Source: Candidatus Kapaibacterium sp. (GTDB lineage: Bacteria > Bacteroidota > Ignavibacteria > Kapaibacteriales > UBA2268). From it: 64,000 nt of DNA. Shown here piece after piece: positions 1 through 64,000 of this stretch. The notes beneath the pieces were generated by a model, which did no database searches, was not told the DNA's origin, and saw only the letters and a list, made by a program, of their open reading frames with translations. The translations under genes were made by a program, and so were the position numbers. Location of the stretch: positions 2,912,001 through 2,976,000 of the forward strand of contig OY761611.1 in assembly GCA_963664875.1 (NCBI GenBank), read 5' to 3'. The stretch's first letter is position 1; every line of letters begins with the position of its first letter.

Positions 1-746
1 TCAAAAAATTTGAAAATGCCAATATAAAAGTGTCTGTCAAATCAGAAGCAGTTGCCGTTGAACCGAGCATAAAAGATATTCAAAATATGTTTATGGCTAA
101 TAGTAGTGCGGCGAATATTGAAAATATGTCTGATAATCTACTAAAAAATGCAGGCATAAAAGAATTATTTGACGGCAAATCATTCGAGCAGATAAAAGAA
201 ATACTAAATAATTCGGGTTCCGGCTTTTCTGATATGTCCGGTTTTAATTTCGAGTTCAACGGACAAAAAATATTGGACAGAGCTAATAACCTGAAATTTG
301 AGAAAGTTATAAGAACACAGATAAAAGATTTTGCTGCAAAGCTAACCTCTGTGGTCAAAAATGTTCCTAATTCTACAAATGCCACAGCCAAGATGGTACT
401 TCGTCCCGAATCGCTTGGCACTGTATTTGTAGATATTAACTCAACTGAGGGGGTAGTTAAATTGAAAATCAAGGCTCAGTCACAGGAAGTGATTGACAAG
501 TTAGAAGCCCAAATAGCAGAGCTCAGGCAAAAACTTGAAAAGTCCGGCTTAGTCGCCGAACACATTGAGTTTGCTCTCTACGAGGAAGGAGAAAATGCTT
601 TTAACAGCTTTGCATTTTCAAAAGAAAAACAGGACGAAATGGAAGCACGAAAAGATTTCGTGCGCTCTTTTACCGGATTAGCTTCTGATTCTACTCAGGA
701 TGAGCCTACAATCAGCAGTAAAAATGGTATAGAGCAGTACATTTAA
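1..746 (+). CDS. fliK: Flagellar hook-length control protein FliK, C-terminal part (5' truncated by window edge)
   Basis: Frame is open back to the window edge; FliK_C motif AKMVLRPESLGTVFV...LRQKLEKSGL; lies upstream of flgD. Confidence 0.85.
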   Translation, partial: KKFENANIKVSVKSEAVAVEPSIKDIQNMFMANSSAANIENMSDNLLKNAGIKELFDGKSFEQIKEILNNSGSGFSDMSGFNFEFNGQKILDRANNLKFEKVIRTQIKDFAAKLTSVVKNVPNSTNATAKMVLRPESLGTVFVDINSTEGVVKLKIKAQSQEVIDKLEAQIAELRQKLEKSGLVAEHIEFALYEEGENAFNSFAFSKEKQDEMEARKDFVRSFTGLASDSTQDEPTISSKNGIEQYI

Positions 747-752
747 CCCTTT

Positions 753-766
753 CAACATGGAGGTTG
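753..766 (+). promoter_or_regulatory. flgD RBS hairpin CAAC-ATGGAG-GTTG, candidate CsrA site
   Basis: 4-bp stem with SD GGAG in a hexaloop; ACATGGAGGT matches the CsrA consensus ACANGGANGU. Confidence 0.55.
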
Positions 767-769
767 CAA

Positions 770-1462
770 ATGACTCAGGGAGTAACCGGAACTACTTCGA
801 GTGCGTATAACTATTCTGGTAGCAGCACGTCAGCAAGCAGCGGAAGCGATGTGAGCAAAGACGAATTTTTGAAGCTGCTTACCTATCAGTTAAAAGCACA
901 AAACCCGTTGAAACCATACGACAACCAAGAGTTTGCCTCTCAGTTAGCTCAATTCTCGCAATTGGAAATGCTTACTGACATTCGTTCTATAATGGAAGAA
1001 CAATCGCAGGTCAATCTCTTGCTTACTCAAACTATGTCCAATACTGCTTTGCCGGGGATGCTTGGCAAATCTGCCAAAGCTTACACCGATGGTGTTTCCT
1101 TTGACGGTGAAAACCCTGTGCAACTTGGTTATACTTTACCTTATTCGGCTTCATCAGGTTCTGTTTCTATATATAACGAAAGCGGAACGCTGATTAAAAC
1201 AATTGACCTTGACAGCTCTGTGCTGCGAACCGGCGATAACACTATCGAATGGGATGGCACTGATGCAGAGGGCAATACTGTCGATGAGGGTAAATATAGT
1301 TTTGTTGCTAATGTGGCAGACGGCGAAGGCAAAGCAATAACAACGGAAACTTTTGTCAACGGAAAAATCGAAGCAGTTCGTTTTAAAAGTGAAGGTACTG
1401 TATTGGTTATCAATGGTATGGAAATACCACTTGGTGACATTTCTGCAGTTACTTCCGGGTAA
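770..1462 (+). CDS. flgD: Flagellar hook capping protein FlgD
   Basis: FLKLLTYQLKAQNPLKPYDNQEFASQLAQFSQLE motif and FlgD Ig domain (WDGTD..G..V..GKY); ATG 770 follows GGAGG. Confidence 0.95.
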   Translation: MTQGVTGTTSSAYNYSGSSTSASSGSDVSKDEFLKLLTYQLKAQNPLKPYDNQEFASQLAQFSQLEMLTDIRSIMEEQSQVNLLLTQTMSNTALPGMLGKSAKAYTDGVSFDGENPVQLGYTLPYSASSGSVSIYNESGTLIKTIDLDSSVLRTGDNTIEWDGTDAEGNTVDEGKYSFVANVADGEGKAITTETFVNGKIEAVRFKSEGTVLVINGMEIPLGDISAVTSG

Positions 1463-1492
1463 TTGATTTAACTAAAAAAACAGGAGGCGTCT

Positions 1493-1882
1493 ATGATTGA
1501 TATTGAAGGCGTCAGACTACCGTTTGTTCCCGCAGGCGGTGTGCGTTCTCTCAAAAATCCTGCTCAGCAGATTAAAGTTCCGGATGGGAAAAGTACTGAT
1601 TTCAGTGATATTTTCAAAAAAGAACTGGAAAAGGTAAACTTTTCGTCTCATGCTCAATCGCGCATGGTAAGTAGAGATATTAGTATCTCGCCTGCTGAAA
1701 TGGAAAAATTAGAAACAGCAATTGATAAGTTAGCTGAAAAGGGCGGTAAAGATTCGTTGGTGATGATGCAGGACAAATCCTTTATTGTTAACGTACCATC
1801 TAAAACAATCGTTACCGTTTTTGACAGCTCGCAGATGCAGGAAAACGTTTTTACAAATATCGACTCGGCTGTGATAGCATAA
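1493..1882 (+). CDS. Small flagellar operon protein (TIGR02530-like), function unknown
   Basis: FSSHAQSRM..R.I, KGGKDSLV, FIVNVPSKTIVT and NVFTNIDSAVI motifs; between flgD and flgE; SD AGGAGG. Confidence 0.85.
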   Translation: MIDIEGVRLPFVPAGGVRSLKNPAQQIKVPDGKSTDFSDIFKKELEKVNFSSHAQSRMVSRDISISPAEMEKLETAIDKLAEKGGKDSLVMMQDKSFIVNVPSKTIVTVFDSSQMQENVFTNIDSAVIA

Positions 1883-1885
1883 GAG

Positions 1886-1988
1886 CGAGCAGGACTTTGC
1901 CTTTGTCTCAGAGAATAAGGGCGAGATGCTCGAAAAGCCTTGACCGACTGATAGGCTTTTTCGGTTGAAAATCAACAAGGAGGTTGAT
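1886..1988 (+). promoter_or_regulatory. Structured flgE leader: three hairpins, the last holding the SD in a CsrA-consensus loop
   Basis: CGAGCA/TGCTCG with inner stem; AAAAGCCT/AGGCTTTT; ATCAAC-AAGGAG-GTTGAT directly before ATG 1989. Confidence 0.6.
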
Positions 1989-3311
1989 ATGGGCTTAATA
2001 AGATCGCTTTCGATTGGAGCGAGTTCCTTAAAAACCCATCAAAAAGGATTTGACGTTATTTCAAATAACTTAGCCAATGCTAATACAGTAGCTTATAAAT
2101 CAAACTCTGCTAACTTTGCAGAGGAATTCAATCAGGTTTATAGCTATGGAAGAGGCCCGGGAGACACCGGCACTTCCGCTGCAGGAGGTACTAATCCTTT
2201 GCAGTATGGGCTTGGAGTTAAGTTGAGCTCAATCCAACAGAATATGACGCAGGGAGTTATCGAATCTACCAACAGACCATTAGATATGGCTTTGCAGGGT
2301 GGAGGCTTTTTTGTGTATAATCTTGGTGGTACAGATTATTATTCTCGTGCCGGAGCCATTTCGCAGGACAAACTTGGTAATCTTGTGGATAGTGGCACAG
2401 GTGCATTCTTGCAGGGATATAATGTATCCTATGATGCTAACGGACGAATCAATAAAACTTCTGACGGTGCTAATATCCTTGACGCAACCGTCTCTAATTT
2501 GACAATTTCGCCCGATGTGGTCTCTGCTCCTAAACAGACAGAAAATATTGCATTGAAAGGTAATTTGAATTCTGAAGCAGACGAAGGAAATGTTCGTACT
2601 ACCAGTATTGATATACTCGATAATAACGGCGGTTCGCACACAGTAACACTTTCGTTTACAAAAAGTGCTACTGCCAATCAGTACGATGTTGCCGCTAAAG
2701 TTGACGGAAACGATATATCATTAGATGCTACAAACATTACTTTCAATCCTGACGGTTCGATAAGTACACCTTTAGAATTGAATATGACAGCTGCTGATTT
2801 GAATACTGCAGTTGGATCTGATGTATTTGATACAGGCACTCCAAAAAATGTAACTATTACACTTGCAAATTCAAATAACCTGTTGCAGGGACTAACCAAT
2901 TTTGCACAGGCAGATTCTGCAACAGCGACCTCGCAGGACGGTTACAAACCCGGATCATTACTTTCCCTTTCTGTTCAGCCTGATGGTAGAATAGTGGGTA
3001 GTTTTTCGAATGGGCAGGCAGAAGTCTTGGGGCAGGTGGTAGTCGCAAAATTTACCAATGAAGATGGTTTAGTCCGATCAGGTAACAATTTCTTTGTGCC
3101 TTCTCCAAATAGTGGATTGCCAGTGATCGGTACGGCTACAGAAACATTTGCTTCTACGATGGTTGCTGGACAGTCATTGGAACAATCAAATGTAGATATG
3201 ACAGAAGAATTTACTGATATGATATCGACTCAAAGAGCTTTTGAAGCTGCTTCGCGAACAATTTCCGTAAGCGATCAGCTACTTCAGGAAATAAATCAGC
3301 TTAAAAGATAA
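1989..3311 (+). CDS. flgE: Flagellar hook protein FlgE
   Basis: DVISNNLANANTVAYKS N-terminus, TNRPLDMALQGGGFF, C-terminal LEQSNVDMTEEFTDMISTQRAFEA; ATG 1989 after AGGAGG preferred over TTG 1965. Confidence 0.95.
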   Translation: MGLIRSLSIGASSLKTHQKGFDVISNNLANANTVAYKSNSANFAEEFNQVYSYGRGPGDTGTSAAGGTNPLQYGLGVKLSSIQQNMTQGVIESTNRPLDMALQGGGFFVYNLGGTDYYSRAGAISQDKLGNLVDSGTGAFLQGYNVSYDANGRINKTSDGANILDATVSNLTISPDVVSAPKQTENIALKGNLNSEADEGNVRTTSIDILDNNGGSHTVTLSFTKSATANQYDVAAKVDGNDISLDATNITFNPDGSISTPLELNMTAADLNTAVGSDVFDTGTPKNVTITLANSNNLLQGLTNFAQADSATATSQDGYKPGSLLSLSVQPDGRIVGSFSNGQAEVLGQVVVAKFTNEDGLVRSGNNFFVPSPNSGLPVIGTATETFASTMVAGQSLEQSNVDMTEEFTDMISTQRAFEAASRTISVSDQLLQEINQLKR

Positions 3312-3315
3312 TAGC

Positions 3316-3342
3316 TAATGTTTTAGCAAATTAAGTCGATAA
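3316..3342 (+). promoter_or_regulatory. Putative sigma28 (FliA) promoter
   Basis: TAAT-N15-GTCGATAA versus consensus TAAA-N15-GCCGATAA, with extended -35 TAATGTTT. Confidence 0.6.
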
Positions 3343-3348
3343 TAATAA

Positions 3349-3447
3349 AAAGTGTCAATCATCGAGGCAGATGACAAGACAATCAGGGAAATATATCCCT
3401 GATCCTCCATAATTCGGGTGGTTGCAATATACTACCCGTTTTTTTTT
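3349..3447 (+). ncRNA. Candidate sigma28-dependent small RNA downstream of flgE
   Basis: Follows the sigma28-like promoter; two hairpins, single-stranded CCTCCAT, then an intrinsic terminator; 5' end approximate. Confidence 0.45.
3415..3447 (+). terminator. Intrinsic terminator of the flagellar operon/sRNA
   Basis: CGGGTGGT...ACTACCCG followed by T9; the G-U pair fixes plus orientation. Confidence 0.85.
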
Positions 3448-3650
3448 GCTTTCAGTCTGAAAGAGCCCTGAAATAGCACCCTTTCCTGCTCCTGAATATC
3501 TATCTCCCAAAAAAAACAATAGCAATCCTGTTCGTCAATATTCTCAGTATTTTCTAAGTCTGATCTTTTCAATTTCCATTGCTTATGTTCATATATAGTG
3601 GTAAATTAGGAGATTGGAATTAAACTAATTATCAAAACGGAATATTGAAA

Positions 3651-6182
3651 ATGACATCTAAAGAGATAAGACAATCCTTCCTTGACTTTTTTAAAGGCAA
3701 AGAGCATGCTATAGTGCCGTCTGCGCCTGTAGTGCCTCACGGCGACCCTACTTTGCTTTTTACTAATGCAGGTATGAACCAGTTCAAAGATGTATTTCTT
3801 GGACAGGGAAAAAGAGATTTTAACCGTGCTGCTGATACTCAAAAATGTATCCGTGTGAGCGGTAAACATAATGATCTTGAAGAAGTTGGTGTTGACACTT
3901 ACCACCATACTTTCTTTGAAATGCTTGGTAACTGGAGCTTTGGTGATTATTATAAAGAAGAAGCTATTGCTTGGGCTTGGGAACTTCTCACAGGAGTTTG
4001 GAAACTGCCTGCTGACAGACTTTACGCAACAGTTTTCGAATCAGATGATGAAGCTTTGGAAATCTGGAAAAAATATCTTCCTGAAAATCAAATCCAACGC
4101 CATGGCGCTAAAGATAACTTCTGGGAAATGGGCGAAACAGGTCCGTGCGGCCCTTGCTCTGAAGTACACTATGACAGAACAAAAGACAAATCAGGTGCAA
4201 AACTTGTAAATATGGATAGCCCTGAAGTTATAGAAATATGGAACCTTGTATTTATCCAATACAACAGAAAAGCTGACGGTTCTCTTGAAAATCTTGCTAA
4301 CACTCACGTTGATACAGGTATGGGATTTGAAAGAATCTGTGCAGTGCTTCAAGGTAAAAACTCAAACTACGACACAGATGTATTTATGCCGATTTTGAGA
4401 AAAATTGAAGAGTTGAGTGGCAAGGCTTATAGTACTGAATTGACTGACAAAACCGGTATTGCAATGCGTGTTATCGCTGACCACGTTCGTACACTTAGCT
4501 TTGCAATTGCCGATGGCGCTATGCCGGGCAATGAAGGCAGATCTTATGTCCTTCGCAGAATTTTGCGTCGTGGTTGCCGCTTTGCTAGAAATCTCGGTTT
4601 CAGAGAAGCTATGATGTACAAACTTGTTCCTACTTTAATTGAAGTAATGGGCGAGCAATTCCCTGAAATAGTTAAACAGCAGACAACAATCGAAAAAATC
4701 ATCAAAGGCGAAGAGGAATCATTCCTTCAGACTCTTGATAGAGGGATCGAAAAATTTGAAGAGATGACAAAAGACCTAAAAGATAATACTATCGCAGGTG
4801 CAGATGCATTTATGCTTTATGATACTTTTGGTTTTCCTCTTGACCTGACTGAGCTAATGGCTCGCGAAGCAGGCTATAAAGTTGACATCGAAGGCTTCAA
4901 TGCAAACATGAAAGAGCAAAAAGAACGCTCTCGTGCAGCTCGCAAAGTTACTTCTCAGGAAGCAGAAATACCTGAAGTAAATGAAAAATCAGAGTTTATT
5001 GGTTATCATACTTTAGAAGCCGAAGCAAAAATTCTTTGGGCAGATGATAATAAAGTAGTTCTTGACAAAACTCCATTTTATGCAGAAAGCGGTGGTCAAG
5101 TGTCAGATCATGGCACGCTTACAATAGCTGCTAATAAATATGATGTTATCGACGTTAGAAAAGTGGGTGATGCTATTATTCATATCTGCGACCGCGAAGT
5201 AGAGCAGCTTATCGGCGGTTCAGCTCTTGCAAAAGTAGATGAAAAACGCAGACAAGCTATCAAACGAAACCACTCTGCAACTCACCTCTTGCACGAAGCG
5301 CTTCGCACTGTTCTCGGTAATCACGTGCAGCAGGCAGGTTCACTTGTAGCTCCTGATTATCTACGTTTCGACTTTAACCACTTTGAAAAAGTAACAGATG
5401 AGCAAATCGAGCAAATCGAAAGGCTTGCAAACGAAAAAATACTGGAAGCTCATTCAGTAGATATTGAAGAAAAATCTATCGAAGATGCTCAGAAAAACGA
5501 TAAAATCAAAATGTTCTTCGGAGACAAGTACGGCTCAACAGTTCGAGTAATTACTATGGATCCTAGCTATTCTATGGAGCTGTGTGGTGGTACTCACGTT
5601 AGTAACACAGCAGAAATCGGTTTGGTAAAAATTACATCTGAGTCTTCTATTGCTGCCGGCGTTCGTCGTTTGGAAGCAGTAACAGGCAAAGGTGTGGAAG
5701 AATATATCCATAATCAAAATGCTAAGCTAAAAGAAAAAGACGTTACTATTGCGGAATTGCATCACAAAATCAAGCAAATGGAAAAAGAAATGTCTGAGCT
5801 AAAAGTGCAGGGCATGGCTTCGCTTGTTCCTGATATGATAGCTGCGGCTGAGCTTGTGGGCGAAATCAGAGTAGTAGCCAAAGAAGTAGAAGCAGAAGAT
5901 ATGGATCAGCTCCGCGACCTTGGCGAGGAGCTTAGAAACGGTTTCGGCAAACAGGGTATCGGTCTTCTTGCTCGCATAGATGAAGATAAAGTGCAGCTCG
6001 TGTGCGTTGCTACTGATGACTTAGTCAAATCGCATCCTGCAGGCAAATTAGTCGGAGCTGCTGCAAAAGCACTTGGCGGCGGCGGAGGTGGTAAACCTCA
6101 CATGGCTACAGCAGGCGGCAGAGATGTATCAAAATTGCCTGAATTACTATCAAACTTTGCCGCAATGGTAAAAGATATGTAG
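3651..6182 (+). CDS. alaS: Alanine--tRNA ligase
   Basis: DPTLLFTNAGMNQFK, HHTFFEMLGNWSFGDY, editing HSATH...ELCGGTH, C-terminal GGGGGKP. Confidence 0.98.
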   Translation: MTSKEIRQSFLDFFKGKEHAIVPSAPVVPHGDPTLLFTNAGMNQFKDVFLGQGKRDFNRAADTQKCIRVSGKHNDLEEVGVDTYHHTFFEMLGNWSFGDYYKEEAIAWAWELLTGVWKLPADRLYATVFESDDEALEIWKKYLPENQIQRHGAKDNFWEMGETGPCGPCSEVHYDRTKDKSGAKLVNMDSPEVIEIWNLVFIQYNRKADGSLENLANTHVDTGMGFERICAVLQGKNSNYDTDVFMPILRKIEELSGKAYSTELTDKTGIAMRVIADHVRTLSFAIADGAMPGNEGRSYVLRRILRRGCRFARNLGFREAMMYKLVPTLIEVMGEQFPEIVKQQTTIEKIIKGEEESFLQTLDRGIEKFEEMTKDLKDNTIAGADAFMLYDTFGFPLDLTELMAREAGYKVDIEGFNANMKEQKERSRAARKVTSQEAEIPEVNEKSEFIGYHTLEAEAKILWADDNKVVLDKTPFYAESGGQVSDHGTLTIAANKYDVIDVRKVGDAIIHICDREVEQLIGGSALAKVDEKRRQAIKRNHSATHLLHEALRTVLGNHVQQAGSLVAPDYLRFDFNHFEKVTDEQIEQIERLANEKILEAHSVDIEEKSIEDAQKNDKIKMFFGDKYGSTVRVITMDPSYSMELCGGTHVSNTAEIGLVKITSESSIAAGVRRLEAVTGKGVEEYIHNQNAKLKEKDVTIAELHHKIKQMEKEMSELKVQGMASLVPDMIAAAELVGEIRVVAKEVEAEDMDQLRDLGEELRNGFGKQGIGLLARIDEDKVQLVCVATDDLVKSHPAGKLVGAAAKALGGGGGGKPHMATAGGRDVSKLPELLSNFAAMVKDM

Positions 6183-6237
6183 CATATTCACAACCGTAGG
6201 GCTCGCCCTGCTGTTAGGAATAGGAAATATAAAATAG

Positions 6238-6282
6238 AACCGCAGAGAGTAAATGACAATAAACTCTCTGCGGTTTTTTTTT
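6238..6282 (+). terminator. Intrinsic terminator after alaS
   Basis: AACCGCAGAGAGT...ACTCTCTGCGGTT followed by T-tract. Confidence 0.9.
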
Positions 6283-6348
6283 GAGACCTTTTACAATTAA
6301 ATGTGTTTATCATTATAGATAGATAATTTTATGTTGTGGAGGTATAAG

Positions 6349-9300
6349 ATGAAAACGTTATTTTACATATTATTTTTAATTGCAAGTGTAGCAAGTTTAA
6401 GCGCAGTAGAGTGGGAAAAAATTGATTTACCATCTTATCCGTATTATGAGGTCAAACATAACTCCAACCTTTCTGAATTAGAAATACACGGGGTGGATTC
6501 TTTACCAAAACCTAAAGCAAAGTATCAAGTCGATTATGATTTCGAATCAACTATTTGCCAATCCTTTTTCGATTTAGGAATAGATACTGTAGATTTTAAA
6601 AGTAATCACAGTATTGCTAATCCTTTTTTCAATGTACTATTTGTATCAATTCCTTCGCAAGATAAATGCCTATATTCAAAGGACGGAGGTCGAATTTGGG
6701 CAGTTACCGGCTCAGAAATAGAAAATTTGTCTTTTGGTGCTCTGTTTGAGTCGGTTGTTGTTGGCAATAGCTTTTTTGTATGCCCACATACACCGGATGT
6801 AATATTGCAAACTAAGGATTCTTGTAAAACATGGACAATATTTGCTGATGATATATCTGATCAAAAATTGGACCCTAGCTATAACCAACTTCAGGCAGTC
6901 AATGATTCTACACTGTTTTATATACAGCAATCAGCTTATTTTCTTGATTCTACAGTCTATCATAATACGATAACAAACAAAAAAGAATCTTCAGTTATTC
7001 CTTCTTACATGATGAAATGGTCTTATGATCCAACAGTTGTGAGAGGAGATACAATAGATTATTTTTTATGGTATTTGCCTAGCTATATATACAGAAGCAT
7101 TGATAGAGGTAATACATGGGGAATATGGTTTGATATGACAGATGTGTTTCACAAACTAGCTCCGGCAGCTGCTAATCAAGGAATTGAATATACTTTTGAT
7201 GGTGATGTAATAACAGCAGTCATGGACAGAAAGGGTTCGGATGGTAAGTTTGAAAACCGATATTGCGTTTCTCCTGACTATGGAAAGACATGGTATTTTA
7301 CCGACAAGGAAAAACCAATTGTAATCAATGGTGCATGTTATTTCCCAAAAGGCACATATATTCAATATGATACATTATTAGATTTGCGCTCAAACGCTTA
7401 TTTTTTGGGTACTGATTATGGAACTTATAGAGAATCCGGCAATAAAGCATACTATCAAACTAGAGTGACAAATAATAATGACATCAAAAATCTAAATCAG
7501 GTAACATGGGACAAGTATAATTTCACAGAGGAGCAAATATATCTTACAAAACATGATAAAGAATATTTCCTTGATGAAGGTATATTACATCTCCGCAAAC
7601 AACCGGAATCAATAGAATTGGCTTCAAGTATCTCTTCTTTTGAAGTAATTTTAGAAACTCCTTGGCTTGATATTCTGCTTTGCCAAAACTCAGAAGAGAA
7701 TTCACATCGATTGTTATATATCAAAGATTCAGAAGTTGTTGAAGAGATGTTAGTAACAGAAAATCAAGAAATTTTTGCAGGTATAAATACAGAAAACCCG
7801 GATCAGATATATTACATTTATATAGAAAAATCCGATAATATTAAGCTCATATCTGAAGATATAAATAAAGCAGGTAAAGATACTATTGAATTGAATCTTG
7901 ATATAAATGATGATAAGATTATCAAGTCCATTCTTAGCGGAGACAACTTATATCTAATCGGCAAAGAGAAGCTGTATATATCTGACAACAAAGGTTCTTC
8001 ATTTATATCAATTACAAACCCTCAAACATATAAAGCAAAAGATGTTTTGTGTGACAACGTAGCAGTATATCAAGGTGATATTTATACTTCGGGATCAAAA
8101 GGAATTCTAAAGCTAAATGATAAACTTGAATGGGAAAACGTGCTTGATAGTGTTACAACTGCTTATGCTTTTGCAGTAGAGTTTTTGAACAATAAAATCT
8201 ACGCTTACACAGAGGAAGGACTTTTTGTAAGCCTGGCTACCAATAAAGTCAGCACAGAAGACGGAAACCGAAATACAATTATTGAAACATCCGGTGGAAT
8301 CTATTTTGGCTACTCAAATGTCTTTTGCTTTTATGCAGATCGGCTGCAGCAAGAATATGCCGGCAGATTCTCCTATGTTGTTTATCACGGGAATTACGAA
8401 AGTAGCACTCCTAAAAATGATACTGATCCCGATTTTAGAACAGAGGGAGCAGACAGTGTACTAGCATATATTCGGGATTTAAACGAATTGAACAGGAATT
8501 ATTATATTGATATTACGGATGGCGATGAAGTTACTGATCCGATGGACAAAATTCACGCCCAGACTTCAGAAGTAAATATATCAGTTTCAGCAGATGTAAA
8601 CCCTAATACAAGGGAGCTTACTGCAAATGTTTCCTATTTGTACAAAAAAGAAGGTAGTGGCTCGCATACTTTGTCTGTATTCCTGCTTCAGGACTATATA
8701 AAAGGAAAACAAGAATTGTATACAAATGTTTTACTACCACCATTGGCTCTGGATGGTCAATATTACCACCGCAACGTGTTCAGAATGAGCCTAAGTGACG
8801 ATGCTAAAGGAGACAAAATACCGAATACTTCTGAAGGTATTTACGGCGAAAGGAATTTTAAAATTATCTTACCTGACACAATTGGAAATATCAAACTTGA
8901 ATTGGCCGATTTGAAGCTTATAGCTTTTATAAACAAAGAAGATGAATATAAAGAAGTTTTGCAGGTTGTAGAAACTGAAGTAAATCTTCCTGACAAAAAC
9001 CTTGTAAATCTGAACATAGAAGACATTACAGAAACTAAATATGAGTATTTCTTTAATGAATTTATTCCTAAAGTTCACATTACAAACTATGGTTCAACTA
9101 ATATAAATCAGTTTGATTTGAACTTGAAACTTACAGACACTACTTACTCAAATACATACTATGAAAAAATCAATAACAACTTTGCTAAATCTGTTATTGT
9201 TGATACTGTTAAAGCTGATTTTGTCGGGAACTATTCCTTTGCAGTTACAGGTTTTGGGAATATTAACAATTCCCACGTGACAGGAGAATATATTGCGGAC

Positions 9301-10461
9301 AATAATCCCCTAGATAATGATTGTTTGATAGAGGGCATTAGGCTCCAAAGAAATGCTTTTGTATATACCCAATTTACTTTTGAAGAGGATTCAGATAAGA
9401 ACTATGGTATAGAATATCGCAATGGTCTTTCGGTTCAACTTCTAAAATCTACAAATGGAGATTCAATTGGTGCAGAAAATTCCCATAATACTTTACAATT
9501 TTATTTAGGTAAATCAGGTGAATATGAGTTTAAAACAGCTTATGTAGTTTTTGGAGAAGCTGATTTTACTAGTGTATCTGAAGCTTATATGTCTTACTAT
9601 TATGCGTATTTAGCCGACGAAGCAGGCGGAACTCTACCAACTTGTACTTCTGAGTACTCTACTGACGACGGTAAGACTTGGATAGAAATACATTCTATGA
9701 ATCTGAAACAAACATCCTCAACTAAATCACCTTATCATAAACTTCATTCAGATGAATATATAAAAGAGTATGTTCCCATAAAGGAATGCATAGGCAAAAA
9801 AGTGATACTTAGAATTGGCATTACAGCCGGCTTAGACGGTTTAGCCTGCTGGCTCGATCAGATTAGTATAAGCAACTCTGCTCCTATTTTGTCAGCATCA
9901 ACAGATAAAATGGATTTTGGCAAAGTAACAATAGCAGATAACTCATACAGCGAAAGAACAGTACAGTTAAATAATATCGGCTCTGAAACACTTACACTCG
10001 AATCATTCAATTTCAGGGGCGCTGACGCTGCAGCCTTCGAATTTGTAGATATTCAAAAGGATACAAGCTTGGCAGCGGGAGAATCGCTGATTGTAACAAT
10101 CAGATTCACTCCGAAAGAAAATTCGCAATATTTAGCAAACTTAGAATTTGAAACAAATGATCCGGAAAACAAAACTTCGATCATCAGATTAGAAGGTTGG
10201 GGAGAAGGAACATCTATAGCTGAGAAAGAAACATCAGAAGTCTCACTTTCTATCTCTCCTAACCCTGCCTCTGAGTATATTTACTACTCATTTGGCGGCA
10301 ATATAGAGCAAATAGAAATAATCGACCTAAACGGCAAAACATTCCAAACAGAAAGCAACGGAAACCAAATTGATATTTCAAATCTAAGTTCAGGCACTTA
10401 CTTCCTGAAAATAAAATCCGACGGCAGAGCTTTCTTGAAGCAGTTTGTTGTAGCCAGATAA
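6349..10461 (+). CDS. Large secreted protein: Asp-box (BNR) propeller, Omp28-like domain, choice-of-anchor D/ASH-like Ig domain, T9SS type A sorting domain
   Basis: Signal peptide MKTLFYILFLIASVASLSA; S/T-x-D-x-G-x-x-W repeats; Omp28-like FLLQD...YYHRNVFR; MDFGKV...NNIGSETL...TNDP; CTD ISPNPASEYI...IDISNLSSGTYFLKI...KQFVV. Confidence 0.8.
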   Translation: MKTLFYILFLIASVASLSAVEWEKIDLPSYPYYEVKHNSNLSELEIHGVDSLPKPKAKYQVDYDFESTICQSFFDLGIDTVDFKSNHSIANPFFNVLFVSIPSQDKCLYSKDGGRIWAVTGSEIENLSFGALFESVVVGNSFFVCPHTPDVILQTKDSCKTWTIFADDISDQKLDPSYNQLQAVNDSTLFYIQQSAYFLDSTVYHNTITNKKESSVIPSYMMKWSYDPTVVRGDTIDYFLWYLPSYIYRSIDRGNTWGIWFDMTDVFHKLAPAAANQGIEYTFDGDVITAVMDRKGSDGKFENRYCVSPDYGKTWYFTDKEKPIVINGACYFPKGTYIQYDTLLDLRSNAYFLGTDYGTYRESGNKAYYQTRVTNNNDIKNLNQVTWDKYNFTEEQIYLTKHDKEYFLDEGILHLRKQPESIELASSISSFEVILETPWLDILLCQNSEENSHRLLYIKDSEVVEEMLVTENQEIFAGINTENPDQIYYIYIEKSDNIKLISEDINKAGKDTIELNLDINDDKIIKSILSGDNLYLIGKEKLYISDNKGSSFISITNPQTYKAKDVLCDNVAVYQGDIYTSGSKGILKLNDKLEWENVLDSVTTAYAFAVEFLNNKIYAYTEEGLFVSLATNKVSTEDGNRNTIIETSGGIYFGYSNVFCFYADRLQQEYAGRFSYVVYHGNYESSTPKNDTDPDFRTEGADSVLAYIRDLNELNRNYYIDITDGDEVTDPMDKIHAQTSEVNISVSADVNPNTRELTANVSYLYKKEGSGSHTLSVFLLQDYIKGKQELYTNVLLPPLALDGQYYHRNVFRMSLSDDAKGDKIPNTSEGIYGERNFKIILPDTIGNIKLELADLKLIAFINKEDEYKEVLQVVETEVNLPDKNLVNLNIEDITETKYEYFFNEFIPKVHITNYGSTNINQFDLNLKLTDTTYSNTYYEKINNNFAKSVIVDTVKADFVGNYSFAVTGFGNINNSHVTGEYIADNNPLDNDCLIEGIRLQRNAFVYTQFTFEEDSDKNYGIEYRNGLSVQLLKSTNGDSIGAENSHNTLQFYLGKSGEYEFKTAYVVFGEADFTSVSEAYMSYYYAYLADEAGGTLPTCTSEYSTDDGKTWIEIHSMNLKQTSSTKSPYHKLHSDEYIKEYVPIKECIGKKVILRIGITAGLDGLACWLDQISISNSAPILSASTDKMDFGKVTIADNSYSERTVQLNNIGSETLTLESFNFRGADAAAFEFVDIQKDTSLAAGESLIVTIRFTPKENSQYLANLEFETNDPENKTSIIRLEGWGEGTSIAEKETSEVSLSISPNPASEYIYYSFGGNIEQIEIIDLNGKTFQTESNGNQIDISNLSSGTYFLKIKSDGRAFLKQFVVAR

Positions 10462-10486
10462 AAACAATTATCAGTAGTAAAATCAG

Positions 10487-10521
10487 CAGAGGGTATATAA
10501 AAATACTCTCTGTTTTTTTTT
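10487..10521 (+). terminator. Intrinsic terminator after the T9SS cargo gene
   Basis: CAGAGGGTAT...ATACTCTCTG followed by T9. Confidence 0.85.
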
Positions 10522-10543
10522 GAGTTTTATATTCAGATGCAAT

Positions 10544-10657
10544 AAAAAAAGCCGCAATTCTTTGTTTGAATATGCGGCTCAGGGTTTAGTGCTAAGCTTG
10601 TATGAGTTAAGCTTTTATGAGTAGGGTTGTTACTAATTGATACGCCTGAGCTATTTA
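10544..10657 (-). ncRNA. Candidate stand-alone small RNA divergent from prfB
   Basis: Own consensus promoter, long imperfect stem, 15-nt tandem repeat, intrinsic terminator with U7; no ORF; 5' end approximate. Confidence 0.55.
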
Positions 10658-10664
10658 AAAGTTT

Positions 10665-10696
10665 CAAAACTATTTCCAATATTTTAGCTCTGCAAA
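10665..10696 (-). promoter_or_regulatory. Bacteroidota-type housekeeping promoter driving the candidate sRNA
   Basis: Minus strand TTTG-N20-TAGTTTTG matches TTTG-N19-21-TAnnTTTG. Confidence 0.65.
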
Positions 10697-10736
10697 AGCA
10701 TTTCTCGAAATCTTAACTTTTTCAGCTGATTTTTCG

Positions 10737-10744
10737 TATTTTTG
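10737..10744 (+). promoter_or_regulatory. Putative -7 element of the prfB promoter
   Basis: TATTTTTG 40 nt upstream of ATG 10785. Confidence 0.5.
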
Positions 10745-10784
10745 CTTAGTTATTATGTCAAATTTATTTTCGGGATATAAAATT

Positions 10785-11883
10785 ATGTTCGAACCGCAAA
10801 GAGAAAAGCTCAGAGGTTTGGAGTCAAGAGTCAATCAACTACGGAGGTTCCTTTGACATTGACGGTAAGTTAGCAATGATCAAAGAAAAAGAAGAACTCT
10901 CCCATGTCGAAGGCTTTTGGAATGATAATATCAAAGCTCAGGAGATAATGAGACAAATTTCGGAGGCGAAAGACTGGGTAAAGGTATGGGAGGACACAAA
11001 TGCTGCAGTGCAGGATGCAGTTGCCTTCATAGAATTGGCAGAAGAAGAAAAAGATGAATCCATGGAAGCTGATGCAAATGCAGAAGTAGAACAAGCAGAA
11101 AAAATTGTCAGTTCATTAGAAGTCCGAAAATTATTGGGTCACAAAGATGACGACAGAACCGCTATTCTTGCTATCAATGCGGGAGCCGGAGGCACTGAGG
11201 CATGCGATTGGGCTCACATGCTGCTGCGTATGTATGTGCGTTGGGCTGAAAGAAAAAATTACAAAGTTGCTTTGCTTGAAGAACTCGAGGGTGATGGAGC
11301 CGGAATTAAATCTGCTTCAATAGAGATTACAGGTAAGTTCGCTTATGGCTATTTAAAAGCAGAAAACGGTGTACACAGATTAGTTCGTATCTCACCGTTT
11401 GATTCGAATGCAAGAAGACACACTTCTTTTGCTTCTGTTTTTGTATATCCCGAAGTTGATGATGATATAGACATTGAAATCAATCCGGCTGATTGCGAAT
11501 GGGACACTTTCAGAGCCGGAGGAAAAGGTGGTCAAAATGTGAACAAAGTCGAAACAGCCGTCAGACTTAGACACATTCCATCAGGCATTGTGGTAGCCTG
11601 CCAGCAGGAACGTTCTCAATTCCAAAACAGAGAAAGAGCTTTGAAAATGTTGAAATCAAGGCTTTATAAAAAACGTATGGAAGAAGAGGAAAAAGAAAAA
11701 GCTGCTGTCGAGGGTGCTAAAAAGAAAATCGAATGGGGAAGCCAAATCCGTAGCTACGTTTTCCAACCATATACCATGGTTAATGACCACCGCTCTGAAT
11801 ACAAACGAACTGATATTCATGCAGTGATGGATGGGGATTTGGACGATTTTATAAAAGAATTTTTAATGCTGCTCGAAGATTAA
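10785..11883 (+). CDS. prfB: Peptide chain release factor 2, programmed +1 frameshift (about 365 aa)
   Basis: ORF0 [23 protein letters not shown] ends at CTT TGA C (10851-10857); +1 frame reads [11 protein letters not shown]; SPF and GGQ motifs. Confidence 0.97.
10843..10857 (+). promoter_or_regulatory. RF2 frameshift cassette
   Basis: Internal SD GGAGG, 3-nt spacer, CTTTGAC. Confidence 0.95.
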
Positions 11884-11909
11884 GAGCTATAAGATAAAAT
11901 TTGACAAAA

Positions 11910-11943
11910 CAAAGGGGTATCATTTTCATAATGTACCCCTTTG
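11910..11943. terminator. Hairpin between convergent prfB and hutH, probably a bidirectional terminator
   Basis: CAAAGGGGTA...TACCCCTTTG inverted repeat. Confidence 0.7.
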
Positions 11944-11967
11944 CTGTAAATATGATTCAGAAAGGAA

Positions 11968-13560
11968 CTATGCAAGCAAATCATACAATTTATCAGATTC
12001 GATGAGTTCTATGCGAACTTTTTCAACTTCATCCTGCATATATCTGTCTTCTGTAACAACAGGGAATACATCTTTCATATTTTCAATCAAAGTTTTACCT
12101 GTAGTCCCTGCTACCATTTTTGCATCCTGAGGAATTTTTCCTGCTTCTTTCCAGCTGCTTTCCATTTTTTCAAGTACATAATAGCCTTGTCGGATAATAG
12201 AAGCCTGAAGAGCAAGCTGAACTGAGTGAAGCTCAATTGCATCTCTCATATTCAAAATAACAGTAGGAGCATGTGAAACATGGTCTTCCTGATGGCTTGC
12301 GCTACTTTGAGCATGCAAAAATGCAGTATTGTTTTTAGATAGCAGCAAGTTGCCATGAGCTGTGTGGCTATATTCTAAAATCATCATGCCGCTGCTGATT
12401 GAGTGGTTAGCTTCCGGAGAAATAAGGCAGCTAACACCTAAACGGTTTTTGTCTTTATCAACTATTCTTCTTACTAATGACATATTTATAGCTACAGTGC
12501 CACAGAAAGCATTAAATAAGTTAGCTGCTGCGATAGAAAGCGGCATACCATGGAAATTACCACCTGAAATAACCATGTCGTCAAATACTAACGGGTTATC
12601 AGTAGCAGAGTTCATTTCAATTTCTAATTTCTTTTTAGTTTCGTCCATTGCATCAAACAAAGGTCCGTAAACCTGAGGCAAACAGCGAGAGCTGTAAGGA
12701 TCCTGAACATTTACATCATAATCAAAGCTTTCGTGAGCTTTTCTGATTTGGCTTTCTGCAAATACACCTTTCAAGATAGCTGCAGCTTTAGCTTGCCCCG
12801 GATATGGACGTAAAGCGTGTATTTCAGGGGTGAAAGGTAAGTCCGAAGCCATCATGATTTCTGACATCATTCCTGCAAACAACAGACCTAAAGTAGCTCG
12901 TTTTTCAATTTGATATAAGTTCCAAGCAAGAAAAGCATTTGACCATTGCATCCCGTTATTCAAAGCCAAGCCTTCTTTTGCGGCTAATTCGATCGGTTTC
13001 AAACCTGCTTTTTCAAGTGCTATTCCGGCATCTATCAGCTCATCTTTATAATAACATTTTCCTTCGCCCATCAAGTTCAAAGCAATGTGCGAAAGCGGAG
13101 ACAAGTCTCCGGATGCACCTAAAGAACCTGCTTCAGGGATATAAGGATAAATATCATCGCAATTAGCGAAATCAACAATTGATTGAAGCAATTCGAATCT
13201 GATACCGCTGTGTCCTTTAGAAAGAGCGTTAGCTCTGAACAGCATAGACATTTTAGCGATTTGTTTTATCGTTGGTTTGCCAAATGAGATAGAGTGTGTT
13301 CTAATCAAGTTTTTCTGAAGCTCAATCAAACCTTCCTCAGACACAGCTACATCTTGATTTTGACCAAAACCGCGAGTAAAGCCATAAACCGGTTTGCCTG
13401 ATTTGGTAGAAGCAATTACTGCTTCTCTGTTTGCTTCTACTTTAGCTTTTACATCTTTATCTAATTCAATTTTACAATTACCAAGAGCAAAAGATATAGC
13501 TTGCTCAAAAGTAAGATTGCTACCGTTTAAAACAATATTAGAGTGATGATGCGAATCCAT
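11968..13560 (-). CDS. hutH: Histidine ammonia-lyase (MIO family)
   Basis: VYGFTRGFG, GSLGASGDL (MIO Ala-Ser-Gly), QDPYSSRC, SGGNFHG; HAL-type LIRTH and QEDHVS residues. Confidence 0.85.
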   Translation of the reverse strand: MDSHHHSNIVLNGSNLTFEQAISFALGNCKIELDKDVKAKVEANREAVIASTKSGKPVYGFTRGFGQNQDVAVSEEGLIELQKNLIRTHSISFGKPTIKQIAKMSMLFRANALSKGHSGIRFELLQSIVDFANCDDIYPYIPEAGSLGASGDLSPLSHIALNLMGEGKCYYKDELIDAGIALEKAGLKPIELAAKEGLALNNGMQWSNAFLAWNLYQIEKRATLGLLFAGMMSEIMMASDLPFTPEIHALRPYPGQAKAAAILKGVFAESQIRKAHESFDYDVNVQDPYSSRCLPQVYGPLFDAMDETKKKLEIEMNSATDNPLVFDDMVISGGNFHGMPLSIAAANLFNAFCGTVAINMSLVRRIVDKDKNRLGVSCLISPEANHSISSGMMILEYSHTAHGNLLLSKNNTAFLHAQSSASHQEDHVSHAPTVILNMRDAIELHSVQLALQASIIRQGYYVLEKMESSWKEAGKIPQDAKMVAGTTGKTLIENMKDVFPVVTEDRYMQDEVEKVRIELIESDKLYDLLA

Positions 13561-13700
13561 TATAACTCCGAATAATATTTATATTTCATACACTTAAATT
13601 TATCAGTGCAAATTAAGAAAAAAGCTTTTGATTTCGCATCATATTAAGGCAATTTAATTGTATGAGACTAAAGATTAATTTAATGTTATGCAGGACTTTT

Positions 13701-14105
13701 TTATGATTGCAATTCTTTTAGAAGAGCGAGATCGTGTGATAGGTCTATAAGGTTTCTTACGCTACCTTGTGTTACTTCTAAATAAGTAACATTGAATCGG
13801 GAGACAACATATTCTTCGGCACCTTCAATTGCATTTGAGATGAGTTCTACAAGGTCGTTGATGTGTCGTTTAAGTTCATATTCAAGTTTATCGGTCAGTT
13901 CACTTGAGCCGGAAGCACGTCTTAAAGTTTCTGATATTTTCCAAAGAGACTTACCCGAAAAGACAATTCTATTAAGAAGCTCATGGTCTAATTTTAATGC
14001 TATCAGCTCAAGAATTGCAGCTAAATCAGCTTCTTTGCGAAGACTGTTGTCTGATTTTATATTCAGTGCCTCTATGATTTGTAATATATCTTCGGAATAT
14101 TCCAT
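13701..14105 (-). CDS. Hypothetical alpha-helical protein
   Basis: 134-aa ORF co-oriented with its neighbours; no motif recognised. Confidence 0.7.
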   Translation of the reverse strand: MEYSEDILQIIEALNIKSDNSLRKEADLAAILELIALKLDHELLNRIVFSGKSLWKISETLRRASGSSELTDKLEYELKRHINDLVELISNAIEGAEEYVVSRFNVTYLEVTQGSVRNLIDLSHDLALLKELQS

Positions 14106-14248
14106 AGTTTTTAGATTTATTACCTACTATGTGGTATAATTATTATTAAACAAAATGGGAAAACAATCTTATAAGTAAAGACGGATTGTTTTTGCTGCGA
14201 ACAAGAGTTCGAAAATTTAACAGCTAATACTTCGCTCAATCAAAACTT

Positions 14249-14881
14249 TTAGTTGAACTGAATAGAGGCAACTATAGAATCAAAAATTCTGTCCATATCC
14301 TGTCTGCTTGGCAACGGCTTGCCAATTACATCCATAGGCATCAAAGCAAATTCGTAATAGTTCCCTGTTTCAGTCATGAATACTATTATGTCTGATGAAA
14401 GTGCACCACCGGTAGTACTAATTTTGTATTTGACAAAATGCTTATTTCCTATAGAAAAGGGTTGGTATTGGCCAATAAGTTTAATGTCACCGGCAGTTTT
14501 GCGTTTATGTCTCTCTAAATTCATCCTTGCAAGACCAAAAAGTCCCTCTTTCTCTATAGTCTTATCCATAATATTATTACTACGAATAAGTGAGAAAACG
14601 GCTGACAGTGAATAATCAGGATTGACTGCAACTGCTATCAAGCCTGATGCAGCCCTTTCTTCTACATCAATCAGAAACCAGTCCTGAGGAATAAAAGAAA
14701 TCATGTCGCCTTGTGCAGAGCGAATTATTACATCGGACATCTGTATTTCAGGTTTCGGACTCAAATCCATTTCCGGTTGCCTGTCGTCAGAGTTGTTGTA
14801 TTTCACAAAAATACAAGAGCTCATAGCGAAAGCTATAAGCACAAATATAAATACTATTTTGTTCGTTATTTTGAAGCTCAT
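14249..14881 (-). CDS. Hypothetical lipoprotein
   Basis: Hydrophobic signal ending in lipobox-like AMSSC. Confidence 0.7.
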   Translation of the reverse strand: MSFKITNKIVFIFVLIAFAMSSCIFVKYNNSDDRQPEMDLSPKPEIQMSDVIIRSAQGDMISFIPQDWFLIDVEERAASGLIAVAVNPDYSLSAVFSLIRSNNIMDKTIEKEGLFGLARMNLERHKRKTAGDIKLIGQYQPFSIGNKHFVKYKISTTGGALSSDIIVFMTETGNYYEFALMPMDVIGKPLPSRQDMDRIFDSIVASIQFN

Positions 14882-14893
14882 ATAGGGCTGTTT

Positions 14894-15523
14894 TTATTTG
14901 TTTACAGAAAATATCTTTTCGCCTGCTTTTATCTCTAAGTCTATATGATTGCTAAGCGGCACTACCGGGCAACTGTAATTATCACTATATGCACAGTAAG
15001 GTGCGTATGCAGTGTTAAAATCGAGCGTTACCTGATTGGTTTTTGGGATTCCCATTATATCAAGATATCGACCGGCTGAATAACTCGTGATGCCATTGGT
15101 TTTGTCAGAAAAAGGAATAAAGATGTATTTAGTAGCTCCTTCCTTTAGAGACAGAAAAGCATCTATCGAGCAGTTTGTGCCGGAAAGAATAAAACTCAAC
15201 TTTGCATATCTCAGATATTTTTTAGTTATATCAGGTTTACTTGTGAAAAACTCTACTGTGTCAGGATTATCGTAAATATTGAAATCTGCTGTTACTCTAA
15301 AAGACTTATCTGGTTCAAAATAATTAAGACCTTTAAATTTGTCTCTTATAGATTCAGGGATAGGAGATTCCTTATCATATTTATAATAATTATCGTTTTT
15401 TTGCCTTTCCGCAAGTAAATCATTTATATAAGAACTATGATTATTGCAAGCATTTACAAAGATAAGAAATGCAAAGAGAAAAACAGCATTTAAAAGCTTA
15501 AAAAATTTAATACTCCTCGACAT
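14894..15523 (-). CDS. DUF1684 family lipoprotein
   Basis: FKGLNYF, FIPFSDKTNGITSYSAGRYLD, LDFNTAYAPYCAYSDNYSCP, IKAGEK; lipobox VNAC; ATG 15523 preferred. Confidence 0.85.
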   Translation of the reverse strand: MSRSIKFFKLLNAVFLFAFLIFVNACNNHSSYINDLLAERQKNDNYYKYDKESPIPESIRDKFKGLNYFEPDKSFRVTADFNIYDNPDTVEFFTSKPDITKKYLRYAKLSFILSGTNCSIDAFLSLKEGATKYIFIPFSDKTNGITSYSAGRYLDIMGIPKTNQVTLDFNTAYAPYCAYSDNYSCPVVPLSNHIDLEIKAGEKIFSVNK

Positions 15524-16301
15524 GTAAAGCTCCTGCGCACTCAGTTGAATGTTTTGTGTATCCAAATTTATGCAAAAAAGCAGTAACAGATTCTACCATT
15601 TTTGGATTGCCACAAAGAAAAAAGTGAGTTTTCGCAGGATCTACTTCGATTCCTGCATCTTGCAGTACCCCGGCTTCAAGGTGTTTCTCTATATAACCTG
15701 TAAGACCGTTCCAAGTCGAATCTGCTTTAAGAAGAGTAGGGAAGTAGTGAAAATTAGCAAAAGAATTTTGTATAAATGTAAGCTCACTGTAATAACCCAA
15801 ATCCCAAGGGTAAGCAGCACCGTGAAAAACAGCCATTCTGTTATTAGAAGAGTCTTGCATGTGAGACCTCAAAAAACTGATATAAGGGGCAAGCCCTGTG
15901 CCGGTAGCAATCATTACAATATTGCAGGATTCGGGAATTTGGCTAAGATGGAAAATGCCGAAAATATCTTCATCTACCCACATACGTCTGCCAAGAGAAA
16001 GATTGAATAAGCGAGGAGTGAGCTGACCGGATTTGACCTGGCTTATGTAAAATTCAAAATCTTGAGTCTGATGATTAGCAGATGCAATGGAGTAAGGTCT
16101 TTTGATAAGTGTCTTTTCAGGCATAGTCTCGAGCGGCATGACACTATTTGGGCTTCTTGTTTCCGAGGCAGCTAAGCCGATATTCGTATATTGCCCTGCA
16201 ATAAACTTATCGCGGGGAGAGTCAGTTCTTACTCTGAGCATCATCAGGTCAGGAGTAAGCATTATTTTACCTGTAACCGTAGCATTGTATAAACTTTCCA
16301 T
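15507..16301 (-). CDS. fpr: Ferredoxin--NADP+ reductase (bacterial Fpr type)
   Basis: RPYSIAS, GQLTPRL, MIATGTGLAPY, FFLCGNPKMV, C-terminal HVEEY. Confidence 0.9.
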   Translation of the reverse strand: MESLYNATVTGKIMLTPDLMMLRVRTDSPRDKFIAGQYTNIGLAASETRSPNSVMPLETMPEKTLIKRPYSIASANHQTQDFEFYISQVKSGQLTPRLFNLSLGRRMWVDEDIFGIFHLSQIPESCNIVMIATGTGLAPYISFLRSHMQDSSNNRMAVFHGAAYPWDLGYYSELTFIQNSFANFHYFPTLLKADSTWNGLTGYIEKHLEAGVLQDAGIEVDPAKTHFFLCGNPKMVESVTAFLHKFGYTKHSTECAGALHVEEY

Positions 16302-16428
16302 GTAGCATATTTCCGTAATAGGTTAGAATAAAGAATGAAAAAGAAAAAAATAGGAAACCGTATTTGTATATCAATGCGAGAAATATAAAATCTCGTAAAT
16401 TAATTTTACGAGAGAGTCGAAAAAATAT

Positions 16429-16459
16429 TTTGACAGACTATCAAAAAGGTGTATATTTG
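16429..16459 (+). promoter_or_regulatory. Promoter P1 of the tRNA/secE-nusG cluster
   Basis: TTTG-N19-TATATTTG. Confidence 0.65.
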
Positions 16460-16531
16460 CGAGCTCTCTTAAGGGAGGCACTTAGCTCTTAAACATCAAA
16501 AAGCCGAATCGAAAAAAAATCTAAAAAAGAT

Positions 16532-16562
16532 TTTGCAGGTTTCAAGAAAAGTTGTATTTTTG
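16532..16562 (+). promoter_or_regulatory. Promoter P2 of the tRNA cluster
   Basis: TTTG-N19-TATTTTTG. Confidence 0.65.
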
Positions 16563-16669
16563 AATTCCTGTTATTTGACAAGGTAGAAAAAGAGGCGTTA
16601 TTATTAAGGCTTAGAAAAAAAAATAAAGAAATCTAAAAAAAAAGATTTTTTTATCTCGAAAAAAAGCTT

Positions 16670-16677
16670 TAATTTTG
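16670..16677 (+). promoter_or_regulatory. Possible P3 -7 element just before tRNA-Tyr
   Basis: TAATTTTG 11 nt upstream of the tRNA; weak -33 element. Confidence 0.45.
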
Positions 16678-16688
16678 AAGTCTAAATC

Positions 16689-16772
16689 GGGCAGGTACCG
16701 AAGTGGCCAAACGGGGCAGACTGTAAATCTGCTGGGCTCCGCCCTACGGAGGTTCGAATCCTTCCCTGCCCA
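16689..16772 (+). tRNA. tRNA-Tyr(GTA)
   Basis: GGGCAGG/CCTGCCC acceptor stem, GCAGA-CTGTAAA-TCTGC anticodon arm, long variable arm, TTCGAAT. Confidence 0.97.
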
Positions 16773-16789
16773 CACTGACTTTATTTTCC

Positions 16790-16865
16790 GCGGGAGTAGC
16801 TCAATTGGTAGAGCATCAGCCTTCCAAGCTGAGGGTTGCGGGTTCGAGTCTCGTCTCCCGCTCCA
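16790..16865 (+). tRNA. tRNA-Gly(TCC), encoded CCA
   Basis: GCGGGAG/CTCCCGC acceptor stem, anticodon loop CTTCCAA, TTCGAGT. Confidence 0.97.
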
Positions 16866-16946
16866 ATTATGGAAAATGAGTTAAATAAAATAAGTCGGCA
16901 ATAGAATTGCTGGCTATTTTATGTTTGTAGAGGACAAGACGCTGCT

Positions 16947-17018
<72 letters not shown>

Positions 17019-17084
17019 CAGATGATAAAAAAAGCCGTTAATTCGGTGAAGATGTTAGAAGCAGGAGACTAAGTGAACATATAT

Positions 17085-17157
17085 ACGGGTGTAGCTCAAT
17101 TGGTAGAGTGGCGGTCTCCAAAACCGTAGGCTGTGGGTTCGAGTCCTACCACCCGTG
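17085..17157 (+). tRNA. tRNA-Trp(CCA)
   Basis: ACGGGTG/CACCCGT acceptor stem, GCGGT-CTCCAAA-ACCGT anticodon arm; upstream of secE. Confidence 0.96.
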
Positions 17158-17174
17158 CCCGAGAAAAAATTAAA

Positions 17175-17203
17175 AAGTCGCAATCTCAGCGACTTTATTT
17201 TTA
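17175..17203 (+). terminator. Terminator/attenuator-like hairpin between tRNA-Trp and secE
   Basis: AAAGTCGC-AATCTCA-GCGACTTT followed by a T-rich tract. Confidence 0.5.
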
Positions 17204-17209
17204 TCAAAT

Positions 17210-17407
17210 ATGACACAGATAATTATGCTGGGTAAAATCAAAATATTCGCCAACGAAGTCGCCGGTGAAATGAAAAAAGTACATTGGCCGACTAAAGAGC
17301 AACTAAAAGAGTCAACCAAGGTTGTAATAGTAACAACTTTGGTTATAAGTGCATTGGTAATGGTTATCGATCAGATAGCTACTTACGGAATGGGCTTGCT
17401 CTTCTAA
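17210..17407 (+). CDS. secE: Preprotein translocase SecE (start may be ATG 17225)
   Basis: EMKKVHWPT motif plus TM helix; upstream of nusG. Confidence 0.93.
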   Translation: MTQIIMLGKIKIFANEVAGEMKKVHWPTKEQLKESTKVVIVTTLVISALVMVIDQIATYGMGLLF

Positions 17408-17451
17408 TTATTGCACTGCATCTTTTAAACATTTATCTTATATAAGGTATT

Positions 17452-18027
17452 ATGAGTTTGGATCAAAATATATATACCGGTTATTTTTCCGACGAGCATA
17501 AGTGGTATGCTGTCCGAACTTTTACCGGTCATGAGGCAAAAGTAAAACAGGCGATTGAGTCTGAGGTAAAAAGACTTGGTTTGAGCGACAGAGTCAAAGA
17601 GGTTGTTATTCCTCAGGAAACTGTTTTCGAAGTAAGAAACGGTAAACGTCGAACTAAAGTGAAAAACTTTTTGCCGGGCTATATATTAGTCCATACTATT
17701 ATGGATAAAAAAGTTAAAGATGTTATTCAAAACCTTCAAGGTGTTGTGAGCTTTGTAGGCAGAAGAAATGATGCTACTCCTCTGCAACAATCCGAAGTTG
17801 ACAGAATCATCGGAAGGGTAGAGGAACGCAAAGATCTCGCTACTGTGGATACAGCTTTCTCAGTGGGCGACCCTATCAAAGTTATTGACGGTCCTTTCTC
17901 TACGTTTAGCGGTATTGTAAAAGAAGTTAACGAAGAGAAGCAAAAACTGAAAGTAGAAGTCGGTATCCTCGGAAGGAAAACTCCGGTAGAATTAGATTTT
18001 AGCCAAGTAGAACTAGAAAGTCACTAA
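17452..18027 (+). CDS. nusG: Transcription factor NusG
   Basis: KWYAVRTFTGHE, FLPGYILV, KOW VIDGPF, GRKTPVELDFSQVE. Confidence 0.97.
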   Translation: MSLDQNIYTGYFSDEHKWYAVRTFTGHEAKVKQAIESEVKRLGLSDRVKEVVIPQETVFEVRNGKRRTKVKNFLPGYILVHTIMDKKVKDVIQNLQGVVSFVGRRNDATPLQQSEVDRIIGRVEERKDLATVDTAFSVGDPIKVIDGPFSTFSGIVKEVNEEKQKLKVEVGILGRKTPVELDFSQVELESH

Positions 18028-18074
18028 GCAAAAATTCAAATAAAATATATTCACATTTCCGGTGAAAGAATAAA

Positions 18075-18500
18075 ATGGCAAAGAAAGTAGCAGGTTCGTT
18101 TAAGCTCCAGCTAAAAGCTGGTGAAGCAACTATGGCTCCACCTGTTGGTCCGGCTTTTGGTCAACGTGGTTTGAATGGTATGGAATTCGTTAAACAGTTC
18201 AATGGTAAAACTGCAAAAGATAAAGGTTTTATATTGCCTGTTTTAGTAACGTTCTATTCAGACAAATCGTTTGTCTTTGATATCAAAACTCCTCCTGCAG
18301 CATTCCTTATCAAAAGAGAAATTGGTTTGGAAACTGGTTCTGCAGAGCCTAACAAGAAAAAAGTCGGCAAAATCACTAAACAACAATGCGAAAATATCGC
18401 TAAAATCAAAATTGTTGACATGAACTGTGACTCTCTTGAAAGTGCAACTAAAATGATCGCAGGCACTGCAAGAGCTATGGGTGTAGTTTACGAAGACTAA
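18075..18500 (+). CDS. rplK: 50S ribosomal protein L11
   Basis: [21 protein letters not shown]. Confidence 0.97.
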
Positions 18501-18542
18501 TTCCGCGAAGAAAAATTATTAACTATAAATATGTGATATACA

Positions 18543-19250
18543 ATGAAATCTCGTGGTAAAAGATATGATGCCGTCGCTAAAACTATAGATAGCAAAAAAG
18601 AATACAGCTTGACTGAAGCTGTTGAAGCTGTCAGAAAATCTGCGACTGCTAAATTCGATGAATCATTCGATATTGCAATGAAGCTTGGAGTTGACCCGAG
18701 AAAAGCTGACCAGATGGTCCGCGGTACAGTTTCATTGCCGAATGGAACAGGTAAATCTGTTAGAGTTTTGGTGCTTTGTAAAGCTCCAAAAGATCAAGAA
18801 GCATTAGCTGCAGGTGCAGAATATGCAGGCTTGGAAGAATATGTAGAAAAAATCAAAGGCGGCTGGGCTGACGTTGATGTAATTATCGCTACTCCTGATG
18901 TAATGGGTGAAGTTGGTAAATTAGGTCGTATCTTAGGTCCTCGTGGTCTTATGCCAAATCCTAAAGTAGGTACTGTTACTCTTGACGTTGCTAAAGCTGT
19001 TCAGGAAGTAAAAGCAGGTAAAATCGAATACCGTGTTGACAAAACTGGTAATATTCATGCCTCTATAGGTAAATGTTCATTTGATTCTGAAAAGTTAGTA
19101 GAAAACCTTAACGCTTTTTATTCTAAAATATTAAAAGCTAAGCCTTCTACTGCAAAAGGCAAATACGTGAAAAGCGTGTTCTTGTCTTCTACTATGGGAC
19201 CAAGTGTCGGTGTAGAAGAATTGTCTTTCAAAGTCATTGACGTTGAATAA
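18543..19250 (+). CDS. rplA: 50S ribosomal protein L1
   Basis: [28 protein letters not shown]. Confidence 0.98.
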
Positions 19251-19260
19251 TAAAAAAAAT

Positions 19261-19340
19261 TAAGACTATTACGCATAATAATATGTACGGCTTTTTCGCT
19301 GCTTCTCCCGTAGTAAATTTTACTAAGGGTGCGATAAGTC
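19261..19340 (+). promoter_or_regulatory. Probable L10 autoregulatory leader RNA
   Basis: Begins TAAGAC; GACTATTACGCA pairs with TGCGATAAGTC; lies upstream of rplJ. Confidence 0.45.
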
Positions 19341-19371
19341 AAATTGAGAGAAAAACAAAGGTAAATGGCTA

Positions 19372-19905
19372 ATGATCTCTAAATCAAAAAAAACGGATAT
19401 CGTTGCCGGATTAGTTGAATTGCTAAAAGATGCTACAGGTATCTACTTTGTTGATTATGCTACAATGACAGTCGCACAAACTGGTGCTTTCCGCTCTACT
19501 TTGAGAGAAAAAGGCATCATCATGCGCGTAGCTAAAAACACTTTGATTAGAAGAGCTTTAGATGAAATCGGTGGTTATGAAAACATGCCAATCGAAGCCA
19601 CTAAAGGACAGACTGCTATGATTATCAGTTATGATGATCCTACAGCTCCTTCTAAGATAATCAAAGAATCAATGAAAAAATTAGAAAAACCTGTTTACAA
19701 AGCAGCTGTTCTCGAAGGCGAATTCTTTGACAGTACTAAACTTGAAGTACTTTCTACATTGCCTTCTAAACAAGATCTTTATGCTGCTATCGTTGGCTCA
19801 ATTGGTTCGCCGGCATCAGGTATCGTTGGTGCTATCAACGCAGTAATGCGCGACGTTGCGTCGTTGGTAGAAGAAGTTGCTAAAAAGCAAAATAACGTTG
19901 CATAA
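19372..19905 (+). CDS. rplJ: 50S ribosomal protein L10
   Basis: VAKNTL, LSTLPSK; synteny. Confidence 0.95.
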   Translation: MISKSKKTDIVAGLVELLKDATGIYFVDYATMTVAQTGAFRSTLREKGIIMRVAKNTLIRRALDEIGGYENMPIEATKGQTAMIISYDDPTAPSKIIKESMKKLEKPVYKAAVLEGEFFDSTKLEVLSTLPSKQDLYAAIVGSIGSPASGIVGAINAVMRDVASLVEEVAKKQNNVA

Positions 19906-19979
19906 AACACGTAGTTGATGCAATAGAAAAATATTCTAAATAAGTAAATAGTCAATAAATAATTTATAAAGGTGATAAT

Positions 19980-20363
19980 ATGACACCGATCGTTCAAGAA
20001 TTGCTTGAAAAAATTGGTAATTTAACATTAGTTGAAGCTGCTGAACTTAAAGAAGCTATGGAAGAAAAATTTGGCGTAACTGCTGCTGCTCCTGTAATGA
20101 TGGGTGGCGCTATGCCGGTAGCTGCTGCAGCTGAAGAAGCAGCTGAAGAAAAAACTGAGTTCGACGTAGAATTGACTGAAATCGGCGACAAAAAATTGAA
20201 CATCATCAAAATCGTTCGCGAACTTACAGGCCTTGGCTTGAAAGAAGCTAAAGATTTAGTTGAATCTGCTCCAAAAGTAATCAAAGAAGCTTGCACTAAA
20301 GAAGAAGCTGAAGCTCTTAAAAAACAACTTGAAGAAGCAGGCGCTAAAGCTAACCTTAAATAA
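19980..20363 (+). CDS. rplL: 50S ribosomal protein L7/L12
   Basis: [30 protein letters not shown]. Confidence 0.98.
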
Positions 20364-20385
20364 GCCTAAGCCAGATATTTTAAAC

Positions 20386-20425
20386 GGGGCAAGCGGTTCT
20401 CTTAAAAAAATCGCTTCCCCTTTTT
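20386..20425 (+). terminator. Terminator/attenuator between rplL and rpoB
   Basis: GGGG(C)AAGCGG...TCGCTTCCCC followed by TTTTT. Confidence 0.75.
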
Positions 20426-20536
20426 CTCATTTAGGTTTTTTACGTTTTTCTTTATATGAAGTGTAAAACACTATTTGCCGCCGGTTTTTTCTAATATAAG
20501 TTAAGAAATAGATGAGAAATTTACTAATAAAATTTG

Positions 20537-20586
20537 AATAGGATTTTTTGATAATTCACATGCCTGAATTATCAAAAAATCCTATT
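20537..20586. repeat. Perfect 22-bp inverted repeat in the rpoB leader
   Basis: AATAGGATTTTTTGATAATTCA-catgcc-TGAATTATCAAAAAATCCTATT. Confidence 0.95.
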
Positions 20587-20620
20587 TTTTTCGTAATGTA
20601 TTCAAGCGAGGAGGTGTTCC

Positions 20621-24532
<3,912 letters not shown>

Positions 24533-24632
24533 CTTAGCCGGGCAAACATGTTTGCCTTGCAAAAGGGAATTAAGCAATAGAAAAATTATAATAAGAAATC
24601 AAAAAAGTAGAATAAATTTATAGAGGACACCC

Positions 24633-27600
24633 ATGCAATCTATGGCTATACCAAGGCGAGGATTTAGAAAAATCTCGATCAAAATAGCTTCTCCGGATGA
24701 TATTTTGAATCGTTCGCATGGTGAGGTAACTAAACCTGAAACTATAAATTATAGATCTTTCAGACCTGAAAAGGATGGTCTATTTTGCGAGAAAATCTTT
24801 GGTCCTATCAGAGATTGGGAATGTGCCTGCGGTAAATACAAAAGAATCAGATACAAAGGTATTGTCTGCGACCGTTGCGGTGTAGAAGTTACCCAAAAAT
24901 CGGTTCGCCGCGAAAGAATGGGGCATATAATGCTTGCCGTTCCTGTGGTACATATCTGGTTTTTACGCACTTTGCCAAGCAAAATCAGTGCAATTTTAGG
25001 TATGCCGACTAAAGATGTCGAACGCGTAGTTTATTACGAATCATATATAGTTGTACAACCTGGTCGCACAGGTTTGCAGAAAAAAGACTTACTTACAGAA
25101 GAGCAGTATCTCGATGTGTTGGATTCTTTAACTAAAGAAGACCACGAGTTGGATGATGAAGATCCAAACAAATTTATTGCTCTTATCGGTGGTGAAGCTT
25201 TGAAGGAAATGCTCAAAAGAGTAGAACCTGAAAAAGAATACTTCGATTTGAAGGAAAGTCTAAAAACTGAAACTTCTCAGCAGAAAAAAGCTGATTTGCT
25301 AAAACGACTAAGAGTACTCGATGCTTTCAGACAAAGCCAGGAGGGTGAATTCCCGAATGAGCCAAGCTGGATGGTATTAGATGTTATTCCGGTAATTCCT
25401 CCGGATTTGCGTCCTTTGGTGCCTTTAGAAGGTGGTAGATTTGCTACTTCTGATTTAAATGACCTTTACCGTCGTGTTATCATCAGAAATAACCGTCTGA
25501 AAAGACTTATAGATATTAAAGCTCCTGAAGTTATCCTTAGAAACGAAAAGCGTATGCTTCAGGAATCTGTAGATGCACTTTTTGATAACAGCCGTCGTGC
25601 AGTTAGAAGTGAATCACAGAGAGCTCTCAAATCGCTTGCCGATACTTTGAAAGGTAAGACAGGCCGTTTCCGTCAGAACTTACTTGGTAAACGTGTTGAC
25701 TATTCAGGTCGTTCGGTTATCGTTGTTGGTCCTGAATTGAAACTTCATGAATGCGGTCTTCCGAAAGATATGGCAGTCGAATTGTTCAAACCGTTTATTA
25801 TTAGAAAGCTTATCGAACGCGGTCACGTTAAGACTGTGAAAAGTGCTAAGAAAATGGTTGAACGCAAAACTAATGAAGTATGGGATATCCTAGAAAAAGT
25901 GATCGAAGGTCACCCGGTAATGCTAAACCGTGCTCCTACGCTTCACAGATTGGGTATCCAAGCATTCCAGCCAAGGCTGATTGAAGGTAAAGCTATTCAG
26001 CTGCACCCATTGGTTTGTACTGCATTCAACGCCGACTTTGACGGTGACCAGATGGCAGTTCACTTGCCAATTTCCCATGAAGCACAGTTGGAAGCATTGC
26101 TCTTGATACTTGCTCCGCATAACATCATGCACACTCAGAACGGTAATCCAATCGCCGTACCTTCTCAGGATATGGTACTTGGTGCTTACTATCTGACAAA
26201 ATTGAAAAAAGGAGCTCCGGGAGAAGGCAAATTCTTTGCTTCTAAAGATGAAGTTGTTATTGCTCATAACTCTGACAAAGTACATCTTCATGCAAAAATC
26301 AAAGTAAGATACAATGGCACAGTGCTTGAAACTACTGTTGGTCGTATCTTGTTGAATGATATTGTGCCGGAAGAATTAGGCTATATCAATGAAGTATTGA
26401 CGAAAAAACGTTTGCGTCAGATTATTGGTGTTTGTTTCCGCCAGGCTGGTCTTGCTAAAACAGTTGTTTTCCTTGACAGCCTTAAAGAAATGGGCTTTAC
26501 TTATGCAACTCGCGGTGGTCTTTCTGTAAGTATCCACGACGTTGTAATACCTGACGATAAAATGACTATTATTTCTGCTACGCAGGATAAAATTGATACT
26601 ATCGAATCTGCATATACTAATGGTGTTATTTCCAGTGGTGAACGTTATAACAAAATCATCGATAACTGGTCGAACGCTACTAACAAAATTGCAGATAAAC
26701 TATATAATGAATTATCAAAAGACAAAGACGGCTTCAATACATTCTGGATGATGCTTGACTCACAAGCCCGCGGTTCAAAAGAGCAGATTCGTCAGCTTGC
26801 AGGTATGCGTGGTCTAATGGGTAAACCTAAAAAATCATTATCCGGCTCAACAGGCGAATTGATTGAAAACCCGATTATGTCTAACTTCAAAGAAGGCCTT
26901 TCTATCCTTGAGTACTTTATCTCTACTCACGGTGCTCGTAAAGGTTTGGCGGATACAGCATTGAAAACTGCCGATGCAGGTTACTTGACAAGACGTTTGC
27001 ACGACGTAGCTCAGGATGTGATTATCTCCGAACAGGATTGCGGCACTATACGTGGTGTAGAAATGACTGCACTCAAAGATGGCGAAGAAATCAAAGAACC
27101 GCTTTACGAAAGAATTCTTGGTCGTACTGCTCTATTCGATGTAGTAGATCCGATTACTAACCAAGTACTTTGCAAAGCAGGTGAAATGATTACAGAACAG
27201 GTAGCAAGAATTATCGAAGCGTCAGCTATCGAAAGAGTTGTTATCCGTTCGGTGCTTACTTGCGAATCGCGTCGCGGTGTTTGTGCGAGATGTTACGGTA
27301 GTAACATGGCTACAAGCAAACAGGTTGACGAAGGCGAAGCAGTAGGTACTATAGCTTCTCAGTCAATTGGTGAGCCTGGTACTCAGCTTACTTTGCGTAC
27401 GTTCCACACAGGTGGTACTGCTGCATTGATTGCTTCCCAGTCATCAGTTGTAGCTAAATTTGAAGGTAAAATCAAATTCGAAAATATTAGAATTATCAGT
27501 TACGAAGGCGACGATGGTCTAATCCAAATCGTAGTAAGCCGTAGTGGTGAAATTCATATCGTAGATCCTGAGTCAGACAGAACCCTTACTAAATACGATG

Positions 27601-28895
27601 CAACTTATGGTGCAGAACTGTTAGTAAACGAAGGTGACATCGTCAAAAAAGGTCAGATGATTTATGAGTGGGATCCTTACAATGCTTCTATCGTAACTGA
27701 AGCTACAGGTCGTGTGAGATATAGAGATTTGTTACAAAACGTAACATATCGCGAAGTAAACGACGAACAGACAGGGCACATTACAAAAGTTGTTACTGAC
27801 TCTCGCGACAGAACTAAAGCACCTGCAATCGAAATCATAGATGAAGATGGACAGGTACTAAAAACATACAATATTCCAACACGCGCTCAGCTTAGAGTTG
27901 ATGACGATGAGATGGTAACAATCGGTTCTCCATTGGTTAAAATACCTCGTGATTTGGGTCGTACCCGAGATATCACAGGTGGTTTGCCACGAGTAACTGA
28001 ATTGTTTGAGGCAAGAGCTCCTCAAAATCCTGCATCAGTATCCGATATTGATGGTATCGTATCATTTGGTAAGCAAAAACGTGGGCAGCGTGTAGTAGTA
28101 ATTACTTCATTAGACGAAAAAACTGTGATGGAATACAGCGTGCCTATCGGTAAATACATCCTTGTCCAGGAAAGTGACTTCGTACGCGCAGGTGACAGAC
28201 TGACAGAAGGTTCTATCAATCCTCATGATATTTTGAGAATCAAAGGACCACACGCCGTACAGGAATACTTAGTAAATGAGATTCAGGACGTTTACCGTAT
28301 GCAGGGTGTAAAAATCAACGACAAACACATTGAAGTGATTGTACGCCAAATGTTGCAGAAAGTAAAAATAGTTGACTCAGGTGACTCTACATTCTTGGAA
28401 AATGATAACGTTGACAGATTGCGTTTCAAAGATGAAAATGATAAATTGAAAGCAATGGTAGTAATCACAGAAAAAGGTGATTCTAAGTTCAACGAAAATT
28501 ATTTGATGTCAAGAAAGAAAGTTAGAGAAGCTAACAGAGAGCTCAAAAAGCAAGGATTAAGAGCTGCAGGTTTCAGACCTGCAGAGCCGGCAGTGTCAGT
28601 ACCTATATTATTAGGTATCACTCAGGCATCTTTGACTACTGAAAGCTGGCTGTCTGCCTCTTCATTCCAGGAGACAACAAGAGTACTTTCTGATGCTTCA
28701 ATCGCCGGAAAGGTTGACAATCTGGTCGGTTTGAAAGAAAATATTATCTTAGGTCAGCTTATACCTGCAGGTACCGGACTCAGAGAGTACCAGGAAATGT
28801 TGGTAACAAGCCATGTAGGAAATATTTTTGGAAGACCGGTAGAAGACCAGTACAACGAAACTGCTATTTCTAAAAGAGAAAAGCCGGCATTGTAA
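24633..28895 (+). CDS. rpoC: RNA polymerase beta' subunit
   Basis: [12 protein letters not shown] active site, zinc finger CACGKYK...CDRCGVE. Confidence 0.99.
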
Positions 28896-28911
28896 CTTGT
28901 TATATGACCGC

Positions 28912-28947
28912 AAAAGCCGCTTTTGTAATAGTAAAGCGGCTTTTTTT
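28912..28947 (+). terminator. Intrinsic terminator after rpoC
   Basis: AAAAGCCGCTTT...AAAGCGGCTTTTTTT. Confidence 0.9.
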
Positions 28948-29166
28948 GGTTTAGGAGAAAACAGCAAGTTTTATATAAGCAAATTAATATATTAGTCAAG
29001 CAAAATATTATTTGAAATATCGGCTAAGAAATACACGAAAAATTGATTAAATATTTTGCTTACAATAATTTACATTTGTTATCGCATATAGTGTGATACA
29101 ATAAAAGAAGAAAATCAAAAAAGCTATAGTAATATTATTAATAATTCTATCAGGGTTGGTAAAGAA

Positions 29167-31257
29167 ATGATAGACATTTCAAAAATCAGGAATATCGGTA
29201 TTGCCGCTCACATTGACTCGGGTAAAACAACATTAAGCGAAAGAGTTTTGTTTTACACTGGTAAGATTCACCAAATCATAGAAGTAAGAAGTAAAGGTGG
29301 AAATGGTCCAACTATGGACTCTATGGATTTGGAAAGAGAAAAAGGTATCACTATCCAGTCAGCAGCAACACATGCAGAATGGAAAGGTTACCATTTTAAT
29401 CTTATTGATACTCCGGGCCATATCGATTTTACAGTAGAAGTAGAAAGAGCGCTTCGCGTTTTGGACGGTACTGTTTTGGTACTTTGTGGTGTAGCGGGTG
29501 TACAGTCTCAATCTATCACTGTTGACAGACAGATGAGAAGATATAACGTACCACGCATTGCTTTTATCAATAAAGTAGATCGCCAAGGTGCCAATCCTGA
29601 TAAAGTAGTTAATCAGCTACAGGAAAAATTAAATCACAGACCTGTTCTTCTTACTATGCCTATCGGCTTAGAAGATAACTTCGAAGGTGTTGTTGATCTA
29701 ATCAAAATGAAAGCTATTTACTACCAAGGTGACCAAGGGTCAGAAGTAGTAGAAAAAGACATCCCTGCACACTTAGTAGAAGAAGCTCAGTCAAGAAGAG
29801 CAGCAATGATTGAAATCTTGGCTGACTATGATGATGTTGTTGCAGAAAAATTCCTTGGAGAAGAGGAAGTTTCTATCGAAGAAATCAAAAATGCTATCCG
29901 CGTACACACTATTGCGTTGCACATTACTCCTGTGTTTGTCGGTACAGCGAAAATGAACAAAGGTGTTCAGACAATGCTTGACGGCGTTATAGATTATCTT
30001 CCTGCACCAAACGAAGTAAAAAATATCGCTTTGGATTTGGATGATAACGAAGCCGAAGTTGCTATGAACAACGATCCAAACAAACCTGCAGTACTTCTTG
30101 CGTTTAAATTGGAAGACGGTCAGTATGGCCAGCTTACATATATGCGTATATATCAAGGTTCTGTAAAGAAAGGTGATTTTATTTATAATGCTGCAAACGG
30201 CAAAAAAGTAAAAATCCCTCGTCTTGTGAGAATGCACGCAAGCGAAATGCAGGAAATCGAAGAAGCTTCAGCAGGCGACATCGTAGCATTGTTTGGTGTA
30301 GATTGTGCATCTGGTGATACTTTCACTGATGGCAAAGTAAACTATTCTATGACTTCAATGTTTGTACCTTCTCCGGTAATCGAATTATCTGTGAAGCCAA
30401 AAGAAAGATCAGCTCAGGCTAACTTCTCTAAAGCTATGAACAGATTCCAAAAAGAAGACCCAACATTTAGAGTTTATCGCGATGACGAATCCGGTGAAAC
30501 TATTATGTGTGGTATGGGCGAGCTTCACTTGGATATCTATGTAGAACGTATCCGTAGAGAGTACAATTGCGAAATCGTAGTTGGTCAGCCAAAAGTTGCA
30601 TATAGAGAAACAATCACAACTCGCGCTGATTATGATTATACTCACAAAAAACAATCAGGTGGTTCAGGTCAGTATGCAAGAGTTGCAGGTTACATCGAAC
30701 CATTACCGGCAGACAGTGCAGAACCATACGAATTTTCAAACAAAATCGTTGGTGGTGTTATCTCTAAAGAATACATCCCTGCCTGCGATAATGGCTTTAA
30801 AGAACAGCTTGCAGAAGGTGTATTGATCAAACAGCCTTTGGTAAATGTAAAAGTAGAATTAAATGACGGTTCTATGCACTCTGTGGACTCCTCGGATATG
30901 GCGTTCAAACTAGCAGCACGTGCAGCAATCAGACAGGCAGCTTCAAAAGCACAACCTGTAATTTTGGAACCAATCATGAAACTGGAAGTATCAGCTCCGG
31001 AAGAATTCCAGGGCGTGATTATTGGTCAGCTCAATCAAAGACGTGGTATAATTATCAATACTTCGATCGACGCAGGCTATGTAACAATAGATTCAGAAGT
31101 GCCTTTGAAAGAAATGTTTGGTTATTCTTCTGATTTAAGAGGTTCGACTCAGGGTAAAGGCGAATTTACAATGGAATTTGCTAAATATATGCCAGTGCCT
31201 AAGAGCGTACAAGAAGAAATCATCAAAGAATATCAAGAGTCAGAAAAAAATAAATAA
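29167..31257 (+). CDS. fusA: Elongation factor G, spdEFG1/mitochondrial EF-G1-like paralog
   Basis: [34 protein letters not shown], intact domain [12 protein letters not shown] and [10 protein letters not shown]. Confidence 0.93.
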
Positions 31258-31287
31258 GTACCTGAAAAATAAATATTTTAAAAAATA

Positions 31288-31319
31288 TTTGACTAAGTGG
31301 CAAAATGTTTGTATATTTG
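31288..31319 (+). promoter_or_regulatory. Promoter of the str operon
   Basis: TTTG-N20-TATATTTG upstream of rpsL. Confidence 0.7.
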
Positions 31320-31381
31320 CAAGCTCTGTCACCCTAGGTATATTGTATATATGTATATAGATTTGTAAATGGAGTAGTTGA

Positions 31382-31756
31382 GTGCCTACTATAAGTCAAT
31401 TAATCCGTAAGGGAAGAAAGAAATCACACTATAAAAGTGATTCTCCTGCTCTTAACTCATGCCCGCAAAGACGCGGTGTATGTACTAGGGTTTATACCAC
31501 TACACCTAAAAAACCAAACTCTGCATTGCGTAAAGTAGCGCGTGTTAGATTGACAAGTGGTTTTGAGGTTACTGCGTATATTCCCGGCGAAGGCCATAAT
31601 TTGCAAGAGCACTCTATCGTATTCGTAAGAGGCGGTAGGGTAAAAGATCTTCCAGGTGTGCGTTATCACATCGTACGAGGTACTGCCGACACGCAAGGTG
31701 TAGATGGCAGAAAGCAAGGCAGGTCTAAGTATGGAACTAAAAGACCTAAAAAATAA
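31382..31756 (+). CDS. rpsL: 30S ribosomal protein S12
   Basis: [22 protein letters not shown]. Confidence 0.99.
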
Positions 31757-31788
31757 TCGTTTTTAATCAATGATGCGTTAGAAAAAAA

Positions 31789-32256
31789 ATGAGAAAAAGA
31801 AGAGCAGAAAAGAGAAGATTATTGCCTGATCCAATGTACAATGATGTACTTGTAACAAGATTTATCAATAATCTTATGCTTCATGGTAAGAAAAATACCG
31901 CTCGTTCATTGGTTTACGAAGCATTTGAAATCGTAGCTCAAAAAACTAAGCAAGAACCATTAGATGTTTTCAAAAAAGCAGTTTCTAATGTTGCTCCGGT
32001 TTTAGAAGTAAGATCAAGAAGAGTAGGTGGTGCTACTTACCAAGTACCGGTGGAAGTTCGCGAGGAAAGACGTATCGCTCTTGCTATCCGCTGGTTAAAA
32101 ACCTATGCTAAAGCTCGCCGTGATAACTCTATGGCACAAAAATTAGCTGCTGAGTTTATGGCTGCTGCTAAAGGCGAAGGTTCATCCGTTAAAAAACGCG
32201 ATGACGTACATAGAATGGCTGAAGCCAACAAAGCTTTTGCTCATTTTAAATGGTAA
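31789..32256 (+). CDS. rpsG: 30S ribosomal protein S7
   Basis: SRRVGGATYQVP, HRMAEANKAFAH. Confidence 0.99.
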   Translation: MRKRRAEKRRLLPDPMYNDVLVTRFINNLMLHGKKNTARSLVYEAFEIVAQKTKQEPLDVFKKAVSNVAPVLEVRSRRVGGATYQVPVEVREERRIALAIRWLKTYAKARRDNSMAQKLAAEFMAAAKGEGSSVKKRDDVHRMAEANKAFAHFKW

Positions 32257-32305
32257 AAAAACTAAATCGTTCTTTGTCAATTAAATTAACCTGACAGTTT
32301 ATATT

Positions 32306-34360
32306 ATGGCGCGGCAAAAAGACATCGCAAAGATTAGAAACATTGGTATTATGGCTCACATTGATGCCGGTAAAACAACGACAACGGAAAGAATCCTTTT
32401 CTATTCAGGCTACTTACACAAAATCGGTGAAGTAGATGATGGTACTGCATTCATGGATTCCATGGATCAGGAAAAAGAAAGAGGGATTACTATTATGTCC
32501 GCTGCTACTACTACTTATTGGAATGACCACCAAATCAATATTATTGATACACCAGGTCACGTTGATTTTACTGCTGAAGTGCAGAGATCGCTTAGAGTAT
32601 TAGATGGTGCTATAGCTCTTTTTTGTGCAGTTGGAGGGGTAGAACCTCAATCTGAAACAGTATGGCATCAAGCTGATGAATACAAAGTGCCGAGAATTGC
32701 TCACATAAACAAAATGGATAGATCCGGTGCGGATTTTTATCGTGTTTTGCGTATGATGAGGGAGAGGTTAGAAACCAATCCGATAGCAATTCAGATACCA
32801 ATAGGAGCTGAAGACACTTATGAAGGTGTTATCGATCTAATTAACATGAAGGCTATCTACTTTAATCAAGAAGATCAGGGCTTGACGATGGAATACAAAG
32901 ATATTCCCGACAACTACTTGGCTAAAGCAGAAGAGTACAGATCTATAATGGTTGAAGCCATTGCCGAGAAAGATGACGAAATGCTTGGTAAATACTTAGA
33001 GGGCGAAGAGCCTTCGAGCGATGAGCTTAAAAGAGTATTGAGAGCAGCTGTTATTTCTCGTGAGATAGTACCGGTAACTTGCGGTACTTCCTTAAAAAAT
33101 TCGGGTGTTCAACCCCTTATGGATTCTGTTATTGATTATTTACCTTCGCCTCTTGAAGTTGTATATCAAGAGGGTTATGATGTAGATAACATAGAAAAGA
33201 AAATATCCCGCAAACCTGACGAAAATGAGCCATTCTCTGCTTTGGCATTTAAAGTGCTCTCTGACCCATATATGGGTAGAGTAACATTTGCAAGAATATA
33301 CTCAGGAAAGCTCGAATTGGGGCAAACGGTACAAAATCCGGGTGCCGACAAGAAAGAGAAAATCTTGAAAATATTTAAAATGATGTCCAATAGAAGAGAA
33401 GAGATCAAAGAAGCGTCAATCGGAGATATTGTAGCTATACCTGGTCTTAGGTTTACTAAAACCGGTGATACTCTCTGCGATATGAAAAATCAGATTTTAT
33501 TCGAAAAAATCAGATTTGCCGAACCTGTAATAAAACAAAGTATAGAAGCTAAGACTTTAGCAGATCAGGACAAACTTATTGCTGTACTCGAAAAGTTAAG
33601 CGATGAGGATCCTACCTTTAAGTTTGAAAACGACGAAGATAGTGGTCAGCTTTTGATAGCCGGAGTTGGTGAGCTTCACCTTGAGATAATTGCAGATAGG
33701 CTCGACAGAGAGTTTAAAGTACCTGCTCGCTTAGGCAAACCTCAAGTAGCATACCGAGAAACTGTATCTTCAAGGACAGTCCACGAGGCAGAGTTTAATC
33801 GTGAGATAGCCGGAAAGAAACAGTATGGTCATGTAACAATAGAGCTTTTCCCCGAGGAACGTGGCAAAGGCATCTGCTTTGAAAACAAAGTAGAGCTCAA
33901 AGCTCTCGATCAAGAAATGCGAGACGCTTTGAAAACCGGAGCTACGCTCGGATTGCAAGTGGGACCACAAGGCTATACGATGATAGATGTAGGTGTCAGG
34001 TTAATTGATGTCAAACATGATTTAGATGCTTCCACTGCTATGGGTTATAAAATAGCAATATCAAATGCAGTAAGGGAAGCAGCACAAAAGGCTGACCCGA
34101 TATTGCTTGAGCCTGTATTTAGTTTGGAAGTAGTATCTCCTGATGAATATATGGGAGATATAATAGCCGACCTAAGTAGCAGAAGAGGAAGAATAGAAGG
34201 CATCAGTCAAAGAGGAAATATGCAGGTAATTCATGGGTTAGCACCCCTTTCGGAAATGTTTGGTTATGTTACTAAACTAAGATCCGCAAGCCAGGGAAGA
34301 GCAGTTTACACAATGGTATTCTCTCACTATGAACCTGCTTTAAAGAAAGAAATGTTTTAA
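32306..34360 (+). CDS. fusA: Elongation factor G, divergent str-operon paralog (EF-G2-like)
   Basis: [19 protein letters not shown] and DTPGHVDF intact; domain IV loops degenerate. Confidence 0.9.
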
Positions 34361-34407
34361 TTATCCTTTTTTTTTAAATATACGCATTAACAAAAGGAAC
34401 TATTGAA

Positions 34408-35619
34408 ATGGCTAAGGAAAAATTTGATCGCAGTAAACCCCACGTCAACGTTGGTACAATTGGACACGTTGATCATGGTAAAACTACACTAACAGCAGCT
34501 ATCACTATGGCTTTGGCTGTAAAAGATACAAGTGCTGAAAAACGCTCTTTTGATTCTATCGATAACGCTCCAGAAGAAAAAGAACGCGGTATTACAATCG
34601 CAACTGCTCACGTTGAGTATGAAACAGCTGCTCGTCACTATGCTCACGTTGACTGCCCTGGTCACGCTGACTACGTGAAAAACATGATCACTGGTGCTGC
34701 TCAGATGGACGGTGCGATATTAGTATGTGCGGCTACTGACGGTCCTATGCCTCAGACACGCGAACACATCTTGCTTGCTCGTCAGGTAGGTGTTCCAAGA
34801 ATCGTAGTATTCTTGAATAAAGTAGATATCGCTGACGCAGAATTGTTAGAATTGGTTGAAATGGAACTTAGAGATCTATTGAACCAATACGAATTCCCGG
34901 GCGATGATCTTCCAATCGTACCAGGCTCAGCTTTATTAGCATTAGAAGCTGGTTCAGAAGACGGCGTTTCTGCTGACGACGAAAGATTGCAATGTATCTA
35001 CAACTTGATGGATCAGGTTGATGAATATATCCCAACTCCTGAAAGAGATACTGAAAAACCATTCTTGATGCCTGTAGAGGACGTGTTCTCAATCACAGGT
35101 CGTGGTACAGTAGCAACAGGTCGTATCGAACGCGGTATAGTAAAAGTAAACGAAGAAGTTGAAATCGTAGGTTTCGGTCTTCAGAAAAAAACTACTTGTA
35201 CAGGCGTTGAAATGTTCCGTAAACTTCTTGATGAAGGTAGAGCAGGCGATAACGTTGGTCTATTGCTTCGTGGTGTAGACAAAAACGAAATCGAACGCGG
35301 TATGGTTATCTCTAAACCAGGTTCAATCAAACCTCACCACAAATTTACAGCTCAGGTTTACGTGTTGAAAAAAGAAGAAGGTGGACGCCACACTCCATTC
35401 TTTAATGGATATCGCCCTCAGTTCTACTTCCGTACAACAGACGTAACAGGCTCACTTACTTTACCTGAAGGTACAGAAATGGTTATGCCTGGCGACAACT
35501 TGGATGCTATCTCTATCGAACTAATTACTCCGGTTGCGATGGAAGAAGGTTTGCGCTTTGCGATCCGTGAAGGCGGTCGTACAGTAGGTGCAGGTGTTGT
35601 TACAAAAATTATCGAATAG
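34408..35619 (+). CDS. tuf: Elongation factor Tu
   Basis: [28 protein letters not shown]. Confidence 0.99.
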
Positions 35620-35684
35620 TCAGTTTTAATGAACCTGAGGAAAACTAAACAGATTATCACAGGTAAATAAGTTGAGGAAATAAA

Positions 35685-35993
35685 GTGGCAACACAAAAAA
35701 TAAGAATCAAGTTAAAATCATACGATCATAAACTGATTGATAAATCATCAGAAAGAATAGTACGTACCGTAAAACAGACCGGAGCAGTTGTCTCCGGTCC
35801 GGTACCTCTGCCGACTCGTAGAACTGTTTATACTGTAAACCGTTCACCACACGTGGACAAAAAATCAAGAGAACAGTTTGAAGCAAGAATACACAAAAGG
35901 TTGATTGATATTTTCAGTTCATCTCAAAAAACTATCGATGCCTTGATGAGGTTAGAATTGCCGGCAGGCGTTGAAGTTGAAGTAAAGGTATAA
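35685..35993 (+). CDS. rpsJ: 30S ribosomal protein S10
   Basis: [22 protein letters not shown]. Confidence 0.98.
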
Positions 35994-36009
35994 GGGGAGG
36001 ACAAACGAA

Positions 36010-36633
36010 ATGCAAACAGCAATTTTAGGTAAAAAAATTGGTATGACAAGCTTGTTTACTGCAACCGGTGAACATATCCCCGTTACAGTAGTCGAAGCCG
36101 GTCCATGCCCTGTAGTGTTGAAAAGAACTGAAGATAAAGACGGCTATAAAGCAATCCAGATAGGTTTTGGTGCAACTACAGAAAAACGCACAAATAAACC
36201 AATGATGGGTCAGTTTACTAAAGCCGGTGTCGAACCTAAAAAAGTATTAAGAGAATTTCGTGATGTAGCTACTGAATATAATGTAGGTGATACAATAACA
36301 GTAGAAGCATTCACAAAAGGTGATAAGGTACACGTATCAGGTACAAGCAAAGGTCGCGGTTTTGCCGGTGTAATGAGACGCCACAACTTTAGCGGTGTGG
36401 GTATGGCTACACACGGTCAGAAAAACCGCCAGAGACACCCGGGTTCTGTTGGTATGTCGAGCGATCCTTCAAGAGTACTTAAAGGAATGCGCATGGGCGG
36501 CCAAATGGGTAACAAGAAAGCAACTACCCGTAACCTGGAAATCGTGGAAGTAATCCCGGATAAAAACCTAATCCTTGTGAAAGGAAGCGTACCGGGTGCA
36601 CCTAATTCATTATTGGAAATAGTTAAGCAATAA
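36010..36633 (+). CDS. rplC: 50S ribosomal protein L3
   Basis: GKKIGMT, SKGRGFAG, KGSVPG. Confidence 0.98.
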   Translation: MQTAILGKKIGMTSLFTATGEHIPVTVVEAGPCPVVLKRTEDKDGYKAIQIGFGATTEKRTNKPMMGQFTKAGVEPKKVLREFRDVATEYNVGDTITVEAFTKGDKVHVSGTSKGRGFAGVMRRHNFSGVGMATHGQKNRQRHPGSVGMSSDPSRVLKGMRMGGQMGNKKATTRNLEIVEVIPDKNLILVKGSVPGAPNSLLEIVKQ

Positions 36634-36642
36634 GGCGATAAA

Positions 36643-37269
36643 ATGCAGGTAGATCTTTTTAATAAAGATGGGCAGACATCCGGCTCAGTAGAATTGCAAG
36701 ATTCGATTTTTGGTATAGAGCCAAACGAAAATGCAATGCACCAAGCCGTTCTTGTTTACTTAGCTCATCAAAGACAAGGTAATCATAAGACAAAAATCCG
36801 CTCAGAAGTATCAGGTGGTGGTAAAAAACCTTGGCGTCAGAAAGGACGCGGCACGGCTCGCGCCGGCTCCACAAGGTCACCTTTATGGGTTGGCGGTGGT
36901 ACTGTCCACGGACCAAAAGTGCACAGATATAATTTGAAAATTACTAAAAAATTAGCACGATTGGCGAAAAAATCAGCCTTTTCAATGAGAGCACAAGAAA
37001 AGAATCTGATGGTAATAGAAGACTTTTCTTTCGATCAAATTAGAACAAAAGATATGGCAAAAGTACTCAAAAACTTGAAGCTCGAAGGCCAAAAAGTATT
37101 GGTATTGTTGCCCAATATCGACCATAAGCTCTTGATGTCAGCACGTAATATACCCGGTGTTGATGTTTTCCAAGCTGATTTGATTAGCACTTATGATATT
37201 TTAAATCATAAAAAGATCCTTCTATTCAAAGGTGCGATAGTAAATATCGAGAATGCTTTTAATAATTAA
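36643..37269 (+). CDS. rplD: 50S ribosomal protein L4
   Basis: GGGKKPWRQKGRGTARAGS. Confidence 0.98.
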   Translation: MQVDLFNKDGQTSGSVELQDSIFGIEPNENAMHQAVLVYLAHQRQGNHKTKIRSEVSGGGKKPWRQKGRGTARAGSTRSPLWVGGGTVHGPKVHRYNLKITKKLARLAKKSAFSMRAQEKNLMVIEDFSFDQIRTKDMAKVLKNLKLEGQKVLVLLPNIDHKLLMSARNIPGVDVFQADLISTYDILNHKKILLFKGAIVNIENAFNN

Positions 37270-37284
37270 TAGTGGTATATAATA

Positions 37285-37581
37285 ATGATCCAGGTATTAA
37301 AACGACCGGTTATCACAGAAAAAGCGATGAAGCTTGCGGAGCAAGGTCAATACGTATTTGAATGCCATCCGGATGCAAATAAAATACAGATCAAACAAGC
37401 AATTGAAGAAATGTATGAAGTGAATGTGATAAGCGTACGTACAGCCAGAATAAAAGGAAAAAGAAAAATGCGTTACACTAAACGCGGTCTTATGAGAGGC
37501 AGTACGGCATTGAGAAAAAAAGCATTCATCAGGCTGAAAGAAGGACAAGAAATTGAGTTGGTAAGTGGAGCTCAAGGCTAA
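37285..37581 (+). CDS. rplW: 50S ribosomal protein L23
   Basis: RPVITEKA, ANKIQIK, KKAFIRL. Confidence 0.97.
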   Translation: MIQVLKRPVITEKAMKLAEQGQYVFECHPDANKIQIKQAIEEMYEVNVISVRTARIKGKRKMRYTKRGLMRGSTALRKKAFIRLKEGQEIELVSGAQG

Positions 37582-37625
37582 TTTAATTTATTCTAGTATT
37601 CAAAATAAAAAAGTGACGACGAAAG

Positions 37626-38465
37626 ATGGCACTAAGAATATTAAAACCTATTACTCCGGGTACGCGCTTTTACTCTGTAAGCTCTTTTGACGAAGTAACT
37701 ACGGATAAGCCATATAAAAAACTTACAACTGCCCTAAAAAAATCAGGTGGACGAAACAATACCGGACGTATTACGTCTCGTCACCGCGGGGGTGGTCATA
37801 AAAGAAGATACCGTATTATAGATTTCAAAAGAAATAAAATCGGTATGAAGGCTTTCGTAGAAACTATCGAATACGATCCGAACAGATCGGCTCGTATAGC
37901 TTTAGTAAAGTACGAAGATGGTGAGTACAGATATATACTCGCTCCGGATAAATTGAAGGTAGGACAGGAAATAATTGCCGGACCTGAAGTGGAATATAAC
38001 GATGGTAATGCACTGCCGTTAGCAAAAATTCCGGTTGGTCTATTCATCCATAATATTGAGATGAAGCCAGGCAAAGGTGGACAACTCGTAAGAAGTGCAG
38101 GTACTGCGGCGCAGCTTGTCGGTTTCGACGGTAAATACGCTCAGGTAAAATTGCCTTCAGGCGAAATGAGATTAATCCCTAAAGTATGCTATGCAACTTT
38201 GGGTACAGTAAGCAACCATGACCACGAAAATATAATGAAAGGTAAAGCCGGCCGTAATAGATGGTTAGGTATCAGACCTCAGACTCGTGGTATGGCAATG
38301 AACCCGATCGATCACCCTATGGGCGGTGGTGAAGGTACTTCTAAATCAGGTGGTGGACGTCAACATCCGAGAACTCCTTGGGGTAAATACACTAAAGGTC
38401 TTAAAACTCGTAAAAAACGTAACTTATCTGATAAATTCATTGTTCGTAGAAGAAATAAAAAATAA
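37626..38465 (+). CDS. rplB: 50S ribosomal protein L2
   Basis: [22 protein letters not shown]. Confidence 0.98.
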
Positions 38466-38477
38466 TAGGTGCGTGGT

Positions 38478-38747
38478 ATGTCTCGCTCATTAAAAAAAGG
38501 TATTTTCGTACACTATAAATTGCAGAAGAAAATCGACGATCTTAATAACGCTAGTCAGAAAAAAGTTATTAAGACATGGTCGAGAGCTTCTACTATAACG
38601 CCTGATTTTGTAAATCATACTGTAGCTGTACACAATGGTAAAAACTTCATCCCTGTATTTGTTACAGAAAACATGGTTGGGCATAAATTAGGTGAGTTTG
38701 CTCCAACCAGGACTTATAGAGGACATGCAGGTCACAGGAAAAAATAA
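38478..38747 (+). CDS. rpsS: 30S ribosomal protein S19
   Basis: [21 protein letters not shown]. Confidence 0.98.
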
Positions 38748-38774
38748 AAATAAGATAACACCATTGGAGTTATA

Positions 38775-39134
38775 ATGGAAGCAAAGGCTTTAAAAAAGTA
38801 TATTAGATGCTCGCCACGTAAAATGCGTTTAGTAATTGACATGATTCGTGGCAAAAAAGCAGATGAAGCATTGACTATATTAAGGTTCTCTCCTAAAAGA
38901 GCCGCCAGCGATGCTGAAAAAGTGCTACGCTCTGCAGTAGCAAACTTGACTCTAAAAGCTCAGAATGAGCAGTTAGCTATCAACGATGATGACGTTTTTG
39001 TAAAAGCTGCTATGGTTGATGCAGGTCCTGCTATGAAAAGAATTCGCCCTGCGCCAATGGGTAGAGCTTACAGAGTAAGAAAAAGAACTAATCATCTGAC
39101 TATTGTTGTAGCAACTGTAGATAATTTAAAATAA
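38775..39134 (+). CDS. rplV: 50S ribosomal protein L22
   Basis: SPRKMRLV, RPAPMGRA. Confidence 0.97.
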   Translation: MEAKALKKYIRCSPRKMRLVIDMIRGKKADEALTILRFSPKRAASDAEKVLRSAVANLTLKAQNEQLAINDDDVFVKAAMVDAGPAMKRIRPAPMGRAYRVRKRTNHLTIVVATVDNLK

Positions 39135-39143
39135 GGATTTGCA

Positions 39144-39770
39144 ATGGGACAAAAGATAAACCCTATCGGCTTTAGATTGGGTATCAACAGAAGCTGGGAT
39201 GCGAACTGGTTCGATGAAAAGAACTTGGCTGAAAAGCTTGCTGAAGATGTCCGCGTAAGAGCTTACATCAGACAACGTAAGAAAAAAGCCGGTATCGCTA
39301 GAATCTTAGTTGAAAGAACTGCTAAACAACTTAGAATAACTATCAATACTTCAAGACCGGGTGTAATTATCGGTCGTAGCGGTAAAGATATTACTCAGTT
39401 GGAAGAAGAGCTTAAAAAACTTACATCTAAAGATGTAAAAATTCTTATCAGCGAAGTAAAAAGACCTGAATTGGATGCTTTGCTCGTAGCTGATAATATC
39501 GCTCAGCAATTAGAAGGCAGAATCTCTTTCCGTAGAGCGATGAAACAAGCTGTTTCCGGTGCTATGAGAACCGGTGCAAATGGTATCCGCGTAATGTGCT
39601 CAGGCCGCTTGGGTGGCGCTGAAATGGCACGTACTGAACAGTACAAACAAGGAAGAATTCCATTGCATACGCTTAGAGCAAATATAGACTATGGCACTGC
39701 AACTGCCCATACAATTTATGGAGCACTTGGTGTAAAAGTTTGGATTTGTAAAGGCGATATAATTGGTTAA
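39144..39770 (+). CDS. rpsC: 30S ribosomal protein S3
   Basis: [27 protein letters not shown]. Confidence 0.98.
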
Positions 39771-39806
39771 ATTTGTAGTAGTAGTATATACGGCGGGTAA
39801 TTTATT

Positions 39807-40238
39807 ATGTTAATGCCCAAAAGAGTAAAGAGAAGAAAGACCCAACGCGGTACCATGAAGGGCAAAGCAATCAAAGGCTCATTGGTTACTTTCGGTTCAT
39901 TTGGTTTAAAAGCTTTAGAACCAAAATGGATCACTAACCGTCAAATCGAGTCTGCTCGTATTGCGATCAACAGGTACTTAAAACGCGATGGTAAAGTATG
40001 GATAAGAATATTTCCTGACAAACCATTTACTAAACAACCGGCCGAAACTCGTATGGGTAAAGGTAAAGGTAGCCCTGAGGGCTGGGTAGCGGTGGTAAAA
40101 CCGGGAAGAATTTTATTCGAAATCGACGGTGTGAGTGAAGAGGCAGCTAAAGAAGCTTTAAGGCTTGCTTCTCACAAATTACCAATTCAAACAAAATTTG
40201 TCAAACGTATCGATTTAGTGTATAATGAAGCCTCGTAA
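39807..40238 (+). CDS. rplP: 50S ribosomal protein L16
   Basis: [16 protein letters not shown]. Confidence 0.98.
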
Positions 40239-40425
40239 AGCTGAAGTATTGAGAGAACTCACCCAGGAAGAATTGGTGAACGCACTTGGCGAAGCTGAAG
40301 AAACTTTCGCAAAACAGCGATTTCAGCACGCGTTAAAGCAGCTTCATGATACCAGCTACCTGAAGATCTTGAAAAAAGATATAGCTAGAATGAAAACTAT
40401 CCTAAACGAACGTCACAGTTCATAG
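40225..40425 (+). CDS. rpmC: 50S ribosomal protein L29
   Basis: LRELT...[13 protein letters not shown]; synteny. Confidence 0.93.
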
Positions 40426-40441
40426 TTAGTGAGAGAAGAAA

Positions 40442-40777
40442 ATGGAAGAGATGAAAAATCAAACTGTAAATACTCCTGAAGTAAATCAAGAAGTAGTTCG
40501 CGATATGGCTCAGGGAGCTCAAACAGTAAAATCAAGAAAGAGAATTCTTACAGGTAAGGTGGTATCTAATAAATGCGATAAAACCATCACTGTTTCAGTA
40601 GAGAGACAAATCGCACATCCAATCTATAAAAAGTACTACAAAAGAAGTAAGAAATTTATGGCTCATGATGTAGATAACTCTTGTAATATCGGTGATACTG
40701 TAAGAATTAGAGAATGCAGACCTCTTAGCGCTAAAAAGCGTTGGGAACTTGTAGATATTTTAATGCGTGCGAAGTAA
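40442..40777 (+). CDS. rpsQ: 30S ribosomal protein S17 (N-terminally extended)
   Basis: [25 protein letters not shown]. Confidence 0.96.
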
Positions 40778-40790
40778 AAAGGAATAAACC

Positions 40791-41159
40791 ATGGTACAAG
40801 AAGAAACCAATCTTGCAGTCGCTGACAACTCTGGTGCTAAAAAAGTAAGATGCATCCGTGTACTCGGCGGTCATGGAAAAAAATACGCATCCGTTGGGGA
40901 TATGATAATAGTTGCCGTAAAAGCTGCTATTCCTAACTCTGCAGTAAAAAAAGGTACGGTGCAGAAAGCTGTAGTAGTCAGAACCGCTAAAGAAATACAA
41001 AGAAAAGATGGCTCTTGCATCAGGTTCGACGAAAATGCAGCTGTGATACTCAACGATAAAGGGGAACCTAAAGGTACTCGTATTTTCGGACCTGTTGCCC
41101 GCGAATTGCGTGAAAAGAACTATATGAAGATAGTATCATTAGCACCCGAAGTTCTTTAA
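40791..41159 (+). CDS. rplN: 50S ribosomal protein L14
   Basis: [19 protein letters not shown]. Confidence 0.98.
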
Positions 41160-41173
41160 TAAAGGTGAGCTAA

Positions 41174-41506
41174 ATGAAGTTAAAAATAAGAAAAAATGAC
41201 ACTGTAAAGGTCATATCCGGTAACTCAGCGGGTACTGTAGGCAGAGTCCTAGAAGTTTACCCTGAAAAAATGAGAGTACTTGTAGAAGGTGTGAATGTTC
41301 GTGTGAAACACATGAAACCAAACCAACAGAATCAACAAGGTGGCAAAGTATCAATGGAAATGCCAATTCACTACTCTAATGTGATGATAGTTGACTCTGA
41401 AGGCAAACCTACAAGAGTAGGTGTAAGACACGAAATTCAAGAAAAAGACGGTAAGCAAAAAAGAAAAGCTATCCGCGTAGCAAAGTCAAACGGTAAAGAT
41501 TTATAA
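41174..41506 (+). CDS. rplX: 50S ribosomal protein L24
   Basis: KOW VKVISG, VEGVN, EMPIHYSNV. Confidence 0.97.
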   Translation: MKLKIRKNDTVKVISGNSAGTVGRVLEVYPEKMRVLVEGVNVRVKHMKPNQQNQQGGKVSMEMPIHYSNVMIVDSEGKPTRVGVRHEIQEKDGKQKRKAIRVAKSNGKDL

Positions 41507-41524
41507 TTTTTATAAAAAAGTAAT

Positions 41525-42172
41525 ATGGCTAAGAACAAGAATAATCAGCAAACAGCTACGGCAGGCAAGTCCGATTTCGTTTTCGAAGGTAAAAGACTCG
41601 AAGATGTACAGGGCGCACAGCCACCTGTCCCTAGATTAGCTGAATTCTACAAAGAAAAAGTCGTACCTGCACTCATGAAAAAATTCAATTACTCCTCAGT
41701 AATGCAGGTTCCAAAATTGGAAAAAATCTGCTTGAACATGGGTATAGGCGACGCTGTACAAGACAAAAAACTTTTGCAAAGTGCTATCAACGAGTTAGAG
41801 CTTATCACCGGTCAAAGACCTTCGATAAGAAAAGCTAAAAAAGCTATTTCTAACTTTAAACTACGTCAAGATGTTCCAATCGGCTGTATGGTAACTCTTA
41901 GAAGAGCTAATATGTTCGAATTTTTGGACAGATTTATCAATATTTCTGCTCCTCGTATTCGTGACTTTAGAGGCTTTTCCGATAAAAGTTTTGACGGCAG
42001 GGGTAATTTCTCTATTGGTATCAAAGAGCAAATTATTTTCCCTGAAATTGATGTCGATAAAGTAAGTAGAATCTCAGGCTTGGATATAACTTTCGTAGTT
42101 AGATCTAACAGCGATGAAGAAACGAAAGCTTTAATGGATGAATTTGGTTTTCCGTTCCGTAGAAAAGACTAA
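41525..42172 (+). CDS. rplE: 50S ribosomal protein L5 (N-terminally extended)
   Basis: [26 protein letters not shown]. Confidence 0.97.
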
Positions 42173-42183
42173 AGAAGGTAGCT

Positions 42184-42453
42184 ATGTCAAAAGTTTCAAT
42201 TATAGCTCGTAACGAGAAAAGAAAAAGACTAGTAGAAAAATATGCAGAAAAAAGAGCTGCATTAAAAGAAGCCGGAGACCACGAAGGTTTACAAAAGCTT
42301 CCAAGAAACTCTGCTCCTACTAGACTACGTAATCGTTGCTCAGTTACAGGCAGAGGTCGCGGTGTTTACCGTAAGTTCGGGATCTGTCGTAATGTCTTCC
42401 GCCAGTTGGCTTCTGAAGGCAAAATTCCCGGTATTCGTAAGGCAAGTTGGTAA
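42184..42453 (+). CDS. rpsN: 30S ribosomal protein S14, 89-aa form without a full zinc ribbon
   Basis: [25 protein letters not shown]. Confidence 0.97.
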
Positions 42454-42473
42454 TTTTATTAACGGTAGAAATT

Positions 42474-42869
42474 ATGCCAGTAACAGATCAAATAGCAGAT
42501 TTTATCACTCGAATTAGAAATGCAGGTGCTGCAGGAAACAAAAAAGTTTCTGCACCTAAATCTAAGGTAAAAGTGGCAATTGCTAATATTCTAAAAGATC
42601 AAGGTTATATCGAAGACTTTAAAGTAATCGATGAAGGTGTGCAAGGCACAATAGAAGTATCTATCAGATACTATCGCAAAAAACCTTCTATTCTTGAAAT
42701 CAAAAGAATAAGCAAACCAGGAAGACGTATCTACGTACCTGCGGAAAAATTACCAAGAGTAAGAAATGGTCTTGGTATAGCTATTGTCTCTACATCTAAA
42801 GGTGTTATGACAGACAAACAAGCTCGCAAGATGAACGTAGGTGGCGAAGTACTTTGTACTGTATGGTAA
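42474..42869 (+). CDS. rpsH: 30S ribosomal protein S8
   Basis: TDQIADFITRIRN, SKPGRRIY, GGEVLC. Confidence 0.97.
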   Translation: MPVTDQIADFITRIRNAGAAGNKKVSAPKSKVKVAIANILKDQGYIEDFKVIDEGVQGTIEVSIRYYRKKPSILEIKRISKPGRRIYVPAEKLPRVRNGLGIAIVSTSKGVMTDKQARKMNVGGEVLCTVW

Positions 42870-42892
42870 TTAAATGAATAAGGAGCACAATC

Positions 42893-43429
42893 GTGTCAAG
42901 GATTGGAAATAACCCGATCGTCGTACCAGATAAAGTGTCGTTATCAATCGAAGGTAAATCAGTAATAGCAAAAGGCCCTTTGGGCGAGCTTACTGTAACG
43001 ATACCAAATGATATCGAACTAAAATATGAAAATAACACGATCACTTTCGAAAGAAACAGCAACCTAAAACATGTTAGAGCTGCTCACGGTCTAGCAAGAG
43101 CATTGACATTTAATGCAGTAGAAGGTGTTGCTAACGGCTTCAACAAAGTGCTTAATATCGAAGGTGTTGGTTACAAAGCCGAAATGAAAGGCGAAAGATT
43201 GTATCTAGCTTTAGGCTATTCACATCCAATTTTGTTCATCCCACCGGATGGAATCAAATTTGAAGTAAAAGGTAACCAAATCACTGTAAGTGGTATCGAT
43301 AAACAACTGGTAGGACAAATTGCAGCTAAAGTCAGAGGCTTTCGTCCACCTGAACCATACAAAGGTAAAGGTATTCGCTACAATGGTGAATATGTGCGTC
43401 GCAAAGCTGGTAAGACTTCTGCAAAATAG
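42893..43429 (+). CDS. rplF: 50S ribosomal protein L6
   Basis: SRIGNNPI, RPPEPYKGKG. Confidence 0.98.
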   Translation: MSRIGNNPIVVPDKVSLSIEGKSVIAKGPLGELTVTIPNDIELKYENNTITFERNSNLKHVRAAHGLARALTFNAVEGVANGFNKVLNIEGVGYKAEMKGERLYLALGYSHPILFIPPDGIKFEVKGNQITVSGIDKQLVGQIAAKVRGFRPPEPYKGKGIRYNGEYVRRKAGKTSAK

Positions 43430-43471
43430 TTCGTTGAATAATTCAGATTTTATAGCAAAAAGAGCTTGAAA

Positions 43472-43840
43472 ATGAAAGCACAAGAACTAAAAATAAAGCG
43501 CAGATTAAAAAGAAAAAAACATATTCGTAAAGATATGTTTGGTACTCAAGAAAGACCGAGAATGTCAGTAAGTAGAAGTTTGTCACACATTTATGTGCAA
43601 CTTATCGATGATGATAACCAAAGAACTTTGGTAAGCGCTTCTACATTGGACAAAGAAATTAAGGCTTTACTTGAAGGTAAATCTAAAAAAGAGCAAAGCA
43701 AATTAGTTGGTGAAGTGATTGCTAAAAAAGCAATGGCTGCAAACATCAATACTGTTTGTTTTGACAGAAATGGATATTTGTACCATGGCCGCATCAAAGA
43801 ATTGGCAGATGCAGCCAGAAATGGTGGTTTGAAATTTTAA
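43472..43840 (+). CDS. rplR: 50S ribosomal protein L18
   Basis: [20 protein letters not shown]. Confidence 0.97.
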
Positions 43841-43860
43841 GTTCTGGAAAAGGAGATATC

Positions 43861-44364
43861 GTGGCAAAGATTAAAGCCTCAGAACTCGAATTGAAAGACA
43901 AACTGGTTTACGTAGGCCGTACTGCTAAGGTAGTAAAAGGTGGTCGTAGATTTACTTTCTCAGCTATGGTTGTAGTTGGTGACAGTAATGGCCACGTTGG
44001 GTACGGCTTAGGTAAAGCTAGTGAAGTTGTCGATGCTGTATCTAAAGCAACTGATGCAGCTAAGAAAAACATAGTTAAGATTCGATTGCAAGATAACACT
44101 ATCCCACACGAAGTACTCGGTAGATACGGTGCTGCTAAAGTGCTTATCAAACCTGCATCTGCGGGTACCGGTGTGATTGCTGCCGGTGGTATTCGTGCCA
44201 TCTTAGAATTAGCAGGTGTGCAAGACGTACTTACTAAATCGTTAGGTTCGTCTAATCCACACAATACAGTTAAAGCTGCAGTGGCTGGTCTTGCTTCATT
44301 GGAAGATGCTCACTCAGTAGCTGAAAGACGTGGAATTTCTGTTGATAAGGTTATCAACGGTTAG
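43861..44364 (+). CDS. rpsE: 30S ribosomal protein S5
   Basis: [21 protein letters not shown]. Confidence 0.98.
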
Positions 44365-44407
44365 TCTGCTAACTGCAGAATATGGACTAATCTTAATAGG
44401 TGGTAAA

Positions 44408-44593
44408 ATGGGTAAACTAAAAATTACTCAAGTAAAAAGTATAATTAAAACTAAAAAGAAGCAAAAGCTTACGATTGAAGCATTAGGACTCGGAAGACCG
44501 AACTACTCTAATGTGTTGCCGGATAATGTACAAACACGCGGCATGATCGAAGTGGTAAAACATTTAGTTAATGTTGAAGAAGTTTCTGAATAA
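44408..44593 (+). CDS. rpmD: 50S ribosomal protein L30
   Basis: LKITQVKS...ALGL...RGMI..VKHLV; ATG 44408. Confidence 0.95.
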   Translation: MGKLKITQVKSIIKTKKKQKLTIEALGLGRPNYSNVLPDNVQTRGMIEVVKHLVNVEEVSE

Positions 44594-44609
44594 TATAAGA
44601 AGTTAATAG

Positions 44610-45071
44610 ATGAAACATATAGGTAATCTTCAGTATTCAGAAGGGGCTAAACACAAGAAGAAAAGAATAGCCCGCGGACCCGGCTCTGGTCATGGTGGTA
44701 CATCTACTCGAGGACATAAAGGTCAGAAATCTCGCTCAGGTGCGAAGATCTCTCCGTCTTTCGAGGGTGGACAAATGCCGATCAACCGCCGTATTCCAAA
44801 GTTTGGTTTCACTAATATATTTAGAAAAGAATACCAAACAGTTAATGTCGGTACTTTGCAAGAATTAGCCGAAAACAATAAATTCGAAGGCGGCAAAGTA
44901 GATTTTAACGTATTGTTTGATCTTGGTATCATCAATAAAAAGTCTCTACCTTTGAAAGTATTAGGTAACGGTGAGCTAAGTGTTGCTCTTACCGTAGAGG
45001 CCGACAAATTTTCTAAACAAGCAAAAGAGAAAATTGAGTCTGCAGGAGGGACAGTAGTAAACAATGGCTAG
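44610..45071 (+). CDS. rplO: 50S ribosomal protein L15
   Basis: RGHKGQKSRSG, FEGGQMP. Confidence 0.98.
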   Translation: MKHIGNLQYSEGAKHKKKRIARGPGSGHGGTSTRGHKGQKSRSGAKISPSFEGGQMPINRRIPKFGFTNIFRKEYQTVNVGTLQELAENNKFEGGKVDFNVLFDLGIINKKSLPLKVLGNGELSVALTVEADKFSKQAKEKIESAGGTVVNNG

Positions 45072-46416
45072 TTTCGTACAAACACTCCAGAATATTTTTA
45101 AGATTGACGAACTAAAACAAAGACTTACGTTTACGTTAATAATTTTGTTTGTTGTTCGTATAGGCGCACACATAACTATACCGGGTGTAGATATTAACGC
45201 ATTGCAGGCTTCTATAGCAAGCAATGATTCTAACACATTATTTGGTTTATTCGACTTGTTTGTAGGTGGTGCGTTTTCAAATGCTGCAATATTTGCTCTT
45301 GGCATCATGCCATATATCACAGCATCTATCATATTTCAGCTCGCCGGTGTGGTGATTCCTGAAATTCAGAAATTGCAGCGTGAAGAAGAGGGTAGAAGAA
45401 AGATTAATCAATATACCAGATGGGTTACAGTTGCCATTGCTGCATTGCAAGGGTGGGGTGTGTCTATCAAGTTAGCTTCTCAGACTGCCGGCAACATACC
45501 GGTTGTGCCTGAAGCAGGTATAATATTTACTATTTCTACTATGATAATTTTGTCTGCAGGTACGATATTCATGATGTGGTTAGGCGAACTAATCACTGAA
45601 AGAGGTATCGGTAATGGTATTTCGCTTATTATCTTTATTGGTATTATTGCTCGTTTGCCAATGTCTTTGATACAAGAGTATCAATTGATTACTTCCGATC
45701 CGAACCCGGCAGGTAAGTTGATTGTAGATGGTATTTTGATTGTCGGTCTGGTTGCCATCATAGCAGCTGTAGTCTATGTGACTCAGGGTGCAAGAAGAAT
45801 ACCGGTACAGTATGCAAAACGTCAAATCGGAAGAAAAGTATTCGGTGGTACGACTCAATATATTCCATTGCGTGTTAATACTGCAGGCGTTATGCCAATT
45901 ATCTTTGCACAATCTTTGATGTTTATACCAAACACTATACAACAATTTTTCCCTGAAAGCCAATTTATAGCAAAAGCTGCTGGTTTATTCTCGCATGAGT
46001 CTTTCTTTTATGCTTTTGTTTATGGTTTGATTATTGTGTTCTTTACTTATTTCTATACTGCTATCATTTTCAATCCAAAAGATATTGCTTCTAATATGAA
46101 GAAACAGGGTGGATTTATTCCTGGTATCAGACCTGGAACAGCTACAGAAGACTATGTGGATAGAATTATTACCCGCATTACCTTGCCTGGCTCTATCTTT
46201 TTGGCTATTGTAGCTATTTTGCCAACGTTTGTAATCAATATTTTCTCAGTTCCTCCCGGATTTGCACAATTCTTTGGTGGTACTTCGCTATTGATTATGG
46301 TTGGTGTAGCTCTTGATACATTGCAGCAAATAGAATCATATTTATTGATGCGTCACTATGATGGCTTCATGAAGAGCGGCAAAATGAAAGGAAGAGTTGG
46401 CGTAGGTGGGTTCTAA
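45064..46416 (+). CDS. secY: Preprotein translocase SecY
   Basis: FALGIMPYITASI, GIGNGISL, GFIPGIRPG, GGTSLLI. Confidence 0.98.
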   Translation: MASFVQTLQNIFKIDELKQRLTFTLIILFVVRIGAHITIPGVDINALQASIASNDSNTLFGLFDLFVGGAFSNAAIFALGIMPYITASIIFQLAGVVIPEIQKLQREEEGRRKINQYTRWVTVAIAALQGWGVSIKLASQTAGNIPVVPEAGIIFTISTMIILSAGTIFMMWLGELITERGIGNGISLIIFIGIIARLPMSLIQEYQLITSDPNPAGKLIVDGILIVGLVAIIAAVVYVTQGARRIPVQYAKRQIGRKVFGGTTQYIPLRVNTAGVMPIIFAQSLMFIPNTIQQFFPESQFIAKAAGLFSHESFFYAFVYGLIIVFFTYFYTAIIFNPKDIASNMKKQGGFIPGIRPGTATEDYVDRIITRITLPGSIFLAIVAILPTFVINIFSVPPGFAQFFGGTSLLIMVGVALDTLQQIESYLLMRHYDGFMKSGKMKGRVGVGGF

Positions 46417-46418
46417 TA

Positions 46419-47228
46419 ATGGCTAAAAGACGCGAATATACTGACGATTTTGTAAACATAAAAAATCAATCAGACATTAGTAAAATTGAAAAAGCCTGCC
46501 GTATTGTAGCAGAAACATTCAATACTATAAAGCCGCTTATGCGACCTGGTATCAGTACTTTGGAAATAGATGCAGTGGCTGAAGACTATATTCGCTCAAA
46601 AAATGCCAGACCTGCCTTCAAAGGTTATGAAGTCGAAGGTAAGTTCTTTCCCGGAACTCTGTGCATATCAATAAATGAAGAAGTAGTTCATGGTATCCCT
46701 TCTGATAGAATTCTAAAAGAGGGTGATATCGTAAGCGTGGACTGCGGAGCAGAATTAGATGGGTATTTTGGCGACAGTGCTGTAACTTACGGTATCGGGC
46801 AAATAAGCCCGGAAAACGAAAAGTTGATGCAAGTTACAAACGAATCGCTGTTTAAAGGTATAGAACAGGCTGTGGCAGGCAATAAACTTTATGATATTTC
46901 CAAAGCGATACAAGACCATTGCGAAAGTAACGGTTATTCGCTTACACGGGAATTAGTCGGTCACGGGATAGGCAGAAATCTACACGAAGAGCCCCCGGTG
47001 CCAAATTTTGTACCACCATTGCTTTACCGGTCAAGATACCCAAATATTAAATTAAGAAATGGTATTGCTTTGGCGATCGAGCCGATGGTTCATAGAGGAA
47101 AGAAAGAGATTAGATCGCTACAAGACGGTTGGACCATCGTAACAGCAGACAAAAGCACTGCTGCTCACTTTGAGCATACAATCATAATTCAAAACGACAA
47201 AGCATTGATACTAACACTTAGAGATTAA
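46419..47228 (+). CDS. map: Methionine aminopeptidase type I
   Basis: NEEVVHGIP, GHGIG..LHEEP, AIEPM, AHFEHT. Confidence 0.97.
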   Translation: MAKRREYTDDFVNIKNQSDISKIEKACRIVAETFNTIKPLMRPGISTLEIDAVAEDYIRSKNARPAFKGYEVEGKFFPGTLCISINEEVVHGIPSDRILKEGDIVSVDCGAELDGYFGDSAVTYGIGQISPENEKLMQVTNESLFKGIEQAVAGNKLYDISKAIQDHCESNGYSLTRELVGHGIGRNLHEEPPVPNFVPPLLYRSRYPNIKLRNGIALAIEPMVHRGKKEIRSLQDGWTIVTADKSTAAHFEHTIIIQNDKALILTLRD

Positions 47229-47234
47229 AGTGAT

Positions 47235-47453
47235 ATGGCAAAACAAGAACTTATCAGAGCAGACGGTATAATACAGGAAACCTTGCCAAATACACAATTT
47301 TTAGTTAAATTGGATAATGGTCATACTCTCCTTGCTCATATATCAGGCAAGATGAGAATGAACTTTATAAAGATTTTGCAGGGCGATAAAGTAACCGTAG
47401 AGCTCTCTCCATACGACTTGTCTAAAGGCAGAATCGTTTATAGATATAAATAA
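47235..47453 (+). CDS. infA: Translation initiation factor IF-1
   Basis: [20 protein letters not shown]. Confidence 0.98.
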
Positions 47454-47481
47454 TTTAAAAACTATAGAATAGCAAGTAGCG

Positions 47482-47598
47482 ATGAAAGTACAAGCTTCAG
47501 TTAAGAAAAGAAACCCTGACGATAAAATAGTTCGTCGTAAAGGTAGAATCTATATTATTAACAAGAAAAATCCTCGTTTCAAACAAAGACAAGGATAA
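47482..47598 (+). CDS. rpmJ: 50S ribosomal protein L36 (38 aa, cysteine-free; missing from the ORF track)
   Basis: Translated by hand: [38 protein letters not shown]. Confidence 0.97.
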
Positions 47599-47617
47599 TT
47601 TATAAAGGAGAAGTATT

Positions 47618-47992
47618 GTGGCTCGTATAGCTGGTATTGACTTGCCTAAAAATAAACGCGGCGATATAGCTCTAACCTACATCTTTGGTATCGGACACAC
47701 AACTGCTGCTAAAATCCTTGATGAAGCATCAGTGGATCATGCCAAAAGAGTACAAGAATGGTCAGATGACGAAGTTTCGAATATCCGTCAGGTCATAGAT
47801 GAAATCCTTGTAGAAGGTCAGTTACGCTCCGAAATCCAAATGAATATCAAACGTCTAATGGATATTGGATGCTATAGAGGTTTGCGCCACAGAAGAGGTC
47901 TGCCTGTACGTGGTCAGAGAACTCGTACTAACTCGAGAACTCGTAAAGGTCGCAAGAAAACAGTTGCAGGCAAAAAGAAAGTTGTTAAATAG
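47618..47992 (+). CDS. rpsM: 30S ribosomal protein S13
   Basis: [21 protein letters not shown]. Confidence 0.98.
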
Positions 47993-48058
47993 TAGTTTAG
48001 CAGCATAATCTTTTAAATTTTAAAAGGTTTCGTAAATAATTTGGATAGGTAAACATCC

Positions 48059-48439
48059 GTGGCTAAGAAAAAACAAAAAAAGAAAGTTGTAGCGGACGTA
48101 CATGGTAAAGCTTATATCAGAGCAACGTTTAATAACGTGCAGGTAACTATTGCTGACATGTACGGTAACGCTTTGTGTTGGTCATCTGCCGGCAGAAACG
48201 GATTTAAAGGCTCTAAAAAGAATACTCCGTATGCTGCTCAGGTTTCGGCCGAAAAAGCAGCAAAAGAAGCCTATGATATGGGGCTTCGCAAAGTAGATGT
48301 TGTTGTAAAAGGTCCGGGCTCAGGTCGCGAAGCTGCAGTGCGCGCTTTGACTCAAGCAGGATTGGAAATCCACAGCATCATCGATAAAACACCTATACCT
48401 CATAATGGATGTCGTCCGCCAAAACGCAGAAGAGTATAA
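48059..48439 (+). CDS. rpsK: 30S ribosomal protein S11
   Basis: [25 protein letters not shown]. Confidence 0.98.
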
Positions 48440-48492
48440 GTTTTGGGGTGTTTTCTATATTTTTAGTTTGAAAAATCCGGCAAATATATTTT

Positions 48493-49503
48493 ATGAATAC
48501 TCAATTGCAAATGCCCGATAGGGTTCACATTGAAGATGCATCGTCTGATTTTCACGGCAGATTTATTATGCAGCCGTTAGAAGGCGGGTATGGAGTTACT
48601 ATCGGTAACTCTCTTAGAAGAGTATTACTTTCTTCTATCCCCGGTGCGGCTATTATTGGTGTTAAAATCACTGACGTTTTACATGAATTCCAAACAATCG
48701 ATGGCGTCATGGAAGATATGTCAGAGATTATCCTTAATTTGAAAGAAGTTGCTCTCAAAACAAACGAGAAAAAACCGTTTAGAGTAATGTTCCATCTTAA
48801 AGGACCAGGCACCTGGACTGCTAAGGATATCAACGAAGCTTCTGACTTGATAGAAGTAATGGATCCTGATAAGCATATCGCCACTCTTGCTGATGATGCC
48901 GAGTTCGATGTTGAGCTTAGAATTGGCAAAGGGAAAGGCTATGTGCCTTCAGAGGAACAGCAAATGGTGGATTTCCCTGTCGGGATGCTACCAATTGATG
49001 CTATTTTTACTCCAATTAAAAATGTGATTTATAAAATCGATCCTCATCGCGTGGGGCATAGAACTGACTATGAAAAACTTACGCTTGATGTCAAAACTGA
49101 CGGCACTATTTCCGCTCAGGAAGCTGTGCACCAAGCCGCTAAGATCATGAATGATCATATTAAGTTCTTTATCAATTTCGACGAATTCGAAGAAGAGCAA
49201 CAACAACTCGAAATCGAAGAAGAAGAAGTAAAAGCTGCAGAACGTAATCGTTTGAGAAAAATTCTGCTTACCCCTGTAGATGAATTAGAGCTTTCTGTCA
49301 GAGCACATAACTGCCTGAAAGCTGCTAATATTAAAAATATGGCTGAGCTGGTTAGACTTCAAGAATCTGAATTGTTAAAATTCAGAAACTTCGGTAAAAA
49401 GTCTTTGACTGAGTTGTCTGATGTTGTTGTTCAGTTCGGTCTTGAATTCGGTATGAATGTAGATCATTATTTGAAAGATGACAAAAGTACCGTAAACGAA
49501 TAA
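48493..49503 (+). CDS. rpoA: RNA polymerase alpha subunit
   Basis: GYGVTIGNSLRRVLLSS, LELSVRAHNCL, RNFGKKSL. Confidence 0.98.
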   Translation: MNTQLQMPDRVHIEDASSDFHGRFIMQPLEGGYGVTIGNSLRRVLLSSIPGAAIIGVKITDVLHEFQTIDGVMEDMSEIILNLKEVALKTNEKKPFRVMFHLKGPGTWTAKDINEASDLIEVMDPDKHIATLADDAEFDVELRIGKGKGYVPSEEQQMVDFPVGMLPIDAIFTPIKNVIYKIDPHRVGHRTDYEKLTLDVKTDGTISAQEAVHQAAKIMNDHIKFFINFDEFEEEQQQLEIEEEEVKAAERNRLRKILLTPVDELELSVRAHNCLKAANIKNMAELVRLQESELLKFRNFGKKSLTELSDVVVQFGLEFGMNVDHYLKDDKSTVNE

Positions 49504-49538
49504 TTTATTTAAGTAACTAATTGATCTGAGTATAAGTT

Positions 49539-50186
49539 ATGAGACACGGAAAACGCGGTGTAAAGCTTAATAGAACAAGCAGCCACAGAAAAGCTCTTAT
49601 GCGTAGTTTGGCTACTGCTTTATTCGAGCATAAAAAAATCGCTACTACTGAAGTTAAGGCTAAAGCGCTCAGACCTTTTGCTGAAAGACTTATTACTAAA
49701 GCTAAAAAAGCTTTGGCTCGTGAAAAACAAGGTCTGCTCCCTGAAGGTCAAACAGTAGATATTCATAATAGAAGAGTTGTCTTCAAAGTAATCAAAAATA
49801 AAGCTGTCCTACAGGAACTTTTTGATGCTATCGCTCCTGCTGTTGAAAGTCGTAACGGTGGTTACACTCGTATTATCAAAACAGGACAAAGAAGAGGCGA
49901 CGGCGCTAGAACTGCTATCATCGAATTAGTAGATTGGTCTGCTGAGCAAGATGGTGCTGTTTCTATCAAACCAAAAAAGAAATCACAACCTAAAAAAGTA
50001 ACTCCTAAAGTTGAAGTTAAGGTTACTCCTGTTGTGGAAGAAAAAGTTGAAGAAGTTATCGAAACTCCTGCTGAAGAAGTAGTAGCTAATGAAGAAGTTG
50101 CTGAAACTGCAGCTCCTGAAGTTGAAGCTAACGAAGAAATCAAAGCAGAAGAAGAAAACACTGAAGACAAAAAAGAAGAAAACTAA
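49539..50186 (+). CDS. rplQ: 50S ribosomal protein L17 with acidic C-terminal tail
   Basis: MRHGK..KLNRTSSHRKA, RNGGYTRI, RRGDGA. Confidence 0.97.
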   Translation: MRHGKRGVKLNRTSSHRKALMRSLATALFEHKKIATTEVKAKALRPFAERLITKAKKALAREKQGLLPEGQTVDIHNRRVVFKVIKNKAVLQELFDAIAPAVESRNGGYTRIIKTGQRRGDGARTAIIELVDWSAEQDGAVSIKPKKKSQPKKVTPKVEVKVTPVVEEKVEEVIETPAEEVVANEEVAETAAPEVEANEEIKAEEENTEDKKEEN

Positions 50187-50216
50187 TATTGTATCTTCGA
50201 AAATAGCTGAAAATGT

Positions 50217-50249
50217 AAAGTGCCAAATGTTATTTGTTTGGCACTTTTT
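50217..50249 (+). terminator. Terminator of the ribosomal protein cluster
   Basis: AAAGTGCCAAA...TTTGGCACTTTTT. Confidence 0.85.
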
Positions 50250-50513
50250 ATTTATTTTGTAAAAGCAAGTTATTGAAATTATGAAGCCTTTGCAATTGCA
50301 GTCAAATTGAGACGGTATAGTTCACTGCATTATATCACAATTTTGTTCGTCTGATAAATGCGAGTCAAACGAAAGATGTACCGAACTTAGCAAATTACCG
50401 AGCAAAGACGAGTTAAAGTATCTGAAGTGTCAGTTTCTTCAATTTGCATTAAGTATCCACTTCAGAGTTTCAATACTCAGTGGGCAGATTACTTTGTGAT
50501 TTATGGTATCTAC

Positions 50514-52460
50514 TTAGCTTATAGGTAGAGTAAAGAAGAATCTGCTTCCTTTACCAGGAGTGCTCTCGACTCCAATATTACCCCCATGCTTCTCTACAAA
50601 CTCTCTACAAAGAATTAGTCCTAAACCAGTTCCGTTTTCATTGTTAGTGCCGGGCATAGAAACAGCTGATGCTAATTTAAAGAGCTTATTTTTTACATCT
50701 TCGCTCATGCCGATACCATTGTCTTCGATAGACACTTCTACATAAGCTTCCGATAATTTTGATCTGATTAGAACGCTACCATCTTGATTAGTATATTTTA
50801 CAGCATTTGATACCAGATTTCGAATTACAGTAGTAATCATGTTTACATCAATATTTGCGAATGATCCGCTGCTAATTTCGTTTACGATATGAATCCCTTT
50901 TGCTTCAGCAGATATAGACAGTGTATTTTTTACATTTTCTGCTATAAATGAAAGATCAGTCGCTTCAGGTGCAAATGAAATATCACCTTTTTGAGAACGC
51001 GACCATTGCAAAAGGTTTTCGATAAGGTTGACTAAGTTTTTAGAGCTATTGTTAAGTAGCTCAATAAATTCTTTCCTTTCATTGTCCTCAAAAGAATCAT
51101 AGTCTTTGCGAAGAGTATCGGTCAATAAACTGAAACTTCCAATAGGACTTTTAAGATCGTGAGCAATTATAGAAAAGAACTTATCTTTCAACGCATTCGA
51201 TTTTTTGAGCTCAGCCTCTGATTCTTTGATTTTATTTACTGCAAGGGTTCTTTCCGTGTTGTCGTGCGATACAAGCAGAGCTCTGTCGTTGCTGATTTTG
51301 GATACTCTGCCTTGGAACCAAAGTTTCTTGTTGTTAATTTCCAGTGGATAATCGAATATTTGAATTGTATTTTGCTGTATTGCATTTTTGATGTTTAGTA
51401 TTACCGTATCAGCTAAGTTTTTTTCCAAAACATCGTAAACAGATTTGCCTAAGAGTTCACTTCTCGGTTTGACAAGTAAAGATTCGTTTGTTGGGGCAAT
51501 ATTTAGATAAACACCTTCTAAATTATACTCGATAACGATATCTTTCATAGCTCCAAACATGGCTTTGAGTTGTTTCTCGTTCTCGATTACTCGCAGGTAT
51601 GTCTTGACTAATAGCCCTATAAGAAGTGAAATAATAACAGCACTAAAATAAAGGAACATCAGCAAAGATTTTTCGTTTTCACCATATATTTCCCAGCCAG
51701 CCTTTGGAGTGGCTGCAATAAGCCAGCTGCCTGTAGGTAATACCATCTGAATAGTTACGGGATCTTTGGCAAAAACTGTTGAATCGCCCCAAATCACATT
51801 ACCTGCAGCACCAAGTCCATCGTGTCCTTTTACAGAGTAATCTAATATGTCTTTTTGATTCTCAAGACCTGCTTCTCTAAACAGCATATCTCTACGCACT
51901 ACTATATCTGTAACTCCCCAAAAGTCTCCGTTTCTTTCTCCGTTTTTATAAAAAATAGGAGTGTAGCTGACAAAGGCAATGCCACCTTCGACAAGCTCGA
52001 CAGGGCCGGCTACAAATGTATTGTGAGTTTCAATCGTTTTTTCTACAATTTCACGTCGGGCAGGGTGCGAAAGCAAATCGAGACCAACAGCCTCTTCATG
52101 GCCCTTATATGGGTAAATAGAGCTAATCACGCCGTCTTTTGCTATAGACATTGTGTTTATAAGAGAATCGTTCTGAATCAGCTCATGTGCGAGTTCCTGA
52201 AAATTAAGATGGTTGATTTCCGGATTTAGCGAAATATACGCGGCAACACCTTTTGTATAATATATTCTAGAGTAAAGAGCTTTCTCCAATCTCGATTTTT
52301 TTGTGCTTAGAAGCTCATATACTTTTTCGCGTTCAGTTTTGGTTTTCTTGTGTTGAGCATATTCGGTGAATTCGAAAATGCTGTAGAATGAGACAATTAG
52401 AAGCAACACTGTGCTTAAAATAGGAAGAAGGCTTGATTTGTTATTGTAAGTGTTTTTCAA
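50514..52460 (-). CDS. Membrane sensor histidine kinase (CHASE, PAS, HisKA, HATPase)
   Basis: Two TM helices; CHASE GLDLL...VAGPVELVEGG; PAS ELLGKSV; IIAHDLKSP; RNLVSNAVKY; DNGIG; GTGLGL. Confidence 0.92.
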   Translation of the reverse strand: MKNTYNNKSSLLPILSTVLLLIVSFYSIFEFTEYAQHKKTKTEREKVYELLSTKKSRLEKALYSRIYYTKGVAAYISLNPEINHLNFQELAHELIQNDSLINTMSIAKDGVISSIYPYKGHEEAVGLDLLSHPARREIVEKTIETHNTFVAGPVELVEGGIAFVSYTPIFYKNGERNGDFWGVTDIVVRRDMLFREAGLENQKDILDYSVKGHDGLGAAGNVIWGDSTVFAKDPVTIQMVLPTGSWLIAATPKAGWEIYGENEKSLLMFLYFSAVIISLLIGLLVKTYLRVIENEKQLKAMFGAMKDIVIEYNLEGVYLNIAPTNESLLVKPRSELLGKSVYDVLEKNLADTVILNIKNAIQQNTIQIFDYPLEINNKKLWFQGRVSKISNDRALLVSHDNTERTLAVNKIKESEAELKKSNALKDKFFSIIAHDLKSPIGSFSLLTDTLRKDYDSFEDNERKEFIELLNNSSKNLVNLIENLLQWSRSQKGDISFAPEATDLSFIAENVKNTLSISAEAKGIHIVNEISSGSFANIDVNMITTVIRNLVSNAVKYTNQDGSVLIRSKLSEAYVEVSIEDNGIGMSEDVKNKLFKLASAVSMPGTNNENGTGLGLILCREFVEKHGGNIGVESTPGKGSRFFFTLPIS

Positions 52461-52560
52461 AGTAGTTTCACTCTTTTATGTTCAATTTTGAAAACGAATT
52501 TATAATCTTTGACTGTACCGAGCAAATTATATTTTTGTCTATTCAAATAATCGAATTAGT

Positions 52561-53859
52561 CTATTCTTTACTGATTGATTTTGTTTTTATGGAAGATATC
52601 ATAACATATATTGACCATAGCAAAAGCACAATCCCGATAGCAAAAACGCCTGAATAATCAAAATATTCTAATAACCAAATGCCGAACAGAGGCCCGAAGA
52701 CAGCTCGAAATCCTACCATCGTAAGATGTATAGATTGATACTCAGCAGCATTTTCGTCTTTGCAAAAATATGCAGAACCAATATTCCACAATAACGGCAT
52801 CGTTGCAGCAAATAGTCCGTTAAATCCGAAAGAAATAAGAAGCAGGAAGTAAAATTTGTATGCACCTATTTCTATAGACCATGGGAAATATTCTGTGAGC
52901 AATAGAAATAAAAGATGGAATGCAAGAGTTGCAAATGTAAAAGCACCAAATTTACGAGGATCCATTTTGTCTATTAGTTTGCCAAAAAAAGGCAGGGTAG
53001 CTATTGCAATTAGATTGTAAGAGTTTTTGTAGAAAGCCAGGCTTTTATATCCGAGGTCTAATTCTTTGGCAAGAAACAAAGATATAACTGCAACTGTCAT
53101 CATAAAAGAAAAACCATAAATCATAAAGGCAAATTCGAAATCTCTATAGGGTTTGTTTTTTTTAACGATTGAGATAAGATTAGGCATGGAAGCTTTGACA
53201 GATTCTATAATAGTCCTATTTGTAACGTGACCTGCCATATAGTCCTTTTTGACTGCAAATGAAAGAAGAAATACTGAGATAATACCTACGATAGAGATAA
53301 ATGGGTAAACGTAAGTATAGGCAAAGTTATCATACTCTAAAAGTTCACCAAATGCGAAAGTAGCCAAAAGCATCATTACTTTATTGGCACTTGTAGCATA
53401 GCTATATAAACTGCCAAAATGCTCAGATTTGTAATTGTTTTTTAGAATGCTGTTGATTATCGGGTTGATAACCGGTGAAGCCAAATAATAGCACAAAAAG
53501 ATGCCTAAAAATGCTGCATGATAAAACAGCATTTGCTCAGAGGCAAGAAGTTCTTTTGGGAAAAATGCAACTGCAAATAGAGGAAGTCTTGTTAAAAGTG
53601 CAACTAAGCGAAGTATATTTTTCTTTTTATATTTTTTGATAATCTCATAGATGAATACCGAAAAGACAAATACGATCATACTGAACTGGAATAGGACTGC
53701 GAGCAGAAATTCGGAACCCTGAAGACTTTTGATAAAGACAAACTCATTGAGTACCACTACTCCAAGCACGATGCCTTCTATGATAGAATAAATCAAGTGT
53801 AAAGAAAAAATCTTGCGTTCGTTACTTCCAAGTTCCTGCAATTTCACCGGAAACCCCAT
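52561..53859 (-). CDS. MFS transporter
   Basis: About 12 hydrophobic segments, GKLIDKMDPRK loop motif; ATG 53859 preferred. Confidence 0.85.
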   Translation of the reverse strand: MGFPVKLQELGSNERKIFSLHLIYSIIEGIVLGVVVLNEFVFIKSLQGSEFLLAVLFQFSMIVFVFSVFIYEIIKKYKKKNILRLVALLTRLPLFAVAFFPKELLASEQMLFYHAAFLGIFLCYYLASPVINPIINSILKNNYKSEHFGSLYSYATSANKVMMLLATFAFGELLEYDNFAYTYVYPFISIVGIISVFLLSFAVKKDYMAGHVTNRTIIESVKASMPNLISIVKKNKPYRDFEFAFMIYGFSFMMTVAVISLFLAKELDLGYKSLAFYKNSYNLIAIATLPFFGKLIDKMDPRKFGAFTFATLAFHLLFLLLTEYFPWSIEIGAYKFYFLLLISFGFNGLFAATMPLLWNIGSAYFCKDENAAEYQSIHLTMVGFRAVFGPLFGIWLLEYFDYSGVFAIGIVLLLWSIYVMISSIKTKSISKE

Positions 53860-53908
53860 GCATAGTAATTGCTTCAGTATTGCAATAATAGAGATTCGCT
53901 CTCTAAAC

Positions 53909-53942
53909 AAAAAAAGCAACTTCCTGAATAAAGAAAGTTGCT
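53909..53942 (-). terminator. Terminator after tRNA-fMet
   Basis: Minus strand AGCAACTTTC...GGAAGTTGCT followed by a T-tract. Confidence 0.8.
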
Positions 53943-53956
53943 ATTGCTTTGGTGAG

Positions 53957-54029
<73 letters not shown>

Positions 54030-54148
54030 ATGTTTTGTGATACAAATATAGATAAAATTTCTGAAAAATAAAAACTTTTTTGCTATTTTATTTTTTTCAC
54101 ATTTTACTATATTACCATTTATTGAAATCAATAAACATTGGATCTCAT

Positions 54149-57100
54149 ATGAATTACACTCGTGAGCAACAGTTAGCTTTTACTGCAGACAGGCATCTTG
54201 TCATAAGTGCTAACGCAGGTTCGGGGAAGACAAGAATACTTGTAGATAGATTTATACAGATACTCGAAAAAGAAAATATTCCGGAAAGCCTGCAAGGGGA
54301 CACTTTAGCTCCCGAAAACATAATAGCTATAACATTTACTAAAAAAGCTGCAGGAGAGATGTTCGCAAGGATTAACAAAACTATCGGCGAGATGATAAAA
54401 CAGGAAAAAAATCCGAACAAAAGCTATCTCCTCCGCGAGTTACGTTCAAAAATATTTCAGGCAAAGGTATCGACTATTCATAGCTTTTGTGAAAAGCTTT
54501 TGCGTGACTATGCGGTGGAAGCTGATGTCTCTCCAAATTTTCAGATACTTTCCGAAACTGACCGTTACTTTATATACAAAGATGCAAGAATTAATGCTAT
54601 AGAATCTGTTTTGTCGCAGGTTAGCAATGTAGAAGCTCTATATTTTAAAATGTTTTTGCTTCGAAATTCTTTTAATAAGATAGAAAATATTACCGATGTG
54701 CTTTTCAGTAATTTATATGAGTACAACAAAATCGCTGACAAATTTAGATCAGAAGATTATAACCCTTTAAAAGATCCGGAGAATACTCCGTATATAGTTT
54801 CTATACTCAAAAAGTATGCTAAAGGGTATGAATGCTTTTATACACAGCTTGAAGCACTTTCTGAAAATCTTGAGATTCAAGATAAGGAGCGTGAACGCGT
54901 AAAGGAATTGAAAGGTATTTGCTCTGACATTACTAATATATTGAAAAATTTTGAATCTGCTCCTATAGAGACTATTTCTGAATTGATAGATTTGGTGGAG
55001 TTCACTTCAAAGATTGGTCGTAGCAATGTGCTGACTTTTATCTTAAAAAACAGTGTACTGTCTGTCGAAGAGATTGAAATTCTTGAAGCTATTCATTATC
55101 TATCTGTGAAGAACTCACACCTATTTGAAAATACAGAAGCAATTTTGAAATTTAGGAATATTCAGAGAGCTATACATTACTTTGCCGATGAACTAATCAA
55201 TCAAATAAATCAGGAAAAGGCAGAAAAAGCAGTTTTTGATTTTGACGATTTGATGCTCAAAGTAAAAAGCATGCTTAATGATGATGAATTGAGAAAAATA
55301 ATGCTTGGCAATACCACACATATCATGGTTGATGAATTTCAGGATACGAACCAGCTACAATATGATATAATTTCTGATTTACTGCCGGAACTAAAGGGGG
55401 AGGAAGATTCCTCAAGTTTTGACAGAAAACTATTTATAGTAGGTGACGGCAAGCAGAGCATTTACGCGTTTAGAAATGCTGACATCAGGGTATTTAAAAA
55501 AGCTGCTGAGACTATAGCTTCAATAAACTCAAAAAAGATGGCTGAAGGCAAGCTTTCTAAAGATATGATCAATTTCATCGGAGAGAGACCTGAATGGAAA
55601 GATAAAGAGAATAACGGCAATCTCTCTCTTACCGCTTCATTTAGATTGTCGCCGGTAGTAGCTGCTTTTGTAAATAAGATTTGTGGTGGTATCATGGATA
55701 CCGGCATTTCAGATTTTGAAGTTGATTATGAAGACCTTGTTTTTGGCAAAAACAGCACCGCGATTAAACAAGAGATACTTTCTCAATATCCTCACTATAA
55801 ATTTGATGAGCCAAATCAGATTTTCCAAGCTGACAGTACCGGACATGGCTCAGTCAATTTCATCATACATAAAGAAGAAATTGAAGAAAAAGAAGATGAT
55901 ACAGACGAAGTGACTGATAATAAGACGAATCCGTATAAATCAGAAGCAGAGAAGCTGATAAAGTATATCAAATCAAGAGTGGAAGGAGATAATCCTTATC
56001 AGATATTTGAGGACAATACTTACAGGCCTGCAAAGTACAAAGATGTTGGAATCCTTTTTAGGTCAAGGTCAAAAACAAGTGAGTTAGTCAATGCCTGTAT
56101 CGAAAATCAAGTACCATTTGTATTGCATTCCGGTTCGGGATTGTATAAAATGCAAGAGGTTCAAGACATGATTGCATTGCTCAAATTCCTTTATGATCCT
56201 AATGATGATATTTCATGTATTGGAGTTTTGCGATCTCCATTTTTTGAAATACAAGACAATGAATTGTATAACATTTCGCAAGCTGCTAAAGGCACTCCTG
56301 CTATATCTTTTTATCAAAAATGTAAATTGTTTGCTGAGAACCCATTGCAGACAGAAGAATTCAAAGAAACACTTGAATATTTGGAAGACGTTTTGTCCGT
56401 TTCGGGCAGACTTTCTCCGTCTGAATTAGTAAATAGGCTAATTATTGAGAGGAAGTACTTCGAGAAGATTGGAAATGATAAAGCTATAGCACAAATAAAA
56501 GCATCAATCAATAAATTTAAAGCAACCTTGTATGATTTTGAAGAGCAAGGCTATAAAGATATATTTGATCTAATGCAACAGATGAATACCATGATGAAGC
56601 GCGGAAAGGAAGGGGAAGCATCTGTAAGCTCGAAAGATGCAATTAATTTGATGACTATCCATAGCTCTAAAGGTTTGGAGTTCCCAATAGTTGCTCTCTA
56701 CGGTGCAAATAATAGTTCCGGGCATAACAGCTCAGTCTATTTCTCCCAGCAATTTGGTATCACCTTCAACGATAAACGCAAAGATGATGAAACAAATATG
56801 CTGGTAGAAGAGCCAAACCTCATACATTTTCTGAATAAAGAGATGTACAAGCAAGCTGAAGCAGCTGAAGAAAAAAGGTTACTTTATGTAGCTTTGACAA
56901 GAGCTAAAGATCATCTGATAGTCTCTGCAAATGTTTCAGTCAGTAAAAAACAAGAAGTATCTCTTCGATCCTTTTTTAAGAGTATAATCAACGTACTTTT
57001 ACGTGCACCCGGTGGGGTGGCTAAGGAGGCATATCATAGGCGCTTTTATATTGATGCCATTGAAGAATTTAAAATTGAGAAACAGCAAATTTCATTTTTA

Positions 57101-57985
57101 GAATCTAACGAGCTGCATAATATCTTGCTTGGCTACAATGTCAAATGTATTTATGAGGTAGATAGTCCTCAAAATAATTTTCAGAATCTGCAACAAAATC
57201 AAGATAAATCGAAGTTTATAGATGCAGAATGGGTTCCTGCAAGATTCCATAATGAAGTTTTTTCAGCTTCAAAAATCATGGCGTTTAAGACTGACAGAAA
57301 CGACTACGAGATTAAATATATCGTTGGGCTGAATACTCAACTCAATAAGAAGCAGAGGGCAGAGAATGAGAACCGGAGCGAGGACGAACTACGTGGGAAT
57401 GTACTTGGAACTTATATCCACGAAGCAATGTCATTGCTAAATGCATGGTGGAAAGATGGCGGAGTAGATGAGGAAGAACTCAAACAAATCATCGCGGTAA
57501 TGCTTAGACGAAGAAATAGTTACCAGGAAAGTTATCTGCAGCAGGTCTATGATGCATGCCTTGCCATTGTTAGCACAGATTATATCCGAAAAAACAGAGA
57601 AAAACTTGCAAGTGCTGTTTTTGAACTTGAGCTAAATATCCCATTAGAAATACACTACCTTACCGGAAGTATAGACGTTTTGGTAGAAGAGGAGGGAGGA
57701 GAGTCAGTAATTTGGGATTGGAAAACAAATCACGTAAATGACTATGCTGACTTGGAAGAATTGGCTTCGCATTATAAACATCAGATGGCAATATATGCAT
57801 ATCTGATTTATCTAAAGAATCGCAATCAGACTAATTATAAAGCAAGACTGCTATTTACTGATTATGCTAACAAATGCCGGGGAGATGAATGGGTCTATTC
57901 TTTTGAGTGGTCCAATGAAGAAATGCAGAATTTAGGGATAGATCTGGAAGAGACGGTCGCTGAGCTAAGTAGAAGATACTATTGA
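54149..57985 (+). CDS. UvrD/AddA-type ATP-dependent helicase-nuclease
   Basis: ANAGSGKT, AITFTKKAA, VDEFQDTN, VGDGKQSIYAFRNAD, MTIHSSKGLEF, YVALTRA, C-terminal PD-(D/E)xK GSIDVL...IWDWKT...QMAIY. Confidence 0.92.
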   Translation: MNYTREQQLAFTADRHLVISANAGSGKTRILVDRFIQILEKENIPESLQGDTLAPENIIAITFTKKAAGEMFARINKTIGEMIKQEKNPNKSYLLRELRSKIFQAKVSTIHSFCEKLLRDYAVEADVSPNFQILSETDRYFIYKDARINAIESVLSQVSNVEALYFKMFLLRNSFNKIENITDVLFSNLYEYNKIADKFRSEDYNPLKDPENTPYIVSILKKYAKGYECFYTQLEALSENLEIQDKERERVKELKGICSDITNILKNFESAPIETISELIDLVEFTSKIGRSNVLTFILKNSVLSVEEIEILEAIHYLSVKNSHLFENTEAILKFRNIQRAIHYFADELINQINQEKAEKAVFDFDDLMLKVKSMLNDDELRKIMLGNTTHIMVDEFQDTNQLQYDIISDLLPELKGEEDSSSFDRKLFIVGDGKQSIYAFRNADIRVFKKAAETIASINSKKMAEGKLSKDMINFIGERPEWKDKENNGNLSLTASFRLSPVVAAFVNKICGGIMDTGISDFEVDYEDLVFGKNSTAIKQEILSQYPHYKFDEPNQIFQADSTGHGSVNFIIHKEEIEEKEDDTDEVTDNKTNPYKSEAEKLIKYIKSRVEGDNPYQIFEDNTYRPAKYKDVGILFRSRSKTSELVNACIENQVPFVLHSGSGLYKMQEVQDMIALLKFLYDPNDDISCIGVLRSPFFEIQDNELYNISQAAKGTPAISFYQKCKLFAENPLQTEEFKETLEYLEDVLSVSGRLSPSELVNRLIIERKYFEKIGNDKAIAQIKASINKFKATLYDFEEQGYKDIFDLMQQMNTMMKRGKEGEASVSSKDAINLMTIHSSKGLEFPIVALYGANNSSGHNSSVYFSQQFGITFNDKRKDDETNMLVEEPNLIHFLNKEMYKQAEAAEEKRLLYVALTRAKDHLIVSANVSVSKKQEVSLRSFFKSIINVLLRAPGGVAKEAYHRRFYIDAIEEFKIEKQQISFLESNELHNILLGYNVKCIYEVDSPQNNFQNLQQNQDKSKFIDAEWVPARFHNEVFSASKIMAFKTDRNDYEIKYIVGLNTQLNKKQRAENENRSEDELRGNVLGTYIHEAMSLLNAWWKDGGVDEEELKQIIAVMLRRRNSYQESYLQQVYDACLAIVSTDYIRKNREKLASAVFELELNIPLEIHYLTGSIDVLVEEEGGESVIWDWKTNHVNDYADLEELASHYKHQMAIYAYLIYLKNRNQTNYKARLLFTDYANKCRGDEWVYSFEWSNEEMQNLGIDLEETVAELSRRYY

Positions 57986-58124
57986 TACTTTCTATTATGT
58001 GATTGTATCGAAAGACGCAAATCGGATGGCAATGATATTGCTGATAACAATGCTTTATGAGAATAAGAAAGTTGAATTTTAAAATTCGGCAGATTACAAG
58101 CACTAATAATCGAAGAATCAAATT

Positions 58125-58155
58125 AAAAAGAGCATCTCAATAGGAATGCTCTTTT
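58125..58155. terminator. Terminator-like hairpin after the helicase gene
   Basis: AAAAAGAGCAT...ATGCTCTTTTT. Confidence 0.7.
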
Positions 58156-58251
58156 TAGTTAGCATGAGTCAGATTTTTGATCTTCTTTCTAACTTATATT
58201 TTACTAAACCGCTTGAAAAGCATATATTTGAAAAAACAATGAGAGGTAGAT

Positions 58252-58722
58252 ATGGTTGGTTTTGGATACGATGTTCATAAACTTGCTGAGGGAGAAAGTT
58301 TAATACTCGGCGGTATCAATATAGAAAGTAAAATTGGCACAGTAGCACACTCAGACGGTGATGTACTTTTGCATTCCATAATGGATGCGATTCTCGGTGC
58401 TTGCGGAATGGGAGACATAGGAGAACATTTTCCTGATACAGATCCTAAATACAAAAGTGCAGATAGTACTAAGTTATTTGAAGAAGTTATGGCTATACTC
58501 GACAATGAAGGCTACCGCTTAGTTAACATAGATGCTACAATCGTTTTAGAAAAGCCTAAACTGTTACCCTATAAAGAGCAAATCAGGGAATCGGTGGCAA
58601 AACTATGCAAGCTTCCTGCTAAACGAGTAAATATAAAAGCAACAACCAATGAAAAGATGGGATTCCTTGGTAGGCAAGAGGGAATAGGTGTGCATGCTGT
58701 TTGTTTGATAAAAGAGAAGTAG
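58252..58722 (+). CDS. ispF: 2-C-methyl-D-erythritol 2,4-cyclodiphosphate synthase
   Basis: GYDVH, HSDGDV, GDIGEHFPDTD, KATTNE; TATATTTG -7 element at 58223-58230. Confidence 0.97.
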   Translation: MVGFGYDVHKLAEGESLILGGINIESKIGTVAHSDGDVLLHSIMDAILGACGMGDIGEHFPDTDPKYKSADSTKLFEEVMAILDNEGYRLVNIDATIVLEKPKLLPYKEQIRESVAKLCKLPAKRVNIKATTNEKMGFLGRQEGIGVHAVCLIKEK

Positions 58723-58771
58723 CGAGTAATTATTTCTAAATAGAAGCTTTTAATCAAGCGTACAAACAAAT

Positions 58772-60997
58772 ATGTGTTATTCGAACTCTATGAACTCAAT
58801 GAAACTAATACTCATTATCACAATATTACTTAGCTCTCTAAGCTATTTATATTCCGGCGAAATATACCCGAAACGCCCGGAGGAGCTTGCTCATTTTGAA
58901 AAAGGATATTTTATAGGGCTTAATTCGCGTAGTGACAGTGTTATTTTTGAAAAAGGATGGGCATTTGAGCAAGATCAATTCCTTGTCAAAAGTGGAGGAA
59001 GTCAGCAAATTATTCCTTTAAAAAATGAAAAAGTTTTGGATATTGTAGTGCTCGAATCACATATTGCTTTGCTGACTGATATTCTGGGCGATTGTTATTT
59101 GTCGTTATATGATTATAATTTGCAACAGGTTCATAATATTAGAACGAGCTACACTCCGAATCCAAATCTCAGATTGATTCGGCAGGATAAGAATATCATC
59201 CTTCAAGACAGAAACACCAGTCAGGTATTTGTGATAAACAAAGGCAAGCTTGTAAAAAAGAGAACTATAAATGGCTGTTGCAGTATTTTGAGCTATAAAG
59301 ATTACTATATTGCCTTTTTTAAAAACAATCGCTATGCTGAGGTCGTAATTGTTAATGATTCCGGAGGAGTGCTTCATTCTGAGCATCTCCCGACATATAA
59401 GCATCAGAGATTGATAAAAACAGATTCTTTAGTATTCCTATTGGGCTCATTTGGCTATGAGACGGACATATATTGTTTTACGATGAAAGATTTGATGCCT
59501 GTCAAAAGAGTCAATGTTCCTGCCGATATCAACAATATAAATATTTTGCCGAACCAAAATGATATAAGAATCAGATATACCCAAACCTCCAAGACCCATA
59601 CATCTTTGATTGCTCAAAACTTTTTCCATGAAGATGATTATGAAATTTACGATTTGGATAAATATTTCTACAAATTGCTGAGTTCTCACACTCTGGATGA
59701 TAAGAGCATTTGGCTATTTGCAAACGGTATATTGCTTGCTGATTATGATTCGGGGATTTTATCTGCCTACGAATACAGCTGCGAAGACTGGGTAAATTCA
59801 AAATCGGAAATTTCTCTCGTGAATAATGTTCTTACAATCAGAGGGGAAGCAGGCAGCAGCATATTTGAGCTTAACGATAATAACTGGTGGTTTTGGAACA
59901 GCATACAATATAAGTACGGGAATGCTATACTGATTTCAGTAGTTGCATTTGCGTTTTTGATAGTTCTGAGGTTTGCAAGGAATCAGAAAAAACTGTTAAA
60001 AACTGTGATAGACCTCCCCGGAGCAGGTGTGATTTTAGTTATAGACAAATACTCCAGACTTATCAATCTCAATTCGCCGGCTGCGGAATTGCTTTCTATA
60101 AAGGCTGGTGTACCTTTAAAAAAACTATACACATCTTACTTTGCAGATGAGGGTTTAAAGATACTTACAGGGATTATAGATTTTGCTGTGAGCAAACGTG
60201 AAAACCTGACCCGTAAAGTCAATTTGCTGATAGGCAACGACACTAAGGAATGGCTTTGCACAGTAAAAGTGATGACAAATATAGCCGGCAAATTTACCGG
60301 TGTAGTATTCACAGGTATCGACATCACAGAGCAGTTAGAAAAGAAAAGGCTGACGAATTGGGCACAACTTGCTCATGATATGCAGACTAATTTGTCAACT
60401 ATAAAACTAAATGCAGAGCATTTACAGACAGAAGAAGACCCGAATAATCATTCTCGGAAAAAGAAAATTATACATCAGGTAAATCTTCTAATGTCGAGAG
60501 TTAGAGATATAGTAACGGTAGGTAGAAGCGACAAACTAAATACTGTACCTGTTAATTCATCAGATATATGTATTGAAGCAAGGAATGAATTTGACGATAC
60601 TGTTTTTCCTGATGTTAGCTTTGATTTCAATGTTACTCCATTTATGCTTAATTGTGACAAACCTAAACTAATCAGAGCTGTAAGGAATGCCATTGAAAAT
60701 GCCATCAAAGCAATGCCGGATAGGAAAGGCAATATCAAAATCAGCTGCGATAAAGATTCGCGTCATGCATATTTCCGAGTCAAAGATGATGGGCCGGGTA
60801 TGACAAAATCGACTTTAGAGAAAATCATCAAACCATACTTCACAACTGCCGAAAAAACTGGCGGTATGGGTATGGGGACAATGATAATGCAGCATGTTGC
60901 GGAAATGCACGGAGGAAGCGTTAAGTTTAATTCTGAACCAGGCAAAGGGACAGAAGTTATTTTTATAATACCGATAAGGAACAGAGGCGAAGAATAA
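58772..60997 (+). CDS. Sensor histidine kinase with large beta-rich extracytoplasmic domain and PAS-like region
   Basis: Signal/TM, WAQLAHDMQ H-box, RNAIENAIKA, DDGPGM, GMGMG; start may be 58799. Confidence 0.88.
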   Translation: MCYSNSMNSMKLILIITILLSSLSYLYSGEIYPKRPEELAHFEKGYFIGLNSRSDSVIFEKGWAFEQDQFLVKSGGSQQIIPLKNEKVLDIVVLESHIALLTDILGDCYLSLYDYNLQQVHNIRTSYTPNPNLRLIRQDKNIILQDRNTSQVFVINKGKLVKKRTINGCCSILSYKDYYIAFFKNNRYAEVVIVNDSGGVLHSEHLPTYKHQRLIKTDSLVFLLGSFGYETDIYCFTMKDLMPVKRVNVPADINNINILPNQNDIRIRYTQTSKTHTSLIAQNFFHEDDYEIYDLDKYFYKLLSSHTLDDKSIWLFANGILLADYDSGILSAYEYSCEDWVNSKSEISLVNNVLTIRGEAGSSIFELNDNNWWFWNSIQYKYGNAILISVVAFAFLIVLRFARNQKKLLKTVIDLPGAGVILVIDKYSRLINLNSPAAELLSIKAGVPLKKLYTSYFADEGLKILTGIIDFAVSKRENLTRKVNLLIGNDTKEWLCTVKVMTNIAGKFTGVVFTGIDITEQLEKKRLTNWAQLAHDMQTNLSTIKLNAEHLQTEEDPNNHSRKKKIIHQVNLLMSRVRDIVTVGRSDKLNTVPVNSSDICIEARNEFDDTVFPDVSFDFNVTPFMLNCDKPKLIRAVRNAIENAIKAMPDRKGNIKISCDKDSRHAYFRVKDDGPGMTKSTLEKIIKPYFTTAEKTGGMGMGTMIMQHVAEMHGGSVKFNSEPGKGTEVIFIIPIRNRGEE

Positions 60998-61461
60998 TGA
61001 GCAATAAAATTGATATAAATACTTTGAAAGGTAAAAGATTAGCTGCTGTTGATTTCGGAATGAAAAGACTTGGTCTTGCTGTTTGTGACCAATTTCATGT
61101 AACTATTTCACCCCGCGATGTGTATGATTATAGTAGCAAAGAATTTTGGGACAAATTTGTTGCAGATTTGAACTCTGAGGAGCTTGCTGCTGTTATAGTA
61201 GGCGTGCCCAAAAGATTAGATGGCGAAAAAACTAAAGTAATTGTAGAAATCGAAAAGTTTATTGAACTTTTGAGGAAGAAAACACAATTACAGATAATAG
61301 AACACGACGAATCTTTCACTTCGCAAAGGGCAGTGGAAACTATGGTTACTATCGGCAAAAAGAAAAATAAGCGAAGTCAAAAGGGAGAAACAGACAAGGT
61401 GGCTGCTGCTATTATTCTAAGGGACTTTTTAAATGAATACGAGGGCGGATTTTATGTATAG
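60997..61461 (+). CDS. yqgF: YqgF/RuvX family pre-16S rRNA nuclease
   Basis: AVDFGMKRLGLAVCD, VGVP, DESFTS, DKVAAAIIL. Confidence 0.95.
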   Translation: MSNKIDINTLKGKRLAAVDFGMKRLGLAVCDQFHVTISPRDVYDYSSKEFWDKFVADLNSEELAAVIVGVPKRLDGEKTKVIVEIEKFIELLRKKTQLQIIEHDESFTSQRAVETMVTIGKKKNKRSQKGETDKVAAAIILRDFLNEYEGGFYV

Positions 61462-62827
61462 ATTTATATTTTCTTTTATCCTGTTTGCTTTGGTTGCAAA
61501 TGCGGCAAAGAGTAATACTTTTGACCGTAGCCAGTACTATTCTTATGGAGTGAAATTTTATGCAGAAGCACATGCTTTCCCTTCTGAATATGCTGATTCG
61601 CTCGATGTAGGAGTTTTCTTTAAGCTAATGCATGAAGTCGTAGCCTTTAATAAAGAGCAAAATACTAAAGATACATACTTTGCAGTACCCACGCTTGAGA
61701 TAACGTGCAAAGATCAAGACGGCATCATAAGAAAAAGGCACCTTTGGCAAGATACAGTTAAAGTAAAAGGATATGACCTGACAGTATCAAAAACTGATTT
61801 TATACACGGAGCCAGCTTTTTTAGGTTGAAAGCAGGTGAGTTTAAAATCAATATAAAAGTTGATGCCGATTTTATCAAACAGGCTATGAGCAAGGATATA
61901 GAATTTGACGTAAATCACTCATTTTATGAAAAACCTACTTACTCAAAGCCGATATTTGCTAAGCCCGAAAGCGACAGAGTTATTCCCTTTATTGCCGGCA
62001 ATAATGCATCGTTTGAGTTTAACGGAGCTACAGTCTATATCCCGCTTTCCTACAAAGTAGATGACAATAAGCCCTACTATTTCAAATGCGAAAGTCTTGA
62101 ACGAAATTTGACAAGAACCAATTGGATGGAAAATGTCAATTTTTCCGGGCAGGCAGCCTTACTAAAAAATCAGAGCATAGATTATCCCGTTAATCAAGAT
62201 TTATTTGTAAAAGATTTTCCGCTGAAAGCAATCAGCAATCCACAGGGAGTTGATACAGGAATCGAGGCAGGTTTGCTGCGTCTCGAGCTTCCGGGAAAGG
62301 AACTTTATCCGGGATATTACAAACTTACAGTCAGTAAAGAGGGCTCTCAGGACACTTTGTACCACGAATTTAAAGTAACTTGGGAAAAAGAGCCTTTATC
62401 TCTCAAAGATGTTGATTATGCAGTAAAATCAATGAAATCTATTCTGACAGACGAAGAGTTTGACAATTTAGATTCCGGAAAAGATCAGGATAAATGGCTG
62501 AAATTGCTTACCTATTGGAAAAAGAACGACCCAACTCCGCAAACGCCATATAACGAAGCAATGACTGTATTTTTTGAAAGGGTGGATTATGCATTCTTTA
62601 ATTATTCTACAGTGACAGATAACGATGGTTCGCTCACTGACAGAGGCTTGGTCTATATACTCAACGGTGCTGCAGACAGGGTGGATGACAGTTTAAACGA
62701 AAGTAATAAAGTAGAAATATGGACATACACCAGATTGGGTAAGGTCTATACTTTTGAGACTGTTTCTTTGGGCGATTTCAAACTGAAAAGCATTACAGAT
62801 TTGCAGGGCAATAAGCTAACAGACTAA
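61454..62827 (+). CDS. Exported GWxTD-domain protein
   Basis: Signal peptide; WKKNDPTPQTPYNE...RVDYA...GSLTDRGLVYILNG. Confidence 0.85.
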   Translation: MYRFIFSFILFALVANAAKSNTFDRSQYYSYGVKFYAEAHAFPSEYADSLDVGVFFKLMHEVVAFNKEQNTKDTYFAVPTLEITCKDQDGIIRKRHLWQDTVKVKGYDLTVSKTDFIHGASFFRLKAGEFKINIKVDADFIKQAMSKDIEFDVNHSFYEKPTYSKPIFAKPESDRVIPFIAGNNASFEFNGATVYIPLSYKVDDNKPYYFKCESLERNLTRTNWMENVNFSGQAALLKNQSIDYPVNQDLFVKDFPLKAISNPQGVDTGIEAGLLRLELPGKELYPGYYKLTVSKEGSQDTLYHEFKVTWEKEPLSLKDVDYAVKSMKSILTDEEFDNLDSGKDQDKWLKLLTYWKKNDPTPQTPYNEAMTVFFERVDYAFFNYSTVTDNDGSLTDRGLVYILNGAADRVDDSLNESNKVEIWTYTRLGKVYTFETVSLGDFKLKSITDLQGNKLTD

Positions 62828-62939
62828 AGCATGTTTTGTATATGTACTTTGAGGTAAAAAGATACTTATAAGCCGGAAATTCCTTTGAAAATTTTGGAAG
62901 ATGTAATAAAAGTTTTAGCAAACACAAGCTCAATAGTGC

Positions 62940-62966
62940 TAAAGTTTTATCTCTTATTGACGAAAA
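62940..62966 (+). promoter_or_regulatory. Putative sigma28 promoter
   Basis: TAAAGTTT extended -35; TAAA-N15-GACGAAAA. Confidence 0.55.
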
Positions 62967-63006
62967 TAAGAGTAAAGGGATTAAGGCAAAACAGGGAAGT
63001 TCTTTT

Positions 63007-63921
63007 TTGCCACATATTGTCAATACAGAGATGAAAACAGATGTCAAAAATATAATCGCGAACAGTGTTATCGTACCGCTCCAAAGGAATGGAAATGCGG
63101 GAGTTCGCTTTATGGAAGATGCCTCTGAAATAAATACTAAGACATCTGTTGCTACTGAAATGGCAAATCACATCGAAATCAAAGCACGAGAGACTAAAGA
63201 GAAATCTTCTCAGGAGTCTCTCGGCTTAAATACTTTACAGCATGCCGAAGACATTAACTCAACCAATAATAAATTTGGAGCTGAGTTCGAATTCAAGAAA
63301 CTTAAAGAGCTCGAAACTGTTGTCAATAAAGTAATGGAAAAAGCTCAAGAGCTATTGGAAAAGAAAAGTAAACTTTGGTTCCCTGCCTCTTTAGAGTCCA
63401 AATTTGATTTTGACTATAAACGCCAGATTGTGGAGTTCGAATCGCAGAGTATGATGTTTTCTGCTTCAGGTACTTTGACTAATGAAGGTGGCAATCAGGT
63501 GAAATTCCAGATTGGCTTTGCCATTAGCCGCGAGTTCTATTCAGAAATATCTACGATGGGTGGATTTGTAAATAATAATGACAGACTTGCTCTAAGCTTC
63601 AATGAAAAATCTTCTCAGTTGACAGATTTAATCTTTTCTTTTGACATTTCTAAGACACAGCCGGAAGAATCAATTGGTAATGGTTTCCTAATTGTGGACA
63701 GATCCGATGATCTTAGTGGTAGCAATAATATTAAAGATAGTGGCAATGCACATAAAGGCAAACTATTTGGCAAAGACAAATCTCAAGCTTATTTAGAAGT
63801 AGAAGCGAAAGCAGGTGAATTGATGAGTCTGATTGGTCTTAAACGCATTAATGAAAGTAAACAAAATGGAGCAAATAATAATGCTACAGAAGAATTGAAG
63901 CATATTGACTTTACTGTTTAA
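63007..63921 (+). CDS. Hypothetical protein, probably flagellar regulon (start may be ATG 63031)
   Basis: 304-aa ORF behind a sigma28-like promoter; FSASG...ISREF...LTD..FSFD...GNGFL..D pattern. Confidence 0.65.
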   Translation: MPHIVNTEMKTDVKNIIANSVIVPLQRNGNAGVRFMEDASEINTKTSVATEMANHIEIKARETKEKSSQESLGLNTLQHAEDINSTNNKFGAEFEFKKLKELETVVNKVMEKAQELLEKKSKLWFPASLESKFDFDYKRQIVEFESQSMMFSASGTLTNEGGNQVKFQIGFAISREFYSEISTMGGFVNNNDRLALSFNEKSSQLTDLIFSFDISKTQPEESIGNGFLIVDRSDDLSGSNNIKDSGNAHKGKLFGKDKSQAYLEVEAKAGELMSLIGLKRINESKQNGANNNATEELKHIDFTV

Positions 63922-64000
63922 CTCTTCCAAATCCTGCTATACGTCGGCTAAGATAAAGATTGTCCAAATCCTGAATAATTACTCCCTGGCTGGTAGAAGC
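63911..64000 (-). CDS. C-terminal fragment of an NlpC/P60 (C40) peptidase, truncated by window edge
   Basis: Hand translation ASTSQGVIIQDLDNLYLSRRIAGFGRVKQ* resembles the family ending (H)ASTSxGV...Y..R....R. Confidence 0.6.
   Translation of the reverse strand, partial: ASTSQGVIIQDLDNLYLSRRIAGFGRVKQ

Follow-up and report, generated by a model that had tools for sequence, protein, structure and literature searches.

The minus strand at positions 10544–10696 of a 64,000-nt stretch of DNA (the window) very probably carries a real sRNA gene, which represents a new family, is under selection, and is restricted to one genus. The sequence signals support a stand-alone non-coding gene with its own promoter and its own terminator, from which an RNA of about 115 nt would be transcribed divergently from prfB, starting at a Bacteroidota-type promoter and ending at an intrinsic terminator. 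The features of the locus are listed below; G000 denotes the genome under study and G001 to G004 the four other genomes of its genus.

10693–10696, minus strand: TTTG, -33-like element of the candidate promoter, assigned by sequence; at the same position in G001 and G004, absent from G002 and G003

10665–10672, minus strand: TAGTTTTG, putative -7 element of the Bacteroidota type TAnnTTTG; only the final TTG is invariant across the five genomes

10544–10661, minus strand: predicted transcript of about 115 nt, its 5′ end placed by the promoter spacing and its 3′ end by the U-tract

10656–10661, minus strand: 5′ CUUUUA, invariant, which could form an alternative helix with UAAAAG, located immediately 3′ of ACUCAUA copy 1

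10645–10651, minus strand: GCUCAGG, 5′ arm of the predicted closing stem, perfect in G000; GCAUAGG or GGAUAGG in the relatives, resulting in an A-A mismatch and a U-G pair

10623–10631, minus strand: AACAACCCU, predicted single-stranded tract, invariant in all five genomes, mean unpaired probability 0.55–0.90; complementary to AGGGUUGUU at -12 to -4 of ccoNO

10616–10622, minus strand: ACUCAUA copy 1, followed by AAAAG; invariant, unpaired probability 0.20–0.71

10594–10614, minus strand: hairpin AAGCUU - AACUCAUAC - AAGCUU, with 6 of 6 pairs in all five genomes, none of them varying

10601–10607, minus strand: ACUCAUA copy 2, in the hairpin loop; loop unpaired probability 0.92–0.99 in all five genomes

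10577–10583, minus strand: CCUGAGC, 3′ arm of the predicted closing stem, overlapping the 5′ arm of the terminator

10544–10580, minus strand: intrinsic terminator, stem GAGCCGCA(U)AUUC / GAAUUGCGGCUU followed by U7; stem kept, loop sequence and length varying among the five genomes

10785–11883, plus strand: prfB, encoding RF2, the conserved divergent neighbor, with the Pfam domains PCRF and RF-1

The promoter TTTG-N20-TAGTTTTG proposed in the initial annotation was found as placed, with TTTG at 10696–10693, TAGTTTTG at 10672–10665 and 20 nt between them, and all other sequence strings of that annotation were also located at their positions. In the window, the pattern TTTG-N18-21-TANNTTTG occurred 11 times, compared to an expectation of 2.36, and none of 100 shuffled sequences contained 11 or more copies. 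In addition, TAATTTTG and TATATTTG lie immediately 5′ of two tRNA genes. The enrichment and the tRNA genes together indicate that the Bacteroidota-type -7 box is in use here, which makes the match at the locus credible. The promoter boxes in the relatives are weaker than those in G000. At the other end of the gene, GAGCCGCA...UGCGGCUU followed by U7 (10580–10544) folds as a 12-bp stem with a single bulge, in agreement with the terminator and U-tract that had been suggested previously. A simple terminator scan of the window did not flag it, probably because of the bulge or the loop size. From these signals we infer the transcription of the sRNA and both ends of the RNA. Of the six sequencing runs listed as carrying the locus, none is recorded as RNA.

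Selection was analyzed with an alignment of the five genomes that covered prfB plus or minus 1.5 kb, and the variable columns were counted per region:

sRNA body, 10577–10643: 5 of 67, plus one 1-nt indel

terminator: 9 of 32, mostly in the loop

sRNA 5′ end: 8 of 19

promoter spacer: 44 of 72

prfB promoter region, 10735–10784: 16 of 50

prfB codon position 1: 52 of 327

prfB codon position 2: 18 of 327

prfB codon position 3: 243 of 327

The sRNA body is as constrained as the second codon positions of the essential prfB gene. The sRNA and prfB form the sole aligning block; both outer flanks are unalignable, with mean identities of about 0.2–0.5, and contain different genes. This pattern of selection is our chief evidence for a function of the element. 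The predicted terminator adds a signature at the RNA level, because its stem is kept while its loop is free to change.

The claim that the locus contains no ORF had to be modified. A 48-aa frame with a TTG start is open on the minus strand (10533–10679) in G000, and a small protein encoded by this frame or by a short frame on the plus strand would be the corresponding explanation. However, a 1-nt indel (CCC-TAC versus CCCTTAC) shifts the 48-aa frame in the other four genomes, and thus, a conserved ORF is excluded. The segment of the frame that is retained in these four relatives has a stop codon upstream and no ATG, GTG, or TTG start, and the plus-strand frames contain stop codons in all five genomes. 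Furthermore, the substitutions in the sRNA do not show a third-position pattern, and the frame would run through the terminator hairpin. We regard a small protein as next to impossible.

Comparison with known RNA families was equally negative. At the gathering thresholds of Rfam 15, five tRNA genes were detected in the window and nothing at the locus, in accordance with the initial impression that the RNA is not a tRNA, SRP RNA, 6S RNA, or tmRNA. The region 10400–10900 was also scanned with cmscan against all 4227 Rfam families, with permissive filters and E values of up to 10. Nine weak matches (E 0.098–7.4) were obtained, far under the gathering scores, and the minus strand from 10544 to 10665 remained uncovered; no known family thus accounts for the RNA. 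The Chlorobi-1 RNA motif is a candidate stand-alone sRNA from the Chlorobi/Bacteroidota neighborhood that consists of stem-loops followed by an intrinsic terminator. By this description the two RNAs are alike, in being stand-alone and in having stem-loops and a terminator, but the permissive scan yielded no Chlorobi-1 match at the locus.

The distribution of the element was analyzed by blastn against 61 relatives and with a covariance model, R1. The element is single-copy in the 3.83-Mb genome. Full-length homologs, with identities of 83–88% including the flanks, were found by blastn in all four other genomes of the genus (G001–G004) and in none of the remaining relatives, and R1, which detected one copy in each of the five genomes, scored these homologs at 159–163 bits. 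The search for homologs near prfB that had been proposed retrieved the sRNA in a divergent orientation to prfB in five of five genomes. Outside the genus, R1 yielded three further weak hits (26–30 bits) in 130 genomes of the family, none of them with both ACUCAUA motifs; the one that was inspected (L044) overlaps a small ORF among short phage-like ORFs. In a set of 151 genomes of the order, R1 had no hit in the 148 genomes outside the genus. With filters switched off, the best match at 25 prfB loci of other genera had an unconvincing E value of 0.018, and 20 of these 25 loci were checked for CTCATA, which did not occur in the 690 nt preceding the prfB match. A motif scan of 185,579 species, each represented by one genome, retrieved six stretches. 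Four of them were the homologs of the genus; those in Flavobacterium tegetincola and Hormoscilla were dismissed as unrelated, one being coding-like and the other a tandem repeat. Searches of metagenome contigs with two patterns, and of viral contigs, phages, and plasmids, were all negative. Hence, the element is very probably restricted to one genus of uncultured Kapabacteria-like bacteria. The prfB proteins are 90–92% identical within the genus, but those of the next genera reach no more than 74%. The genus is therefore isolated, and an RNA that evolves rapidly could have diverged past recognition in its neighbors.

The linkage to prfB raised the question whether the conserved block is a cis-acting or DNA-level control element of prfB, either as a platform for a protein or because divergent transcription modulates the prfB promoter. 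Several observations fit such an element. The sRNA and prfB are the only syntenic block across the five genomes, with rearranged flanks; the two AAGCTT palindromes, with a spacing of 15 bp, could serve as binding sites for a protein; and the prfB promoter region is also conserved (see the counts above). However, the most conserved part lies 130–210 bp upstream of the prfB ATG, past the variable spacer, and the block ends in a hairpin and U-tract with the RNA-level signature described above. A counterpart was found neither at the 25 prfB loci of other genera that were searched with R1 nor at the 20 loci that were checked for CTCATA. That a 120-bp gene stays linked with an essential gene, across a spacer of about 90 bp with two promoters, may simply reflect a lack of tolerated breakpoints. 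Taken together, control of prfB in cis appears quite improbable. The sRNA had only one match to the prfB mRNA, which is 12 nt long, lies in the variable sRNA 5′ end, and was judged to be due to chance.

prfB itself has a programmed +1 frameshift site, CTTTGAC (CTT TGA C), at 10851–10857, which is preceded by GGAGG; its first frame comprises 23 codons. With the likely promoter of prfB, TTTG-N20-TATTTTCG, the 5′ UTR would be very short. On the other side of the sRNA gene lies a convergent gene (window 6331–10461, plus strand), which has its own terminator at 10485–10514. Its product of 1376 aa contains a HYDIN/VesB-like Ig domain and, at the C-terminus, a T9SS sorting domain; the four other genomes of the genus have different genes here. 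The earlier statement that no co-oriented gene follows the sRNA is valid for three of the five genomes, in which the next gene is convergent (G000, G001, and G004). It does not apply to G002 and G003, in which an ORF of 228 or 229 aa follows the sRNA terminator on the same strand (L049 in G002, L047 in G003). As a co-oriented ORF is found downstream in these two genomes only, a cis-regulatory leader, riboswitch, or attenuator was rejected.

The RNA contains a tandem repeat of 15 nt. Its two units, read on the plus strand at 10593–10607 and 10608–10622, differ at 1 of 15 positions and place ACUCAUA at 10622–10616 and at 10607–10601, exactly as had been described. Both copies, and the spacing between them, are invariant in the five genomes, so the loop motifs are conserved. 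Each 15-nt unit also contains the palindrome AAGCUU, and therefore, a 6-bp hairpin can form with the second motif copy in a 9-nt loop. The apical AAGCUU/AAGCUU stem of the initial annotation (arms 10614–10609 and 10599–10594) was indeed part of the predicted minimum free energy structure and is paired in five of five genomes. In G002 and G003, an A-to-G change in the loop results in a seventh pair, G-C, and reduces the loop to the 7 nt ACUCAUA, while the loop AACUCAUAC has 9 nt in the three other genomes. The proposed exposure of the motifs is consistently predicted for the apical copy only. Copy 1 is predicted to be mostly paired in G001 and G003, with unpaired probabilities of 0.20 and 0.27, respectively. 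For AACAACCC, unpaired probabilities of 0.55–0.90 were calculated.

The long stem that had been proposed to close the structure received a mixed result: GCUCAGG/CCUGAGC is perfect in G000, but the distal helix UUAGU/ACUAA is fully paired in this genome only, and three of its five pairs are broken in two to four of the four relatives. CCUGAGC overlaps the terminator arm GAGCCGCA, and therefore, the closing stem and the terminator cannot both be fully formed. An alternative helix between the invariant 5′ CUUUU(A/G)UG and CAUAAAAG, with eight positions and 90% of the cells paired, would cover ACUCAUA copy 1 and is dominant in the predicted ensembles of G001 and G003. In the five genomes, no pair has changed on both sides, neither in the structure of the initial annotation nor in the alternative 5′ helix. 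Two seemingly compensatory pairs in a 5′ hairpin of RNAalifold's own prediction were distrusted, as they come from five near-identical sequences. The fold of the whole RNA had a modest z-score of -2.16, and 4 of 200 shuffled sequences folded as well. The robust structure thus consists of the AAGCUU hairpin and the terminator, and the remaining fold is a model prediction from five near-identical sequences with five variable columns in the body.

We hypothesized that the sRNA acts in trans as a base-pairing regulator. The pairing tracts would be the invariant and mostly unpaired AACAACCCU(U)ACUCAUAAAAG and the apical-loop ACUCAUAC, which would bind a few mRNAs with a UAUGAGU start between about -12 and +6 and would thereby block initiation. 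The best leads for targets are ccoNO, which encodes a fused cbb3 oxidase subunit, and the gene for pyruvate:ferredoxin oxidoreductase (PFOR). Base pairing at start regions is our best guess at the mechanism, albeit a tentative one, and protein binding comes next. The explanation as a whole, i.e., an sRNA gene combined with trans base pairing at start regions, is likewise somewhat more likely to be wrong than right. We infer the action in trans and every target from the sequence.

The start regions were compiled from 2747 crude gene calls (the longest ORFs of at least 100 aa, starting at the first ATG), which blurs all statistics on start regions. With this set, a specific targeting of UAUGAGU starts, as suggested in the initial annotation, did not emerge. 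The string was present at 28 of 2702 crude ATG starts, and about 33 were expected from the product of the frequencies of U at -1 and AGU as second codon, so it is not enriched. When about 2,700 start regions were ranked by their coverage with 8-mer complements to the sRNA, ccoNO came first with 19 nt, a value that was also reached by 35% of 200 shuffled RNAs. Duplex energies were calculated for two sRNA pieces of 27–28 nt, segments A and B, paired against all start regions. The means of the top ten were -17.49 for segment A versus -16.74 ± 1.09 for 25 shuffles, and -19.83 for segment B versus -17.41 ± 1.35 for 25 shuffles. The start-region duplexes are thus not clearly better than those of shuffled sequences, and there is no statistical support for start-codon targeting. 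A duplexfold calculation with the whole RNA against the start regions was discarded, as it produced unrealistic structures with long loops.

The premise that targeting of AUG rather than of the SD motif would suit an SD-poor lineage did not hold either. SD-like 4-mers were present at -18 to -4 of 887 of 2746 crude starts, compared to 138 and 223 in the control windows, i.e., at 32% of the crude starts versus 5–8% in the controls. They show a sharp peak at -12/-10, and the 3′ end of the 16S rRNA carries CCUCC. The genome combines TAnnTTTG promoters with a clear usage of SD motifs and makes far more use of them than in the SD-less situation described for Bacteroides.

Five individual candidate sites were checked in the four relatives, and three of them were conserved. 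The ccoNO start, UUAGGGUUGUUUU(U)AUGAGUG, contains two complements of 9–10 nt to adjacent invariant sRNA tracts, which are kept in five of five genomes; however, the two complements are in the wrong order for colinear pairing with one sRNA molecule. In the PFOR gene, CUUGUAUGAGU is an 11-nt complement to ACUCAUACAAG and is also kept in all five genomes. The nusG start does read TTATGAGTT, as noted at the outset, with a match of 8 nt only, and UAUGAGUU is again kept in five of five genomes. The start regions of ccoNO, PFOR, and nusG are conserved throughout, and therefore, the conservation of the sites is not specific and does not discriminate. The three complementary sites are predicted leads only. 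The two other sites, AUGAGUAGGGU at fliF, which spans the sRNA indel, and a site at a PAS-kinase gene, are unconserved in the relatives and were rejected. The fliF gene (G000:C1:2904800-2906900, L082) encodes the flagellar M-ring protein, and the lineage appears to encode flagella beside T9SS cargo.

ccoNO (G000:C1:3053323-3055467, minus strand, L085) is a fusion of CcoN and CcoO that encodes 715 aa (COX1 and FixO). In the genus, its start lacks a GGAG-type SD motif and reads UUAGGGUUGUUUUAUGAGUG. A search for ccoN in other genera, which are devoid of the sRNA, yielded 11 loci, one of which (G009) was dropped because it lies at a contig end and its match starts only at residue 50. The remaining 10 start regions have a GGAG-type SD motif and no site like that of ccoNO. 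This contrast between genera is compatible with a genus-specific pairing, but also with plain divergence.

In a scan for exact complements to the sRNA, 623 matches of at least 10 nt were found. The longest of them (13–15 nt) are located in stretches with stop codons in all three frames of the matched strand and are therefore probably antisense or non-coding. An 11-mer complement that is repeated five times was rejected, as it lies on the non-coding strand of tandem paralogs. The respective region (G000:C1:1109000-1116000) contains a tandem array of at least five units, each about 1.3 kb long, with nearly identical ends; the 11-mer and its flanks occur at 1109252, 1110568, 1111881, 1113198, and 1115815, and the units are probably tandem paralogous genes on the minus strand.

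A different function would result if the RNA bound a protein, as a sponge or as part of a ribonucleoprotein. The two ACUCAUA sites would then be offered to a dimeric or two-domain RNA-binding protein, which the RNA would titrate or serve as a functional partner. CsrB/RsmY/RsmZ-type sRNAs are examples of protein-sequestering RNAs, in which a short motif (GGA) is repeated in or beside hairpin loops. The RNA described here resembles them in the exposure of a repeated motif in or beside a hairpin loop and in the conservation of the whole RNA instead of one seed; it differs in that it has two repeats only, in the motif, which is ACUCAUA and not GGA, and in the lack of an Rfam match. The constraint on the whole 67-nt body, comparable to that on second codon positions of prfB, extends beyond short seeds and is at least as compatible with a protein-bound or structured RNA as with a pairing RNA. 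The invariance of both motif copies and of their spacing points in the same direction, as does the lack of a statistical sign of mRNA targeting. On the other hand, there are just two copies of the motif, and the first is mostly paired in G001 and G003. Furthermore, no candidate protein is linked to the gene, as the neighbors other than prfB differ among the five genomes, and ACUCAUA is not over-represented genome-wide, with 236 and 261 copies on the two strands versus about 400 expected from a rough estimate based on composition. We consider protein binding unlikely, yet worth bearing in mind.

It had also been pointed out that the motif resembles the anticodon loop of tRNA-Met. The RNA could accordingly imitate the anticodon loop of tRNA-Met or tRNA-fMet, or serve as an AUG decoy, and thereby engage the initiation machinery or a tRNA-modifying enzyme. 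Both motifs contain CUCAUA, a string known from tRNA-Met loops, and the loop around copy 2 has 7 nt in G002 and G003. In an anticodon loop, a U occupies position 2 and the anticodon occupies positions 3–5. In the 7-nt loop ACUCAUA of G002 and G003, however, the U is at position 3 and CAU at positions 4–6, so the analogy is out of register. In addition, the loop has 9 nt in the other three genomes, copy 1 is outside of any hairpin loop, and the tRNA covariance model had no match at the locus, even with E values of up to 10. An anticodon mimic is therefore barely credible.

In a further reading, the RNA would not be an ordinary pairing sRNA but a dedicated translation-linked ribonucleoprotein or decoy, kept beside the RF2 gene. 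Its two invariant CAU heptamers, at a spacing of 15 nt, would contact either a dimeric RNA-binding protein or the initiation apparatus, where the partner could be mRNA near the AUG on the 30S subunit, one of the initiation factors, or a Met/Ile-tRNA enzyme. The translation of genes with UAUGAGU starts, such as ccoNO, PFOR, and nusG, would thereby be set as a group. This proposal, including the choice of partners, is speculative and very improbable.

With trans base pairing as the preferred reading, the closest analogs in kind would be the intergenic trans-acting sRNAs of Bacteroidota, such as GibS of Bacteroides thetaiotaomicron, the conserved single-stranded seeds of which pair across the start codons of BT_0771 and BT_3893 (Ryan et al. 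2020, PMC7366714). Pairing across start codons is the mode that we propose for the present sRNA. As described in that report, sRNAs of this type are intergenic, have a Bacteroidota-type promoter and a Rho-independent terminator, and are about 100–150 nt long; they are AT-rich, conserved within one genus only, and have long conserved tracts that are predicted to be single-stranded. The RNA described here shares these properties. However, it has no similarity to GibS at the level of sequence or covariance model, and no Rfam family of Bacteroides sRNAs matches the minus strand of the locus. Moreover, GibS stems from another class of the phylum and is backed, according to the same report, by start-site mapping, structure probing, and validated targets, whereas the present RNA is a prediction from sequence.

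Orphan sRNAs that are restricted to one genus are numerous in bacteria, and therefore, the general significance of the finding is modest: the gene is of an ordinary kind, while its lineage is unusual and uncultured. Almost all that is known of this Kapabacteria-like lineage comes from metagenome-assembled genomes, and its RNA biology has yet to be explored; in the literature on Kapaibacterium, judged by titles and the beginnings of abstracts, no work on RNAs was found. If it is transcribed, the RNA would, to the extent of our searches, be the first candidate sRNA described from the Kapabacteria-like branch of the Bacteroidota. With a constraint at the level of second codon positions and two leads for targets, an oxygen-reducing cbb3 oxidase and an oxygen-sensitive PFOR, it is a clean candidate for functional study.
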